A stretch of 34,313 bases of DNA from an uncultured Candidatus Saccharibacteria bacterium (GTDB lineage: Bacteria > Patescibacteriota > Minisyncoccia > Phycocordibacterales > GWA1-40-21). Within the stretch, counting starts at the first letter, position 1, and every line of letters begins with the position of its first letter. The notes beneath the pieces are model-generated. The model made no database searches, had not been told where the DNA came from, and worked only from the letters and a program-made list of their open reading frames with translations. This document shows positions 1 to 34,313 of the stretch, piece after piece. The position numbers and the translations under genes were made by a program. The DNA is taken from the NCBI GenBank assembly GCA_964587695.1, contig CAZPLP010000002.1:1-34313 (forward strand), in the 5' to 3' direction.

Positions 1-1823
1 CCACCACCAAACATCGCTGAAAAAAATTGTTGAAATTGAATGTTAATTTTGGCAACTCCATTTTTAAATTCTGTAGTAAGTTTTTCTTCTAATTCTATAA
101 TTAGGTTTTTTAAAGATTCTGATGATTTGATAAGATCTTCGAGTTCTTTCTCAAGAAATGTGTCTCTTTCTGTAGTTTCTTTATATTCTTTTACCACATC
201 ATCACCACCAGAAACTCCGGCATCTTCAAGACGTATTTTAATTTTCTCCATTGAATGTCTTTTTTCTTCTTGTACTTGTCTTGACTCGTCTACAACCTGA
301 AGTACAGTTAAAGCATTACCATTTTCATCTGTTGGCCAAAAATCTTTATATCTCAATGCTGGAATGCCTACCAAAACTGAGGCTTCTTGCAATTCTCTAT
401 CTAGTTCTACCTCGTCATGTTTCAACCTAGATTCCCTGCTTTCTAAACCATTCAATTTTCCTCTAATATCATTTTGTTCAGCGACAATTCTAAACAATGC
501 TTTTTCTGCATCTCTATTTGAATCTTTTTCTTTTTCGATATCATTTTTTAAAAATGAATATTGTTCGGAAAGTTCTGTTTCAAGATTATTTGCTTCTTTT
601 AATTTTAATTCGTGACCATTTTTTTCAGCCTCGAGTTTTTTAATATCATTTTCTAAATCAAAAATATCTTCTTTGTTTTCATTTTCTTTATTTCTTTCAA
701 TAAAATCCTTGAGAATATTTTTAATTGTGCTAAATATTTGTTGAATTTTTGAAAAACCTTGATTTTCTGTAACTCCATCAATTTCTAGATTAATTTGTTT
801 TGAAATAACTTCTATTTGAGACAATTCAACCGTCTTCATAGACTTCGCTGAATTTGCTTCGTTTTGTTTTTTTATTAATCTTAACAATGATGAAATTTCT
901 CCTTCTATCCTACCGATAGTTCTCATTAAATTATCCTTTACAGTACGTGTATCTTTAAGTTTACTTTCAACAGCAACAACATCATCACTCCTAGAATCTT
1001 TTGATTCAGATTTTGCTAATACTTGTTTTGCAAGAGATAGTTCTTTTTCTAATTTTTGAGAATTTTCAATTAAGGGGTGTTTCTCTGAAGCGATGTTTTG
1101 TTTTTCAAACTTTATATATTCTTCTTCACGTCTAAAATAATCGTGGTACATCTTTGTGAGATTTTCTTTCATCTCAAATGTTTTTTCTATCTTTTCGACA
1201 GCTTTTTTTAGAAACTTAATATGCGGAGCTATTTCTCTTCTCAAAGATTCTACTTGTTTGATATTTTCTTCAGTCTTTTCGAGCTTGCGGATACTTTCAT
1301 CTTTTTTATTTTGATAGATTTTTAAACCAAGTGCATCTTCTATCATTTCTCTTCTTTCTTTAATATTTGAATTCAAAACTTTATCAGCTTCTCCCTGAGA
1401 GATTATCTGATGGCCGGATGCTCCTATGTGAGCGCTCGACAAAAGTTCCACAATATCTTTCAAGCGCACGTGGCTCCCGTTTATAAGATATTCGCTTGAA
1501 GAATCTCTATTTACTACACGCTCAATTGTAACTTCATCAAAATCAATATTCAAAATTCTCTGAATGTTATTAAAAAGTAATTTAACAGATGCACGATTTG
1601 AACGTGAGGCATCTTTTCCACCATTAAAAATAAGGTCCTCTGCCCTTTTACCTCTTAATGACTTGATAGATTGCTCTCCCAAAACAAAACTGAATGCTTC
1701 TGCAACATTAGATTTACCAGAACCATTTGGGCCTACAATAGATGAAATAGGTACATTAAAATCTAATACAGATTTCTTTCCGAATGACTTGAATCCTGAA
1801 ATTTCGATTGATTTGAGATACAT
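1..1823 (-). CDS. smc: Chromosome segregation ATPase SMC, N-terminal part; the gene runs off the left edge and has no stop in the window, so it is absent from the ORF track
   Basis: Minus-strand translation from the ATG at 1823..1821 reads MYLKSIEISGFKSFGKKSVLDFNVPISSIVGPNGSGKSNVAEAFSFVLGEQSIKSLRG (Walker A GPNGSGKSN). No minus-strand stop-bounded ORF is listed here, consistent with a frame open to the edge. Confidence 0.85.
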   Translation of the reverse strand, partial: MYLKSIEISGFKSFGKKSVLDFNVPISSIVGPNGSGKSNVAEAFSFVLGEQSIKSLRGKRAEDLIFNGGKDASRSNRASVKLLFNNIQRILNIDFDEVTIERVVNRDSSSEYLINGSHVRLKDIVELLSSAHIGASGHQIISQGEADKVLNSNIKERREMIEDALGLKIYQNKKDESIRKLEKTEENIKQVESLRREIAPHIKFLKKAVEKIEKTFEMKENLTKMYHDYFRREEEYIKFEKQNIASEKHPLIENSQKLEKELSLAKQVLAKSESKDSRSDDVVAVESKLKDTRTVKDNLMRTIGRIEGEISSLLRLIKKQNEANSAKSMKTVELSQIEVISKQINLEIDGVTENQGFSKIQQIFSTIKNILKDFIERNKENENKEDIFDLENDIKKLEAEKNGHELKLKEANNLETELSEQYSFLKNDIEKEKDSNRDAEKALFRIVAEQNDIRGKLNGLESRESRLKHDEVELDRELQEASVLVGIPALRYKDFWPTDENGNALTVLQVVDESRQVQEEKRHSMEKIKIRLEDAGVSGGDDVVKEYKETTERDTFLEKELEDLIKSSESLKNLIIELEEKLTTEFKNGVAKINIQFQQFFSAMFGG

Positions 1824-1940
1824 CCCGTACGAAATAGGGCGCGGATAAAACATAAATCTTATCGGTTTCCTATTATAATTAAATTAATAAAAATATTTCT
1901 TGCTTAAAAACACATCCGCGTCCGCAATTTCGTACGGGAT
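1822..1940 (-). repeat. Palindromic element type A, copy 1, with terminal inverted repeats abutting the smc start codon
   Basis: atcccgtacgaaat (1822..1835) is the exact reverse complement of atttcgtacgggat (1927..1940). A second helix pairs gcgcggat with atccgcg. The AT-rich core contains TATAAT on the minus strand. A homologous copy lies at 26268..26388. Confidence 0.6.
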
Positions 1941-1983
1941 ACATTACTAACTATTTTATCAGATTATTTGAAAAAAAGAAGCT

Positions 1984-2012
1984 AAGAAACTGCCTTATTT
2001 AGGCAGTTTCTT
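1984..2012 (-). terminator. Rho-independent terminator after ORF 2011..2313
   Basis: Perfect 12-bp stem aagaaactgcct/aggcagtttctt with loop tattt. It is followed on the minus strand by agcttcttttttt. Confidence 0.65.
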
Positions 2013-2313
2013 ATTGAAATTCTGCGGAGAGACTCCTTATAAAATGTTCTATTTTTTTACCATCTGTGTCTTCGTTTGCATAATTATCTATATTTGAAGC
2101 GTCGTCTGGAGAAAGCAAAACTCCTCCTAATAAATAATCTTTTAATTTCAAACCGTCTTTTTCAAATATTTTTTTAAATTCATTTATTTTACTGGCAAGT
2201 TCATAGGCATCATCTGAATTTTTTATTTTTTTTGTCACTGAATCCATAATAGATAATAGCTCTTCACGTGTTTTTTCTTGTTCTGTTTTTGATGAAAAAT
2301 TTTCTAACTTCAT
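2011..2313 (-). CDS. Hypothetical small acidic protein (100 aa)
   Basis: ATG-initiated ORF lying 11 nt downstream of rnc in the same orientation. No motif recognised. Confidence 0.5.
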   Translation of the reverse strand: MKLENFSSKTEQEKTREELLSIMDSVTKKIKNSDDAYELASKINEFKKIFEKDGLKLKDYLLGGVLLSPDDASNIDNYANEDTDGKKIEHFIRSLSAEFQ

Positions 2314-2324
2314 AAATTATTTTA

Positions 2325-3026
2325 TTAATTAGCAAGCCAGCCTTTAACTTTTAGTGCATTCGAAGCAGCAACTTGTTCCGCTTCTTGCTTAGACTTTCCT
2401 TCACCTTCGGCAACTTTTTCTTTTCCTAAAAATACACCGACTGTAAACTGCTTGTCATGATCTGGTCCTTCTTCTTTCAATGTTTTATATAAAGGTGTTG
2501 TACTCTCGTAATCTTGAGCTTGTTCTTGAAACTTACTTTTTGCATCAAGCCATGTTTTCTCTTCAATTATTTTTTCTATTAAATTAAAAATATTGTTTGA
2601 AATAAAATATTTTGCTGAATCATATCCTTGATCCAAATATAAAGCGCCGATAAGAGCCTCTATCGTATTCGCAAGAATAATCTGTCTTGCTCGTCCAACA
2701 TCTTTTGCTTCCCCTTTTGAAAGAAGCAAATAATCATTTATTCCGATTTTTGAAGCCGCTTCAGCCATAGTAACTGCATTTACAAGCGCAGATCTATAAG
2801 CAGTAAGTTCACCCTCATCACTATCACGATATTTTTCATATAAGTGCTCTGTAACAATAAGCTCAAGTACTGCATCTCCTAGAAATTCTAATCGCTCATT
2901 ATGAACAAGCTCTGAATCTCTATGTTCATTTAAATAAGACCTATGTGTAAAGGCTTGTTTTAATAGATCTTTATTCTTAAATATAATTCCTATATTTTTC
3001 TCAAACTTTGAAAAATCCGGTTTCAT
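2325..3026 (-). CDS. rnc: Ribonuclease III
   Basis: RNase III signature ERLEFLGDAVLE, followed by a C-terminal dsRBD (KQEAEQVAASNAL). Confidence 0.9.
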   Translation of the reverse strand: MKPDFSKFEKNIGIIFKNKDLLKQAFTHRSYLNEHRDSELVHNERLEFLGDAVLELIVTEHLYEKYRDSDEGELTAYRSALVNAVTMAEAASKIGINDYLLLSKGEAKDVGRARQIILANTIEALIGALYLDQGYDSAKYFISNNIFNLIEKIIEEKTWLDAKSKFQEQAQDYESTTPLYKTLKEEGPDHDKQFTVGVFLGKEKVAEGEGKSKQEAEQVAASNALKVKGWLAN

Positions 3027-3045
3027 GAATGTATTTTGCTATATT

Positions 3046-3948
3046 TTATAAATTATTTTTGCTACTTATTATTGTTATCGCCTTTGTAATGATTGGTAAA
3101 ATGTCGTTATAAAAATTAAGATTTTGAATATCTTGCAGCTTGAACCATTTTGCATCATCAAGTCCCCCACTATCACCAAGTTTTAATTCTTTTCTTTCAG
3201 CTTTGGCAAGAAAATATACAACCTGTTTTCTTATTTTCCCTTCTACTGGGTGATTTGCTACGTATTCATTTTTTAAAAGTTCTTCTTCAACTGTGATATC
3301 TATACCTAATTCATCTTTTATTTCTCTTAGTACTCCGACTTTTGGATCTTCATCTGGATTAATCTTTCCTTTAGAAAGAGTCCATTTACCAAAAACATCA
3401 TGAACAAAAGCAAAATAAATATTTCCATCTTCTATACTGTAAACTACCGCTCCGGCAAGTTGTTTTATTGGCATTTTATCAAACGGAATATCAGTATGAA
3501 TTTTTTTTGAATATTCATCTTTCCCTGGCTCTCCAAGTTCCTTATATATAGTACCCAAAACTCCATTTATAAAACCTCCGCTTTTTTCTCCACTATATGC
3601 TTTTGCAAGCTCAATAGCTTCGTTGATTGCAACTTTTGCTGGAACTTCTTTTCTATCAGAGAACAAAAGCTCATAAAGTCCTATACGTAAAATATTCCTA
3701 TCTGCAATAGAAATTTTATCTATTGGCCAGTCTGGTGCTGCTTTAACAATAATACTATCTAAATCTGCTTTTTTATCGATAACTCCTTTTAAAAGTGCCT
3801 CGGAAAATGATTTTTCGGAATTACCCTCGCCAAATTCTGCATTGTTTCTTTCGAGTGATGCTACCGCATCTTCTCTCGAAGAATTGCGAAAATCCCACTC
3901 AAAGGCGGATTGAAATACTATTGATCTTGCAAGGTGCCTACTAGACAT
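3046..3948 (-). CDS. nusB: NusB antitermination factor fused to a C-terminal Nudix hydrolase domain
   Basis: The N-terminal ~140 aa are NusB-like (RNILRIGLYELLF...PAKVAINEAIELAK...FINGVLG). The C-terminal half carries a Nudix box, GKINPDEDPKVGVLREIKDELGI (GX5EX7REUXEEXGU). Confidence 0.8.
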   Translation of the reverse strand: MSSRHLARSIVFQSAFEWDFRNSSREDAVASLERNNAEFGEGNSEKSFSEALLKGVIDKKADLDSIIVKAAPDWPIDKISIADRNILRIGLYELLFSDRKEVPAKVAINEAIELAKAYSGEKSGGFINGVLGTIYKELGEPGKDEYSKKIHTDIPFDKMPIKQLAGAVVYSIEDGNIYFAFVHDVFGKWTLSKGKINPDEDPKVGVLREIKDELGIDITVEEELLKNEYVANHPVEGKIRKQVVYFLAKAERKELKLGDSGGLDDAKWFKLQDIQNLNFYNDILPIITKAITIISSKNNL

Positions 3949-4036
3949 ATATTTTGCTTAGTTTATTAAGCTTATTTGATTACTATAAATAGTCTATAAT
4001 AAAAAAAGAAAAAAGAAAAGGACCTCAAAAAATATT

Positions 4037-4066
4037 AAAGGGCGGCACCTTAGGTGCCGCCTTTTA
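4037..4066 (-). terminator. Hairpin terminator downstream of rpmF
   Basis: GC-rich 9-bp stem ggcggcacc/ggtgccgcc flanked by A and T runs. Confidence 0.6.
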
Positions 4067-4070
4067 ATAT

Positions 4071-4340
4071 TTATTTTTTGTCTTCAGTTTTTTTCTCAGA
4101 TTTCTTTGGAGTTTTTGTTGCTTTTTCTGCCTTTGCTACTTTCGCAGTTTTTACAGCTTTTGGCTTTTTTTCTAAATTGATTACAACTCTTCCTCTGTAT
4201 TTTCCGCAATTCGAACATGCTTGATGTCTCATTACTGGACTATTACAATCTGGGCACTTTGTAAGTGCAATCCCCTTCAAAGCATGATGTGATCTCGTGC
4301 TTCCTCTCTGGGATCTATTATGTCTCATTCGATTTACCAT
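4071..4340 (-). CDS. rpmF: 50S ribosomal protein L32 with a lysine-rich C-terminal tail
   Basis: MVNRMRHNRSQRGSTRSHHALK followed by zinc-ribbon cysteines CPDC...CSNC, then a K/A/E-rich tail. Confidence 0.85.
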   Translation of the reverse strand: MVNRMRHNRSQRGSTRSHHALKGIALTKCPDCNSPVMRHQACSNCGKYRGRVVINLEKKPKAVKTAKVAKAEKATKTPKKSEKKTEDKK

Positions 4341-4391
4341 AGTGAAAAGAGTATAGCTTATTTTTTAAAAAAAGAAAAGGCCTTTTTGCTT

Positions 4392-5003
4392 TTAAACAAA
4401 ATTTTTACAAAAACTCTTTCTATGCTCAGCACTAAGACCATTTTTCTTTATAGCTTCACAATGTTTTTTAGTTCCATAACCTTTATGAATTTCAAAACAG
4501 TATTTTGAATATTTTTTCGCAAGTTTACACATAAGGGAGTCCCTTGAAACTTTTGCGACAATTGAAGCAAAAGCTATCGATCTTTCTTTTTCATCGCCTT
4601 TGATAATTGTCTTTTGATTTTTATATTTTTCCGGTGCTTTAAGTCCCCCATCAAGTAACACAAGACATTCTTTTGGTTTTACTTTTAATTTGGTTAAAGA
4701 TTTTTTTAAACAATTTTTAATCGCTTTACTCAAGCCAATAGTGTCTATTCTTTTAGCACTTTCGTAACTAACAAAATAATCTACCCTTTTTTCTTTTTTT
4801 AATGTTTTTAATCTATCAAAAATCTCTTCCCTTTTTATTGGAGTAAGTTTTTTAGAATCCTTTAATACACCGAAACTTTTTGCATTAAATTTTACGGGCA
4901 TTTTAAAAGTGCAAACAGCTACTGGACCGGCTAAAGGCCCTCTGCCCACTTCATCTATTCCTACAACAAATTTTATATCTTCTGGCAACCTTTTGTTTTT
5001 CAT
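4392..5003 (-). CDS. rnhB: Ribonuclease HII
   Basis: GIDEVGRGPLAGPV active-site motif and typical length (203 aa). Confidence 0.9.
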   Translation of the reverse strand: MKNKRLPEDIKFVVGIDEVGRGPLAGPVAVCTFKMPVKFNAKSFGVLKDSKKLTPIKREEIFDRLKTLKKEKRVDYFVSYESAKRIDTIGLSKAIKNCLKKSLTKLKVKPKECLVLLDGGLKAPEKYKNQKTIIKGDEKERSIAFASIVAKVSRDSLMCKLAKKYSKYCFEIHKGYGTKKHCEAIKKNGLSAEHRKSFCKNFV

Positions 5004-5030
5004 AAATTAAAGTATTATTATGATAACATT

Positions 5031-7574
5031 ATGGCAAAATTTATTCATTTACATACTCATTCCCACTATTCTTTGCTCAATGCACTGCCTCAATTAAAAG
5101 AACTTATTAAAACAGTGAAGGATTTGGGCATGACATCTATAGCACTTACAGATGCTGGAAATATGTATGGGACTATTGAATTTTATCAAGATTGTAAAAA
5201 TAACGGGATAAAACCAATAATTGGAGTAGATTTTTACGTCGCCTCACGAACACGAAATGATAAACAGGGAGGAATAGATAATCGTAGAACCCGTTTAGTA
5301 CTCTTGGCAAAAAATGAAATTGGTTATAAAAATCTTATAAAACTTGTCACAGATTCATTTTTTGAGGGATTTTATTACAAGCCAAGGATAGACCATGAAC
5401 TTATAGAGAAATATTCTGAGGGGCTCGTTTGTATTATACCCCATTTTTCTGGAGAAACTTCGTACTCATTAAAAAACGGCGATACAGAAAAAGCTATAAA
5501 TGTTATAGCTTGGTATAAGAAAATCTTTAAAAATGATTTTTTTATAGAAATAACACATCATCCAGAAATAGAAGGACAAATTGAGCTTAAAGAAAAAATA
5601 ATAGAATTAGCAAAGGAAACCAAAACACCTCTTGTAGCAGCACATGATGTTTATTATTTACATCCGGAGGATAAAGCAGCTCGCGACACTCTTGTTCAAG
5701 TAAATTCTCATTCAGATTTTATAGATCGTGAACAAAAAGACAGCATTGATGATTTTTCTCTTATCTCATCAGAGACAGCAGAGCAATATTTCAAAGACAC
5801 ACCAGAAGCATTGGAAAACACTATAAAAATTGCTGAAATGTGTAATGTTGAAATTACACTTGGAAAAGATGCTTGGGTTTTTCCTGAATATTTTGTAGAA
5901 AGTGGTTTATCACATGATGAAGAATTAAAAAGGCTTGCATATCTTGGGATAGCAAAAAGAAATCTTACACATTCAAAAGAAGTAATAGACAGAATTGAAT
6001 ATGAACTTAAAATTATTAAAGATAAAAAATATTCAAAGTATTTTTTAGTTGTATCTGATCTTTTGCGCTTTGCTACTGAAAATGGAATTTATTCAAACAT
6101 AAGAGGTTCTGTTGCGGGATCTATTGTTACCTATCTTACTGGTATTACAAAAGTAAATCCGCTTGAATATAAACTTCCTTTTGAAAGATTTTTAAATCCG
6201 GAAAGACCTTCTGCCCCTGATATCGACATGGACTTTGCCGATAATCGAAGAGATGATGTTATAAATTATACTAAACAAAAATACGGAAAAGAAAACGTCG
6301 CACAAATCGGAACTTTTGGCACCATGATGGCTCGTGGTGCTTGTCGTGATGTTGCAAGAGCAATGGGTTATCCACTTCCTCTTGCAGACAAAATTGCCAA
6401 ACTTATTCCAATGGGTGCACAAGGAAAACCCATGACTCTAAAAAAAGCACTTAGGGATGTATCCGAACTCAAAGACATGTATGACAATAGTAAAGATACG
6501 AAAACAATTATAGATATGGCACAAAAAATAGAAGGTTGTGCAAGACACATTTCGGTTCATGCCGCTGGAGTTGTTATTGCTCCTTCACCTCTTATAAACT
6601 ATGTTCCGCTACAATATGATACGAAAGGTGAAAATAAAATCATTACTCAATATGATATGGATTCTGTTGGAGAAGATGGCGTTGGACTTTTAAAATTTGA
6701 TTTTCTTGGAATTAAAAATCTTTCAATTCTTGCTGAAGCTGTTCGTCGCGTAAAAGCTATCGAAAATATTGATATAGATATCGAGGCAATTCCACTAGAT
6801 GATAAACTCACTTATGAACTTTTAACAAAAGGAGAAACAACTGGACTTTTTCAACTAAACGGCCAGGGGATGACTAAATCTTTAAAAGAATTAAAACCAA
6901 CAAATGTTCACGATATAAATGTTATGGTCGCACTTTATAGGCCCGGACCAATGGACAACATACAAGAATATATTGCAAGAAAGCATGGTCTTAAAAAAAC
7001 TTCTTACCTCCACCCAAAAATGAAAGACTTTCTTGATACAACTTTTGGAGTACTTGTTTATCAGGATGATCTCTTAATGACTGCTATAGAAGTTGCTGGA
7101 TATACTTGGGGTGAAGTTGATAAATTTAGAAAAGCTATTGGAAAAAAGATACCGGAGGAAATGGCAAAGCAACATGTAAAATTCGTTGAGGGTTGTATTA
7201 AACATGGAGGTATGACAAGTAGTAAAGCAGAATCACTATGGAATTTGTTTGAACCATTTCAAGGTTATGGTTTCAATAAGGCACATGCAGCAAGTTATGG
7301 ACGCGTCGCATATCAAACTGCATATATGAAAGCAAACTTTCCTGCTATTTATATGTCTGCCGTTCTTACTGCAGATTCCGGAGACGTAGAAAAAATTGGT
7401 GAATTTATGGCCGATTGTAAAAAAATGGGAATTCCAGTTTTGCCTCCGTCTGTTAATGAAAGTTACAGAGATTTCACGACTGTTAAAACTCCAGGTGCAG
7501 ATGTACATTCAGCTGGAATTGATCGCGACAAAATCCGGTTTGGACTTACAACAATAAAAAACTTTGGCGAATAG
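5031..7574 (+). CDS. dnaE: DNA polymerase III alpha subunit, PHP plus polymerase core; ends at an in-frame TAG
   Basis: PHP motif HLHTHSHYSLL, PDIDMDF, and the palm/fingers blocks (GLLKFDFLG, YRPGPM, FNKAHAASY). The frame stops at TAG 7572..7574 in the middle of the conserved IKNFGE-x-IxxxIIEER region. Confidence 0.85.
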   Translation: MAKFIHLHTHSHYSLLNALPQLKELIKTVKDLGMTSIALTDAGNMYGTIEFYQDCKNNGIKPIIGVDFYVASRTRNDKQGGIDNRRTRLVLLAKNEIGYKNLIKLVTDSFFEGFYYKPRIDHELIEKYSEGLVCIIPHFSGETSYSLKNGDTEKAINVIAWYKKIFKNDFFIEITHHPEIEGQIELKEKIIELAKETKTPLVAAHDVYYLHPEDKAARDTLVQVNSHSDFIDREQKDSIDDFSLISSETAEQYFKDTPEALENTIKIAEMCNVEITLGKDAWVFPEYFVESGLSHDEELKRLAYLGIAKRNLTHSKEVIDRIEYELKIIKDKKYSKYFLVVSDLLRFATENGIYSNIRGSVAGSIVTYLTGITKVNPLEYKLPFERFLNPERPSAPDIDMDFADNRRDDVINYTKQKYGKENVAQIGTFGTMMARGACRDVARAMGYPLPLADKIAKLIPMGAQGKPMTLKKALRDVSELKDMYDNSKDTKTIIDMAQKIEGCARHISVHAAGVVIAPSPLINYVPLQYDTKGENKIITQYDMDSVGEDGVGLLKFDFLGIKNLSILAEAVRRVKAIENIDIDIEAIPLDDKLTYELLTKGETTGLFQLNGQGMTKSLKELKPTNVHDINVMVALYRPGPMDNIQEYIARKHGLKKTSYLHPKMKDFLDTTFGVLVYQDDLLMTAIEVAGYTWGEVDKFRKAIGKKIPEEMAKQHVKFVEGCIKHGGMTSSKAESLWNLFEPFQGYGFNKAHAASYGRVAYQTAYMKANFPAIYMSAVLTADSGDVEKIGEFMADCKKMGIPVLPPSVNESYRDFTTVKTPGADVHSAGIDRDKIRFGLTTIKNFGE

Positions 7575-8303
7575 ATTTCTAGAGTAATAATTGAAGAAAG
7601 AAAGAAAAATGGAAAGTTTACTTCCCTTTCAAATTTTCTTGAGAGAATTATGGACAGAAATTTAAACAAAAGATCTCTTGAGCCTCTTATTAAAACTGGT
7701 GCACTAGATGAGTTTGGTGATCGTGGTGTCATGCTCGCAAATTCTGAAAATCTTTTAAAATTTAATAAGGAGCTCAGTAAAAAAGATCAAAATCAAGATT
7801 CACTTTTCGGAATCTTTGATGGTGTATCTGCAGATACAGGAAAAATACAAGAAGCTTTCACACTTGAGCCAGCACCAAATGCAACAATGAAAGATAAACT
7901 CAACTGGGAAAAAGAATTGCTCGGAGTATATATTTCTGGACATCCTTTGGATAAATACAGAAATGCTTTGGATAAACAAAAAATAAGCATACAAAGAATT
8001 AAAAATTTACCAAATACTGAATCAGCCGAAGCAGAAGCAATAAAATCACAAATTGATGCTGGTCAACCAATCGGCGGAATCATCGAGGAGGTTCGAGAAA
8101 TAATGACTAAAAATAACGAGCCAATGGCATTTATAAAGCTTGCCGATTTTACTGGCTCAATAGATGCCGTAGTCTTTCCAAAAACTTATGCACAAATGAA
8201 AGATTCTATTAAACCCGACAAATGTATTGCAGCTATTTGTAAAGTTTCAGAAAGAAACGGAGAAATGAGCTTGATTATTGAGAGGTTGAAAGTACTAGAG
8301 TAA
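7575..8303 (+). CDS. dnaE: DNA polymerase III alpha, C-terminal continuation (HhH plus OB fold), in the same frame as 5031..7574; first ATG at 7650
   Basis: The codons directly after the TAG read ISRVIIEERKKNGKFTSLSNFLERIMDRNLNKRSLEPLIKTGALDEFG, which is the canonical DnaE segment following IKGVGE. Confidence 0.7.
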   Translation: MSRVIIEERKKNGKFTSLSNFLERIMDRNLNKRSLEPLIKTGALDEFGDRGVMLANSENLLKFNKELSKKDQNQDSLFGIFDGVSADTGKIQEAFTLEPAPNATMKDKLNWEKELLGVYISGHPLDKYRNALDKQKISIQRIKNLPNTESAEAEAIKSQIDAGQPIGGIIEEVREIMTKNNEPMAFIKLADFTGSIDAVVFPKTYAQMKDSIKPDKCIAAICKVSERNGEMSLIIERLKVLE

Positions 8304-8335
8304 AATCTTAAATATTGTCCTAGATTTTGTTAAGC

Positions 8336-8364
8336 TTGACTTTTGTTTATCGCAAGTATATTAT
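8336..8364 (+). promoter_or_regulatory. Near-consensus sigma70-like promoter with no protein-coding gene downstream on the plus strand
   Basis: TTGACT (8336..8341), a 17-nt spacer, then TATTAT (8359..8364). Confidence 0.35.
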
Positions 8365-8377
8365 AACACTATAAAGT

Positions 8378-8421
8378 GCCGAAAGGCTCCGAGAAACCCC
8401 GCAGAAATGTGGGGTTTCGAG
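8378..8421. terminator. Two GAAA-loop hairpins between the convergent dnaE and mazF-like genes (terminator and/or small RNA body)
   Basis: gcc-gaaa-ggc (8378..8387). An 11-bp stem at 8393..8403 / 8408..8418 with loop gaaa, followed by gagtttct. Confidence 0.5.
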
Positions 8422-8424
8422 TTT

Positions 8425-8826
8425 CTATAGGAAAGATTTTAATTTCTCTTTTATCTCTAATACTCTCTGATATTCTAATTCATATAATTTTCTTTTTAAT
8501 CTTTTAACACTTATCAATTTCATTTGTGCCAGTATAGCTGAAACTTCTTTATTATTTACATCAGTATAATTAAAATAAAAATCAATTTTTTTCTGTTTTG
8601 TAGATAAAGGAATCGCCCAAAACATTTTGTTGTTAAACTTTTTAATTACTAAAATTGGCCTGGAATAATTATCCCCGCTTCCATTCTGTTCAAAACCGAT
8701 ATTTTCACCAAGATTACTCATCCAAACTTCTCCTTCTTTGGGAAATTTATCTGGTTCATCGACAGAAGAATCTATTATCTTTTTTAAATTATTCCATTTA
8801 TCAAAATCTTTTTGCATGATAAACAT
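8425..8826 (-). CDS. MazF/PemK-fold toxin-like protein
   Basis: GEVWMSNLGENIGFEQNGSGDNYSRPILVIKK, AIPLSTKQKK and SAILAQMKLISVKRL align block by block with E. coli MazF (GDLIWVDFDPTKGSEQAGHRPAVVLS, CVPCTTQSKG, ALADQVKSIAWRAR). The track start at 8853 is a TTG overlapping the RT. The ATG at 8826 (MFIMQKDFDKW) or at 8817 is more likely. Confidence 0.75.
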   Translation of the reverse strand: MFIMQKDFDKWNNLKKIIDSSVDEPDKFPKEGEVWMSNLGENIGFEQNGSGDNYSRPILVIKKFNNKMFWAIPLSTKQKKIDFYFNYTDVNNKEVSAILAQMKLISVKRLKRKLYELEYQRVLEIKEKLKSFL

Positions 8827-8845
8827 TCTATCATCTACATACCCA

Positions 8846-9838
8846 CTATCCAAGTAAATTTAAAATTTTATTTTTCAATTTAATCGCATTTCCATGACTC
8901 AACATTCCCAAATACGATTGCACGGTTTCCTCTTTATCACTCTCCTTTAATTTCCTAAACATCTTTCTTTTTGTCGCTGTTCGCAATACTCTATGTTTTG
9001 GAAAATGCACCCAGCCGAGAATATCAACTCCCGAAGCCAGCGTTTTGAGAAATAGTTTATTCGGATGCAATGTTAATTTAAGTTTAATACAAAGAAAATC
9101 ACTAATTTTTAATATTGCATTCTCAAGCCAAGCTTTATCCTGTGAAAGAAAAACGAAATCATCAGCATATCTAATATAATATTTTGCTTTCAATTTATGT
9201 TTTACAAATTGGTCAAATTCATTCATATAAATATTTACCAAAAGCTGAGATGTAAGATTTCCAAGAGGCAAACCCTTTCCTTTTTCAGTAGAATAAAAAC
9301 TTTGTATGATTTCGGTTAAAACAGACATTATATCTTTATCATATATATAATTATTTAATATTTTCAAAAGAATTTCTTGGTCTATTGAAGCAAAAAACTT
9401 TCTAATGTCGCACTTTAAAACCCAAACTGTTTTTGTATTATTTTTAGATACTTTATTTGAAAAATATCTGAATCTATCCATCGCTTTATGTGTCCCCTTT
9501 CCAACCCTGCAAGAATACGAATCGGCAATAAATGTTTTATCAAAAAATGGATACAGTTTTCTGTATAAAGCATGGTGTAATAGTCTGTCTCTCACTTTTG
9601 CCTTATGTATATTTCTTGGCTTTGGGTCAGAAATATTAAATGCTTCATATAAAGAATGTTTATAGGTTTTATTTTTTAATTCCGTGTGAAGTGAAATAAT
9701 ATTGCTCATCAAATGCCTTTGAAACTCCTCTACATCTTTGCGATCTTTTTTACCTACAACAAATTCTCTCCACGCTTCTAGCAGATTTTCCATTTCAATG
9801 ATATCTTGATAATTATTATTAAATTGAATTTTGGACAT
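8846..9838 (-). CDS. DGR-type reverse transcriptase
   Basis: YADD catalytic box (9158..9169), the SYSCRVGKGTHKA block and the LPLGNLTSQLLVNIY (xGxxxSQ) motif. Its 330-aa size fits DGR RTs. It is adjacent to the TR/VR pair. Confidence 0.9.
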   Translation of the reverse strand: MSKIQFNNNYQDIIEMENLLEAWREFVVGKKDRKDVEEFQRHLMSNIISLHTELKNKTYKHSLYEAFNISDPKPRNIHKAKVRDRLLHHALYRKLYPFFDKTFIADSYSCRVGKGTHKAMDRFRYFSNKVSKNNTKTVWVLKCDIRKFFASIDQEILLKILNNYIYDKDIMSVLTEIIQSFYSTEKGKGLPLGNLTSQLLVNIYMNEFDQFVKHKLKAKYYIRYADDFVFLSQDKAWLENAILKISDFLCIKLKLTLHPNKLFLKTLASGVDILGWVHFPKHRVLRTATKRKMFRKLKESDKEETVQSYLGMLSHGNAIKLKNKILNLLG

Positions 9839-9859
9839 AATTATTACAACATAAAATAT

Positions 9860-10256
9860 ATGACTTTGATGCCCCCCCCCCGAAAAGAAACTGCTACCAC
9901 TACTACAAAAAGTAAAAACTGCTTATATTCTTTGGTATGAATATTATCAGATTTTGCCAAAACCCCACAGATATTCTCTAGGTAATAGAATTGATACTTT
10001 GTTTATAGAAATAATAGAAGCGATTTCTGTTGCAAGTTTCCTTCCCAAAGAAGAAAAGCGTTCTTATATTTCCATTGCCATCAGAAAACTTGATACACTA
10101 AAAATCTTGATGATGGTTTTGTGGGAAACAAAATCTTTAGATAATAAAAAGTATATTGCTCTATCACTCCAAACAGACGATATTGGAAAAATGCTCGGAG
10201 GTTGGAATGGACAGATATTAAAACAAAACTCTCCCGCAAAAGCAGGAGAGAAATGA
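9860..10256 (+). CDS. avd: Avd-like accessory variability determinant (four-helix bundle), with the frame interrupted at a C10 tract
   Basis: ATG 9860 (or 9869), then C10, then the remaining 125 codons (124 sense codons plus TGA) in a different frame. One fewer C gives MTLMPPPEKKLLPLLQKVKTAYILWYEYYQILPKPHRYSLGNRID...IGKMLGGWNGQILKQNSPAKAGEK (131 aa). The C-terminus resembles Bordetella phage bAvd GRILGSWIARVNRKGQAGK. As assembled, only a TTG at 9954 opens the frame. Confidence 0.75.
9872..9881. repeat. Homopolymeric C10 tract
   Basis: Ten consecutive C read directly from the sequence, in an otherwise AT-rich region, immediately after ATG 9869..9871. Confidence 0.95.
10215..10250 (-). terminator. 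Hairpin plus U-run immediately downstream of the TR on the minus strand, antisense to the avd 3' end
   Basis: The minus strand reads ctctcc-t-gc tttt gc-g-ggagag (10250..10229), followed by ttttgtttt. Confidence 0.45.
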
Positions 10257-10261
10257 TGTGA

Positions 10262-10398
10262 TTTGCGAGCGAAAAAGAAGCGATTGTTGTCATTCCACTT
10301 GTTGTCGTCGTTCCCATTGTTGTTGTTCAACCACGAATCCGAATCGTTCCTGTTACAGTTGAAAAGCTTGAGGTTGCCATCACGGTCGCGTATTGTTT
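10262..10398 (-). repeat. DGR template repeat (TR)
   Basis: 137 nt homologous to 10750..10886. In the VR frame it reads TIRDRDGNLKLFNCNRNDSDSWLNNNNGNDDNKWNDNNRFFFARK, rich in AAY codons and preceded by an in-frame TAA. Confidence 0.9.
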
Positions 10399-10746
10399 AG
10401 AATCCTTCCTTACCACCACCCATTGAATGCACCACAAGGGTACTTCATTTTTCTAGCACGGAATACCGTGAAGAAAAATTGGTCGCTCTCAAGGTTGTAT
10501 CGAATTTGATATATTAAATATCCTAGATTCTAAACCAAGTAACTTCATTTTTTGAAGGACTACATATAACACTCTATTCAAAATCTTAATCGTGAATAAT
10601 CTCGATATATGGATACTAATTTCGGTAGCAAAAAATCGTAATCGTTTGCATAGTCACCTACTCTCAACAATATTTTAGCACGAATTAAGTATTAAGGAAT
10701 AAGAAAATAAGGGCTAGATTTAAGAATCTAAATTATAAGTTCTAAT

Positions 10747-12687
10747 TTACTTGCGAGCGAAAAAGAAGCGATAGTTGTCATTCCACATGTGGCCGTCGTT
10801 CCCACGGCTGCTGTACAACCACGAAGCCGAATCGTTCCTGTCACAGCTGAAAAGCTTGAGGTAGCCAAAACGGTCGCGTATAGCTTCCATTGCAATATTT
10901 GTCCAATTACCACTTTTTTCATAATTTAAACGGATTGTTGGAGCAAGTTTAGCTGGAACAAGTTCAAAATTATTTTCTTTTGCCTTTTCTTTAATATCTG
11001 CATAAGTATGAACTTCTGTATCACCAAAAAGTTCACCAACTGAAATAGATACAATTTCATAGGAATTATTTAGTTTTTCTTTCCAGTCAACTTTAGTCAA
11101 CATATCTTTTGAATAATCACTAATTTTATAACCCTCTTCTTCAAGTTTTTTAATTGCTATTTTATCAGAAGTGATTTCTTTATCAGGAATAATTTCTTTC
11201 AAAAAAACTTTTTGTTCTGGAAATTTGGAATAAATGTGTTCAATATTTTTTGGTAAAGATTTTAGAACTTTTGGATTGAATTCTCCAATGTATGCTTTAG
11301 TATTTTTATTTATTTCTTTCTCAGAATAAGCGATTTGATTTGGTTCACATTCAATTACAACAGGGGCATCTTCTTTGGGATTTCTTTGTGAAATGATTTC
11401 TTCAATTCTCGGATCTCTTTGATAACCGAAACCTTCTATTTTAGAATCTATTTCATATATGAACTTGAGCTCGTCTTTTGTTAGTTCTGGTTTTAGATAT
11501 ATTTTTTCTTTAGTTTCTTTGTCTTCTTTAAAGCTTTTCTTGTAAATAGCAGTCATGTCTTTCATATCTTTCGATATCTTCTGATATTTCTCTTTTCCCG
11601 GAAGTTCACTCATCTTCTTTTCAGCAATTTCTGTCATATTTCCTTCGAGATTTTGTTGATTATCTGCAACACCTCTTGTTTCGCCAATCTGATCTCCTTG
11701 CATACGAATAGCGATTCTTGGAATAGAAGGTTTGTTTTGTTTGTCCAATGTATAGTAAACATAGAAGTCTCCCCCTTTAAGATGAGTTTCTGCCGTGCCA
11801 TAACCTTTTGTACACCAAGCTACACCTTTATTTTGTAAAGATGACCATAGAGCTGTTGGGTCTGTTCCTTTCCCGTATTTAATCCATTTACCTTCTGTGA
11901 TTTCTCTCATCTCTGGGGTAATTTCTCCAGATTGTCTTATTGCTTCAGAATATTGTTTGGCAAAAGAAATCTTAGCGAAGTTTGCTACTTTTTCTTTAGT
12001 GAGCAATTCATTTTTAGGAATATCTCCATTTGCAGATTCTTGTTGAGCTTCTTGAAGATTTTTGAGCATCTCTGCATCTTTGTCGGCTTCAATCATTTGT
12101 TCAATATATGCGAGAGCTCCTCTGTCTATATCGGGAAATAGTTTTATGCTTCCTTCCGATCTTTTTGTGAATTCACCTTTATCTTTGTCATAATCTCCTA
12201 AATCTAAAACATTTCTGAAAGCATAATAACGAAACCACACAGGATATGGTTCGTTTGCATCAGAAAGATATGAAATCCAATTGTCTAGGGATTTTTCCAA
12301 ATCGGTGACTGCGATATCTCCCCTTTGATCCATTTGTTCTTCCTCATAGCGTGCTTCAATACCCATATCCCTAGCGGCTCTTTCTTCAACTCTTCTTGCA
12401 CCTTCGGCCAGGGCTTCTTTATTTCCTCGGACATATTTGTTCATGACCATTTCCCTGAGCAAAGACAAAGCTCGTGGACGAGTTTCTGACCCGTGAGTTT
12501 TCTTTGGTTGTTCTTTATTTGGATCTAGAACTAGCTTTTCTAGACGATCTAAATAATTTTTTATTTTAGCTTCTGGATCATTAGGCACTTTCTCGCCTGT
12601 GCGTTCTTCTGTACGCTCGGCTGATGCTTCCACTTCTGGAGCATTGTGTAGGTCGTATTTCTTTTTGAGGAAGTCGAAGTTTTCCAT
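10747..12687 (-). CDS. DGR target protein (646 aa) with a C-terminal variable, C-type-lectin-like end (...RFFFARK)
   Basis: Long ATG-initiated ORF whose 3' end is the VR. The N-terminus is hydrophilic, with no signal peptide or TM segment visible. The N-terminal ~570 aa are not recognised. Confidence 0.85.
   Translation of the reverse strand: MENFDFLKKKYDLHNAPEVEASAERTEERTGEKVPNDPEAKIKNYLDRLEKLVLDPNKEQPKKTHGSETRPRALSLLREMVMNKYVRGNKEALAEGARRVEERAARDMGIEARYEEEQMDQRGDIAVTDLEKSLDNWISYLSDANEPYPVWFRYYAFRNVLDLGDYDKDKGEFTKRSEGSIKLFPDIDRGALAYIEQMIEADKDAEMLKNLQEAQQESANGDIPKNELLTKEKVANFAKISFAKQYSEAIRQSGEITPEMREITEGKWIKYGKGTDPTALWSSLQNKGVAWCTKGYGTAETHLKGGDFYVYYTLDKQNKPSIPRIAIRMQGDQIGETRGVADNQQNLEGNMTEIAEKKMSELPGKEKYQKISKDMKDMTAIYKKSFKEDKETKEKIYLKPELTKDELKFIYEIDSKIEGFGYQRDPRIEEIISQRNPKEDAPVVIECEPNQIAYSEKEINKNTKAYIGEFNPKVLKSLPKNIEHIYSKFPEQKVFLKEIIPDKEITSDKIAIKKLEEEGYKISDYSKDMLTKVDWKEKLNNSYEIVSISVGELFGDTEVHTYADIKEKAKENNFELVPAKLAPTIRLNYEKSGNWTNIAMEAIRDRFGYLKLFSCDRNDSASWLYSSRGNDGHMWNDNYRFFFARK
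10750..10886 (-). repeat. DGR variable repeat (VR), the last 46 codons of the target gene
   Basis: It differs from the TR at 18 positions. Of these, 17 are sites where the TR has A on the coding strand. Confidence 0.9.
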
Positions 12688-12783
12688 GGGTTTATAGTAG
12701 CAAAATTAATTGTTTAATAAAAGGTTAAATAAATGTCCTATTCAGCCATGATTAGATTGATACTGGTTGATTTTTAATCTTAT

Positions 12784-12812
12784 TTGACATCACATACCCA
12801 ATTGACTATCAT
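12784..12812 (+). promoter_or_regulatory. Promoter of the thrS leader
   Basis: TTGACA (12784..12789), a 17-nt spacer, then TATCAT (12807..12812). Confidence 0.55.
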
Positions 12813-12820
12813 AGGTATAT

Positions 12821-12947
12821 AGAAATTGGTGGCTACTAACCACAACAAAACAATTTCTATTAAAAAAGTAAAAAGTTGGGTGGAACCGCGATTAGAATCG
12901 CCCCGACAAAAAACGATTTATCGTTTTTTGTCGGGGCGATTTTTATT
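12821..12947 (+). promoter_or_regulatory. T-box riboswitch leader (Thr), very compact
   Basis: The T-box sequence AAGTTGGGTGGAACCGCG matches the AANNNGGGUGGNACCGCG consensus. The antiterminator folds as GTTGGG-[TGGAACC]-GCGAT-taga-ATCGC-CCCGAC. A mutually exclusive ~20-bp terminator follows. A short Stem I (12821..12858) has a 3'-side loop AACAAAA containing ACA. Confidence 0.8.
12897..12947 (+). terminator. T-box terminator hairpin
   Basis: atcgccccgacaaaaaacgat / atcgttttttgtcggggcgat are perfect reverse complements, followed by ttttatt. Confidence 0.8.
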
Positions 12948-12963
12948 AGATTAAATCATTATT

Positions 12964-13039
12964 GTCATTGCGAGTGCAACGAAGCAATCCAGAATAAATT
13001 TTATTCAAACCTAGATTGCTTCACTACGCTCGCAAAGAC
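12964..13039. repeat. Imperfect palindromic element (type B) in the thrS 5' UTR
   Basis: gtcattgcgagtgcaacgaagcaatc ... gattgcttcactacgctcgcaaagac. The outer and inner parts of the arms pair and the centre is mismatched. Confidence 0.5.
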
Positions 13040-13074
13040 ATAAAGGAAATTATTATTAAATAATCGAAAAATAT

Positions 13075-14862
13075 ATGGAAAACGAAAAACTACACAGAAT
13101 GAGACATTCACTCGCACACCTTCTCGGTGCAGCGGTACAAGAAATATTTCCGGATGTGAAAATCGCCACAGGACCAGCAATTGAAAATGGTTTTTATTAT
13201 GACTTCGATTTCTCCGCTCCTATCACAGATAAAGATTTAGGAAAAATTGAACAGAAAATGCGCGAACTTACAAAGAAAGTAAAATCTTTTGACAAAGCAG
13301 AAATTTCAAAGAAAGATGCAGAAAAACTTTTTGAAGGTAATCCTTACAAACTTGAGCTTATTGAAGATTATTCAAATGGAAGTCACCCCAGTGAAGTAGG
13401 AAACCCAAAACTTCACGGGGCAAGAACTCTCACAACCTATACTTCAGGAGATTTTACAGACCTTTGTGCTGGACCTCACGTTGAATTAATGGATGAAATA
13501 AAAAATTCAGCATGGAAACTTGAAAGAATCGCTGGAGCATATTGGAAAGGTGATGCTAAAAACAAAATGCTTACAAGAATTTATGGTTTAGCATTTGAAA
13601 CAAAAGAAGAACTTGATGCATTTGAAAAAATGCAGGAGGAAGCTAGAAAAAGAGACCATAGAAAACTCGGAAAAGAATTAAAACTTTTTACTATTTCAGA
13701 TTTTATTGGTTCTGGGCTTCCACTATTCCAACCAAATGGAATGATAATCAGAAAAGAAATCGAAGATTATCTTTGGACTCTACACTCAGGTAAAGGTTAT
13801 GACAGAGTTTGGACTCCTCACCTAGCTAAAGCAGAACTATACGAAACATCAGGACACGGTGCACACTATATGGAAAATATGTTTAAAGTTCATGGAGGAA
13901 CAAGTAAGGAAGACTTCTTCTTGAAACCGATGAACTGTCCTCACCACATGCAAATATTCTCTGACAACCAATTTTCTTATAGAAATATGCCTGTCAGATA
14001 TTTTGAACCAGCAACAGTTTATAGAGATGAAAAAACAGGACAACTTGGAGGTTTAACTCGTGTTCGTTCTATCACACAAGATGATGGGCACTTATTCTGT
14101 AGAGTATCTCAATTACACCAAGAGGTTAAAACTATTGTAAATATAATAAAAGAATTTTATACAACAATGAAAATGATTGATGGATACAAAGTTCGTCTAT
14201 CACTTCGTGATGAAAAAAATAAAGCAAACTTTCTAGGTAGTGACGAGGTTTGGGCAGAAGCAGAAAGTGCACTTAAAAAAGTTTGTGATGATGAAAAACT
14301 TCCATACTTTGAAGGTAAAGGAGAAGCTGCGTTTTACGGACCAAAATTAGACTTTATGTTTAATGATGCAATAGGAAGAGAATGGCAACTTGCTACAATT
14401 CAATGTGACTTCAATCTTCCAGAAAGATTTGATTTATCTTTTACAAATGAAAAAGGAGAAAAAGAAAGACCAGTTGTTATTCATCGTGCTATATCAGGTT
14501 CACTTGAAAGATTCATGGGTGTGATGATTGAACACTATTCTGGTGCATTCCCTGTTTGGCTCGCTCCAGTTCAGATAAAAATAGTTCCTATCCGAGAAAA
14601 TCACAATGAACATGCTCAAATTATTGAAAAAAAATTGAAGGCTTTAGATTTCAGAGTCGATTGTGATACAAAGGAAGGAAATATGGGAGGAAAAGTCCGT
14701 GATGCAAAAAATATGAAAATTCCTTATACTATAATCATTGGTGACAAAGATATAGAAGCTAAAAAGATTTCCGTAGAATCTCGCGACAAAGGCCAATTAG
14801 GACAAATGGATTTGAAAGATTTTATTGAGAAGATTGAGAAGGAAAGAAAAAATCGGGAATAA
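13075..14862 (+). CDS. thrS: Threonyl-tRNA synthetase lacking the N-terminal TGS domain
   Basis: It starts at the editing-domain motif HSLAHLLG. The class II core (YRDEKTGQLGGLTRVRSITQDDGHLF) and a C-terminal anticodon-binding domain are present. Confidence 0.95.
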   Translation: MENEKLHRMRHSLAHLLGAAVQEIFPDVKIATGPAIENGFYYDFDFSAPITDKDLGKIEQKMRELTKKVKSFDKAEISKKDAEKLFEGNPYKLELIEDYSNGSHPSEVGNPKLHGARTLTTYTSGDFTDLCAGPHVELMDEIKNSAWKLERIAGAYWKGDAKNKMLTRIYGLAFETKEELDAFEKMQEEARKRDHRKLGKELKLFTISDFIGSGLPLFQPNGMIIRKEIEDYLWTLHSGKGYDRVWTPHLAKAELYETSGHGAHYMENMFKVHGGTSKEDFFLKPMNCPHHMQIFSDNQFSYRNMPVRYFEPATVYRDEKTGQLGGLTRVRSITQDDGHLFCRVSQLHQEVKTIVNIIKEFYTTMKMIDGYKVRLSLRDEKNKANFLGSDEVWAEAESALKKVCDDEKLPYFEGKGEAAFYGPKLDFMFNDAIGREWQLATIQCDFNLPERFDLSFTNEKGEKERPVVIHRAISGSLERFMGVMIEHYSGAFPVWLAPVQIKIVPIRENHNEHAQIIEKKLKALDFRVDCDTKEGNMGGKVRDAKNMKIPYTIIIGDKDIEAKKISVESRDKGQLGQMDLKDFIEKIEKERKNRE

Positions 14863-14870
14863 GATAATAA

Positions 14871-14897
14871 AAAAACCGCAGTTAGGCGGTTTTTTTA
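14871..14897. terminator. Bidirectional terminator between thrS and ORF 14901..16028
   Basis: aaaaaccgc-agttag-gcggttttttt. Confidence 0.6.
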
Positions 14898-14900
14898 TTT

Positions 14901-16028
14901 TTAAATAAATTTTTCTATATCCATTTCTCCTACTGCAGTCCAATCTTCTTTTGACATCTTTTTTATTAATTCCAATGAGTTAATTTTCTCTGTTTTTACA
15001 AGCTTAAATATACGAATAACGGCGTCAGAAGAAAGAAGTACTTTACATGAGCGTGCATAATCCTCTATTTGTTTAATATTCCTATCATCTATTGAAATGT
15101 TCAACTTTTCAGTATTATTTTTTAATTTGGTTTCAGCTTGAACATAAACCCCTTCTATTGTTTTTCTTTTCAAAAATATAAAGGATAAAAATGCACTCCA
15201 AAGTATCAGCGCTGATATAAATAATATTATCCTAGCAACATCATCAAACCCAGTGTAAGGAACATCGCTCAAATAAACCGCTACAAGTTTTGTATTCGAA
15301 TCATTATAAGAAAGCACTTGATTTTCATAAGTTGAATTGACGATAGCTGTACCAGGATTTATGTAAATCGAACACTGTTTTGTTAATGACTGACCATTTG
15401 ATGTAATAGTCATGTTCATAAATTTCCAACCAGCTGATGTGTAATATTTAGAAAGAAATTGTCCGGTAGAATTTGATTCACTATCATTCCAATAGTATTG
15501 ATAAACTCCATTTCCGCCAGACGCTGTTGCCGCCCAGTTAATTGAGCTACCTACGCGTGCGTTTACAACATTTGCAGAACAAGAACCATTTATCGGTGAA
15601 TAATAATTATTGTAAGGATAATAATTATTATTATAATAATAATTTTGTAATGGATAAATATTTGTACTTCCACAGTTTATAGTTATCGATTGGGTTCCGG
15701 ATGTAACAGTAACTGCTGCTGTTTTTGTCCCAGAAGTATAGTATATTTTATTTATTAAATTACTTATTGACGTCCCAGCTGTTATTCCTTGTGTAAAACT
15801 ATAAAGTCCATCTGTCCCAGACCATAAGTAAGTGTAAATTCCATTTCCACCATATCCATATGCAGACCACCCAACATTTGCATTTACTTGAGCTGAATAA
15901 GTATTTGGCTGACATGAAGCTTGCAAGGTAGGAAAAGTTTGTGCTTGAACTTTATTTGATAGTATAAAGCTGCAGGTCAAAACTACCAAAATAATCAAAT
16001 ATTTATTAATTTGTCCGATATTTTTCAT
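14901..16028 (-). CDS. Secreted surface protein with two Cys-bounded GGNG repeat domains, an internal VPYTG sorting-like signal, a TM segment and a cytoplasmic tail
   Basis: N-terminal signal peptide (LIILVVLTCSFILSNKVQA). Two ~80-aa repeats (C...W...GGNG.Y.Y.W...YYTSG...C). An N/Y-rich linker. LSDVPYTG (15249..15263), a hydrophobic stretch and KRK, followed by ~85 more residues. Confidence 0.7.
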   Translation of the reverse strand: MKNIGQINKYLIILVVLTCSFILSNKVQAQTFPTLQASCQPNTYSAQVNANVGWSAYGYGGNGIYTYLWSGTDGLYSFTQGITAGTSISNLINKIYYTSGTKTAAVTVTSGTQSITINCGSTNIYPLQNYYYNNNYYPYNNYYSPINGSCSANVVNARVGSSINWAATASGGNGVYQYYWNDSESNSTGQFLSKYYTSAGWKFMNMTITSNGQSLTKQCSIYINPGTAIVNSTYENQVLSYNDSNTKLVAVYLSDVPYTGFDDVARIILFISALILWSAFLSFIFLKRKTIEGVYVQAETKLKNNTEKLNISIDDRNIKQIEDYARSCKVLLSSDAVIRIFKLVKTEKINSLELIKKMSKEDWTAVGEMDIEKFI

Positions 16029-16083
16029 ACTTATATACTACAGTAATTTTGTAAAAAGTCAATATTACTTAAGAATAAATATT

Positions 16084-16722
16084 TCAATTACCTACCAATA
16101 ACTTTTTAGAGACAAATTCTGCTGTAACAACAAATCTATCGGTTTTAGCGGCAAAATTATCACAAGTTGAAATAGTAAGCATCCTGCTTTTAGTATTGAA
16201 CTCCACTAATACTTTTTCTGCACTTTTCATTGTGACGGTTAAAACTTTATAAACGTATTCATTTCTATCTGAAAATACATGTATCAAATCATCTTTCTTT
16301 AAATTATTCAAACCATTAAAAGTTTTATACGCTTGATTATTTACGATCGAAAGTCGTGTATTATGACCGAAAAGAAACATATTCCCATCACCTCCAAGTA
16401 AACCCGATCCTGGGTATCTTACAGCTCCTTTCGCAAGATAACTATCAAGTACAGGTATACTGGTTGTTGCAGGATTATATATCTGTGCATTTACACTAAT
16501 CGCTGGTATTTGAATACTGAGTGGTAATTCTCCGACTCTGCTTCCCTTAGATTCTAAAGTGTTATCTCTTCCAATAATAGACTTAAATTCATTGGGAACT
16601 AAGCCGAAAAGATATAAGATGGAAAATGTAATAGTTAAAATAATAAATACATTAATAAAAAAATATCTTTTATTTGTTAGAATTAAATTTATAATTCCTT
16701 GCTTTTTTTCTTGTTTATCCAT
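16084..16722 (-). CDS. Sortase family transpeptidase
   Basis: N-terminal TM anchor, catalytic His (LFGHN), the TLxTC-type motif LTISTCD, and a downstream Arg (DRFVV). Confidence 0.85.
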   Translation of the reverse strand: MDKQEKKQGIINLILTNKRYFFINVFIILTITFSILYLFGLVPNEFKSIIGRDNTLESKGSRVGELPLSIQIPAISVNAQIYNPATTSIPVLDSYLAKGAVRYPGSGLLGGDGNMFLFGHNTRLSIVNNQAYKTFNGLNNLKKDDLIHVFSDRNEYVYKVLTVTMKSAEKVLVEFNTKSRMLTISTCDNFAAKTDRFVVTAEFVSKKLLVGN

Positions 16723-16763
16723 AAGGTATATTTTAGCTTATTTAAGAGTTTAATTGTACTGGC

Positions 16764-16792
16764 TTGACATTAAAAGTCAAGTGGTGTATAAT
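16764..16792 (+). promoter_or_regulatory. Consensus sigma70 promoter for ORF 16886..17896
   Basis: TTGACA (16764..16769), a 17-nt spacer, then TATAAT (16787..16792). The palindrome cttgac-attaaaa-gtcaag overlaps the -35. Confidence 0.6.
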
Positions 16793-16885
16793 ACTTTTTA
16801 TTGATTTAATAGGTTATTTTGCATAGCTTATCAATAAGTTGTTGATTACAAACAATAATTTCAACTTAATCAAAATAAAAAATTT

Positions 16886-17896
16886 ATGAACAAAGAAATA
16901 ATAAAAGTTAAAACATTGTGGGAAAAAGTCAAAGAATCATTTGGCACCGCTTTGATGTCAGCCGGGATTGTCCTTGGTGTATTGTTACTTCTTTGGATCC
17001 CCTTTAAAGTAATCCCTGCAATATTTGGTCAAGGTTCAAATTTTGTTTCAACAACATTATCTTCATTATTTATCCCTGGAGATTCAAACCAAATTACAGA
17101 AACAGCAACCGGGACCAACAACGTACAAAATACTTCAGAAGTAAAAACTTTATCTTCTAATGCAAATATCCAAATTCAAAATACTTATTATGGTAAATCA
17201 GATTTGCAAGTTACACTTATCGGAACAGGAATTATAGACCCAGCTTCTAAACAATTTATGTTAACAAATTATGCTGGATACAATGATGAAATTGGAATAA
17301 AATTTGAAGTTAAAAATATTGGAACAAATGTATCTGGTGCATGGAAACTCAGGATTAATGCACCGTCAAGAACAACTCCTTACTATGATTCACCCTTACA
17401 AACTTCAATAAAACCTGGTGATAGAATTGTTTATACTTCAAGCTTTAATAGCCCGATGACTTCAGGTATTAATACTGCATATATTACAGCTGACCCTCTA
17501 AATACCGTTGACGAAATTTCAAAAAATAATAATCAAATTATTGTTCCTATAAAAATAGAAGGTACTTCATATAGTTATAACAACAATTACAATTATGGAA
17601 GTAATGTTTCAGTACCCAGCGTTCCTTACGGAACTATATATACTTGGACAAATATAAATGTCAGCTGTTACGCTAATCCACAAACATCTTATATTGGTAG
17701 TCCTGTTACATGGTCTGTGTCTGCTTCTGGTGGAAATGGGTACTTCTCATATTCATGGACTGGATCTGACGCATTGTATTCAACAGATAATTCAACAAGC
17801 AAAACATATTATACTTCTGGAACAAAAACAGCTTCAGTGACAGTGACTTCAAACGGTGTATCAGTTACAAAACAATGTAGCGCATATATATATTAA
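16886..17896 (+). CDS. Membrane-anchored surface protein with a CARDB-like domain and one C-terminal GGNG repeat domain
   Basis: N-terminal TM segment. A CARDB-like block (DLQVTL...FEVKNIGTNVSGAWKL...PGDRIVY...ADPLNTVDEISKNNN). The C-terminal CYANP...WSVSASGGNGYFSYSWTGSD...YYTSGTKTASVTVTS...C is paralogous to the repeats in 14901..16028. Confidence 0.7.
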   Translation: MNKEIIKVKTLWEKVKESFGTALMSAGIVLGVLLLLWIPFKVIPAIFGQGSNFVSTTLSSLFIPGDSNQITETATGTNNVQNTSEVKTLSSNANIQIQNTYYGKSDLQVTLIGTGIIDPASKQFMLTNYAGYNDEIGIKFEVKNIGTNVSGAWKLRINAPSRTTPYYDSPLQTSIKPGDRIVYTSSFNSPMTSGINTAYITADPLNTVDEISKNNNQIIVPIKIEGTSYSYNNNYNYGSNVSVPSVPYGTIYTWTNINVSCYANPQTSYIGSPVTWSVSASGGNGYFSYSWTGSDALYSTDNSTSKTYYTSGTKTASVTVTSNGVSVTKQCSAYIY

Positions 17897-17903
17897 ATTG
17901 AAT

Positions 17904-17935
17904 AAAAGAGCGGCGCCTTATGGCGCCGCTCTTTT
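17904..17935. terminator. Bidirectional terminator between ORF 16886..17896 and gyrB
   Basis: aaaagagcggcgcc-ttat-ggcgccgctctttt, with a 10-bp GC-rich stem and flanking A/T runs. Confidence 0.7.
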
Positions 17936-17945
17936 ATTTATAAAT

Positions 17946-20015
17946 TTATATATCTATATTAGCTAATTTAGCATTAGACTGAATAAAAGCTTTTCTTGAT
18001 GGAACATCTGTTCCCATAAGCATATCAAATATTTTGTCTGCCTCTTGAGCATCATCAATAGATACTCGTTTCATCATCCTTCTTGATGGATCCATAGTTG
18101 TTTCCCAAAGCTCATCAGCATTCATTTCTCCTAAACCTTTATATCTTTGAACAGAAACTTTTGGCGCTTTTTTATTTTCTATTTCAGTTCCCTCTTCAAC
18201 AATTTCTTCTGACGTTTCTTCTTCAGATACTTCACTGTCTGAGATTTTTGATTTTTTAAAGAAAATTGCTTTTTCTTCTTCGGAATAAAAATAATGAATT
18301 TCCTTTCCTAATTTTACTTTATAAAGTGGTGGCTGAGCAATACAAATATGTCCTCCAGAAATCAAAGGTTTAAAATATCTATAAAATAAAGTTAAGAGTA
18401 AGGTTCGAATATGCGCCCCATCAACGTCAGCATCAGTTGCAATAATAATTTTATGATATCTCAATTTTTCGATATCAAATGTATCTCCTATCGCTGCACC
18501 AAGCGCAACAACAAGATTTTTAATTTGTTCTGAATCAAGCATTTTATCAAGCCTAGCTCTCTCAACATTTAATATTTTTCCTCTTAAAGGAAGAATGGCT
18601 TGTATTTTTCTATCTCGTCCCATCTTTGCTGTACCACCTGCAGAATCTCCCTCAACGATAATAAGTTCGGATTCTGATGCATCTTTGCTTTGACAATCTG
18701 CAAGTTTTCCTGGGAGGGTCATACCCTCTAGTGCACCTTTTCGAAGTATAGAATCTTTAGCTGCTTTAGCGGCTTTTCTAGCTTTAAGAGCCAGTATAAC
18801 CTTAGATATTATAGATCTGGCATCATCTGGATTTTCCTCCAGATATGCCCCAAAAGCCTCTCCAAACACCTCTTCTACAGCTCCCCTTGCTTCCACAGAA
18901 CCTAGCTTTGCTTTAGTCTGACCTTCAAATTGTATTTCACGAATCTTTACAGAAATAACTGCAGTCAAACCTTCAAGCACATCATCCCCGGTAAAATTAT
19001 CCTCACTCTCTTTTGTTAAATTATTTTTTCTAGCATAATTATTTAAAGATCTAGTTAGAGAAGTTTTGAAACCAGTAAGGTGTGTTCCTCCTTCTGGTGT
19101 TTCAATATCATTAGCAAAAGACATGATTCTAGCAGAAATGTCATCTGCATATTGTAAAGAAATTTCTACTGACTCGACAGTCGTTGTTTTTTTCTCAACA
19201 TAAAAAACATTTCTATGAATTGGTTTTTGGAACTGGTTATAAAACTTTACAAGAGACAACAGTCCCCCTTCAAAACAAAATGATTGAGATGGTGCCTCCA
19301 CTCCAAGTTCTGAAAAATAAAATATTTCTTTATCGGGAAACTTTTCTGTAACTTCTCTTGCGTCTATAGCAGAAATTTTCAAACCTTTTACAAGGTATGC
19401 CTGCTGTCTCATATGGGAAATAATTCTATTAAAATCAAAAACAATTCCCTCTTTAAAAATATCTGGATCTGGTTCAAAATTTACTACTGTTCCATGATTA
19501 TCTGTTTTACCAATTTTTTTAACGGCGGCTTTTACTTTTCCTTTTGAATATTCTTGCATGTAAGCATTTCCATCTTTATGAACAATAACTTTCATATAAA
19601 TAGAAAGTGCATTTACAACTGAAGCTCCTACTCCATGAAGTCCTCCAGAAACTTTGTATCCCGTATCTTCTCCACCAAATTTTCCTCCAGCATGTAAGAC
19701 CGTCATAATAGTTTCAAGTGCGGAAACTTTTGTTTGCTTGTGAATATCTATAGGAATACCCCTTCCATTATCTGTAATTCTAACTCTATTCCCTGGCAGT
19801 AAAACAACTTCAATATTATTAGCAAAACCGCCCATCGCTTCGTCACGTGAGTTATCAAAAATCTCTGTAATTAAGTGGTGTAAACCATCTGGCCCAGTTG
19901 TACCAATATACATACCAGGACGCTTCCTGACAGGCTCCAAGCCCTCTAGAACCTGAATCGAACTGGCGTCATATTTAGCTTCTTTTTTGATTTCCTTATC
20001 TGGTTTTTTACTCAT
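17946..20015 (-). CDS. gyrB: DNA gyrase subunit B
   Basis: GHKL ATPase motifs (HHLITEIFDNSRDEA, GGLHGVGASVVNALS), Toprim EGDSAGG and the C-terminal QRYKGLGEM. Confidence 0.95.
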   Translation of the reverse strand: MSKKPDKEIKKEAKYDASSIQVLEGLEPVRKRPGMYIGTTGPDGLHHLITEIFDNSRDEAMGGFANNIEVVLLPGNRVRITDNGRGIPIDIHKQTKVSALETIMTVLHAGGKFGGEDTGYKVSGGLHGVGASVVNALSIYMKVIVHKDGNAYMQEYSKGKVKAAVKKIGKTDNHGTVVNFEPDPDIFKEGIVFDFNRIISHMRQQAYLVKGLKISAIDAREVTEKFPDKEIFYFSELGVEAPSQSFCFEGGLLSLVKFYNQFQKPIHRNVFYVEKKTTTVESVEISLQYADDISARIMSFANDIETPEGGTHLTGFKTSLTRSLNNYARKNNLTKESEDNFTGDDVLEGLTAVISVKIREIQFEGQTKAKLGSVEARGAVEEVFGEAFGAYLEENPDDARSIISKVILALKARKAAKAAKDSILRKGALEGMTLPGKLADCQSKDASESELIIVEGDSAGGTAKMGRDRKIQAILPLRGKILNVERARLDKMLDSEQIKNLVVALGAAIGDTFDIEKLRYHKIIIATDADVDGAHIRTLLLTLFYRYFKPLISGGHICIAQPPLYKVKLGKEIHYFYSEEEKAIFFKKSKISDSEVSEEETSEEIVEEGTEIENKKAPKVSVQRYKGLGEMNADELWETTMDPSRRMMKRVSIDDAQEADKIFDMLMGTDVPSRKAFIQSNAKLANIDI

Positions 20016-20113
20016 ATTTTAAAGATTTTATAGACTACCTAAGCAAGGCAGGTTTTTAATTTTTACCCTATAATTATACCAAATTTAGCACACAAAAGAA
20101 AGCCAAAATTGAA

Positions 20114-20686
20114 CTATTTGTTCACAAAAATAGCTAGTTTCTTCCATCCATTTTTAAATTTGTCTAATCCAACAAAAAGGCTTTGTCCTCCTTGTTCATC
20201 TATCATTTCTGGGTCATGATAATAAAATCCTATTAATTTATCATCTGTGTCTTTTTCATAACCAATAATAACCACAGCATGGTGCCGGTCTTTTTCACTA
20301 AAATATTTATAAATTGAGACTATAGTGGGAATATTTTGGTCCAACTCTTCTACTATTTTTTGTATTCCTCTATCTAGAAATATACCAGTAAGAATGCCTA
20401 CGTTCATTTCCCCGTTTTTTAAATTAACATCAATTGTTTTAAATTCTTGTGAATAGGAAAATATTCCGTGATTTCTAAACAACCTTATTATTTCATTGTG
20501 TGTCCAAAATTTTCCATCCCAAGCACCAACACTGACACCTTCTTTTATCCAATCATCAGCAAGAATAGCTTTTACACCCAAAAATTCTGAAACCATTTTA
20601 ATACACATTACCAGACAAGAATGTGCTTGCCATTCTGGATCTATGACATCTGTGCGTTGCGAATAATATTTTAGATTTAATTTCAT
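20114..20686 (-). CDS. Peptidase C39-like (papain-fold) cysteine peptidase family protein
   Basis: YYSQRTD...W.AHSCLVMCIKMV (candidate catalytic Cys) and DRHHAVVIIGYEKD (candidate His). The ATG at 20686 lies 1 nt after the pheT TAG. The track start at 20716 would overlap pheT. Confidence 0.6.
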   Translation of the reverse strand: MKLNLKYYSQRTDVIDPEWQAHSCLVMCIKMVSEFLGVKAILADDWIKEGVSVGAWDGKFWTHNEIIRLFRNHGIFSYSQEFKTIDVNLKNGEMNVGILTGIFLDRGIQKIVEELDQNIPTIVSIYKYFSEKDRHHAVVIIGYEKDTDDKLIGFYYHDPEMIDEQGGQSLFVGLDKFKNGWKKLAIFVNK

Positions 20687-20687
20687 A

Positions 20688-23057
20688 CTAGCGTACTTGC
20701 CAACCTTTATTAGCATTCATTTTATTTGTAATTTTTTCCATAACCGCATTAACTTCTTCATCAGAAAGAGTTTTTTCATAAGACTGAAATATGATTCTGT
20801 AAGCATACGAAGTTTTCTTTGAACCATCTTCAAAAGATTTGGTAAAAACATCAAAAAGTCTATTTTTTAACATAAGTTTCCCGACCTCTTTTTCTATAAT
20901 AGAAAACACTTTTTCAGATTTTGTGCCTTCCGGTGTAAATACAGCAATATCACGTATCATAAATGGGTATTGGGAAATCTTTTTATATCTTTTATTAGCA
21001 TCGCCAATTTCTTTAAAATCATATTCTGTTACTTCGGGTAATTTTTCAAGTATTTTTTTAAAATTGAACTCTGCAATATTCTCTATTTTTGTAGAAGTTT
21101 TGATTGAAACTAGGTCAATATTAAATTTTTCTGAAAGATTTTTTACTATAGCGTCTAGTACCTCATTTTCCTTTGGTTTTTTCAAACCCAATGGGTTTTT
21201 AATACCGATTACAAAATTACTTTCTTCACCACTATTTTTAAAAACGTGTCCAAATTCAAATATTTTTATTTGTAGCATATCTACAAGCTCAGAATACCTA
21301 GAGTTAAATTCTAAGCAATTATTTAAGCCATCGCTAAGATTTGTTCGCAAAAATTTTCTCTCTGGAGACATCGGATTAGCAAGTTCTATTTCCCCTTTAT
21401 CTGTAAATGAATAATTTATTACTTCAGAAAAACCTTTTTCATAAAGAATTCTTCGAATTTTTTCTTTGTAAGCAAAACCCTTTTCTATTTTTACTTTTTC
21501 TTTATTTTTAGAAATAGAAATGTCTTTTATTTTATCGTAGCCATATATTCTACCTATTTCTTCAGCCAAATCTTCTTTGATTCTCAAATCCAATCTTTCA
21601 TCTGGTACTGTGATAACAAATCTTTCTAAATTTTCTGTCATCCTTCTATAACCGACTATGTTTTTGAATCTTTCACTTTTATCTAAATCTTCAATAACCA
21701 CTTTATCAAAAAGCATAGTTGCATGTATCACTTTTCCATTACCTAAATACAAACCACAGTGATCTACACCTTCTGGAACATTGGTACCAGGCAAAAATTC
21801 TAAAGTATTATAAAAAATTTTACCTACTCCTGCATTAGCATAAATGGTATCACCAGGAATCAAATCTCCTTTATTGATTTTTTTACCAAACACATATTGA
21901 TCAACAGACATTCTAGGGATTTGAATTCCAGCCTGAACAAAAAGATAACTTACAAAACCAGAGCAGTCAAAAGATTTGGGCGCATCATATGAAATACTTG
22001 CAGCACGTTTATACGGAACCCCAATAAGTGTTTGTGCAATTTTTAATACTTCATCAATTGGTTTTACTTTCTTCCATTCAAATCCAAATTTATCAAAAAT
22101 TTTCTCAATGTCTGAATCTTTTATTTCAACGCCTATAATAGAACTTGCTTCTTTTGAAGAAATCCCTAGTATAAATTTATTAGCTCTTTTTGGATAATTA
22201 TCTACTATTTCTCCAACTTTTGTCAGTGATGTCCCGGCAATTTCTACAATAAGTTTACTAAGTATATCCATTGCTTCACCTGCAACTTCCACTGAAAAAT
22301 CATTTTCATATCTTTTTGATGCATCGGTCTGGATTTTCAATCTTTGAGAAGTTTTCCTTATTTGTACTGCATCAAAACTCGCTGATTCAAGAATGATATT
22401 TTTTGTACTTGTTTCAAGCTCAGCAAAATTTCCTCCTTTTATTCCGGCGATTGCTAGTGGATTTTCACCGTCCGTAATAAGTAAAACATTTTCATCAAGC
22501 TCAACATCTTTTTTGTCTAAAGTAATTATCCTTTGCCCTCTATATGCGTTTTTTACTACAATTTCATTACCAATTTTATCTGAATCAAAAGCATGCATTG
22601 GCTGACCAATTTCAAGCATTACAAAATTTGTGGCATCAACAATATTATTTATTGATCTTTGTCCAAGTGTTTCAAGTTTAATCTTCAACCATTTAGGCGA
22701 GGGACCAACTTTAATATTTTCTACAACTCTACCAATATATCTCCTACAGAGTTTTGGATCTTCAATTTTTACCTCAAGCTTTTTTAAAGTGTCAGAAACT
22801 TTTATATCTTTAAACTTCCTGGAATACAAATTGACTTTTAAGTTTGCCACAACTCCAATTTCTCGAGCTATACCTCTATGACAAAGACAACTGTGATTCA
22901 AGTTCGGTGTAGTTTTTGCATCCATCACAATATCCCCCCCAACTTTTTCTAGTCCTTCCACCTCCATTGAATGCATGGTTAATAGGTCTCCAGTTTTTTC
23001 TGCTGCTGGAGCCTTACCATTCAAATATTCATTTAACCAATTGTAAGAAACTTTCAT
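20688..23057 (-). CDS. pheT: Phenylalanyl-tRNA synthetase beta subunit with an inserted NlpC/P60 domain
   Basis: B3/4 domain (PLAIAGIKGG), B5 (VPDERLDLRIKEDLAEEIGRIYGYDKI) and a C-terminal FDX-ACB-like end. Residues ~331-478 carry NlpC/P60 motifs (GVPYKR, FDCSGFV, PGD, HCGLYLGNGKVIHA). Confidence 0.9.
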   Translation of the reverse strand: MKVSYNWLNEYLNGKAPAAEKTGDLLTMHSMEVEGLEKVGGDIVMDAKTTPNLNHSCLCHRGIAREIGVVANLKVNLYSRKFKDIKVSDTLKKLEVKIEDPKLCRRYIGRVVENIKVGPSPKWLKIKLETLGQRSINNIVDATNFVMLEIGQPMHAFDSDKIGNEIVVKNAYRGQRIITLDKKDVELDENVLLITDGENPLAIAGIKGGNFAELETSTKNIILESASFDAVQIRKTSQRLKIQTDASKRYENDFSVEVAGEAMDILSKLIVEIAGTSLTKVGEIVDNYPKRANKFILGISSKEASSIIGVEIKDSDIEKIFDKFGFEWKKVKPIDEVLKIAQTLIGVPYKRAASISYDAPKSFDCSGFVSYLFVQAGIQIPRMSVDQYVFGKKINKGDLIPGDTIYANAGVGKIFYNTLEFLPGTNVPEGVDHCGLYLGNGKVIHATMLFDKVVIEDLDKSERFKNIVGYRRMTENLERFVITVPDERLDLRIKEDLAEEIGRIYGYDKIKDISISKNKEKVKIEKGFAYKEKIRRILYEKGFSEVINYSFTDKGEIELANPMSPERKFLRTNLSDGLNNCLEFNSRYSELVDMLQIKIFEFGHVFKNSGEESNFVIGIKNPLGLKKPKENEVLDAIVKNLSEKFNIDLVSIKTSTKIENIAEFNFKKILEKLPEVTEYDFKEIGDANKRYKKISQYPFMIRDIAVFTPEGTKSEKVFSIIEKEVGKLMLKNRLFDVFTKSFEDGSKKTSYAYRIIFQSYEKTLSDEEVNAVMEKITNKMNANKGWQVR

Positions 23058-23058
23058 T

Positions 23059-23820
23059 TTAAAATTGATTTACTAATCTCAAATCGCCTGAATAAAACAT
23101 TCTGATATCATCAATCCCATATTTCATCATGGCGAGTCTTTCTACTGAACCACCGAAGGCAAAACCCCTCCATTCATTTGGGTTTATTCCCGCGTCATTT
23201 AATACCTTTGGATGCACTATTCCAGCACCCATAACTTCTATCCAACCTGTCCCCTTGCATACAGAACAGCTAGCTTCTCCACCTTTGCATTTGAAACATG
23301 AAATATCTATCTCTGCTCCTGGTTCAACAAAAGGAAAATAACTTGGTCGAAATCTTATATCAATATCTTTTTCAAAAAATTTATCAAAAAAGGCATTTAA
23401 AACAGATTTTAAAGTTACTAAAGAAACTTCTTTATCAATAAATAAACCTTCAAATTGTTGAAATTGTATTTCGTGTGTAGCATCAGTTGCTTCTTTTCTA
23501 TAAGTTTTTCCCGGACAAATAATTCTAAAAGGTGGTTTATTATTTTCCATAAAATGAATCTGCATGGGACTCGTATGGGTCCGCATAAGTTTTCTCTCTA
23601 CTCCAGAAAAATCTTTGTTTGGTTTAATCCAAAAGGTATCTTGCATATCTCTTGCAGGGTGATCTTTGGGGACGTTTAAAGCATCGAAATTATAATGTTC
23701 TGTTTCAAGCTCTGGGCCATCTGTGAGAATGAATCCCATTTCAAAAAAAATTTTATTTATATCATCAATAACCCGAGTAATTGGGTGAACATGTACAGCT
23801 GTTTTTTCTTGTTCTTGCAT
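23059..23820 (-). CDS. pheS: Phenylalanyl-tRNA synthetase alpha subunit, short form (253 aa)
   Basis: Class II core motifs (HPARDMQDTF, FRPSYFPFVEPG, GWIEVMGAGIVHP, GFAFGGSVERLAM). The N-terminal coiled-coil arm is absent. Confidence 0.9.
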   Translation of the reverse strand: MQEQEKTAVHVHPITRVIDDINKIFFEMGFILTDGPELETEHYNFDALNVPKDHPARDMQDTFWIKPNKDFSGVERKLMRTHTSPMQIHFMENNKPPFRIICPGKTYRKEATDATHEIQFQQFEGLFIDKEVSLVTLKSVLNAFFDKFFEKDIDIRFRPSYFPFVEPGAEIDISCFKCKGGEASCSVCKGTGWIEVMGAGIVHPKVLNDAGINPNEWRGFAFGGSVERLAMMKYGIDDIRMFYSGDLRLVNQF

Positions 23821-23849
23821 GCAACTAATTATACAGAAAATACTGATTT

Positions 23850-24737
23850 TTACAAAATGATTTCGGAAATAACATTATTATCTCTTACGTATAAATTATT
23901 GTTATTTAATCTAAAATCAGGACTTATACCCTTATATAAAATCTGTATTATCTTATCAGGATTATCTTCAATCTGTACTGCAAATATTAAATCGTCTAAA
24001 GCTACTAATACCACACCATCATACCGTGGTAAATAATTAATTTTTGTTGGTTCTTTTGACAGCTCAAAAACTAATTTAATTTTTGTGCAATCGGCTGTTT
24101 CATCACATAAATATTTTGGTGCAGCTTCGTTTTTCCCAAACCATTTAACAAAAAGTTTATTTTTTTCTTTCCATAAGCCTAATTTATTATTCATAATTGG
24201 CGATTTTGCAGTGCCAAGATTTCCTTTAAAATCTATTTTTGTAGTGGAAGCTATTTTTGACACCTTAGTAGTAGTCATATTGAATAATGCAAGTACATCA
24301 GCATATTCCAAGCTTTCGATTTCATTTAATACCGATTTTGTATTACTAGCTATTTTAGAGATAGGCTTTGGTATTTCTCGGACTTCAGTATTTTTAGGTA
24401 AAGTAAAAACATCAGCATCTGAAACCAAATTATCATATACTTTTATTTTTTTACTCCAAGTATTATAACCAAGTTTTTTTACTTCTACTTCATACATACC
24501 TGGTTTAAGATTTTTTATCAAAACATCCCTTTGAAAAAATGAAACTTTATCTTTAAAATTATTATTCAAATAAATTTCAGAGCCAATGGGTGCCGCACTT
24601 ACATAAAGTCCTCCGGTTTTAATTAATCCCCAATTATTAGAAAATATATCTCCTCTAGCATAAAAAACAATAATCGGAGAAATTATAAGAAACAGAATGA
24701 AAAATATAAATAACTTTATCTTTTTTTTGTGATTCAT
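23850..24737 (-). CDS. Membrane-anchored PEGA domain protein
   Basis: N-terminal TM segment and a PEGA-like block (VSAAPIGSEIYLNN...LKPGMYEVEVKKLGYNTWSKKIKV). An ATGA overlap links it to the upstream GT2 gene. Confidence 0.6.
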   Translation of the reverse strand: MNHKKKIKLFIFFILFLIISPIIVFYARGDIFSNNWGLIKTGGLYVSAAPIGSEIYLNNNFKDKVSFFQRDVLIKNLKPGMYEVEVKKLGYNTWSKKIKVYDNLVSDADVFTLPKNTEVREIPKPISKIASNTKSVLNEIESLEYADVLALFNMTTTKVSKIASTTKIDFKGNLGTAKSPIMNNKLGLWKEKNKLFVKWFGKNEAAPKYLCDETADCTKIKLVFELSKEPTKINYLPRYDGVVLVALDDLIFAVQIEDNPDKIIQILYKGISPDFRLNNNNLYVRDNNVISEIIL

Positions 24738-26269
24738 TTTTTTGTATGTTTGGGTGTTACCCAGAAACCCATATATTTTCCAAACATTAATCTAGTCTGT
24801 GCATCGATTGATGGAATACTTGCTATAAATACTACCAAAATTGGTGTTATTAACCACTGCAGGCCAAAAAATATTTTATCCTTTAAATCAAACTTTCTAG
24901 GGTGTGGTGGTAAAAAACTAAATGATACAAATACTGAAAGTAATATACCAACCATTGTAATATTCATTAAGTGACCAGTTATTATAGGTAAATTATATGA
25001 AAGAACTGTAGAATTAAAAGTTCTTCCTCCCAACCAAAGAATAAACCATCCGGAAAGAAAAATAAGTAGTGACGCCATTGATCTTGTCCAAAAACCATCA
25101 ATCAAAAGAAAACTGAAAGTTATTTTCTTTTTCCATGGAAATTGTTTATTTTTTAAAAAACCAAACAATACATATGGGATATTCTCAACGCCCCAAGACC
25201 ATCTTCTTTGTTGTTTGTAAATATTTTTCAATGATTCTCCTAAAGTTGGGGCAAGATTCGCATCCATATAAATTGGATAGCACATAGGTACAACTCTGTA
25301 ATCGCCATTATATGCAAGTAAAGCATTCCAAAAAATTCTAGAATCTTCGGATACCATATTTTTCTGCCAATATCCAAGTTCGTATAAAGCCCTGAAACTC
25401 ATCGAGTGTGAAGAAAATGTTTCCAGTGTATCCGGCCTTTCCTGTTGCATCATTTGGAGTATAGAAATGGAAGCACTTGAAAGTCTAGAAATAGAATTCG
25501 TTTCCCAAAGATTATTATTATAAAAAGGAACAGGCTGAAATGAAGTCCTGAAAGGGTTTTCTGCGGTTAAATAATTCCATGTTAAGCAGTTGAAATAATC
25601 TGGGAGAACAACTGTATCTATGTCAAAAGCAGATACTATTACATCGTCATAATTAATATGATCTATATCAAAAATTTGAATTTTTACCTGTTCGGCAGCA
25701 TATGCTATGTTCGATCCCTTCCCAGCCATTTCTCCTTCTAAGTCTTTTGGGTGAACAGTTATCAAAAGATTTCTGAATTTATCTTTATAATTATCTGTTA
25801 TTTCACTACAAACCTTAACTGCATCTACTCCAGCTCTTTCCTCAGAAGCAATGACGACAATCATTTTCTTCATGTCATATCTACTTTTTAGAATTGCCTC
25901 CAATCCCCTCTTTGCAACATTATAATTTTCATTATAAAAAGGCAAAAATATTACATGATAAATTTGACCATATTGAAAATTCACGAGTCTTTCTTTCCAA
26001 TCTAGTTTCAAATTGTGTGTAGTTTTTTGCCAATTCTGATAAAGATAAATTGAAAAATAAATCGTTTTTAATAACCAATAAACATCAAAAATAATTATAA
26101 AAATTGCACACGCATAAGGAAAAAACATGGGAAAAACAAACATAAGAGCAACTGTTAACCATGTGAGAAAGCCGGGTAAAATTTCCAGTAAACGATAAAC
26201 AAACTTGTCATTCCCTGACAAATCAGTAGCTTTCCCAATTTTAAAATACATACTATTTTTAAAATCCAT
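24734..26269 (-). CDS. Integral-membrane processive family 2 glycosyltransferase (cellulose/chitin-synthase-like)
   Basis: Multiple TM segments, a GT-A core (IFLPFYNEN, SAFDIDTV) and the QxxRW motif (QQRRWSWG). Confidence 0.75.
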   Translation of the reverse strand: MDFKNSMYFKIGKATDLSGNDKFVYRLLEILPGFLTWLTVALMFVFPMFFPYACAIFIIIFDVYWLLKTIYFSIYLYQNWQKTTHNLKLDWKERLVNFQYGQIYHVIFLPFYNENYNVAKRGLEAILKSRYDMKKMIVVIASEERAGVDAVKVCSEITDNYKDKFRNLLITVHPKDLEGEMAGKGSNIAYAAEQVKIQIFDIDHINYDDVIVSAFDIDTVVLPDYFNCLTWNYLTAENPFRTSFQPVPFYNNNLWETNSISRLSSASISILQMMQQERPDTLETFSSHSMSFRALYELGYWQKNMVSEDSRIFWNALLAYNGDYRVVPMCYPIYMDANLAPTLGESLKNIYKQQRRWSWGVENIPYVLFGFLKNKQFPWKKKITFSFLLIDGFWTRSMASLLIFLSGWFILWLGGRTFNSTVLSYNLPIITGHLMNITMVGILLSVFVSFSFLPPHPRKFDLKDKIFFGLQWLITPILVVFIASIPSIDAQTRLMFGKYMGFWVTPKHTKK

Positions 26270-26388
26270 CCCGTTACGAAATAGGACGCGTACAAAACAT
26301 ATGTTTTGCTAGCTATCCTGATTAAAGTTAATTAATAAGCTATCGATATCTCCCTGTACTAATCCGTGTCCGCTATTTCGTACGGGAG
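26268..26388 (-). repeat. Palindromic element type A, copy 2, abutting the GT2 start codon
   Basis: cccgttacgaaat (26270..26282) pairs with atttcgtacggg (26375..26386) with a one-nt bulge. The second helix is ggacgcg/cgtgtcc. The element aligns along its full length with 1822..1940. Confidence 0.6.
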
Positions 26389-26472
26389 CCATTTAGAATA
26401 AAAGAATAGCGTAAAATTAGGTAAAAAGCAAAAATGCTAATAAATATTTGGTAATATATATTTTATTTTTTG

Positions 26473-26545
26473 AGCCACCTCCCAGACTTGAACTGGGGAC
26501 CTTCGCTTTACAAAAGCGTTGCTCTACCAACTGAGCTAAGGTGGC
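26473..26545 (-). tRNA. tRNA-Thr (anticodon UGU), CCA not encoded, discriminator U73
   Basis: Hand-folded cloverleaf: acceptor GCCACCT/AGGTGGC, D stem GCTC/GAGC, anticodon loop TT-TGT-AA, T arm CCCAG-TTCAAGT-CTGGG. Confidence 0.85.
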
Positions 26546-26596
26546 ATAATAAATCCAAAACACTAGCTCAACTAATTTAACAGAAAAAAAGATAAA

Positions 26597-26974
26597 TTAC
26601 AAATCTTTTTTTCTTAATGAATTTTTGTAATCTGTAACATTTTTTATAAAAAACGATACAGAATTCTTATTTTGAAAATTAGGTTTTTGGGGGCTTAAAA
26701 AGAAAGATGGCTGTTTACTATCAAATCTTCTTTTTAAATAAATGCTTTCTTTTTTTATAAAGTCAGTAACCATAACAGTCAGTCTATGAAAATTCTTCAA
26801 TTTGATTTTTGAAAATAAATGCTTACTTTTATGAAAAATATTGTGGCAATTTTTGTCATTTTGACAAACTATGTTTGAGATAGCTTCGTGGTGATCAAAT
26901 GAAATACCAAAATACTTAATTGCAAACATTGCAATTAATGAAACTAATGATATATAAAATAAAAATATTGCCAT
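26597..26974 (-). CDS. Hypothetical protein with an N-terminal TM segment
   Basis: ATG-initiated ORF with a hydrophobic N-terminus (AIFLFYISLVSLIAMFAI). No motif recognised. Confidence 0.45.
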   Translation of the reverse strand: MAIFLFYISLVSLIAMFAIKYFGISFDHHEAISNIVCQNDKNCHNIFHKSKHLFSKIKLKNFHRLTVMVTDFIKKESIYLKRRFDSKQPSFFLSPQKPNFQNKNSVSFFIKNVTDYKNSLRKKDL

Positions 26975-27022
26975 ATTGTTTAACTACTAGGATTAAATTA
27001 TATCACGCGTATATATAAAAGT

Positions 27023-27625
27023 TTAACAAGTTGCTGGAGCAGCCTGGACTTGAAAACGAACATATCTGGCGACTTCTATTTTTTCTCCAAATTTTTGTAT
27101 GGCATTCTGAATAAGAGTATTTATTGTAATGCTTGGATCTTTTATAAAATCTTGTTCTATCAAAATTCTTTCCTTAAAAAAGGCATCCAATTTACCATTA
27201 AGAATTTTTTCTCTCATAGCTTCTGGTTTGTCTTTTACTTCATCAACAAAAGCAGCTAACACTTTATCTTTTTCTTCCTGCGGAACTTCTCCTTTATTTA
27301 CAAAAGCTGGATTAGTTGCAGCAATTTGCATTGCTATATCTTTTCCGAGTGCAGCAAAGTCTTCATGCTTTGAGACAAAATCCGATTCACTGCAAAGCTC
27401 AACTAAAACACCAACGGTTCCAATTCCATGAATATAAGATACTATTCTGCTAGATTTTAGAGTTCTTTCCGCTTTTTTTGCAGCAATTTCCGCTCCTTTT
27501 TTTTGTAACAAGATTAAAGCCTTATTCATATCTCCCGCTGCGTCTTCTAGAGCTTTCTTACATTGCATGATAGAAATACCTGTTTTCTCTCTGAGCTCTT
27601 TAACTAATTCCATTGATATATCCAT
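27023..27625 (-). CDS. tsf: Elongation factor Ts (short form)
   Basis: The N-terminal UBA-like MDISMELVKELREKTGISIMQCKKALEDAAGD places the start at ATG 27625. The longer track ORF overlaps rpsB. Confidence 0.85.
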   Translation of the reverse strand: MDISMELVKELREKTGISIMQCKKALEDAAGDMNKALILLQKKGAEIAAKKAERTLKSSRIVSYIHGIGTVGVLVELCSESDFVSKHEDFAALGKDIAMQIAATNPAFVNKGEVPQEEKDKVLAAFVDEVKDKPEAMREKILNGKLDAFFKERILIEQDFIKDPSITINTLIQNAIQKFGEKIEVARYVRFQVQAAPATC

Positions 27626-27689
27626 GATAAATATTAAATTATTTAATAACAACTTATTTAAAACACTTAAAAATCGCAAAAATAAAAAC

Positions 27690-28400
27690 TTAAACTTTTG
27701 CAACCTTTCCAGCTTTATATGACTTTATTATCTCTGAAATAAAGAATGCAATACTTGAAACTGATGCATCATTGGCAACGATAGGAAAATCTAATAGTTT
27801 TATATTACAATCTGTATTTGCTAAAGCTATAACTGGTATTCCTGCCTTTTTTGCTTCTGCGACTGCAATAAATTCTTTCTTTGGATCAATAACAAACAAG
27901 GCTTTCGGAGCATCTCTCATAATTACTATTCCTGAAAACATTTCATCTAAGTTTGCTATTTCTCTATCAATAAGTAATCTTTCCTTTTTTGTATATTTTG
28001 ATAACTCGCCTTTTTCTTTTTGTTTTTGTAAATCCTCAAACTTTGCAATTCTCTTTTTAATTTCTGGAAAGTTTGTAATAGCACCTCCTATCCATCTACC
28101 ATCAACAAAAGGCATGTCTATAGACTGGGCACCTAATTTTAAAGCTGTTTTTGCTTCACTTTTCCCACCAACGAATAGTATTTGTTTACCTGCTTTTGCA
28201 AGTGCTGTAACAAATTCTTCTGCTTTTTCAAGTTGTTCATTTGTTTTTTCAAGATCAATTATTTCTACTTTATTTTTTGTTCCAAAAATAAATGATGTTG
28301 TTGAAGCGTGTCTTCTTGATTTTTGATAACCAAAATGTGCACCTGCTTTAAACATTGCGTCGATTATATCGTTATTCTTTATTTTCTTTTCTTCTGTCAT
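27690..28400 (-). CDS. rpsB: 30S ribosomal protein S2
   Basis: GAHFGYQKSRRHASTTSFIFG and the rest of the S2 fold. It shows the conserved rpsB-tsf gene order. Confidence 0.95.
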   Translation of the reverse strand: MTEEKKIKNNDIIDAMFKAGAHFGYQKSRRHASTTSFIFGTKNKVEIIDLEKTNEQLEKAEEFVTALAKAGKQILFVGGKSEAKTALKLGAQSIDMPFVDGRWIGGAITNFPEIKKRIAKFEDLQKQKEKGELSKYTKKERLLIDREIANLDEMFSGIVIMRDAPKALFVIDPKKEFIAVAEAKKAGIPVIALANTDCNIKLLDFPIVANDASVSSIAFFISEIIKSYKAGKVAKV

Positions 28401-28460
28401 TACAGTTGTAATTTTAAGCTTTTTAATTAATATTTCTTATATATTTTATATCTAAAATTT

Positions 28461-28499
28461 TATTATCTGCTTCATCTCGTTGTTTACAACGGGACAAGT
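28461..28499 (-). promoter_or_regulatory. Candidate rpsB promoter with a conserved 17-nt upstream box
   Basis: The minus strand reads acttgtcccgTTGTAAa, a 17-nt spacer, then ATAATA. The 17-mer acttgtcccgttgtaaa is identical at 33099..33115. Confidence 0.4.
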
Positions 28500-28555
28500 T
28501 AGTGAAAAACAGTCTATCAGAAAAATGACTACTTAGCAACCCTTTTTTCTCATCT

Positions 28556-29557
28556 TTACTCATCAATATCTTCTGAATCTCCAACTTGTGGTTTGCAATC
28601 ATTTTTAACAATATAATCTATCATATCCGCAGCACCATCTCCGGCTAAAATATTTTCTATATTGTACCAGGAGTGTTTTACTCTGTGATCTGTTATTCTA
28701 TCTTGTAAAATATTATATGTTCTAATTTTCTCAGATCTATCTGCCGTTCCTATTTGATCTTTTCTTTCTCCAGCAAATTTTTTGGATTCTTCCTCTTCTT
28801 TTTTCGCTTCAAGTTTTGCAATCAAAATGGACATTGCTTTTTCCTTATTTTTTGCCTGGCTCCTTTCGGCGGTTGAACGAACATCAATGTTTGTTGGAAG
28901 GTGAACTATTCTCACGGCAGTCTCAACTTTATTTACATTTTGTCCCCCTGCTCCTCCAGAACGTGAAGTTTCAATAAGTAAATCTGTAGGTTTAATTTCT
29001 ATTTTCGTCTTCTTTCTTATTGGTAAAATAGCTACCGATGCTGTAGAAGTATGAACTCTTCCTGATTTTTCTGTCTCAGGAACTCTCTGAACTCTATGAA
29101 CGCCAGTTTCAAATCGCAATTCCTTATAAACATCCTTTCCTCTAATCTCAATAGATACTTCCTTATAACCACCGAGAGAAGTTGTCGCTTCATTTATAAA
29201 AGAGAACTGCCATCCTTTAAGTTCAGAAAATCTTTTATACATTTTTGTTAAATCCTCGGCAAAAATAGCTGCCTCCTGGCCACCAACTCCGGCGCGTATT
29301 TCCATAACAACTTCATTTGGATATTTATCTTCCGCTTCTTCTACCGCTGTTATATCTTTCATTTGATTTAAAAGTGTTTCTTTTTGAGATTCAATGCTTT
29401 TTATTTCTTCGAGAGCTAGAGAAAACATCGCTGGATCTTTTTCAGCCATTTTTTTAATTGATTCTTCTTCATTTTCCAAACGAAGATACTCATCGGCTAG
29501 AAAAGTCGTTTTTTTATTTTTTCTAAATTCTTCTATAAGTTCTTGATCTGTGTTCAT
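28556..29557 (-). CDS. prfA: Peptide chain release factor 1
   Basis: GGQ motif (SGGAGGQNVNKVETAVR) and an RF1-type PxT tripeptide context (QRVPETEKSGRVHTS). Confidence 0.9.
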   Translation of the reverse strand: MNTDQELIEEFRKNKKTTFLADEYLRLENEEESIKKMAEKDPAMFSLALEEIKSIESQKETLLNQMKDITAVEEAEDKYPNEVVMEIRAGVGGQEAAIFAEDLTKMYKRFSELKGWQFSFINEATTSLGGYKEVSIEIRGKDVYKELRFETGVHRVQRVPETEKSGRVHTSTASVAILPIRKKTKIEIKPTDLLIETSRSGGAGGQNVNKVETAVRIVHLPTNIDVRSTAERSQAKNKEKAMSILIAKLEAKKEEEESKKFAGERKDQIGTADRSEKIRTYNILQDRITDHRVKHSWYNIENILAGDGAADMIDYIVKNDCKPQVGDSEDIDE

Positions 29558-29626
29558 AATATGTTCAATTTTTAAATATAAGACAAAAGACGCACTTTAT
29601 AAAAGCGCGACTTTTAGCAAAAATTG

Positions 29627-29848
29627 TTATTTAGATTTCTTAGTAGAAGCCTTTGTTGCTCTTGCTTTAAACTTCTCTACTCTTCCAGCTGTATCAAGAA
29701 CCTTTTCATTTCCAGTGTAGAATGGATGGCAGTTTGCACATATTTCTATATTAATAGTTTCTTTTGTTGAACCAAAATCATAAGTAGCCCCACATACACA
29801 TGTGGTCTTTGCTTTATCAAAATATTTTGGGTGTATATCCTTTTTCAT
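29627..29848 (-). CDS. rpmE: 50S ribosomal protein L31
   Basis: MKKDIHPKY ... CVC ... [10 protein letters not shown]. Confidence 0.9.
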
Positions 29849-29905
29849 AGTTTGTCATATTATCAGATTTATCATAAAATGCAAGGTAAATTTAACCTAT
29901 ATTTT

Positions 29906-31297
29906 TTACAAACTCAAAGTTGCTATATCTTTTTCAAACTGTAAAGCTCTTTTTAATACAGATGATCCATAACCATAATACATAGAATTTGTAAGTTTAC
30001 TTCCACTCAAACTTAATCCTCCATAATATTTTGAAGCTGAACAAGACCAAATATCATTTTTCTTTGTAAAAGCTGTTTTACATCTTGTTTGATTATCTTT
30101 AAGTAATACTGCAGATGCAGTAAAAGAGTCCAAATTATTAAATGGTGAAGGATAAAATACTCCAATAATACTTGAGACTCTTTTCGCTATCCCGTCCCAG
30201 GTAAGCGGCATAAACTGAGCTGGTCCAATAGCACCACCGTGACCACCATCACTACAAATAGCACATGAAACTGGTGATGTATTAGGATTTAAGCCAAGAT
30301 TGCTCATTATAGATAAATAATACGGTTTTTGTGTCTCGGACATTATTGTCTCACCTCTAACACAATAATTAGTTGATACTAAAATAACTTGATTGTATGT
30401 GCACTTACCTATATTTTTACCAATCGTATTATCAACGGCAGATTCTTGAAAAAGAACAGCGAGGACTAGCGCAGAACTAATACCAACTGTACTTTCATAA
30501 GGTTGTATTAATTTTAATGCATCACCAAAAGATATTTCTATACCACCAGCTGTTCTATAAAGTTTATTTCTAATCTGTGTTTGTAATTTAATTTTATCTG
30601 CAATGGCTTTTTGGTATAAAGCTTCTTGCCCTTTTGAAATTGTGAGAACATCTTGTTTTTCTTTCTTCAAATTTTCGGCTTGTGCTTTTGCCTTTTCTTG
30701 TTCAAATTTCAATTTTTCTTGAGCGGTTTGTTGATCTTGCAAAGCTTTCTTTTCTTTTTCGGAAGTTTGTTTTACACCCATGAGTTCATCTGTTAATTGT
30801 TTTAGTTTTACGTTAATAGATGCATAATTATCTGTATCAATAAAAAAGTTTGATAAATTTTCGCTAGATAACAGGACTTCAACAATTGAATTATCTTCTA
30901 TGGCGAATGTATCTCTTAACATTTTGCTAATAGATTTTTTTATATCATCCATTCTATTTGAAAGTTGCCCAATATACTGAGTTTTTACTACAACGCTATC
31001 ACCAAGTTGTTTAATTTTTACAGTCTTTGCTTTTATATCAAGCAGTGTCTTATTAATATTTGCGGTTAAATCAGCTATACCAGTCTTAAGTGTGGCTGAT
31101 TGTTTTTGAGTATTTACCAGGCTTACATTTAATGCTGCTTTATCTTTTTCACACTGATCATTTATTGCTTGTAATTCTTGGTCACTTTTATTATCCAAAT
31201 TTGAATCATCACAAGTAACAGCCTCTGCAAATACAGGGGATATAAAAAATAGTATAAACAAGAACAATAAAAATATATTTCTAATCTTTAAAAGCAC
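29906..31297 (-). CDS. Secreted coiled-coil protein with a C-terminal lytic transglycosylase (SLT)-like domain; GTG start
   Basis: Signal peptide (IFLLFLFILFFISPVFA), a long Q/K/E-rich coiled coil, then LFQESAVD (candidate catalytic Glu) and GPAQFMPLTW. Confidence 0.6.
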   Translation of the reverse strand: MLLKIRNIFLLFLFILFFISPVFAEAVTCDDSNLDNKSDQELQAINDQCEKDKAALNVSLVNTQKQSATLKTGIADLTANINKTLLDIKAKTVKIKQLGDSVVVKTQYIGQLSNRMDDIKKSISKMLRDTFAIEDNSIVEVLLSSENLSNFFIDTDNYASINVKLKQLTDELMGVKQTSEKEKKALQDQQTAQEKLKFEQEKAKAQAENLKKEKQDVLTISKGQEALYQKAIADKIKLQTQIRNKLYRTAGGIEISFGDALKLIQPYESTVGISSALVLAVLFQESAVDNTIGKNIGKCTYNQVILVSTNYCVRGETIMSETQKPYYLSIMSNLGLNPNTSPVSCAICSDGGHGGAIGPAQFMPLTWDGIAKRVSSIIGVFYPSPFNNLDSFTASAVLLKDNQTRCKTAFTKKNDIWSCSASKYYGGLSLSGSKLTNSMYYGYGSSVLKRALQFEKDIATLSL

Positions 31298-31342
31298 TCA
31301 TATATTTTACTATATTTACTATATAAAATATAGATGCAAAAA

Positions 31343-31373
31343 TAAAAGGACGGCCGCTTTGCGGCCGTCCTTT
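31343..31373. terminator. Hairpin terminator downstream of L25
   Basis: aaaaggacggccgc-ttt-gcggccgtcctttt. Confidence 0.7.
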
Positions 31374-31384
31374 TATTTATATTT

Positions 31385-32059
31385 TTATTTTTTCTCTTCT
31401 TTTTTTGGTATTGCTTCTACTGCTTCTGTTGCCTCTTCACCTTCTTTAGCTTCCTTACCTTTCTTTGCTACTTCGATTGTTGAAAGATCTACTGGAGCTA
31501 CTTCAACAACTTCTTCTTTAGGTTCATAAACTGAAGCTACAACATCTTCTGGTTTTACTTTCAAAATTACTCCTTCTGGAAGTTTTATATCTGCGGCTGT
31601 GATTGTGCTATCAAATGTTGCCAATGTTGAAATATCAACTTCAAGTTTATGTGGAAGATCTTTTGGAAGAGCTTCTATTTCAACTTCATGCATAACTTTA
31701 ACCAAGATACCTCCAAGGTCTTTAACAGCTGGGGCAACTCCAATAAATTCTAAAGGAATTTTAATTTCAAGTTTTTTACCTTTTTCAATAGCATAAAAAT
31801 CGGCATGTCTTGGTTTATCAGTAACTGGGTCAAGATCAACGTCGTGAATCAAAACATCAACGTCAATATCATTACCTTCTAGATGTAATATTGTAGATTC
31901 TCCTGCTTGTTTAAGTGTTTTTTCAAAGATTGCATAGGAAAGTTGTATAGGAGTTGAAGCCTCTTTTTTCCCATAAAAAACAGCTGGCATCTTTCCTGCC
32001 TTTCGAATTTCTCCAAGACTTTCATTCATATCTCTCTTTTCAACTTTTAATGTAATCAT
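31385..32059 (-). CDS. rplY: 50S ribosomal protein L25 / Ctc form with a charged C-terminal tail
   Basis: L25/Ctc N-terminal and beta-barrel regions (RKAGKMPAVFYG..., DPVTDKPRHADF), then an E/K-rich tail. Confidence 0.8.
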   Translation of the reverse strand: MITLKVEKRDMNESLGEIRKAGKMPAVFYGKKEASTPIQLSYAIFEKTLKQAGESTILHLEGNDIDVDVLIHDVDLDPVTDKPRHADFYAIEKGKKLEIKIPLEFIGVAPAVKDLGGILVKVMHEVEIEALPKDLPHKLEVDISTLATFDSTITAADIKLPEGVILKVKPEDVVASVYEPKEEVVEVAPVDLSTIEVAKKGKEAKEGEEATEAVEAIPKKEEKK

Positions 32060-32131
32060 AGTTCAAATATTATACATAAAATAATCATATTAGCAAGATA
32101 GCTTTCTGTTGATTTTTAAAAACTATATCAA

Positions 32132-33001
32132 CTAATTTATGAAATTAAATATTTTTAATTTTTCTTCTACAACCTTTTCTACAGCTAAAATAGTTTCATC
32201 CATATATTTATATGGAGCCACGTCATTTGGTTTAGAAGCCATTTCAGCCTCTAGCGCTTTTCGGTAAGCAACTCTAATTTCTGTATTTACATGAACAACC
32301 AACATTCCATTTTTTATTGCTGATTGAATATCTTCTTTTGAATTTCCAGAAGCACCATGAAGAACCATAGGAATATTTATAGCTTTTTGTATTTCACCTA
32401 CTCTTTTAATATTTAAAGCTGGATCAATTCCACCTTTTAACATTCCATGAATATTTCCAACTGCTGGAGCAATCATGTCTATTCCGGTATCTGCAATAAA
32501 TTTTGCAGCGTCTTCTGGTTTTGTTAAAAACTCTTCAGTAATTTTTACTCCTTCTGGAAGTTTATCCAATACTTTTGAAGAGACTCCGATAAATCCGAGC
32601 TCAGCTTCGACAATAATCTCTGGATTAACACTTCGGGCATAATCTACACATTGTTTTGTTATTTTTATATTTTCCTCTTCTGACATTCCGGTTCCATCAA
32701 ATATAACGGCATCATAGCCCGCATCGATACATTCTTTTACTCCTTCAAATGAATATGTGTGATCCGCATTGAGAAAAATCGGGTAGTCGTATTCATCTCT
32801 TAAACTTTTTACTAAAGCGACAGCTTGTTTTGTACCAATAAACTTTCTTTCTCCATCAGCTGTTCCTATTATCACCGGCAAATCAAATTTTTTTGCTGCA
32901 TTAAAAATTCCTCTCAAAATTTCTAAATTCGAAATATTAAAATGACCAATCGCAATTCCCTTTTCTTCTGCTTCTTTTATATATTGTCTAAGTTTTTTCA
33001 T
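32132..33001 (-). CDS. fba: Class II fructose-bisphosphate aldolase
   Basis: IAIGHFN, LNADHT, LHGASG and typical length (289 aa). Confidence 0.85.
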   Translation of the reverse strand: MKKLRQYIKEAEEKGIAIGHFNISNLEILRGIFNAAKKFDLPVIIGTADGERKFIGTKQAVALVKSLRDEYDYPIFLNADHTYSFEGVKECIDAGYDAVIFDGTGMSEEENIKITKQCVDYARSVNPEIIVEAELGFIGVSSKVLDKLPEGVKITEEFLTKPEDAAKFIADTGIDMIAPAVGNIHGMLKGGIDPALNIKRVGEIQKAINIPMVLHGASGNSKEDIQSAIKNGMLVVHVNTEIRVAYRKALEAEMASKPNDVAPYKYMDETILAVEKVVEEKLKIFNFIN

Positions 33002-33076
33002 CCCAGTTGTAAAATTTTTAAGCCTATTAATATTTATCTCTATTATTGTACTATAATTTTAAATTATTATGTAGTT

Positions 33077-33115
33077 AATTTATTCCATTTGTCCGTAATT
33101 TACAACGGGACAAGT
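33077..33115 (-). promoter_or_regulatory. Candidate fba promoter with the same 17-nt box as rpsB
   Basis: The minus strand reads acttgtcccgTTGTAAa, a 17-nt spacer, then TAAATT. Confidence 0.35.
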
Positions 33116-33119
33116 ATTT

Positions 33120-33842
33120 TTATATTTCTGACATTTCCTGCCAAGCTTCTTTTATATTTTCGCTTTCATAAATTGCTGAACCAGAAATAAGTTTGTTGGC
33201 TCCAGCTTTCACTAAATCTTTATAATTTTCAAAACTAACGCCACCATCTACACTTATCGTAATATTCGGATATTTATTTCTTAAATCAGAAATTTTTTCA
33301 TACACTCTATCATCAAATTCTTGTCCTTGAAATCCAATCTTATCAATCCCCATAAACTGAATAAAATCCACAGGTATTTGCCCTTCGGGATTTGCTTGTA
33401 AAAAAACATCTAACTCTTCATTCGGTGTACTTATATTTATTGCGATCCCTATCTCAATAGAAGCAATGGAATCACCGGCGTATCCATAAGTTTTTCTCAA
33501 ATCTTTTACCAATTCTAGAATTTTTGGTGATGATTCTATATGTAAAACAAGAGCTTTTGCTCCGGCTTTTATCCATTTATCAGCAACCTCCTCTGGATTT
33601 TTTACCATCATATCGGCTTCAAAATCCATATTATTCCAAAACGGGAAACCTTCATCTTCCTGTGTTGTTATTTTTTCAAAATTATTTTCGTTATCTCCGA
33701 CATAAGGCCAACTTTTTGAAGGGACAAATCTTCCATCACAAATATCAATTTGTACAAGTTTAACAATGCCTTTTACAACAGACATTTTGAAAGAAAGATC
33801 TTCATAGGATTCTGGAATTATTGCTGGTAATACTTCAGTCAT
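33120..33842 (-). CDS. rpe: Ribulose-phosphate 3-epimerase-like TIM-barrel protein (divergent)
   Basis: QIDICDGRFVPS (compare H.DvMDGhFVPN), LHIES, FMGI...GFQGQEF, SVDGGV and ISGSAIY, in the expected order. Confidence 0.65.
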   Translation of the reverse strand: MTEVLPAIIPESYEDLSFKMSVVKGIVKLVQIDICDGRFVPSKSWPYVGDNENNFEKITTQEDEGFPFWNNMDFEADMMVKNPEEVADKWIKAGAKALVLHIESSPKILELVKDLRKTYGYAGDSIASIEIGIAINISTPNEELDVFLQANPEGQIPVDFIQFMGIDKIGFQGQEFDDRVYEKISDLRNKYPNITISVDGGVSFENYKDLVKAGANKLISGSAIYESENIKEAWQEMSEI

Positions 33843-33878
33843 ATAAACATTATATCAGATTTTAAATATATTTTTTAT

Positions 33879-33964
33879 GGAATGCGCGAAGTGAGTGAGG
33901 CTTGTGACCAAAATGTACGTTTAGTACATTGCGGGAACAAACGTAGCTCGCGACAAAGCAGTCC
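33879..33964. repeat. Imperfect palindromic element (type B-like) between rpiB and rpe
   Basis: Central perfect hairpin aatgtac-gttta-gtacatt (33912..33930). The partially complementary flanks contain cgcga/tcgcg, and the right arm cgtagctcgcgacaaagca resembles 13024..13040. Confidence 0.4.
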
Positions 33965-33971
33965 GAAAAAA

Positions 33972-34313
33972 TTACTTAAAATCAAAATTATTTTTAACTT
34001 CACGGGAAACTCTTTCAATCTTTTTAATTCTTCTTTTATGTCTTTCTTTGTTTGAAAAATTCGTTGTTAGCCATTCTTCAATAGCAGCTTCTGCTTGTTT
34101 TGTTTTCAAAAATCGAGCTCCTAAAGAAAGGATATTGGAATCATTATGTTCCCTTCCTAATATAATAATATCATTCTTTGAAAAAAGGTTTGGATTGCCA
34201 TAAAAAACCATTGCGCGAACATTCGGATACCTATTTGCAACCATCGCTTCACCTTGTCCAGAGCCGCCCAAAATAATCCCAATATTTTTTTCTGGATTTA
34301 AGGCTACAGCTTT
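33972..34313 (-). CDS. rpiB: Ribose-5-phosphate isomerase B, C-terminal part; the gene runs off the right edge
   Basis: The frame is open to the window end and reads ...ILGGSGQGEAMVANRYPNVRAMV..., an RpiB/LacAB pattern (compare CGTGIGMSIAANKVPGIRA). Confidence 0.75.
   Translation of the reverse strand, partial: KAVALNPEKNIGIILGGSGQGEAMVANRYPNVRAMVFYGNPNLFSKNDIIILGREHNDSNILSLGARFLKTKQAEAAIEEWLTTNFSNKERHKRRIKKIERVSREVKNNFDFK

What the first reader, a model, noticed from the sequence alone, without database searches (positions are those of the whole stretch)
8425..12687. Complete diversity-generating retroelement between dnaE and thrS
Three components are visible. (i) ORF 8846..9838(-) is a reverse transcriptase with YADD (9158..9169), SYSCRVGKGTH and LGNLTSQ, blocks I know as typical of DGR RTs. 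(ii) The ORF ending at 10256(+) is an Avd-like four-helix-bundle protein. (iii) A 137-nt repeat pair consists of the TR at 10262..10398 and the VR at 10750..10886, where the VR is the last 46 codons of ORF 10747..12687. By hand alignment (constant offset of 488) the pair differs at 18 positions. Of these, 17 are sites where the TR has A on the minus (coding) strand, out of about 45 TR adenines. Only one (10381 vs 10869, G to T) falls on one of the ~92 non-adenine sites. In frame the TR reads TIRDRDGNLKLFNCNRNDSDSWLNNNNGNDDNKWNDNNRFFFARK. The VR reads AIRDRFGYLKLFSCDRNDSASWLYSSRGNDGHMWNDNYRFFFARK. AAY-rich template codons plus adenine-only divergence are the signature of mutagenic retrohoming. 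The neighbours are core genes and no integrase or virion genes are present, so the element looks chromosomal.
Basis: partly seen in the sequence, partly recalled or inferred. Interest (0 to 1): 0.85.

Follow-up and report, generated by a model that had tools for sequence, protein, structure and literature searches.

The report
Patescibacterial DGR with unusual RNA and switch
This is a real, chromosomal diversity-generating retroelement of the type already known to be common in Candidate Phyla Radiation bacteria; following it up showed that its whole clade also has a conserved structured RNA in front of the template and a slippery repeat tract at the start of its accessory gene, neither of which I could find described.

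Summary
TR 10262..10398 and VR 10750..10886 (minus strand) differ at 18 of 137 positions, 17 of them at TR adenines (p=1.8e-8). The RT's best solved relative is the Bordetella phage DGR RT. The + strand ORF is an Avd. VR is the last 46 codons of a 646-aa protein. Neighbours are housekeeping genes. The inverted avd is the known 'B3' architecture of CPR DGRs, so the element is a new member of a known kind.

Eighty related loci added three things.
1. The ~350-nt VR-TR gap encodes a conserved structured RNA leader: 42 of 49 pairs covary and there is no Rfam match. It has its own -10-like element, a 12-bp helix exactly at the TR 5' boundary, a covarying duplex across the TR 3' end, and a terminator hairpin inside antisense avd. 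This looks like a circular permutation of the phage DGR RNA.
2. A C/G homopolymer (C10 here, 9872..9881), or another repeat with a unit not divisible by three, sits between avd and RT in about 70 loci. In this window it puts the only ATG out of frame with full-length Avd. One natural 9/10 polymorphism toggles that frame.
3. Closely related target proteins differ almost only in VR, so the family diversifies in nature.

The parts
10747..12687 (-). Target gene: 646-aa protein with no Pfam or PDB sequence match. It belongs to a family of ~640-aa Patescibacteria proteins with more than 1,600 members.
   Evidence: AlphaFold model with mean pLDDT 83.8.
10750..10886 (-). Variable repeat (VR): the last 46 codons of the target, lying in a confidently modelled C-terminal beta-alpha-alpha-beta4 domain.
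   Evidence: C-terminal model pLDDT 94.7. The top Foldseek hits are C-type lectins but are not significant.
10715..10730 (-). Small hairpin (6-bp stem, 4-nt loop CTTA) about 20 nt after the target stop codon. It is a possible counterpart of the post-VR hairpin/cruciform of other DGRs.
   Evidence: Similar 4-nt-loop hairpins occur in many related loci. In the window it is weak (-2.7 kcal/mol).
10672..10680 (-). Conserved extended -10-like element (TGCTAAAAT) preceded by a T-run. This is the inferred promoter of the DGR RNA.
   Evidence: Conserved TGnTAnnAT block 6-7 nt upstream of the conserved RNA 5' block in alignment A1. The consensus scanner, which needs a -35 match, did not call it.
10399..10666 (-). 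Structured leader of the DGR RNA (helices H1-H6 plus conserved single-stranded blocks). It has a window-specific ~55-nt insertion in the H6 loop (~10427..10486).
   Evidence: RNAalifold: 49 pairs, 42 with compensatory changes. 93.6% of cells are paired against 37-47% when slid, and 0 of 500 shuffles reach the observed values. No Rfam match even at E<=1. Coordinates.
10536..10554 (-). Leader 'A-block' (CAAAAAATGAAGTTACTTG). It pairs with the sequence just 3' of TR (10251..10259) and with the TR-terminal CAA. This is the proposed primer-strand analogue.
   Evidence: 636 of 732 cells paired (87%) against 41-56% at shifted registers; 0 of 2000 locus-shuffles reach this; several covarying pairs.
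10524..10535 (-). H4 5' strand. It pairs with 10395..10405, a 12-bp helix whose 3' strand ends at the TR 5' boundary. This is the proposed analogue of the cPRT Stop duplex.
   Evidence: 10 of 12 pairs covary and 96% of cells are paired. TR/VR identity jumps from ~0.2 to 0.7-0.9 within 1-3 nt after the last H4 nucleotide in 61 loci.
10262..10398 (-). Template repeat (TR): 47 adenines and 13 AAY codons, with a theoretical repertoire of ~1e23 peptides.
10219..10250 (-). 9-bp stem with a UUUU tetraloop plus a UUUUGUUUU run, lying antisense inside the last codons of avd. It is read as an intrinsic terminator of the DGR RNA and as the counterpart of the Avd-binding stem-loop.
   Evidence: It is the only terminator-like site in 9750..10950. 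The same module is present in all ~60 loci with variable loops and covarying stems. It matches the element described in 10.1101/2023.10.23.563531.
9873..10256 (+). avd (accessory variability determinant), full-length frame. The mechanical ORF starts only at TTG 9954.
   Evidence: With the N-terminal extension the DivGenRetAVD match covers profile positions 1-102 of 104 (E=8e-17, 61 bits, below the cut-off of 80). The truncated ORF matches positions 21-102 only.
9860..9881 (+). Two ATGs (9860, 9869) followed by a C10 tract (9872..9881). Both ATGs are in frame +1 relative to Avd; C9 or C12 would restore MPPPEKK...Avd. This is the simple-sequence-repeat site of the clade.
   Evidence: C10 is identical in three independent assemblies. 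G/C runs of 7 or more: 62 in 6.3 kb of avd-RT intergenic DNA against 8 in 757 kb elsewhere.
8846..9838 (-). DGR reverse transcriptase, 330 aa, with YADD and LGNLTSQ motifs.

Best explanation
**What it is.** This is a chromosomal diversity-generating retroelement of the CPR 'B3' type in a Patescibacteria genome.

**Shown**
- A DGR-clade RT (8846..9838, minus strand).
- A divergently oriented Avd gene (about 9873..10256, plus strand).
- A 137-nt TR (10262..10398, minus strand).
- A VR forming the last 46 codons of a 646-aa protein of unknown function, differing from TR almost only at TR adenines.

**Inferred mechanism**
1. A discrete RNA of about 450 nt is transcribed from its own -10-like element (~10672..10680). 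It ends at a hairpin plus U-run (10219..10250) that lies antisense within avd.
2. Its ~265-nt structured leader clamps both ends of TR. Helix H4 abuts the TR 5' end and marks where cDNA, and hence TR/VR homology, stops.
3. The adjacent leader strand pairs with the TR 3' end and the 9 nt that follow. This places the start site for self-primed, adenine-mutagenic reverse transcription by RT-Avd.
4. The cDNA then replaces VR. About 25 codons can be randomised, giving roughly 1e23 variants on a C-type-lectin-like surface.

**Further inference**
A hypermutable repeat (C10 here) between the upstream ATG and the Avd frame makes production of full-length Avd, and so diversification, switchable. In this strain the switch reads 'off'.
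For: **Adenine bias.** 17 of 18 mismatches are at TR adenines, p=1.8e-8.

**Proteins.** The RT's best PDB hit is bRT 8ub7, E=3.9e-42 over the full length; the motifs are confirmed. Avd profile hits.

**Clade-wide pattern.** The same layout recurs in about 60 of 80 related loci from different species, with A-only TR/VR mismatches such as 15/15, 22/22 and 23/23. B3 architecture is reported for 90% of CPR DGRs (PMC5758913).

**Activity in nature.** In clusters of near-identical target homologues, variation concentrates in VR: 31 of 32 variable columns in one cluster.

**RNA.**
- Covariation supports the leader.
- The leader/post-TR duplex is supported.
- The TR/VR homology boundary falls at the H4 edge.
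- The terminator hairpin is conserved.
- The topology parallels the BPP-1 RNP.

**Switch.**
- A repeat sits at the same site in about 70 loci.
- An ATG reads openly through it in all 77 loci that have one, with frames scattered 17/35/25.
- A 9-versus-10 polymorphism is the only difference across 3.9 kb between contigs, and it toggles the Avd frame.
Against: **On current activity at this locus.**
- No read data were available, so ongoing activity here is untested.
- The one other assembly of the same strain that covers VR (L081) has an identical VR. C10 is identical in both other assemblies.

**On family membership.**
- Avd scores are below the curated cut-offs (61 vs 80 bits; 34.5 vs 40).
- No canonical start is in frame for full-length Avd.
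- The C-type lectin fold is only suggested (Foldseek E 0.18-0.8, TM 0.32-0.38).
- One mismatch (10381, G to T) is not at an adenine.

**On the RNA.**
- The window RNA's own folding energy is unremarkable (z = -1.1).
- The promoter was not called by the consensus scanner.

**On the switch.**
- Only one tract-length polymorphism was found. Another set of 7 contigs showed none.
- More distant B3 relatives lack the tract.
- The tract could act on promoters rather than on translation: in 20 of the 24 loci where the tract lies 13 nt from the RT ATG, a TAnnnT hexamer abuts the poly-G and ends 7 nt before that ATG.
Confidence: 0.93

Rival explanations
1. It is a decayed or permanently silent DGR remnant: the parts are recognisable but no longer diversify the target.
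For: The full-length Avd frame has no in-frame start. VR is identical in the one other assembly that covers it, L081. There is one non-adenine mismatch. Some homologous populations are static (clusters 3 and 6).
Against: The RT ORF is intact with its catalytic motifs. TR, all leader helices and the terminator hairpin are intact. VR is in frame with no stops, and 15 of 16 changed codons are non-synonymous. The out-of-frame state is one slippage step from 'on', and about three quarters of related loci from other species are in the same state, which is not expected of independent decay.
Confidence: 0.15
2. The repeat tract is not a translational switch on avd. It acts instead as a variable spacer within overlapping divergent promoters, tuning transcription of RT and/or avd, in the manner of the poly-C tracts in Bordetella fim promoters (recalled from general knowledge, not checked in the literature here).
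For: In 24 loci the poly-G lies exactly 13 nt from the RT ATG. In 20 of these a TAnnnT hexamer abuts the tract and ends 7 nt before the ATG, as expected for a -10 element of a leaderless mRNA. The intergenic region is only 30-110 nt for two divergent genes.
Against: The spacing is not uniform: 33 nt in the window, and a different arrangement in the P0114 loci. Every locus with a tract has an upstream ATG whose frame is open through it, and the natural 9/10 variant toggles that frame. All non-homopolymer repeats have units of 2, 4 or 7 nt. The two roles are not exclusive.
Confidence: 0.3
3. The G/C tract is a structural or recombination element (a G-rich RNA/DNA structure, polymerase barrier or module junction) with no switching role, or its length differences are assembly noise.
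For: All replacement repeats are G/T-rich on the RT strand. One contig (L095) changes from identical to ~25% divergent exactly at the tract. Homopolymers are error-prone in assemblies.
Against: The common property of the replacements is repetitiveness, not sequence: (CA)n, (CCAG)n, (CCAA)n, (CGAA)n and two heptamers. C10 was reproduced in three assemblies. The ~900-fold enrichment at one site in 70 species cannot be noise.
Confidence: 0.15
4. The RT belongs to a retron, group II intron or defence RT, and the TR/VR pair is an ordinary diverged duplication.
For: The best NCBIfam hit is the group II intron RT model (139 bits, far below its cut-off of 300), with weaker hits to Drt and retron models.
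Against: The bRT match is 22 orders of magnitude better than the group II match in PDB. An Avd lies next to the RT. The adenine-only pattern has p=1.8e-8 and is repeated in about 60 loci. No intron RNA domains or retron msr/msd were found by Rfam.
Confidence: 0.01

Closest known systems
CPR/DPANN diversity-generating retroelements (Paul et al. 2017, not readable here; 'B3 architecture' of Wu et al. 2018, PMC5758913)
   Same: Host group, the order target/VR - TR - avd - RT, an Avd-type accessory gene, and a target that is a hypothetical protein without known domains. [quoted passage not shown] I take the inverted avd seen here to be that B3 layout.
   Different: Nothing differs at the level of architecture; this element is a member. 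The features added here are not mentioned in the accessible papers: the ~225-265-nt covarying leader, the H4 boundary helix, the terminator inside antisense avd, and the repeat tract.
Bordetella phage BPP-1 DGR and its RT-Avd-RNA particle (PDB 8ub7 series; bioRxiv 10.1101/2023.10.23.563531)
   Same: RT homology (E=3.9e-42). Adenine mutagenesis. An Avd-binding-type stem-loop just 3' of TR. One continuous RNA strand that pairs with both the TR 3' end and the segment immediately 5' of TR, so that TR is looped out. A ~11-12-bp duplex at the point where cDNA synthesis stops.
   Different: In BPP-1 that continuous strand and the RT-binding elements lie 3' of TR, in the spacer before brt. Here they lie 5' of TR, and only ~45 nt follow TR before a terminator. 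avd is on the other strand. There is no match to Rfam RT-10, the BPP-1 spacer motif. The target is cellular, not a phage tail fibre.
Simple-sequence-repeat contingency loci. Examples recalled from general knowledge, not checked in the papers read here: Neisseria and Haemophilus phase-variable genes, Bordetella fim promoter poly-C, Campylobacter poly-G tracts.
   Same: A G/C homopolymer of 7-14, or a 2-, 4- or 7-nt repeat, in the 5' coding or promoter region. Frame states are scattered among strains. A one-unit length polymorphism occurs between otherwise identical sequences.
   Different: The controlled gene is a component of a mutagenesis machine rather than a surface antigen or restriction-modification gene. 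The host is a Patescibacterium. Switching itself has not been observed experimentally.

Membership tests
Diversity-generating retroelement | Reverse transcriptase of the DGR clade, with motif 4 [I/L]GxxxSQ, YxDD, and closest relatives that are DGR RTs | tested here: met
   LGNLTSQ and YADD are present. The best PDB hit is bRT 8ub7, E=3.9e-42 over residues 8-312, against 1.4e-19 for group II RTs. No formal phylogeny was built.
Diversity-generating retroelement | TR/VR near-repeat whose differences fall at TR adenines | tested here: met
   17 of 18 mismatches are at adenines, p=1.8e-8.
Diversity-generating retroelement | VR in frame at the 3' end of a target ORF, with TR adenines at codon positions 1-2 (AAY codons) | tested here: met
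   VR is the last 46 codons. 43 of 47 adenines are at positions 1 or 2. There are 13 AAY codons, and 15 of 16 changed codons are non-synonymous.
Diversity-generating retroelement | Accessory variability determinant (Avd) | tested here: met
   DivGenRetAVD E=8e-17 over profile positions 1-102 of 104; Pfam bAvd E=3e-8. Both are below the curated cut-offs, and the full-length frame lacks an in-frame start.
Diversity-generating retroelement | IMH/IMH*-type 3' boundary and a hairpin downstream of VR | tested here: inconclusive
   The last 22 nt are identical and the terminal CGCAA adenines are never changed in any locus. TR and VR diverge immediately afterwards. The window hairpin is weak (6 bp, -2.7 kcal/mol).
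Diversity-generating retroelement | Variable residues displayed on a C-type lectin (or Ig) fold | tested here: inconclusive
   The C-terminal model is confident (pLDDT 94.7). C-type lectins rank first in three Foldseek searches, but with E 0.18-0.8 and TM 0.32-0.38.
Diversity-generating retroelement | Ongoing VR diversification within populations | not testable with these tools
   No reads are available. The one other assembly that covers VR (L081) has the same VR. For the family, clusters of near-identical homologues vary almost only in VR.
BPP-1-type DGR RNA (Rfam RT-10; RNP of 10.1101/2023.10.23.563531) | Structured spacer 3' of TR matching the RT-10 model | tested here: not met
   No Rfam hit at E<=1 in 9700..10900. 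Only ~45 nt follow TR before the U-run.
BPP-1-type DGR RNA (Rfam RT-10; RNP of 10.1101/2023.10.23.563531) | Avd-binding stem-loop just 3' of TR, a duplex at the TR 5' boundary, and a duplex across the TR 3' end formed by one continuous strand | tested here: met
   The stem-loop is present in all loci. H4 covaries and coincides with the homology boundary. The A-block duplex covaries. Function is inferred by analogy only, and the strand order is permuted.
SSR-mediated phase-variable (contingency) locus | Repeat tract in the 5' coding or promoter region, with a unit not a multiple of 3, conserved in position but variable in length | tested here: met
   C5-C14 tracts in 65 loci; (CA)n, three tetranucleotide and two heptanucleotide repeats in 7 others. 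Roughly 900-fold enrichment at this site.
SSR-mediated phase-variable (contingency) locus | Length polymorphism within a strain that changes expression | tested here: inconclusive
   One case was found: 9 versus 10 as the sole difference across 3.9 kb, toggling the Avd frame. No variation was seen in three window-strain assemblies or in 7 P0105 contigs. Expression cannot be tested here.

The most novel reading that the evidence does not exclude
In this Patescibacteria DGR clade the template RNA is a free-standing ~450-nt ncRNA that is a circular permutation of the Bordetella phage DGR RNA, with the primer and stop strand and the protein-binding elements moved from 3' to 5' of TR. In addition, the diversity generator is itself under stochastic on/off control by a hypermutable repeat at the 5' end of avd, which overlaps the RT start. 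In other words, a contingency locus gates a hypermutation machine.
Probability: 0.45. Interest if true: 0.75.

Novelty: new member of a known kind. Interest (0 to 1): 0.55.

Why it matters
The DGR itself adds one more example to a large known class, so on its own it matters little.

The follow-up gives DGR biology two testable handles.

1. It provides a covariation-supported RNA architecture for the most abundant but least studied DGR group (CPR, B3 type). This architecture predicts where cDNA synthesis starts and stops. It also suggests that the RNP geometry seen in the phage system is conserved through a permuted RNA.

2. It offers a candidate answer to how cells restrain a costly mutagenic element. 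A slippery tract leaves most lineages 'off', one step away from 'on'.

It also flags a ~640-aa, apparently cytoplasmic Patescibacteria protein family as a major DGR target of unknown function.

Tried and rejected
- **Alternative genetic code.** I considered this as an explanation for the split dnaE and the truncated avd. It is rejected: the dnaE stop is TAG, TAG also ends other genes, and another assembly has GAG at that codon.
- **Rfam.** Scans at gathering threshold and at E<=1 found nothing in the element.
- **Target protein by sequence.** Pfam, NCBIfam and a PDB sequence-profile search found nothing. The PcfJ-like domain mentioned for some CPR targets was not detected.
- **Target protein by fold.** Full-length and C-terminal fold searches gave only sub-significant C-type lectin hits.
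- **Single-sequence folding.** The window RNA gave no thermodynamic signal.
- **Promoter scan.** The consensus scan did not call the conserved -10-like element.
- **Closely related cassette pairs.** The search failed because the genome collection holds one genome per species.
- **Metagenome scan.** The scan for tract-length variants of the P0114 junction returned a single contig.
- **Literature.** Paul et al. 2017 could not be read. A 2026 preprint on coevolutionary ncRNA mining that mentions DGRs was not held.
- **Internal TTG as the Avd start.** I considered the TTG after the tract and set it aside, because it is TTA in several loci and CTA in the window.

Full report
**1. Observation**

The repeat finder recovered a 136-nt direct repeat at 10263-10398 / 10751-10886, offset 488, 88% identity. 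An exact comparison over 10262..10398 against 10750..10886 on the minus strand gives 18 mismatches. Seventeen lie on the 47 TR adenines and one lies on a G (10381). The probability that at least 17 of 18 randomly placed differences hit adenines is 1.8e-8.

Homology ends abruptly on both sides. In frame, 15 of 16 changed codons are non-synonymous. TR adenines sit at codon positions 1 and 2 (43 of 47). There are 13 AAY codons. Forty-two adenines in 25 codons allow roughly 1e23 peptides. No other VR copy exists in the window.

**2. Proteins**

- **RT.** ORF 8846..9838(-) is an RVT_1 protein. Its best solved relative is the Bordetella phage DGR RT (8ub7 series, E=3.9e-42, full length), far ahead of group II intron RTs at 1.4e-19.
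- **Avd.** The + strand ORF ending at 10256 hits Pfam bAvd and NCBIfam DivGenRetAVD. The mechanical ORF from TTG 9954 covers only profile positions 21-102. Extending the frame upstream to about 9873 restores positions 1-102 (E=8e-17). That stretch contains no ATG, GTG or TTG in frame.
- **Target.** The 646-aa target has no Pfam, NCBIfam or PDB sequence relative. It has more than 1,600 homologues of ~640 aa in Patescibacteria, all annotated as hypothetical.
- **Target fold.** An AlphaFold model is confident (pLDDT 83.8), and the C-terminal 147 residues modelled alone reach 94.7. C-type lectins rank first in three fold searches but below significance. I therefore call the variable domain lectin-like and unproven.

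**3. Context**

All other genes tested are housekeeping: RNase III, NusB-NUDIX, RNase HII, DnaE, ThrRS, sortase, GyrB, PheS/PheT, EF-Ts, S2, a release factor and aldolase. RT relatives are abundant in Patescibacteria genomes (more than 568 confirmed stretches) and rare in viral contigs (9). The element is chromosomal.

**4. Architecture across relatives**

In 80 loci from different species (RT 64-83% identical), avd always lies on the strand opposite to RT, immediately upstream. In about 60 loci a TR ends 5-40 nt from the avd stop, and a VR lies 390-560 nt upstream. Mismatches are almost exclusively at TR adenines.

Wu et al. describe sub-types of architecture B that differ in avd/TR order and orientation, and state that B3 accounts for 90% of CPR DGRs. 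The layout is therefore known, and this element is a member of that group.

**5. A structured leader RNA**

The VR-TR gap is conserved in length and, over its 3' ~230 nt, in sequence.

- RNAalifold predicts 49 pairs, 42 with compensatory double changes.
- On that structure 93.6% of cells pair, against 37-47% when partners are slid. The covariation score is 0.69 against 0.28 in shuffles, and 0 of 500 shuffles reach the observed values.
- The block starts 6-7 nt after a conserved T-run plus TGnTAnnAT element (window TGCTAAAAT, 10680..10672). I read this as an extended -10 promoter, although the consensus scanner did not call it.
- Rfam has no match, even at E<=1. That includes RT-10, the BPP-1 spacer motif.
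- The window RNA on its own folds no better than shuffles (z = -1.1). The evidence is therefore comparative.

**6. Both ends of TR are clamped by the leader**

- **3' of TR.** Every locus has CAAC-TC-TCTTCATTT, then a GC-rich stem-loop, then TTTTGTTTT. In the window this is the only terminator-like site (stem 10250..10229). It lies antisense in the last avd codons.
- **Leader to post-TR duplex.** The TCTTCATTT segment and the TR-terminal CAA pair with the leader block AAATGAAGA-TAC-TTG. Here 87% of cells pair, against 41-56% at shifted registers. No locus-shuffle out of 2000 reaches this, and several positions covary.
- **H4.** Immediately 3' of that leader block begins H4, a 12-bp helix in which 10 pairs covary. 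Its other strand ends at the TR 5' edge.
- **Homology boundary.** Across 61 loci, TR/VR identity is at background through the last H4 nucleotide and rises to 0.7-0.9 within 1-3 nt.

In the BPP-1 particle one continuous spacer strand forms the template:primer duplex with the TR 3' end. After 2 nt it forms an 11-bp 'cPRT Stop' duplex with the segment 5' of TR, where cDNA synthesis ends. An Avd-binding stem-loop directly follows TR. The topology here is the same, but the continuous strand is 5' of TR. I therefore propose a circularly permuted DGR RNA. This is an inference. The cited preprint surveyed only 40 nt upstream and 100 nt downstream of TR in other DGRs.

**7. A repeat tract between avd and RT**

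- **In the window.** ATGs at 9860 and 9869 are followed by C10 (9872..9881) and are one base out of frame with Avd.
- **Across relatives.** A C-run of 5-14 (mode 10) occupies the same place in 65 related loci. Seven others carry (CA)n, (CCAG)n, (CCAA)n, (CGAA)n or heptamer repeats there.
- **Enrichment.** G/C runs of 7 or more occur 62 times in 6.3 kb of this intergenic DNA, against 8 times in 757 kb elsewhere.
- **Not an artefact.** C10 is reproduced in two other assemblies of the same strain.
- **Frames.** All 77 loci with a tract have an upstream ATG open through it. Its frame relative to Avd is 0, +1 or +2 in 17, 35 and 25 loci.
- **Natural toggle.** Among contigs carrying an identical target homologue, four are identical over 3.9 kb except for tract length 9 versus 10, and only 9 joins the ATG to full-length Avd.
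- **Alternative reading.** In 24 loci the tract lies exactly 13 nt from the RT ATG. In 20 of these a TAnnnT hexamer abuts the tract and ends 7 nt before the ATG, so a promoter-spacing role is a live alternative.
- **Limits.** More distant B3 relatives lack the tract. I found no paper linking DGRs with repeat-mediated switching.

**8. Activity**

Reads were not available. The one other assembly of this strain that covers VR (L081) has the same VR, and both other assemblies have C10.

In the wider target family, clusters of at least 90% identical proteins differ almost only in the last 60 residues: 31 of 32 variable columns in one cluster and 23 of 60 in another. Two clusters are static. Diversification thus happens in nature in this family, intermittently. 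That fits a switchable element but does not prove one.

**9. Verdict**

The element is a new member of the known CPR B3-type DGRs. The permuted leader RNA and the repeat-gated avd/RT junction are, as far as the accessible literature and Rfam show, undescribed. They raise the interest above that of a routine DGR call.

Noticed in passing
window 7572..7574: dnaE is interrupted by an in-frame TAG inside its HhH domain (ORFs 5031..7574 and 7650..8303 are in the same frame). Another assembly of the same strain (L081, ENA ERZ4201038) has GAG at this codon. The TAG is therefore a single-base variant or an error, not recoding.
   Followed up: yes
window 8425..8853 (-): A 142-aa PemK/MazF-like toxin ORF (Pfam E=2e-8) overlaps the RT stop by 8 nt, with no antitoxin-like gene upstream. 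It is present in the two other assemblies of this strain but next to the RT in none of the 80 related loci. It is therefore a strain-specific neighbour rather than a DGR part.
   Followed up: partly
L095:6249 onward, compared with L092/L093/L096: This is a mosaic contig. It is identical to its relatives through target, leader, TR, avd and the G10 tract, then ~25% divergent from the RT start onward, with a different downstream gene. This is either a recombination joint at the tract, implying that the target-TR-avd and RT modules can be exchanged, or an assembly artefact.
   Followed up: partly
L097-L104 (P0112) and L112-L114 (P0055): Full-length homologues of the target protein (58-59% identical) occur without any adjacent DGR. 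In one case the gene lies between fusA and tuf, next to the S10 ribosomal operon. The ~640-aa family is therefore a widespread, apparently cytoplasmic Patescibacteria protein that is a DGR target only in some lineages, or a remote target.
   Followed up: partly
window 20688..23057 (-): The PheRS beta chain carries an NlpC/P60 peptidase domain (residues 359-471, E=4.5e-16) inserted between its B3_4 and B5 domains. This is an odd fusion or insertion in a core translation gene.
   Followed up: no
window 3046..3948 (-): NusB is fused to a C-terminal NUDIX hydrolase domain in one 300-aa ORF.
   Followed up: no
related loci, the 20-80 nt after each VR stop codon (e.g. L029:5077-5150); window 10680..10746: The DNA just downstream of VR is rich in short CTT(N)G / CTTAG / CTTTG repeats, often forming nested hairpins with 4-nt loops. 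In many loci a GC-rich terminator follows, just before the DGR RNA promoter. This may be a recognition or cruciform region for retrohoming.
   Followed up: no
L007:3404, L007:5253, L065:9068: Additional G9-G10 runs lie outside the main avd-RT junction in loci that also carry a second TR/VR pair (L007) or a second VR (L065). This suggests further cassettes with the same tract.
   Followed up: no
window 22934..22940: This is the only other G/C run of 6 or more in the 34-kb window (C7), inside the PheRS beta gene.
   Followed up: no

Follow-up and report, generated by a model that had tools for sequence, protein, structure and literature searches.

The locus considered here lies in a window of 34,313 nucleotides (the whole stretch of DNA that was analysed), where the ORF listing confirms that a minus-strand ORF, 8425..8853, directly follows the reverse transcriptase (RT) of a DGR on the same strand, as had been noted in an earlier sequence-only reading. 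The ORF belongs to the mazF family, and its immediate surroundings are the RT upstream and a convergent dnaE downstream (Table 1). In addition, a strongly promoted small RNA gene at 8336–8427 on the plus strand is convergent to mazF and abuts its stop codon. The sequence-only reading had proposed that mazF starts at an ATG at 8826 or at a TTG at 8853, the latter implying an overlap with the RT. A protein database search, however, returned more than 1000 homologues with a length of 129-130 aa and an N-terminus of MQKDF or MKDF, which places the start at the ATG at 8817 and gives a protein of 130 aa; the gene then begins 28 nt past the RT stop codon and the two genes do not overlap. Since the -10 element ends 7 nt upstream of this ATG, the mazF mRNA is probably leaderless, and a TGnTAnAAT element is found 6-7 nt upstream of the ATG in most homologous mazF loci.

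Table 1. Features of the mazF locus and of the adjoining DGR cassette, in coordinates of the window
Feature	Position	Strand	Remarks
dnaE	5031..8303	+	convergent with mazF; conserved backbone neighbour in loci L001 and L067
Small RNA promoter	8336..8364	+	TTGACT-17-TATTAT; convergent to mazF
Candidate RNA antitoxin	8371..8427	+	~55 nt, two hairpins
Small RNA, 5' tail		+	AUAAAGU
Small RNA, hairpin P1	8378-8380/8385-8387	+	GAAA loop
Small RNA, linker between P1 and P2		+	UCCGA
Small RNA, hairpin P2	8393-8402/8409-8418	+	
Small RNA, U-rich tail	3' of P2	+	its end is complementary to the mazF stop codon
mazF-family gene	8425..8817	-	130 aa; stop codon 8425-8427; N-terminal helix with W8/N9/K12, then MazF barrel
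mazF promoter	8825..8852	-	TGGATA-16-TAGAAT with TG (extended -10); -35 overlaps the RT stop codon
DGR cassette	8842..12780	-	present in the window; L001 lacks it at this site
DGR RT	8846-9838	-	part of the DGR cassette
avd	~9860-10256	+	part of the DGR cassette
TR	10263-10398		part of the DGR cassette
VR	10751-10886		part of the DGR cassette
DGR target gene	10747-12687	-	part of the DGR cassette

The MazF/PemK fold suggested earlier for the protein is borne out by a profile search, a search of the family profile against PDB and a structural model, all of which agree. The protein scores 34.7 bits with Pfam PemK_toxin (PF02452; cut-off 23.1), over profile positions 1-109 of 109, and is matched by PHROG 9567 ('MazF-like growth inhibitor') at 2e-15; NCBIfam and PADLOC offer no model for it. 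A single-sequence phmmer search gave no match in PDB, and MazF structures were reached only with the family profile, which found B. subtilis EndoA at full length with E=3.5e-6. When the AlphaFold2 model (pLDDT 84.2, pTM 0.75) was compared with PDB by Foldseek, 49 of the 50 best matches were MazF, MoxT (PemK) or YdcE (E ~1e-6, probability 1.00), with the top matches all being MazF at a target-normalised TM of 0.66-0.78, and the remaining one was the type III toxin CptN at rank 44. All 34 aligned members have R53, and each has either S or T at position 72; in an HMM alignment to 4mdx the R53 and S72 of the window protein fall on R25 and T48, the catalytic residues of B. subtilis MazF, which are equivalent to R29 and T52 in E. 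coli. The family also has an extra N-terminal helix of 25 residues in which W8, N9 and K12 are invariant. Judged from sequence and predicted structure, this is a genuine MazF-type protein with its catalytic residues intact, and it would presumably be toxic.

As for an antitoxin, the sequence-only reading had found no small MazE-like ORF on either side, and the wider survey points the same way. Clustering of all neighbouring ORFs across the homologous mazF loci gave no conserved neighbouring ORF (the result is given for 160 loci and, in the comparison with type II operons, for 80), the commonest neighbour being IF-2 (8 loci, never nearer than ~1 kb), and the genome to which the window belongs, which is 77% complete, contains no match to MazE (PF04014). 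The broader statement that no antitoxin is visible thus stands for proteins but not for RNA, because a conserved promoter and a structured small RNA lie within 95 nt past the stop codon.

These ~95 nt 3' of the mazF stop are conserved between loci that encode proteins of only 40-85% identity. Two subfamilies of the RNA were modelled apart, as covariance models R1 and R2, because a joint MAFFT alignment misaligned P1 and P2. An R1 or R2 match that is antisense to mazF and abuts its stop codon was found at 75 of 78 loci from genomes and 74 of 76 from metagenomes (~149/154). The genome of the window has a single R1 match, at 8370-8427, and a search of 151 further genomes with R1 gave five, three of them facing a mazF homologue or a mazF pseudogene. 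The proposed structure is 94.9% paired and shows compensatory changes in 10 of 13 pairs, and none of 500 shuffles was as good; the RNA of the window itself folds with -24.2 kcal/mol (z=-4.8). Its promoter profile is conserved at a fixed distance, with both -35 and -10 elements present in 71 of 77 unique loci. No Rfam family covers this RNA: a scan of 8200-8900 (E<=10) gave sub-threshold chance matches only, the strongest scoring 22 bits where the gathering scores are 37-191.

The mazF gene and the small RNA together form a self-contained cassette of ~0.5 kb that is common in ultra-small (CPR) bacteria. Among 401 sampled genomes of Patescibacteria, in which 96 family matches were obtained, the MazF family is present in 13% and in up to seven copies. 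The cassette is patchily distributed and mobile in this group, and in locus L033 a module of 572 nt is bracketed by a 75-nt direct repeat.

The relation of this cassette to the DGR is made clear by the closest relative, L001, where the order is thrS–mazF–sRNA–dnaE and no DGR is present. In the alignment, L001 2842-3005 corresponds to window 12943-12781 and L001 3009-6757 to window 8841-5036, so that the homology extends into the mazF promoter region and window 8842–12780 is a clean indel of 3.9 kb, which leaves out mazF and its promoter; the mazF of L001 is 85% identical to that of the window. Because the DGR is thus a separate indel beside mazF, the adjacency of RT and mazF is most likely a juxtaposition rather than a functional operon. 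The earlier suggestion that the toxin is coupled to the RT did not survive the co-occurrence survey either: mazF is beside the RT in none of the 29 nearest RT homologues, ~97% of the 160 mazF loci are nowhere near a DGR, and 16 other genomes of the 401 hold both mazF and a DGR RT, never adjacent. Among the RT matches listed for these 401 genomes, none is near a mazF match except the window's own pair. Coupling of mazF to the DGR is therefore not supported. Three options had been offered for the toxin, and that of an unrelated orphan comes closest, with the correction that it is unrelated to the DGR but no orphan, since it is accompanied by the candidate RNA at 8336-8421, which the sequence-only reading had itself put forward for testing.

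Taking these results together, we consider it likely that 8336-8852 is an autonomous toxin-antitoxin-like cassette with two promoters and an RNA partner, which came to stand next to the RT by juxtaposition. The extended -10 promoter would drive a probably leaderless mRNA for the MazF-family endoribonuclease, while the strong convergent promoter would drive a two-hairpin RNA of ~55 nt ending at the mazF stop codon, and we infer that this RNA serves as the antitoxin of MazF. The most likely mode of neutralisation would be pairing of the RNA with the complementary 3' UTR of the mazF mRNA, assuming that the two transcripts overlap, after which the duplex would be degraded or the message destabilised in the manner of a type I system with 3' overlap. 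The module would have been resident in the thrS/dnaE interval, and the DGR would have inserted itself between the leader of thrS and the promoter of mazF; alternatively, L001 could have lost the DGR precisely, instead of the window having gained it.

A competing view, somewhat unlikely yet the one that we take most seriously, is that the small RNA neutralises MazF by binding directly to the protein, as a pseudo-substrate or decoy like that of type III systems, and not as an antisense RNA to the mRNA. The unpaired segments of the RNA, ACAAAG at the 5' end (which contains an ACA-type MazF motif) and UCCGAG in the linker, are nearly invariant across both subfamilies, a conservation beyond what cis-antisense pairing needs and hence a hint at recognition by a protein. 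The hairpins are capped by GNRA or UUCG tetraloops, which we take to stabilise hairpins rather than to start antisense pairing. Moreover, Foldseek also matched the protein to the type III toxin CptN, and in the model the N-terminal helix with its invariant residues could provide an RNA-binding surface. However, Tandem Repeats Finder detected no tandem repeats in 8200-9000, and the RNA does not have the upstream position seen in ToxIN and CptIN. Against direct binding there is also the convergent geometry abutting the stop codon, which nearly all loci share and which recurs in Campylobacter despite an unrelated RNA sequence, the pattern that a cis-antisense mechanism predicts.

It is rather improbable, in our estimation, that the module is selectively retained near DGRs, either as an addiction or stabilisation cassette which penalises loss of the DGR island or as part of a joint defence or variability island; on this view the adjacency of RT and mazF would have a function for the locus, though not a biochemical one. 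Four of the 160 other modules do adjoin or sit inside DGR cassettes (L033, L048, L072 and L073), all co-directional, and they have at least three to four separate origins. A Poisson estimate, based on an RT density of ~0.45 per Mb in the 401 genomes, a distance of ±2.5 kb and 160 loci, gives roughly 0.36 expected cases against the four seen (p about 5e-4), a weak enrichment which means that there may be some non-random link with DGRs. On the other side, all four come from the 80 genome_contigs loci while the metagenome replicate gave 0-1 of 80, and the great majority of modules lie away from DGRs, with none carried by the 29 closest DGRs and, the window pair apart, none of the 96 family matches near an RT among the listed matches. 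L001 keeps the module without a DGR, and both elements are accessory, so they may merely share permissive intergenic sites. Shared descent of an RT-mazF unit in the window and L033 was rejected: the 75-nt duplication in L033 indicates that there the module came in next to an RT already in place, the reverse of what happened in the window, where the DGR is the indel. The position of the module relative to the DGR parts differs among the five linked loci (window included), being between the VR-bearing target gene and avd-TR-RT in L048 and L072, and the identities of MazF and RT do not co-vary among them. The related proposal that DGR loci repeatedly take up MazF-sRNA cassettes, either downstream of the RT or between the variable target gene and avd, as a linked selfish stabiliser or regulator seems to us similarly improbable; a cassette so recruited would, for instance, make loss of the DGR costly or tie MazF expression to DGR transcription.

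Still less credence can be given to the view that the protein is a non-toxic housekeeping RNase and the 3' element no more than a bidirectional terminator or 3'-UTR stability element, with no toxin-antitoxin relationship between them. P2 with the U-rich tail does score as a terminator, and hairpins are possible on both strands of the region. However, the strands are not equal, as 21 G.U against 2 A.C pairs favour the strand antisense to mazF, and P1 loops of the GNRA or UNCG type are found in 59 of 71 cases on the small RNA strand and 0 of 71 on the opposite one. A complete -35/TG/-10 promoter at a fixed distance in most loci also speaks against this view, as do the patchy, multi-copy spread, which misfits a housekeeping gene, the retention of the small RNA beside a decayed mazF in one locus, and the Campylobacter counterpart, which is an abundant independent transcript. 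Finally, the idea that MazF is a DGR accessory enzyme, which processes the TR RNA (an option of the sequence-only reading for which no support was found) or takes part in mutagenic retrohoming, is close to refuted and seems hardly credible, for it has in its favour only position (the same strand shortly after the RT, and modules inside two other DGR cassettes) and is opposed by the conserved promoter of mazF itself, the failed co-occurrence test, the variable position among the linked loci and the 85% identical gene kept at the DGR-free syntenic locus.

For DGR biology, the outcome is negative yet useful: MazF does not belong among the DGR accessory factors, and the window shows neatly how an entire DGR cassette (target, VR, TR, avd and RT) can behave as a 3.9-kb indel between two housekeeping genes. 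For toxin biology, they describe a large family of MazF endoribonucleases, with more than 1000 database proteins and a place in 13% of the sampled Patescibacteria genomes, which is partnered by a convergent small RNA and not by a protein. If the RNA is indeed the antitoxin, MazF would count among the few enzyme-type toxins under RNA control, and surveys of toxin-antitoxin (TA) systems that seek protein pairs alone would under-count those of CPR bacteria. Should recurrent recruitment into DGR loci prove true, the cassette would represent a kind of facultative DGR-associated module that has not been recognised before in CPR bacteria.

Compared with known systems, the mazF of the window resembles DGR accessory genes (avd and HRDC-domain genes) in lying beside the RT and sharing its strand, but it differs from them in that it does not co-occur with the RT, has its own promoter and partner RNA, and stays when the DGR is absent. 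With the type II systems MazEF and PemIK (Kis-Kid) it shares the toxin family, the fold and the catalytic Arg and Thr/Ser, whereas the upstream MazE/PemI is missing in the window and in the 160 homologous loci; the family adds the 25-residue N-terminal helix, and its partner is an RNA gene. The type III systems ToxIN, CptIN and AbiQ/antiQ likewise combine an endoRNase of MazF/Kid-like fold with an RNA partner, but there the RNA is a tandem-repeat array upstream of the toxin, while the window has no such array and a single convergent small RNA with its own promoter. The pairs txpA/RatA, bsrG/SR4 and bsrE/SR5 of B. subtilis are type I systems with convergent, 3'-overlapping RNA antitoxins. Like the window, they have a toxin gene and a small RNA that are convergent, each with its own promoter, and no protein antitoxin. 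Their toxins, however, are short hydrophobic membrane peptides, whereas that of the window is a soluble protein of 130 aa with a MazF fold and not the small hydrophobic peptide typical of type I toxins, and the 3' overlap known in B. subtilis is in the window a prediction from the arrangement of the two genes.

The only experimentally observed counterpart found for the small RNA is CJpv3 of Campylobacter jejuni. A type I pair of C. jejuni, cjpT/cjrA, has reportedly been described by Shen et al. in 2016 (Mol Microbiol 101:909); pVir0047/CJpv3 is possibly this pair, though CjrA could instead be CJpv2. On plasmid pVir of C. jejuni 81-176, CJJ81176_pVir0047, of the PemK/MazF family, is accompanied by the convergent small RNA CJpv3 (Dugar et al. 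2013, PMC3656092). This RNA is 77 nt long, has its own very strong TSS, was detected by Northern blot and reaches ~5 nt beyond the stop codon (PMC3656092 Tables S5, S12). It is unlike the RNA of the window in its unrelated sequence and its fold of three hairpins, and neither R1 nor R2 has a match in the C. jejuni locus (L206). Moreover, the C. jejuni toxin mRNA has a 26-nt leader whereas that of the window is probably leaderless, and the C. jejuni copy is on a plasmid in a host of a different phylum. Nevertheless, pVir0047 and the window protein are 39% identical over 104 aa (E=5e-21) and have the N-terminal motif FDxWNxxKK in common, neither locus has an annotated protein antitoxin, and in both, according to the published TSS and small RNA coordinates for C. 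jejuni, a convergent small RNA with its own promoter ends at the toxin stop codon.

The minus-strand ORF 8425..8853 lies directly 3' of the DGR reverse transcriptase (RT) gene 8846..9838, and the proposal that it encodes a protein of MazF/PemK fold is upheld by profile and structure searches. The ORF matches Pfam PemK_toxin (PF02452) over the whole profile (1-109 of 109), scoring 34.7 bits where the curated cut-off is 23.1. A single MazF sequence as query matched nothing in PDB; a profile of 34 family members (alignment A1) found B. subtilis EndoA/MazF over its full length with E=3.5e-6, followed by the MazF proteins of S. aureus, E. coli and M. tuberculosis, and Kid. In the AlphaFold2 model built from A1 (pLDDT 84.2, pTM 0.75) a β-barrel lies between an N-terminal helix (residues 2-17) and a C-terminal one, and MazF/PemK-family toxins make up 49 of the model's 50 best Foldseek matches in PDB (probability 1.00, target-normalised TM 0.66-0.78), the sole other being the type III toxin CptN at rank 44. 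The HMM alignment pairs R53, which never varies, with the catalytic R25 of B. subtilis MazF, and position 72, S or T in every aligned member, with its T48. The N-terminal helix, in which W8, N9 and K12 are invariant, is peculiar to this family. The protein is predicted to be an active endoribonuclease. Among 5.8 billion proteins searched, more than 1000 relatives were retrieved, nearly all of 129-130 aa, from Patescibacteria (CPR) assemblies and starting with MQKDF or MKDF (identity 67-88% among the matches listed). These lengths and N-termini place the real mazF start at ATG 8817 (130 aa), 28 nt past the RT stop codon, and not at ATG 8826 or TTG 8853 as suggested earlier; the overlap with the RT that the latter start implied thus disappears.

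The sequence-only reading saw no antitoxin beside this gene, which holds for a protein antitoxin. We compared 80 mazF loci from species-representative genomes and 80 from metagenomes; the flanking genes are highly variable, no recurrent ORF family adjoins mazF among the fetched loci, and the assembly to which the window belongs (435 kb, 77% complete) contains no MazE match and one PemK match. What recurs is a stretch of about 95 nt immediately 3' of the mazF stop codon, which stays conserved even though the proteins of these loci share just 40-85% identity. On the strand opposite mazF this region carries a -35 box TTGAC, a spacer of about 17 nt and an extended -10 box TG-n-TATAcT, followed about 7 nt later by an RNA of the form ACAAAGUGCC-GAAA-GGCUCCGA-[10-bp hairpin]-CGAGUUU, whose 3' end falls on the complement of the mazF stop codon. 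The conserved convergent small RNA (sRNA) is a candidate RNA antitoxin, and the statement "no antitoxin" should be replaced accordingly.

Features of the mazF-sRNA module in the window and placement of modules that adjoin a DGR at other loci
Feature	Position	Strand	Placement
sRNA -35 box	8336-8341	+	window
sRNA -10 box	8359-8364	+	window
sRNA predicted start	~8371	+	window
sRNA hairpin P1	8378-8380 / 8385-8387	+	window
sRNA hairpin P2	8393-8402 / 8409-8418	+	window
mazF stop codon	8425-8427	-	window
L033 module			after RT, as in the window
L048 module			between VR-bearing target gene and avd-TR-RT
L072 module			between VR-bearing target gene and avd-TR-RT
L073 module			just upstream of target gene

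The two-helix structure, evaluated on 31 sequences, is 94.9% paired with compensatory changes in 10 of 13 pairs; none of 500 shuffles reached any of the measures and slid controls collapsed. A covariance model of it (R1) matched over its full length, antisense to mazF and directly against the stop codon, at 71 of the 80 genome loci as well as in the window, and gave same-position matches in 43 metagenome loci. A second model (R2), for the sRNA of a more divergent mazF subfamily (alignment A4), contributes 35 further loci; here the layout is shared but the sequence differs, the RNA reading ACAAAUGGC-UUCG-GCC and then a GNRA-capped hairpin. Counting loci with sequence 3' of mazF, one or the other model finds the sRNA in 75/78 genome and 74/76 metagenome loci. 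No Rfam 15 family matches the region. R1 has a single match in the window's whole genome (8370-8427) and matches five places in 151 other Patescibacteria genomes: two directly next to a mazF homologue, one facing a decayed mazF at a distance of about 130 nt, one opposite an ORF that is not MazF, and one with a weak score.

Two side observations concern sRNAs without an intact mazF. At L208 (G069:C1:34136-34577) mazF has four stop codons, yet a convergent sRNA (41.7 bits) persists about 130 nt beyond, the pattern expected if an antitoxin outlives its toxin. R1-like RNAs also occur away from mazF at L118:7829-7887(+), L211:1501-1557(+) and L016:5266-5323(-), one converging with a 118-aa non-MazF ORF, another with a hydrophobic 119-aa ORF, and the third upstream of a gene that by its sequence reads as NYN/LabA-like; the RNA scaffold may partner other toxins too.

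That the antisense strand is the functional one is seen in its helices, which hold 21 G·U pairs against 2 A·C mismatches (A·C being G·U on the mazF-sense strand), and in the P1 loops, which are GNRA or UNCG on this strand in 59 of 71 distinct sequences and on the other in none. The window sRNA folds at -24.2 kcal/mol (z=-4.8), its complement at -18.9. Both promoter boxes are present in 71 of 77 unique sequences, with T at -33 in 90%, TG at -14/-13 in about 70% and TATAcT at -11..-6 in 71-91% (C 44%), and a consensus scan independently placed on the plus strand a promoter (8336-8364) and a site resembling a terminator (8393-8418). On the mazF side, TGnTAnAAT ends 6-7 nt 5' of the ATG in most loci, which points to a leaderless or nearly leaderless mazF mRNA; TAnnnT lies at -16..-9 before the ATG in 92 of 135 loci. 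The window has TGATAGAAT 7 nt 5' of ATG 8817, scanned as TGGATA-16-TAGAAT with TG. Since mazF has its own promoter, read-through from the RT is not needed, although it may occur. Five loci (L003, L007, L008, L011, L022) have a mazF-sense hairpin and T-run (GCGAAATTTT...AAAATCTCGCTTTTTT) past the sRNA promoter, about 100-150 nt 3' of the mazF stop codon. This could be a true mazF mRNA terminator, in which case the mRNA 3' UTR would span the entire sRNA gene.

The cassette is compact in silico, with two convergent promoters and an intact MazF catalytic core, and the same analysis shows a structured small RNA selected on the antisense strand. We propose that MazF would be toxic and that the sRNA would serve as its antitoxin, acting mainly by base-pairing to the mazF mRNA, whose 3' UTR would be complementary to it. 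This would resemble txpA/RatA and bsrG/SR4, type I pairs of B. subtilis in which the antitoxin RNA pairs with the 3' UTR of the toxin mRNA. Two single-stranded segments of the sRNA, ACAAAG and UCCGAG, are strongly conserved and its tetraloops are of a stabilising kind, which speaks for a type III-like mode with direct binding of the sRNA to the MazF protein, though we regard this mode as rather unlikely.

Coupling of mazF to the DGR RT, as formerly suggested, is not supported. The nearest RT homologues, 29 in number and 55-69% identical, all lack mazF in the 1.5 kb retrieved to either side, and by tblastn 26 of them have the same divergent avd. Among 401 Patescibacteria genomes an RT match is found in 110 and a mazF-family match in 51; both occur in 16 besides the window's, and in none of these 16 is a listed RT place within 10 kb of a mazF place. 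Conversely, an RT lies within 6 kb of mazF in 4 of 80 genome loci and 0-1 of 80 metagenome loci (L174 is ambiguous). The closest relative, L001 (MazF 85% and DnaE 80% identical), has the order thrS(-), mazF(+), sRNA, dnaE(-) and no DGR. By blastn, L001 2842-3005 corresponds to window 12943-12781 (thrS leader) and L001 3009-6757 to window 8841-5036, so that window 8842-12780 is a clean 3.94-kb indel; it holds the target gene, VR, TR, avd and RT, where L001 has about 10 nt, and leaves mazF, its -10 box and the sRNA outside.

Two further features of the window were observed. Its avd (9860-10256, +) diverges from the RT, on the strand opposite TR, RT and target, which is the norm for this DGR clade (tblastn, 26 of the 29 nearest RT homologues; loci L083-L111); the alignment of the ORF to the Avd profile begins no earlier than profile position 21, which means that its 5' end is truncated or frameshifted. 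The window dnaE (5031-8303) is read as two ORFs, 5031-7574 and 7650-8303, against one uninterrupted 1079-aa ORF in L001; an in-frame stop, a sequencing error or recoding could account for the split.

A real DGR, confirmed by VR/TR pairs, adjoins the module at L033, L048, L072 and L073, always co-directionally. RT and MazF identities to the window do not co-vary (64% and 42% for L073, 34% and 66% for L048), which makes these adjacencies separate events. The DGRs at L048:5778-8210 and L072:4496-7304 are unrelated, and each has the entire module inside the cassette with the sRNA promoter firing against the DGR operon. At L033 the module is flanked by two direct copies of a 75-nt sequence (L033:5929-6003 and L033:6501-6575; 96% identical, 572 nt apart). 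Copy 1 extends from the end of the RT gene to the ATG of mazF, and copy 2 stands before ileS; the duplicated stretch comprises the end of the RT gene, the intergenic region and an ATG, which serves today as the start codon of mazF and of ileS alike. Here the module was inserted next to an RT that was already in place, a course of events opposite to that in the window. Such repeats, 16-77 nt long, flank 12 of 146 testable mazF loci; they fit a mobile cassette of about 0.5 kb and suggest that it inserts with a long, variable target duplication. By a rough calculation (about 0.45 RT per Mb, ±2.5 kb, 160 loci), about 0.36 DGR-adjacent modules are expected against 4 observed (Poisson p about 5e-4, or about 3e-3 once the 96 mazF-family matches of the 401-genome search are added). 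This excess amounts to a weak, facultative enrichment, for which permissive sites common to both elements or variable islands could account; an addiction role, with the module stabilising the DGR, is less likely. Copies 50-74% identical to the CPR protein also lie on contigs binned as Saprospiraceae, Ignavibacteriaceae, Agrobacterium and Flavobacteriales (L009, L040, L062, L066), either mis-binned CPR contigs or recent horizontal transfers.

Outside CPR, proteins 30-39% identical that share the N-terminal motif are found on plasmids of Campylobacter, Helicobacter and Nitratiruptor, and C. jejuni CJIE4 prophages carry a mazF homologue that has the large terminase gene on one side and the portal gene on the other; none of these plasmid and prophage homologues has an annotated antitoxin. 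The closest known system is on pVir of C. jejuni 81-176, where pVir0047 (405 nt) is a homologue of the window MazF (39% identity, E=5e-21). By dRNA-seq its mRNA has a TSS at 30608, and an antisense TSS at 31119 is far stronger (step height 16164 vs 28); from the latter starts CJpv3, a 77-nt sRNA (31119→31043) detected by Northern blot (PMC3656092, Tables S5 and S12). A type I system, cjrA/cjpT, has been reported on pVir (cited in PMC7826846 and PMC10470494) and may be this pair. The 3' end of CJpv3 lies about 5 nt beyond the pVir0047 stop codon, and the architecture of pVir0047/CJpv3 is like that of the window's module, whereas the two sRNAs differ in sequence and fold.

Follow-up and report, generated by a model that had tools for sequence, protein, structure and literature searches.

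The DGR described here lies in an uncultured Candidatus Saccharibacteria bacterium (assembly GCA_964587695.1, contig CAZPLP010000002.1; the window, that is, the whole stretch of DNA analysed, is 34,313 nt long). It is an intact DGR of the CPR/Patescibacteria type with the known Architecture B3. Its template is probably made as a separate minus-strand RNA that terminates itself at a hairpin just downstream of the TR and carries its priming parts in the leader, a reading to which we assign a probability of about 60%. The evidence comes from comparison with related loci, which identifies a promoter motif, a set of helices, the hairpin and the strand on which the hairpin is read. The coordinates of all features are collected in Table 1.

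Table 1. Features of the DGR locus (positions in the window).
Feature	Position	Strand	Basis or remark
DGR target gene, 646 aa	10747..12687	-	ORF list; carries the VR at its 3' end
VR, last ~44 codons of the target gene	10751..10882	-	alignment with the TR
Predicted extended -10 promoter TGcTAAAAT of the TR RNA	10672..10680	-	conserved motif; predicted start near 10665
Structured 5' leader of the TR RNA	10395..10665	-	RNAalifold on a 32-locus MAFFT alignment
Leader helix H1	10665..10641 with 10636..10618	-	RNAalifold
Leader helix H2	10611..10589 with 10584..10563	-	RNAalifold
Leader strand AAAUGAAGU	10550..10542	-	complementary to the TR 3' flank
Invariant UACUUGG in the leader	10541..10535	-	alignment
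Helix H3	10535..10525 with 10405..10394	-	RNAalifold
Leader helix H4	10522..10517 with 10513..10508	-	RNAalifold
Leader helix H5	10495..10487 with 10426..10418	-	RNAalifold
Window-specific insertion, ~58-60 nt, in the apical loop of H5	10427..10486	-	alignment
TR, 132 nt	10263..10394	-	TR/VR alignment
Conserved TR 3' flank (consensus CUCUUCAUUU, here CACAUCAUUU)	10251..10262	-	complementary to leader strand 10550..10542
9-bp stem and UUUU tetraloop	10229..10250	-	terminator scan; covariance model R1
U-tract UUUUGUUUU after the stem	10220..10228	-	antisense of avd codons K-Q-N
avd reading frame of 128 codons, opening directly after a TGA	9870..10256	+	Avd profile matches
C10 homopolymer upstream of the Avd body, after the ATGs (9860, 9869)	9872..9881	+	separates the frames
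DGR reverse transcriptase (RT), 330 aa	8846..9838	-	RVT_1; LGNLTSQ and YADD motifs

Architecture of the locus

The TR and the VR differ at adenines, the RT lies beside the TR, and the VR is found at the 3' end of the target gene. Fifteen differences separate the 131-nt cores of TR and VR, and 14 of them fall on minus-strand TR adenines (the remaining one is a G>T change; 42 of the 131 TR core positions are adenines). This places the TR sense strand on the minus strand, as the first-pass annotation had concluded. The VR (10882..10751) ends 1 nt before the stop codon of the 646-aa target ORF, for which searches of Pfam and NCBIfam gave no family match. In 54 of 57 loci, VR and TR are offset by about 430-520 nt. 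The RT ORF (9838..8846) is on the minus strand, the same strand as the TR sense, again in agreement with that annotation. It matches RVT_1 with an E value of 1.4e-22, and the LGNLTSQ and YADD motifs can be read directly from it. Among solved structures, its best match is the 328-aa RT chain 8ub7_A (E 3.9e-42), which from its chain length we take to be the Bordetella phage bRT, the entry being named only 'Reverse transcriptase'.

The ORF between the TR and the RT lies on the plus strand and is Avd-like, as had been proposed. It matches NCBIfam DivGenRetAVD over 102 of 104 profile positions (E 8.2e-17) and Pfam bAvd (E 3.4e-9), both below the cut-offs of the families (61.4 bits against a curated 80, and 37.6 bits against 40). 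A phmmer search of solved structures with this Avd returned no Avd match, and the gene context supports the Avd identity of the ORF.

The resulting gene order (target with VR, TR, avd on the reverse strand, RT) is the definition of Architecture B3, 'TR-(avd)-RT', which makes up 90% of the CPR DGR set in the available text of Wu et al. (2018, NAR 46:11, PMC5758913). The inverted avd had been regarded as non-canonical wiring; this layout is already published there as B3. The comparison of gene order in related DGRs that the first-pass annotation called for gives the same picture. The TR-(avd)-RT layout with inverted avd is present in every one of the 88 related loci whose sequence extends upstream of the RT, and in all 88 the avd adjoins the RT and diverges from it head to head. 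The arrangement is a known one for the group. These relatives are named Patescibacteria MAGs, for example Paceibacterota, Nomurabacteria and Kaiserbacteria.

A conserved hairpin and U-tract downstream of the TR

Directly 3' of the TR on the minus strand, the terminator scan finds the hairpin CTCTCCTGC-TTTT-GCGGGAGAG (10250..10229) followed by TTTTGTTTT (10228..10220), which bears out an observation of the first-pass annotation. The G+C-rich stem of 9 bp, with six G-C pairs, carries a 4-nt loop and is immediately followed by U4GU4, the form of an intrinsic terminator. The minus strand folds with -17.0 kcal/mol (z = -5.7). The plus strand reaches -12.2 kcal/mol, and is weaker because one G·U pair becomes a C·A mismatch. 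The hairpin begins 12 nt after the TR here and 12-16 nt after it in the relatives. It overlaps avd codons 120-127 in antisense, and with the U-run it lies opposite the last nine avd codons and the stop. A bidirectional terminator that also serves avd was considered and rejected: the plus-strand fold is weaker, no U-run follows it, and the terminator scan found no plus-strand terminator after avd.

The element is strongly conserved. A first pass with MAFFT and RNAalifold lost two outer pairs because stem lengths vary among the loci, and it was replaced by a covariance model (R1). R1 gives exactly one match per locus in 73 loci, always on the TR/RT strand, and one match per locus in 69 of the 80 named Patescibacteria loci of a second set; the matches lie 360-440 nt upstream of the RT start. 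In alignments fitted to the R1 model, 93.0% (first set) and 96.7% (second set) of the pair positions are paired, compared with 75-78% when partners are shuffled and 32-60% in shifted registers, and 102 and 124 pair positions are changed on both sides, compared with about 30 after shuffling; the loci are related by descent, and shuffled controls of this kind therefore overstate the support. Compensatory changes occur in eight of the nine pairs, and G·U combinations outnumber A·C combinations 59:10 on the minus strand. At least six T residues are present in the 9 nt after the stem in 65 of 68 distinct relatives, a conservation that could be partly coding because the U-run corresponds to the avd codons K-Q-N. 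The outer stem CUCUCC/GGAGAG and the 12-16-nt spacing to the TR are kept across RTs that are only about 60% identical. By these comparisons the hairpin with its U-run is a conserved, strand-specific RNA element.

It is hardly credible that the hairpin only reflects conservation of the C-terminal tail of Avd (KQNSP..GEK), with no RNA element at all. Close relatives conserve the protein sequence of this tail, and the Avd of BPP-1 ends in a basic, G/K-rich tail, which would fit such an origin. Against it, four loci (L006, L014, L016 and L019) have the avd stop inside the hairpin loop and still keep the distal arm, which there lies outside the ORF. In addition, paired positions change together and thereby alter the encoded residues, and the preference for G·U over A·C indicates the strand opposite avd.

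The hairpin also has the form of a published class of RNA element. Stem-loops of ~9 bp with a tetraloop just downstream of the TR, proposed to bind Avd, occur in 207 of 278 DGRs, CPR members included (Handa et al., bioRxiv 10.1101/2023.10.23.563531); contact with the Avd pentamer through flipped-out bases belongs to the definition of this class. The hairpin described here, with 9 bp and a UUUU tetraloop on the TR-sense strand just downstream of the TR, fits this Avd-binding class by its predicted structure and position, and here it has the form of an intrinsic terminator as well. An element acting only as a Rho-independent terminator or insulator, which would guard against collision with avd and drive into the RT and have no ribonucleoprotein role, is unlikely. 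Such a role agrees with the canonical form of the hairpin and with the U tail retained in nearly all relatives, and the overlapping avd codons could account for part of the conservation of the hairpin sequence. An ordinary terminator, however, needs neither the CUCUCC/GGAGAG sequence nor the fixed spacing to the TR, and BPP-1 and many other DGRs have an Avd-binding stem-loop at the same position (bioRxiv 10.1101/2023.10.23.563531).

The first-pass annotation had suggested that a TR transcript could end inside the antisense of the last avd codons, and the conserved, strand-specific hairpin and U-run make this plausible. It had also pointed out that the segment just 3' of the TR supplies the priming site in the BPP-1 type of DGR. 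The hairpin and U-run occupy that place here and plausibly end the TR transcript, and therefore the segment cannot be used in the same way. The hairpin probably ends a separate template RNA of ~440 nt. The avd gene and the TR RNA may be transcribed convergently and may be coupled through antisense pairing.

A predicted promoter and a structured leader upstream of the TR

An extended -10 motif is conserved between the VR and the TR. Among 52 related loci, TAnnnT is present at this site in 51 and the longer TGnTAnnnT in 42; the motif is located a fixed 12-13 nt from helix H1 and is preceded by a T-rich stretch. A TR RNA start near 10665 is predicted from it. As part of the main reading, the promoter and the hairpin probably bound a discrete TR RNA. 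From promoter to terminator, the RNA would span 396-402 nt (~397 nt) in most relatives and ~444 nt in this locus, where the insertion in H5 makes it longer; the 5' leader measures ~270 nt here and ~215 nt in relatives. The insertion includes a hairpin of its own and contains AAAAAUGAAGU a second time. It is missing from 30 of the 31 other aligned loci, and L083 has a different insertion at the same place.

Covariation gives strong support to the leader fold, which comprises 60 pairs, 44 of them with compensatory changes. Its pair positions are paired in 95.9% of cases compared with 84.1% when partners are shuffled, and 309 are changed on both sides compared with 82.5, while shifted registers reach at most 54% paired; the structure was derived from the same 32-locus alignment that was used for these counts. 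The structure is seen only by comparative analysis and not by single-sequence folding, in which the whole 546-nt region is not exceptional (z = -1.5). A search of positions 9700..10900 against Rfam gave no family match even at E values up to 1.

Two helices connect the leader with the flanks of the TR. In H3, 10 of 12 pairs are changed on both sides. In 31 of 32 loci, the best partner of the strand that abuts the TR 5' end lies in the leader, with 11.5 of 12 pairs, compared with 9.2 of 12 for the best partner anywhere in the ~200 nt downstream. The second, a candidate long-range helix of the leader with the TR 3' flank, has moderate support from the alignment. It is 93.4% paired, and four of its nine pairs show changes of both partners. 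With about 12 pair positions altered in this way, the covariation is modest. The distant loci L092 and L018 retain the helix in a different sequence. It competes with a local hairpin (ACUUC...GAAGU) that is present in most loci, and with G·U pairing that involves the U-tail, which also makes the complement search for this helix noisy.

These data bear on a further alternative, in which the hairpin is only an Avd-binding stem-loop and transcription reads through it to give a TR-antisense-avd-RT transcript, with Sp-like primer and stop elements in the antisense of avd. Read-through has a precedent in BPP-1, duplexes of upstream and downstream strands have been predicted in 207 DGRs including CPR members (bioRxiv 10.1101/2023.10.23.563531), and a separate RT promoter is putative here: within one spacing class, about 12 of 18 loci, counted by eye, have a TAnnnT 7 nt ahead of the RT ATG. 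We consider read-through improbable nonetheless. A U-tract is conserved straight after a strong stem, the promoter-to-terminator length is tightly conserved, and the downstream stretch is protein-coding on the other strand. Moreover, the strand abutting the TR 5' end pairs upstream, with covariation, and its pairing in the ~200 nt downstream is not above background.

The avd start and its C10 tract

The avd frame is not intact as a translatable gene in this assembly. The start at ATG 9860 assigned by the first-pass annotation is out of the Avd frame, since both upstream ATGs (9860 and 9869) are separated from it by a C10 run; they read MTLMPPPRKE... and reach a stop after 26 codons. Of the proposed divergence of RT and avd ATGs over 21 bp, the RT ATG at 9838 stands, and ATG 9860 is not an in-frame avd start. 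At the other end, the avd stop (TGA, 10254..10256, plus strand) does adjoin the TR, at 6 nt from the TR boundary at 10263 rather than the 5 nt given before. The avd frames would be joined only with C9 or C12. The sole in-frame ATG, GTG or TTG codon is TTG 9954, and a start there would drop helix 1, which is included in the Avd profile from residue 9 onwards. In relatives such as L078 and L007 the avd gene is in frame.

No G/C run in the 435-kb genome is longer than the C10 tract, and the next longest are C8 and C7. A C6-C12 run is found at the equivalent avd site in 76 of 88 loci, and other repeat units fill the same site in other loci. The repeat keeps a nearly constant distance to the Avd 'LLP' motif, and its distance to the RT ATG ranges from -28 to +58 nt. 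A role of the poly-G as a Shine-Dalgarno or promoter-spacer element for the RT was rejected on account of this varying distance. Together with the unrelated repeat units at the site, it makes a sequence-specific role for the G/C letters unlikely. A programmed +1 frameshift on CCC-C was not adopted either: the spacing class of the window (with L002-L004, L006, L008 and L009) always needs +1, and other spacing classes show all three frame relations.

A model for the template RNA

In the reading we favour, the template would be made as a separate non-coding minus-strand RNA from the extended -10 promoter (10680..10672) in the VR-TR spacer. The RNA would pass through the structured leader of ~270 nt and the 132-nt TR, and the 9-bp tetraloop hairpin and U-run (10250..10220) would terminate it about 40 nt past the TR. 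The hairpin would correspond to the Avd-binding stem-loop that the Bordetella phage DGR RNA carries 3' of its TR and would, in addition, be an intrinsic terminator; as a terminator, it would keep transcription from crossing the antisense of avd into the RT gene. Because the RNA would stop at the hairpin, the 5' leader would instead contain the parts that follow the stem-loop in the phage: a strand for priming, the partner of the sequence just 5' of the TR, a short stem-loop with an A-rich tail, and RT-binding stems. Leader strand 10550..10542 would pair with the TR 3' flank, and six nucleotides later 10535..10525 would pair with the 12 nt abutting the TR 5' end (H3), followed by H4 and an A-rich segment. 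The leader would thus clamp both TR ends, and pairing of its strands with both flanks suggests that the RNA resembles a circular permutation of the phage RNA. From these features we infer that transcription terminates at the hairpin, that Avd binds it, that priming starts from the leader and that the RT is expressed separately.

More tentatively, the same may hold for B3 Patescibacteria in general. Their RNA may be permuted, with the primer in or next to UACUUGG and the stop-duplex strand and RT-binding stems in a ~215-nt leader; the hairpin may double as terminator, and the avd repeat may switch the machine on and off. To our knowledge, all mechanistic knowledge of DGRs comes from one phage element, with an RNA that is wired differently; CPR/Patescibacteria carry many of the known natural DGRs and are probably their largest reservoir in nature. 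If the model is correct, the present rule for finding and engineering DGR RNAs (~100-140 nt downstream of the TR) misses functional parts in a whole group. A compact RNA of ~400 nt with RT and Avd would be a defined minimal system for reconstitution, and comparison with the phage would separate the features of the ribonucleoprotein that are set by three-dimensional arrangement from those set by connectivity.

Comparison with known systems

The locus is a member of Architecture B3. As far as the available text of Wu et al. (2018, PMC5758913) describes it, the layout, the Patescibacteria host group and a target without a recognisable domain are all the same, with no difference in layout. That text does not describe a TR promoter, a 5' leader or a post-TR terminator, and the terminator screen it reports covered only the region downstream of the VR.

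The C10 tract resembles the simple-sequence contingency loci of Campylobacter, Neisseria and Haemophilus, which have poly-G/C tracts. In both cases a slippage-prone repeat lies in the first codons in an AT-rich genome, and its length and frame vary among relatives. Contingency loci serve surface antigens, whereas the tract described here would gate a putative helper gene of hypermutation.

Retron msr-msd provides a discrete non-coding template RNA with the priming nucleotide 5' of the template and flanking complementary strands. The likeness is topological only (a self-contained RNA, a primer 5' of the template, and strands joining primer and template end). Retrons belong to another RT clade and lack Avd, adenine mutagenesis and retrohoming into a VR.

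The closest comparison is with BPP-1, whose presumed RT (8ub7) is the closest solved relative of the RT described here. The BPP-1 DGR RNA consists of the avd 3' end, TR and Sp, and its priming has been described (Handa et al., 2018, PMC6182149). The stem-loop is followed by the primer A56, the stop-duplex strand (Sp 59-70), a stem-loop and unpaired A residues (bioRxiv 10.1101/2023.10.23.563531). Both systems have a tetraloop stem-loop of ~9-11 bp just 3' of the TR (Sp 3-33 in BPP-1, where Avd binds). The TR:Sp primer duplex of BPP-1 is matched by the strand that would pair with the TR 3' end, and its cPRT Stop duplex of 11 bp by the 12-bp pairing with the sequence directly 5' of the TR; in both, the stop strand is followed by a short stem-loop and A-rich unpaired nucleotides. 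In BPP-1, the TR precedes all such strands, which extend as far as Sp 140, and avd, TR and brt share one orientation. In the B3 element, in contrast, the apparent end of the RNA is about 40 nt beyond the TR, the primer- and stop-like strands are located about 130-150 nt before the TR start, and two extra hairpins (H1 and H2) are present, so that the two RNAs would share their elements in a permuted connectivity, with putative priming from the leader.

Locus layout and gene order

The window corresponds to contig C2 in a genome bin of 435 kb (32% G+C, 41 contigs). Relatives of its reverse transcriptase (RT) come from named Patescibacteria MAGs (e.g. Paceibacterota, Nomurabacteria and Kaiserbacteria). 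The template repeat (TR) and the variable repeat (VR) differ at 15 positions. At 14 of these TR has an adenine when read on the minus strand, which identifies that strand as the TR sense strand, as the first-pass annotation had proposed. The best solved relative of the RT is the 328-aa RT in entries 8ub7-8ube (E 3.9e-42). The Avd-like frame matches its two family models (DivGenRetAVD, E 8.2e-17; bAvd, E 3.4e-9) with scores slightly below both curated cut-offs. A MazF/PemK-like ORF (8425-8853, minus; Pfam PemK_toxin, E 2.3e-8) adjoins the 3´ side of the RT gene on the same strand with a small overlap, and a dnaE-like gene (5031-8303) appears in the ORF list as two ORFs (5031..7574 and 7650..8303).

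Features of the DGR locus (window coordinates)
Feature	Position	Strand	Basis or remark
DGR target gene, 646 aa	12687..10747	minus	
VR within target gene	10882..10751	minus	
VR-TR spacer, ~350 nt	between target gene and TR	minus	
Predicted -10 promoter of TR RNA, TGCTAAAAT	10680..10672	minus	motif conservation
Leader strand pairing with TR 3´ flank (10259..10251)	10550..10542	minus	93.4% paired, 4 covarying pairs
Invariant UACUUGG	10541..10535	minus	most conserved block of the RNA
H3 5´ strand; partner, 12 nt abutting TR 5´ end (10405..10394)	10535..10525	minus	10/12 pairs covary
H4, then A-rich conserved segment	10522..10508	minus	
TR	10394..10263	minus	
TR-proximal hairpin	10250..10229	minus	
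U-tract	10228..10220	minus	
Avd-like frame between TR and RT	9870..10256	plus	NCBIfam DivGenRetAVD, Pfam bAvd
RT gene	9838..8846	minus	RVT_1

The inverted avd had been read as non-canonical wiring. This layout is already published as Architecture B3 of Wu et al. 2018 (PMC5758913), TR-(avd)-RT with a reverse-strand avd. Gene order was compared across 19 loci from related genomes and 80 metagenome loci (RT identity 53-86%). avd is divergent from RT and adjacent to it in all 88 loci with sequence upstream of RT, which makes the inverted avd the norm of this lineage and not a novelty; the 12 remaining contigs (12 of 100) break off no more than 70 nt from the RT start and lie outside this count.

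The avd frame and its repeat tract

The first-pass annotation was largely right, having placed the hairpin, U-run, avd stop and RT start correctly and the avd start wrongly. The ATG at 9860 is not in the Avd frame and its own frame stops after 26 codons; the ATG at 9869 likewise lies outside. The Avd frame is open only from 9870 and runs directly into a C10 tract (9872..9881, plus), which exceeds every other G/C run in the 435-kb genome. A C9 or C12 tract would join the ATG frame and the Avd frame, and the window copy of avd is in the "off" frame. In 76 of 88 loci the same avd site holds a run of C6-C12, which in every case is read as CCC codons and lies in an AT-rich genome, and two related loci with identical 150-nt flanks carry C10 (L045) and C8 (L054). 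Other loci have unrelated repeats at this site, namely (CT)10, (GT)15-19, (GTCTGAT)8 and (GATTGCT)8, found at the RT/avd junction of L037:1-55, L063:1-62, L039:1-38, L041:24-49 and L017. The occurrence of unrelated units, not divisible by three, at one site argues for a slippage-prone frame switch on avd and against a role for the repeat letters themselves. Several of the contigs that end near the RT start do so inside such a repeat, suggesting heterogeneity or assembly breaks.

A conserved hairpin 3´ of the TR

The hairpin (9-bp stem, UUUU loop) folds at -17.0 kcal/mol on the minus strand versus -12.2 kcal/mol on the plus strand. A covariance model built from 36 sequences gave exactly one match per locus in 73 sources, all on the RT/TR strand and all preceding the RT start by 360-440 nt; in the window the match spans 10274..10220 (70.7 bits). 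A second set (80 loci, named MAGs) gave 69 matches with the same geometry.

Pairing of the TR-proximal hairpin; shuffle counts are not probabilities, as the sequences share ancestry and their alignments were fitted to the model
Measure	First set	Second set
Pair positions forming a pair	93.0%	96.7%
Paired, partners shuffled	75.3%	77.8%
Pair positions changed on both sides	102	124
Changed on both sides, shuffled	28.5	31.6
Covarying pairs, of 9	8	8
Shifted-register controls, paired	32-56%	32-60%

Compensatory substitutions in the stem are also visible by eye. On the minus strand, G·U pairs outnumber A·C pairs, which would be G·U were the hairpin read on the plus strand, by 59 to 10. At least six U occur in the 9 nt after the stem in 65 of 68 distinct sequences. 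In four related loci (L006, L014, L016 and L019) the loop contains the avd stop codon, and the distal arm is nonetheless kept. By these comparisons, the hairpin is an RNA element that is conserved and specific to one strand.

Handa et al. (bioRxiv 10.1101/2023.10.23.563531), who determined the structure of the RT-Avd-RNA complex of BPP-1, report similar stem-loops, proposed to bind Avd, just downstream of TR in 207 of 278 Avd-bearing DGRs, with CPR members among them; a 9-bp stem capped by a tetraloop is the commonest form. The window hairpin, with 9 bp, a tetraloop and a position 12 nt after TR, fits this class. The conserved U-tract is an addition to the described class and completes the full form of an intrinsic terminator.

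Predicted promoter and leader of the TR RNA

The VR lies ~430-520 nt upstream of TR in 54 of 57 loci, and the VR-TR spacer is more conserved than TR itself. A TAnnnT hexamer precedes the leader in 51 of 52 loci (TGnTAnnnT in 42 of 52); it follows a T-rich stretch, and its distance to the first helix is constant at 12-13 nt. For 32 loci in an unfitted MAFFT alignment, RNAalifold predicted 60 pairs, 44 with compensatory changes. When the candidate long-range helix is included, 95.9% of pair positions are paired versus 84.1% after shuffling (at most 54% in shifted registers), and 309 are changed on both sides versus 82.5. Rfam returned no match to the leader/TR RNA region. On this comparative evidence, TR has its own predicted promoter and structured leader.

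Hairpins H1 (10665..10618) and H2 (10611..10563) share an apical motif, GAYYAMGGYUU, with G·U/A-U/U·G as its closing pairs. The two resemble copies of one duplicated module and may be sites at which a protein binds.

The span from just past the -10 hexamer to the terminator is 396-402 nt in most loci and 454 nt in the window (~444 nt from the predicted start), where a ~58-nt apical-loop insertion lengthens the RNA. This window-specific insertion (10427-10486, helix H5) has its own hairpin, CACGG-UAUU-CCGUG, with U/A runs on its flanks, and contains the leader motif AAAAAUGAAGU once more; in L083 a different insertion occupies this loop. An AT-rich inverted repeat, TAGATT-TAAG-AATCTA (10714-10731, plus strand), lies ~16-30 nt downstream of the VR/target stop, at a position that in relatives, immediately ahead of the TR promoter, is taken by a G+C-rich hairpin with a T-run. 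The inverted repeat may serve as terminator of the target gene or as the homing hairpin that flanks VR. In L082 a ~430-nt insertion separates the VR-side terminator from the TR promoter.

At its predicted 3´ end (about 10254..10222) the TR RNA overlaps the last avd codons in antisense. A terminator scan found no plus-strand terminator after avd, so avd transcripts may run antisense through TR; convergent transcription with antisense pairing of the two RNAs is therefore possible. RT would need its own promoter. A TAnnnT was seen by eye 7 nt before the RT ATG in about 12 of 18 loci with the repeat tract 14 nt from the ATG, which weakly hints at a leaderless RT mRNA.

Comparison with the BPP-1 DGR RNA

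Neither a hairpin doubling as the terminator of a discrete template RNA nor a conserved leader with seemingly permuted priming and stop elements is described in the DGR literature searched; these seem to be what is new in a locus whose layout is published and whose hairpin is a member of a described class. A self-terminated template RNA with a permuted leader is a fully testable proposal.

In BPP-1, primer A56 pairs with the TR 3´ end (Handa et al. 2018, PMC6182149; bioRxiv 10.1101/2023.10.23.563531). Sp 59-70, two nucleotides past the primer, is the partner of the sequence immediately 5´ of TR, and a short stem-loop, unpaired adenosines and the RT-binding stem follow (bioRxiv 10.1101/2023.10.23.563531). 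Primer, stop strand, stem-loop and RT-binding stem all lie downstream of TR in BPP-1, whereas the window counterparts all lie upstream. The candidate leader/3´-flank helix competes with a local hairpin (ACUUC...GAAGU) that most loci have; L092 and L018 preserve the helix in a different sequence. The TR-abutting strand has a better partner in the leader than in the ~200 nt downstream in 31 of 32 loci (11.5/12 versus 9.2/12, the latter equal to background). With these partners upstream, the BPP-1 element order is kept but lies 5´ of TR, and the leader seems to hold permuted priming and stop elements. We infer that the template RNA would be a circular permutation of the BPP-1 RNA, made necessary, or possible, by an RNA that ends at the putative Avd-binding stem-loop.

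Follow-up and report, generated by a model that had tools for sequence, protein, structure and literature searches.

When does a diversity-generating retroelement (DGR) mutate its target, and could the length of a short repeat decide it? Mutagenesis of a working receptor is costly if uncontrolled and, to our knowledge, the control of the timing of DGR mutation in cells is largely unknown. No part of the tree of life is richer in DGRs than the ultra-small CPR bacteria. Here, we analyzed one entire contig of 34,313 nt and 32% GC (hereafter the window), in which a run of ten C directly follows two candidate start codons and sets the DGR gene avd out of frame. An earlier note on this DNA left two readings of this run, a phase-variable switch of the DGR or an assembly error.

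A DGR with an out-of-frame avd gene

The window encodes an RT gene, a TR/VR pair with adenine-specific differences whose VR is at the 3' end of a target gene, and an Avd-type protein (Table 1), which together make the element a DGR with a four-helix-bundle Avd. TR and VR are 88% identical, and about 14 of the about 15 differences, as read from the alignment, are at TR adenines. The target protein of 646 aa had no match in Pfam. The avd gene sits between TR and RT in the opposite orientation to both, the same layout as in the related loci L003, L058, and L069. This corresponds to the DGR architecture B3, TR-(avd)-RT, which makes up 90% of the CPR DGR set (Wu et al. 2018, PMC5758913). The terminator-like hairpin next to TR is antisense to the C-terminal codons of avd (KQNSPAKAGEK).

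Table 1. Features of the DGR and of the avd reading frames in the window.
Feature	Coordinates	Strand	Description
DGR reverse transcriptase (RT)	8846..9838	-	Pfam RVT_1, E=1.4e-22; divergent from avd; ATG 33 nt from tract
Candidate avd starts	9860..9871	+	ATG 9860-9862 and ATG 9869-9871, mutually in frame (MTLM), directly 5' of tract
Out-of-frame product of the C10 allele	9860..9940	+	26 codons, MTLMPPPRKETATTTTKSKNCLYSLV, then TGA 9938-9940
Avd reading frame	9870..10256	+	128 codons and TGA 10254-10256; open only from 9870
C10 homopolymer, repeat tract	9872..9881	+	G10 on RT/TR strand; sets avd out of frame
Sole conventional ORF in the Avd frame	9954..10256	+	TTG start, 100 aa; product recorded for the contig
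Hairpin and U-run, terminator-like	10229..10250	-	Just 3' of TR; conserved across the family
Template repeat (TR)	10263..10398	-	Sense strand same as RT and target, opposite to avd
DGR target gene	10747..12687	-	646 aa; VR at C-terminus
Variable repeat (VR)	10751..10886	-	3' end of target gene; ends 2 nt before target stop codon

The conceptual Avd matched the Pfam family bAvd (PF22296) with E=3.4e-9 and 37.6 bits, just below the 40-bit cut-off, and its homologues carry a prior PF22296 annotation. A profile search of the PDB by sequence gave no matches for Avd, so that a fold search was needed. The AlphaFold model of the protein (pLDDT 88.9) has helices at residues 10-26, 31-55, 60-86, and 92-119, and Foldseek matched it to the Avd of the Bordetella phage (4dwl; TM 0.80/0.92, rmsd 1.4) and to the Avd in the DGR RNP 8ub7.

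The earlier note had described ATG 9860 and ATG 9869 followed by ten C at 9872..9881, a frame from these ATG that ends after 26 codons at TGA 9938..9940, and an Avd frame open from 9870 with no ATG, GTG, or TTG before the TTG at 9954. The sequence, its translation, and the ORF scan agree with this description, and the distance to the divergent RT start, put at about 35 nt, was measured at 33 nt from the RT ATG at 9838. The Avd frame reads, from upstream, a stop, L, a second stop, and then CPPPEKKLLPLLQKVK and so on to KQNSPAKAGEK and the terminal stop; it is the TGA at 9867-9869 that closes it upstream. A tract of C9 or C12 would fuse the ATG to the full Avd of 131/132 aa. The C10 is the longest G/C run of the window, where the next one is a C7 (22934-22940) and the rest have at most 5 nt. 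Of all proline codons, CCC is the least used in the genes of the window (8%), so that codon usage does not explain the run, and the use of CCC three times given PPP has a probability of about 5e-4. A promoter scan around the tract gave nothing above the shuffled expectation and nothing spanning the tract, and it revealed no clear promoter or Shine-Dalgarno sequence.

Two other readings of the frame were rejected. With a start at TTG 9954, residue 29 of the 128 codons would become the first residue, and helix 1 (residues 10-26) would be lost from a confidently modelled four-helix bundle. The earlier note had named orthologues starting at the equivalent of this position, without the upstream helix, as evidence against its proposal; the orthologues retain helix 1. 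The second reading takes TGA as a sense codon (code 25), so that the frame would extend further upstream; against it, table 11 gives unbroken ORFs for the long housekeeping genes. The stop codons used in the window are TAA (17), TAG (5), and TGA (2).

Simple repeats at the same site in related loci

A protein search returned 2,543 relatives of Avd. The loci compared came in equal parts from GTDB species genomes (80) and metagenomes (80) and were all of Patescibacteria type, including Paceibacterota, Uhr-, Azam-, Nomura-, Wolfe-, Adler-, Buchanan-, and Andersenbacteria, and Kazan. The Hainich and Rifle groundwater are among the sites with relatives. The codon of the first L in LLPLLQK served as the anchor for every locus. 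Tract lengths were taken throughout from consensus assemblies, some of which may be long-read MAGs, where homopolymer lengths are less reliable, and several contigs have low coverage.

Comparing the 5' ends of orthologous avd genes, a check that the earlier note had proposed, revealed a simple repeat of non-triplet unit at the exact site in 122 of the 143 unique related Patescibacteria DGR loci. Poly-C tracts of at least six nucleotides (C6 to C12, mode C10) account for 103 loci, tetranucleotides (CCAA, CAGC, CAAT, GTCA, GAAC) for 14, dinucleotides (GA, CA) for 4, and a heptanucleotide (CAGCAAT) for one. Twenty loci have no repeat, and one has only a T6 run that was treated as spurious. With C, this makes nine motifs, with unit lengths of 1, 2, 4, or 7 across the 143 loci and none that is a multiple of 3. 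The lengths of the 103 poly-C tracts are C6 in 3 loci, C7 in 7, C8 in 12, C9 in 29, C10 in 41, C11 in 8, and C12 in 3. A G/C run becomes unstable at a length of about 8 nt. Runs of G or C of at least 7 nt were found about 100 times at the avd site, where about 0.1 would be expected by chance, against 3 times in the 489,630 nt of flanks.

Most relatives of Avd start as M-x(0-20)-PP(P)-x-K/R-LLPLLQK, and a few are called short, such as P0003, which starts with MLPLLQK. In relatives with a short leader, the ATG lies 3-15 nt before the tract, with in-frame examples in L092, L146, L052, L129, and L168. The last of these is the nearest in-frame allele of this kind (88% protein identity): its C9 tract is read as ATG ACC ACC CCC CCC CGA, giving MTTPPREKLLP. 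On the RT strand, the repeat of relatives with a long leader precedes the RT start by about 9-20 nt. One assembly, L065, has an N-gap at its (CAGC)n repeat.

Frame state and selection on avd

A locus was scored as ON when some ATG ahead of the repeat shares the Avd frame and no stop lies in between, the start codons being putative. Poly-C loci are ON in 33 cases and OFF in 66, i.e., the proportion in frame (33/99) is the one third expected by chance (binomial p=1.0). The OFF loci are displaced in both directions, 27 by +1 and 43 by +2. Tetranucleotide loci are ON in 9 cases and OFF in 5. Loci without a repeat are ON in 18 cases and OFF in one, which differs from the poly-C loci (Fisher p=5e-7) and from one third (binomial p=3e-8). 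As an internal control, these loci suggest that the upstream ATG is the start codon and that avd is held in frame when it is unable to switch. Several alleles without a repeat resemble tracts that have become stabilised, such as those of L025 and L096, which are in frame and where the proline codons are interrupted (CCGCCGCCG or CCGCCACCG).

A true start located downstream, with the repeat in the 5' UTR, also predicts that one third of the loci are in frame. We rejected this possibility, since the gap between the repeat and helix 1 is 0-21 nt and contains no conserved start codon, and 18 of the 19 loci that lack a repeat have the upstream ATG in frame.

The body of the Avd ORF, from the anchor to the stop, is intact in all of the 155 loci in which gene-body integrity was assessed (82 OFF, 67 ON), and has 115-129 codons, with one atypical locus at 132. 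Among the window, L003, L004, and L005, all with an ATG-C10 that is out of frame, dN/dS is 0.017-0.043 at dS of 0.8-2.3. Such low values, when the consensus is out of frame in every lineage, suggest that Avd has been needed throughout. The immediate subclade of the window is out of frame in nearly every lineage (the window, L003/L083, L004, L005, L163, L164, and L007), and only L168 is ON.

Tract and VR change between near-identical assemblies

We then compared pairs of independent assemblies that are at least 99% identical. The pair L093/L118 differs over 1157 nt by C9 (ON) versus C10 (OFF) and by nothing else, and L163/L005 differs over 2346 nt by C11 versus C10 and by nothing else. In L079/L101 (2180 nt), C11 versus C10 is accompanied by one mismatch. 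The (GTCA)n repeat of L069/L156 (1981 nt) has 30 versus 24 nt, a less clean case with many differences by the contig end. The pair L058/L149 (3380 nt) combines C9 (ON) versus C10 (OFF) with 6 substitutions, all of them in VR and at TR-adenine positions. Finally, the nearest relative of the window, L003/L083 (3384 nt), has C10 in both assemblies and 3 substitutions, again all in VR at TR-adenine positions. The differences in tract and VR within near-identical pairs suggest that these elements are active and that tract and VR are what changes fastest.

As judged from sequence comparison, the avd tract has the hallmarks of an SSR contingency locus: a non-triplet repeat at the 5' end, length polymorphism within near-identical pairs of related loci, changes of frame in a gene under purifying selection, and local enrichment of the repeat.

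A candidate switch of diversification

We conclude that the C10, placed between the avd start codon and the codons for helix 1, is probably a real hypermutable SSR and, by way of avd, a contingency (phase-variation) switch of the DGR, and that the window carries an OFF length. Slipped-strand mispairing at replication would alter the tract by one C or more. With C10, ribosomes starting at ATG 9860 or 9869 would stop after 26 codons and the Avd frame would lack a start of its own, leaving the gene OFF, and a slip to C9 or C12 would turn it ON with a full-length Avd. This scheme presumes that the start codons are the ones given above and that out-of-frame alleles yield no functional Avd. In characterised DGRs, cDNA synthesis depends on Avd as well as on RT, and by analogy with the Bordetella phage system this would apply here too. 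As Avd is described as essential for retrohoming (PMC5758913; PMC10053308), the length of the tract would gate the mutagenesis by the DGR. It would set, in each cell and in a heritable and reversible manner, whether TR gets copied into the VR of the target. The target would be diversified in ON cells, and a successful variant would be locked once the tract has slipped back to OFF. Some observations count against the switch. In the strain of the window, three assemblies all have C10, and searching 15 billion proteins for exact ON versions of its Avd (C6, C9, C12; up to three starts) returned none, with only the truncated call of 100 aa present among them. Nearly all lineages of its immediate subclade are out of frame, and VR differs between L003 and L083 with C10 in both.

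The predominance of OFF alleles among the consensus sequences fits such a diversify-then-lock cycle, in which the descendants that persist would be those that slipped to OFF. We also lean, with less assurance, towards a generalization across Patescibacteria: avd would carry a contingency repeat for which at least nine motifs have been recruited, a second hypermutable element that governs DGR hypermutation. Stochastically, it would start diversification of the target protein in a minor share of the cells and keep it locked off in the others, a two-tier strategy. The switch predicts that most cells are locked OFF while rare ON cells explore sequence space. A repeat-tract switch on an essential accessory protein would be a simple and testable answer to how DGRs are controlled. 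It would explain the truncated avd calls of 100-121 aa in the clade (90% cluster) and could account for some of the DGRs scored as 'inactive' in population surveys. The distance between tract and VR is about 900 nt, short enough for individual long reads to connect the state of the switch with VR diversity. There is also a practical side, as such avd genes are miscalled by annotation pipelines and the longer repeats cause breaks in assemblies, as in L065.

Alternative explanations

The alternative that survives best, though unlikely, is that C10 is the working state of the gene and that recoding yields a low, set level of Avd, with the tract tuning the dosage. Recoding could proceed by a +1 ribosomal frameshift on AUG-CCC-C or by slippage of the RNA polymerase on the C run. 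tRNA-Pro slips readily on CCC-C, especially beside a start codon, and PPP stalls ribosomes. In the window, the Avd frame is indeed +1 relative to the ATG frame, and the window, L003/L083, L004, and L005 share ATG-C10 despite synonymous saturation. The VR changes in L003/L083, where both assemblies have C10, could mean that Avd is made from C10 alleles, and the commoner of the two OFF classes is +2 (43 versus 27), the one that could be restored by +1 frameshifting of the ribosome. Yet the frames are random across the family, with OFF alleles in both directions and one third of the loci plainly in frame, and C11 and C9 alleles occur with identical flanks. Orthologues have (CAAT)n, (GCCA)n, (GTCA)n, (GA)n, or (CA)n at the avd site, and we know of no ribosomal or transcriptional slippage on any of these. 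We searched the orthologues for a conserved frame offset with a slippery motif and found none, as they are in frame in one third of the cases or shifted by +1 or +2, and many have tetra- or dinucleotide repeats. A uniform programmed frameshift is therefore not the rule in this family. Recoding is partly compatible with the switch, since it is possible that C10 alleles have a leaky OFF state.

It is highly unlikely that the consensus is wrong, i.e., that the true tract is C9 or C12 and avd an ordinary intact gene. Long homopolymers are error-prone, and the dnaE gene of the window has an in-frame TAG where L001 reads GAG, a suspicious base. Two more assemblies of the strain, L001 and L002, encode an identical RT, and both read C10. 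The first (ERZ4201038, 4.7 kb) departs from the window at a single base within 6513-10956, and the second (ERZ4223250, 1.7 kb) has one SNP. Their contig coverage is low (3-4x), so that their agreement is supportive and not decisive. The strain has C10 in 3/3 assemblies, with no other length seen, and the independently assembled relatives L003/L083, L004, and L005 are also C10 and out of frame. Two thirds of the 99 poly-C loci are out of frame against 18 of the 19 repeat-free loci in frame, and OFF states also occur at 5 of the 14 tetranucleotide repeats, a class of repeats that is not prone to base-calling indels. Of the two readings left by the earlier note, the switch thus gains strong comparative support, and the assembly error is disfavoured by the finding of C10 in three assemblies and in separate relatives.

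We regard as very improbable that the repeat serves the other strand, by modulating the transcription or translation of RT or the DGR RNA, the frame of avd being incidental. A G-run or repeat does lie 10-35 nt upstream of the RT start, at 33 nt from the RT ATG in the window. Against this, the nine unrelated motifs share nothing but instability and a unit that is not a triplet, a property relevant only to a reading frame. The repeat always separates the avd ATG from helix 1, avd is in frame in 18 of 19 loci without a repeat, and no promoter-like spacing element crosses the tract. An additional effect of tract length on RT expression, as suggested in the earlier note, may exist. Lastly, that avd is a decaying pseudogene of a dead DGR, as the lack of a usable in-frame start and the identical VR of the window and L001 might suggest, is scarcely credible, since it is contradicted by the selection analysis (an intact body in 155/155 loci and dN/dS of about 0.03 over saturated synonymous divergence), by TR/VR differences that are adenine-specific, and by the recent VR change in the nearest relative.

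Comparison with known systems

SSR contingency loci include lic1A of Haemophilus influenzae, with its (CAAT)n repeat, and genes with poly-G/C tracts in Neisseria, Campylobacter, and Helicobacter. The avd tract resembles them in having a non-triplet repeat just after the start, where slippage shifts the frame between ON and OFF, in the random frame among isolates with a conserved gene body, and even in the CAAT motif. It differs in that the product of avd is neither a surface structure nor a restriction-modification enzyme but the accessory protein of a retroelement, by which a different gene is hypermutated, and in that its hosts are free-living or episymbiotic Patescibacteria instead of host-adapted bacteria. 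We know of no description of contingency loci in Patescibacteria. There is also a likeness to reversible mutator switches, in which repeats mediate the inactivation of mismatch-repair genes. In both, a hypermutable tract toggles the mutagenic capacity, but mutator switches change the rate genome-wide, whereas the mutagenesis switched by avd would be limited to about 136 nt of one gene.

The general concept of SSR contingency loci is described in PMC4081817 and PMC6625227. Phasevarions, i.e., phase-variable DNA methyltransferases such as modA, are the subject of PMC6265453 and PMC10123105. As in phasevarions, an SSR in the ORF of a cytoplasmic factor would switch a downstream population-wide programme and not a single surface antigen. 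Phasevarions act by epigenetic regulation of many genes, whereas the effect of avd would be the mutagenesis of one target gene.

Among DGRs, the avd of the Bordetella phage BPP-1 (4dwl; 8ub7) has the same fold and lies beside TR and RT in a system with adenine-specific TR/VR differences. The two proteins share only about 14% sequence identity, and avd is co-oriented with TR and brt in BPP-1 but inverted in the window. We found no description of a repeat tract or of phase variation in BPP-1 avd. The gene order and orientation are those of the CPR-type B3 DGRs of Wu et al. 2018 (PMC5758913), in whose text the word 'homopolymer' is absent and the single mention of a 'frameshift' is not about avd. 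A search of full-text literature gave no link of DGRs or avd to homopolymers, SSRs, or slipped-strand switching, although Paul et al. 2017 (Nat Microbiol), the main CPR-DGR paper, may mention one. Hence, the mechanism itself, a contingency locus, is known, and what appears to be new, as we found no prior description of it, is the gene that is switched, a DGR accessory protein, and its CPR hosts. If this reading is correct, no genetic regulator of DGR activity would have been described before the avd tract, which would also be evidence for contingency loci at work in CPR bacteria.

A hairpin antisense to the Avd C-terminus

A terminator-like hairpin followed by a U-run lies directly 3' of the template repeat (TR), on the TR/RT strand (see table below for coordinates). 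It reads CTCTCCTGC-TTTT-GCGGGAGAG, then TTTTGTTTTA. We compared the homologous site in 135 loci of the family, and found that the outer stem and the U-run are kept across them, while the inner stem is variable, with changes that are apparently compensatory. On the opposite strand, the same positions encode KQNSPxKxGEK, the near-invariant C-terminus of Avd. Since the hairpin is both conserved and antisense to this motif, the C-terminus of the protein seems to be doubly constrained, i.e. by an RNA element as well. Such a putative element would terminate or structure the TR RNA.

Features of the window outside the avd repeat tract
Feature	Position	Strand	Remarks
DnaE-like gene (DNA polymerase III alpha)	5031-8303	+	In-frame TAG at 7572-7574
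PemK/MazF-like toxin ORF	8425-8853	-	Pfam E=2.3e-8
Conserved spacer motif TTACAACA(C/T)AAAA	9839-9859		Between RT start and avd ATG; short-leader subclade
Terminator-like hairpin + U-run	10229-10250	-	TR/RT strand; directly 3' of TR
G7 on coding strand, in frame (VGGD)	22934-22940	-	Near 5' end of gene 20688-23057 (-)

Elements flanking the RT gene

The spacer motif is found at the equivalent position in eight related Patescibacteria loci (L005, L007, L047, L050, L095, L121, L122, and L168). When read on the RT strand it gives TGTTGTAAT, immediately 5' of the RT ATG, a sequence that looks like an extended -10 element; the RT mRNA made from it might be near-leaderless. For the long-leader subclade, the ATG of avd is instead placed within the first codons of RT, in antisense, at around RT codon 7-8. 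At the other end of the gene, the toxin ORF overlaps the 3' end of RT by 8 nt, and the two look co-transcribed. The toxin ORF is also found in L001, a contig of the same strain from another assembly.

Conflicts between assemblies and their breaks

Read across its stop, the dnaE-like gene of the window gives ..TIKNFGE*ISRVIIEERKKNG.. and L001 has GAG at the codon matching the TAG. The dnaE of L001 is called uninterrupted, as a single 630-residue product running to the contig end. The TAG probably reflects a base error in the window, or else a rare nonsense allele, rather than recoding. In the part of dnaE between 6380 and 6512, where the L001 contig ends, there are 32 differences between the two sequences in about 130 nt; outside this stretch they are identical across 4.4 kb. 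The divergence may stem from strain variation or recombination in this segment, or from a chimera at the contig end. Another contig of the strain, L002 (coverage 3x), departs totally from the window in the middle of avd (its positions 1-91, beyond window position 10084), reflecting a rearrangement or else a misjoin. The related locus L065 has a run of N that adjoins its (CAGC)n tract, a repeat of at least 59 nt, on the upstream side. Longer avd repeats can break short-read assemblies, and their recorded lengths are thus lower bounds. The G7 is the second-longest G/C run of the window and could provide an internal homopolymer control for error rates at the read level. Its gene is tentatively taken as phenylalanyl-tRNA synthetase beta from the N-terminal sequence.

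An Avd relative without an adjacent RT

The 90% cluster containing the Avd of the window also includes P0124, a 120-residue relative encoded in three loci (L165, L166, and L167), which has a different N-terminus and lacks both the repeat tract and an adjacent RT. It is neighboured by a YafQ-toxin/RHH pair and a tRNA-synthetase gene, and an unannotated ORF of 334-464 residues is found downstream in these loci. The gene of P0124 may be an avd that was rearranged or has become orphaned.
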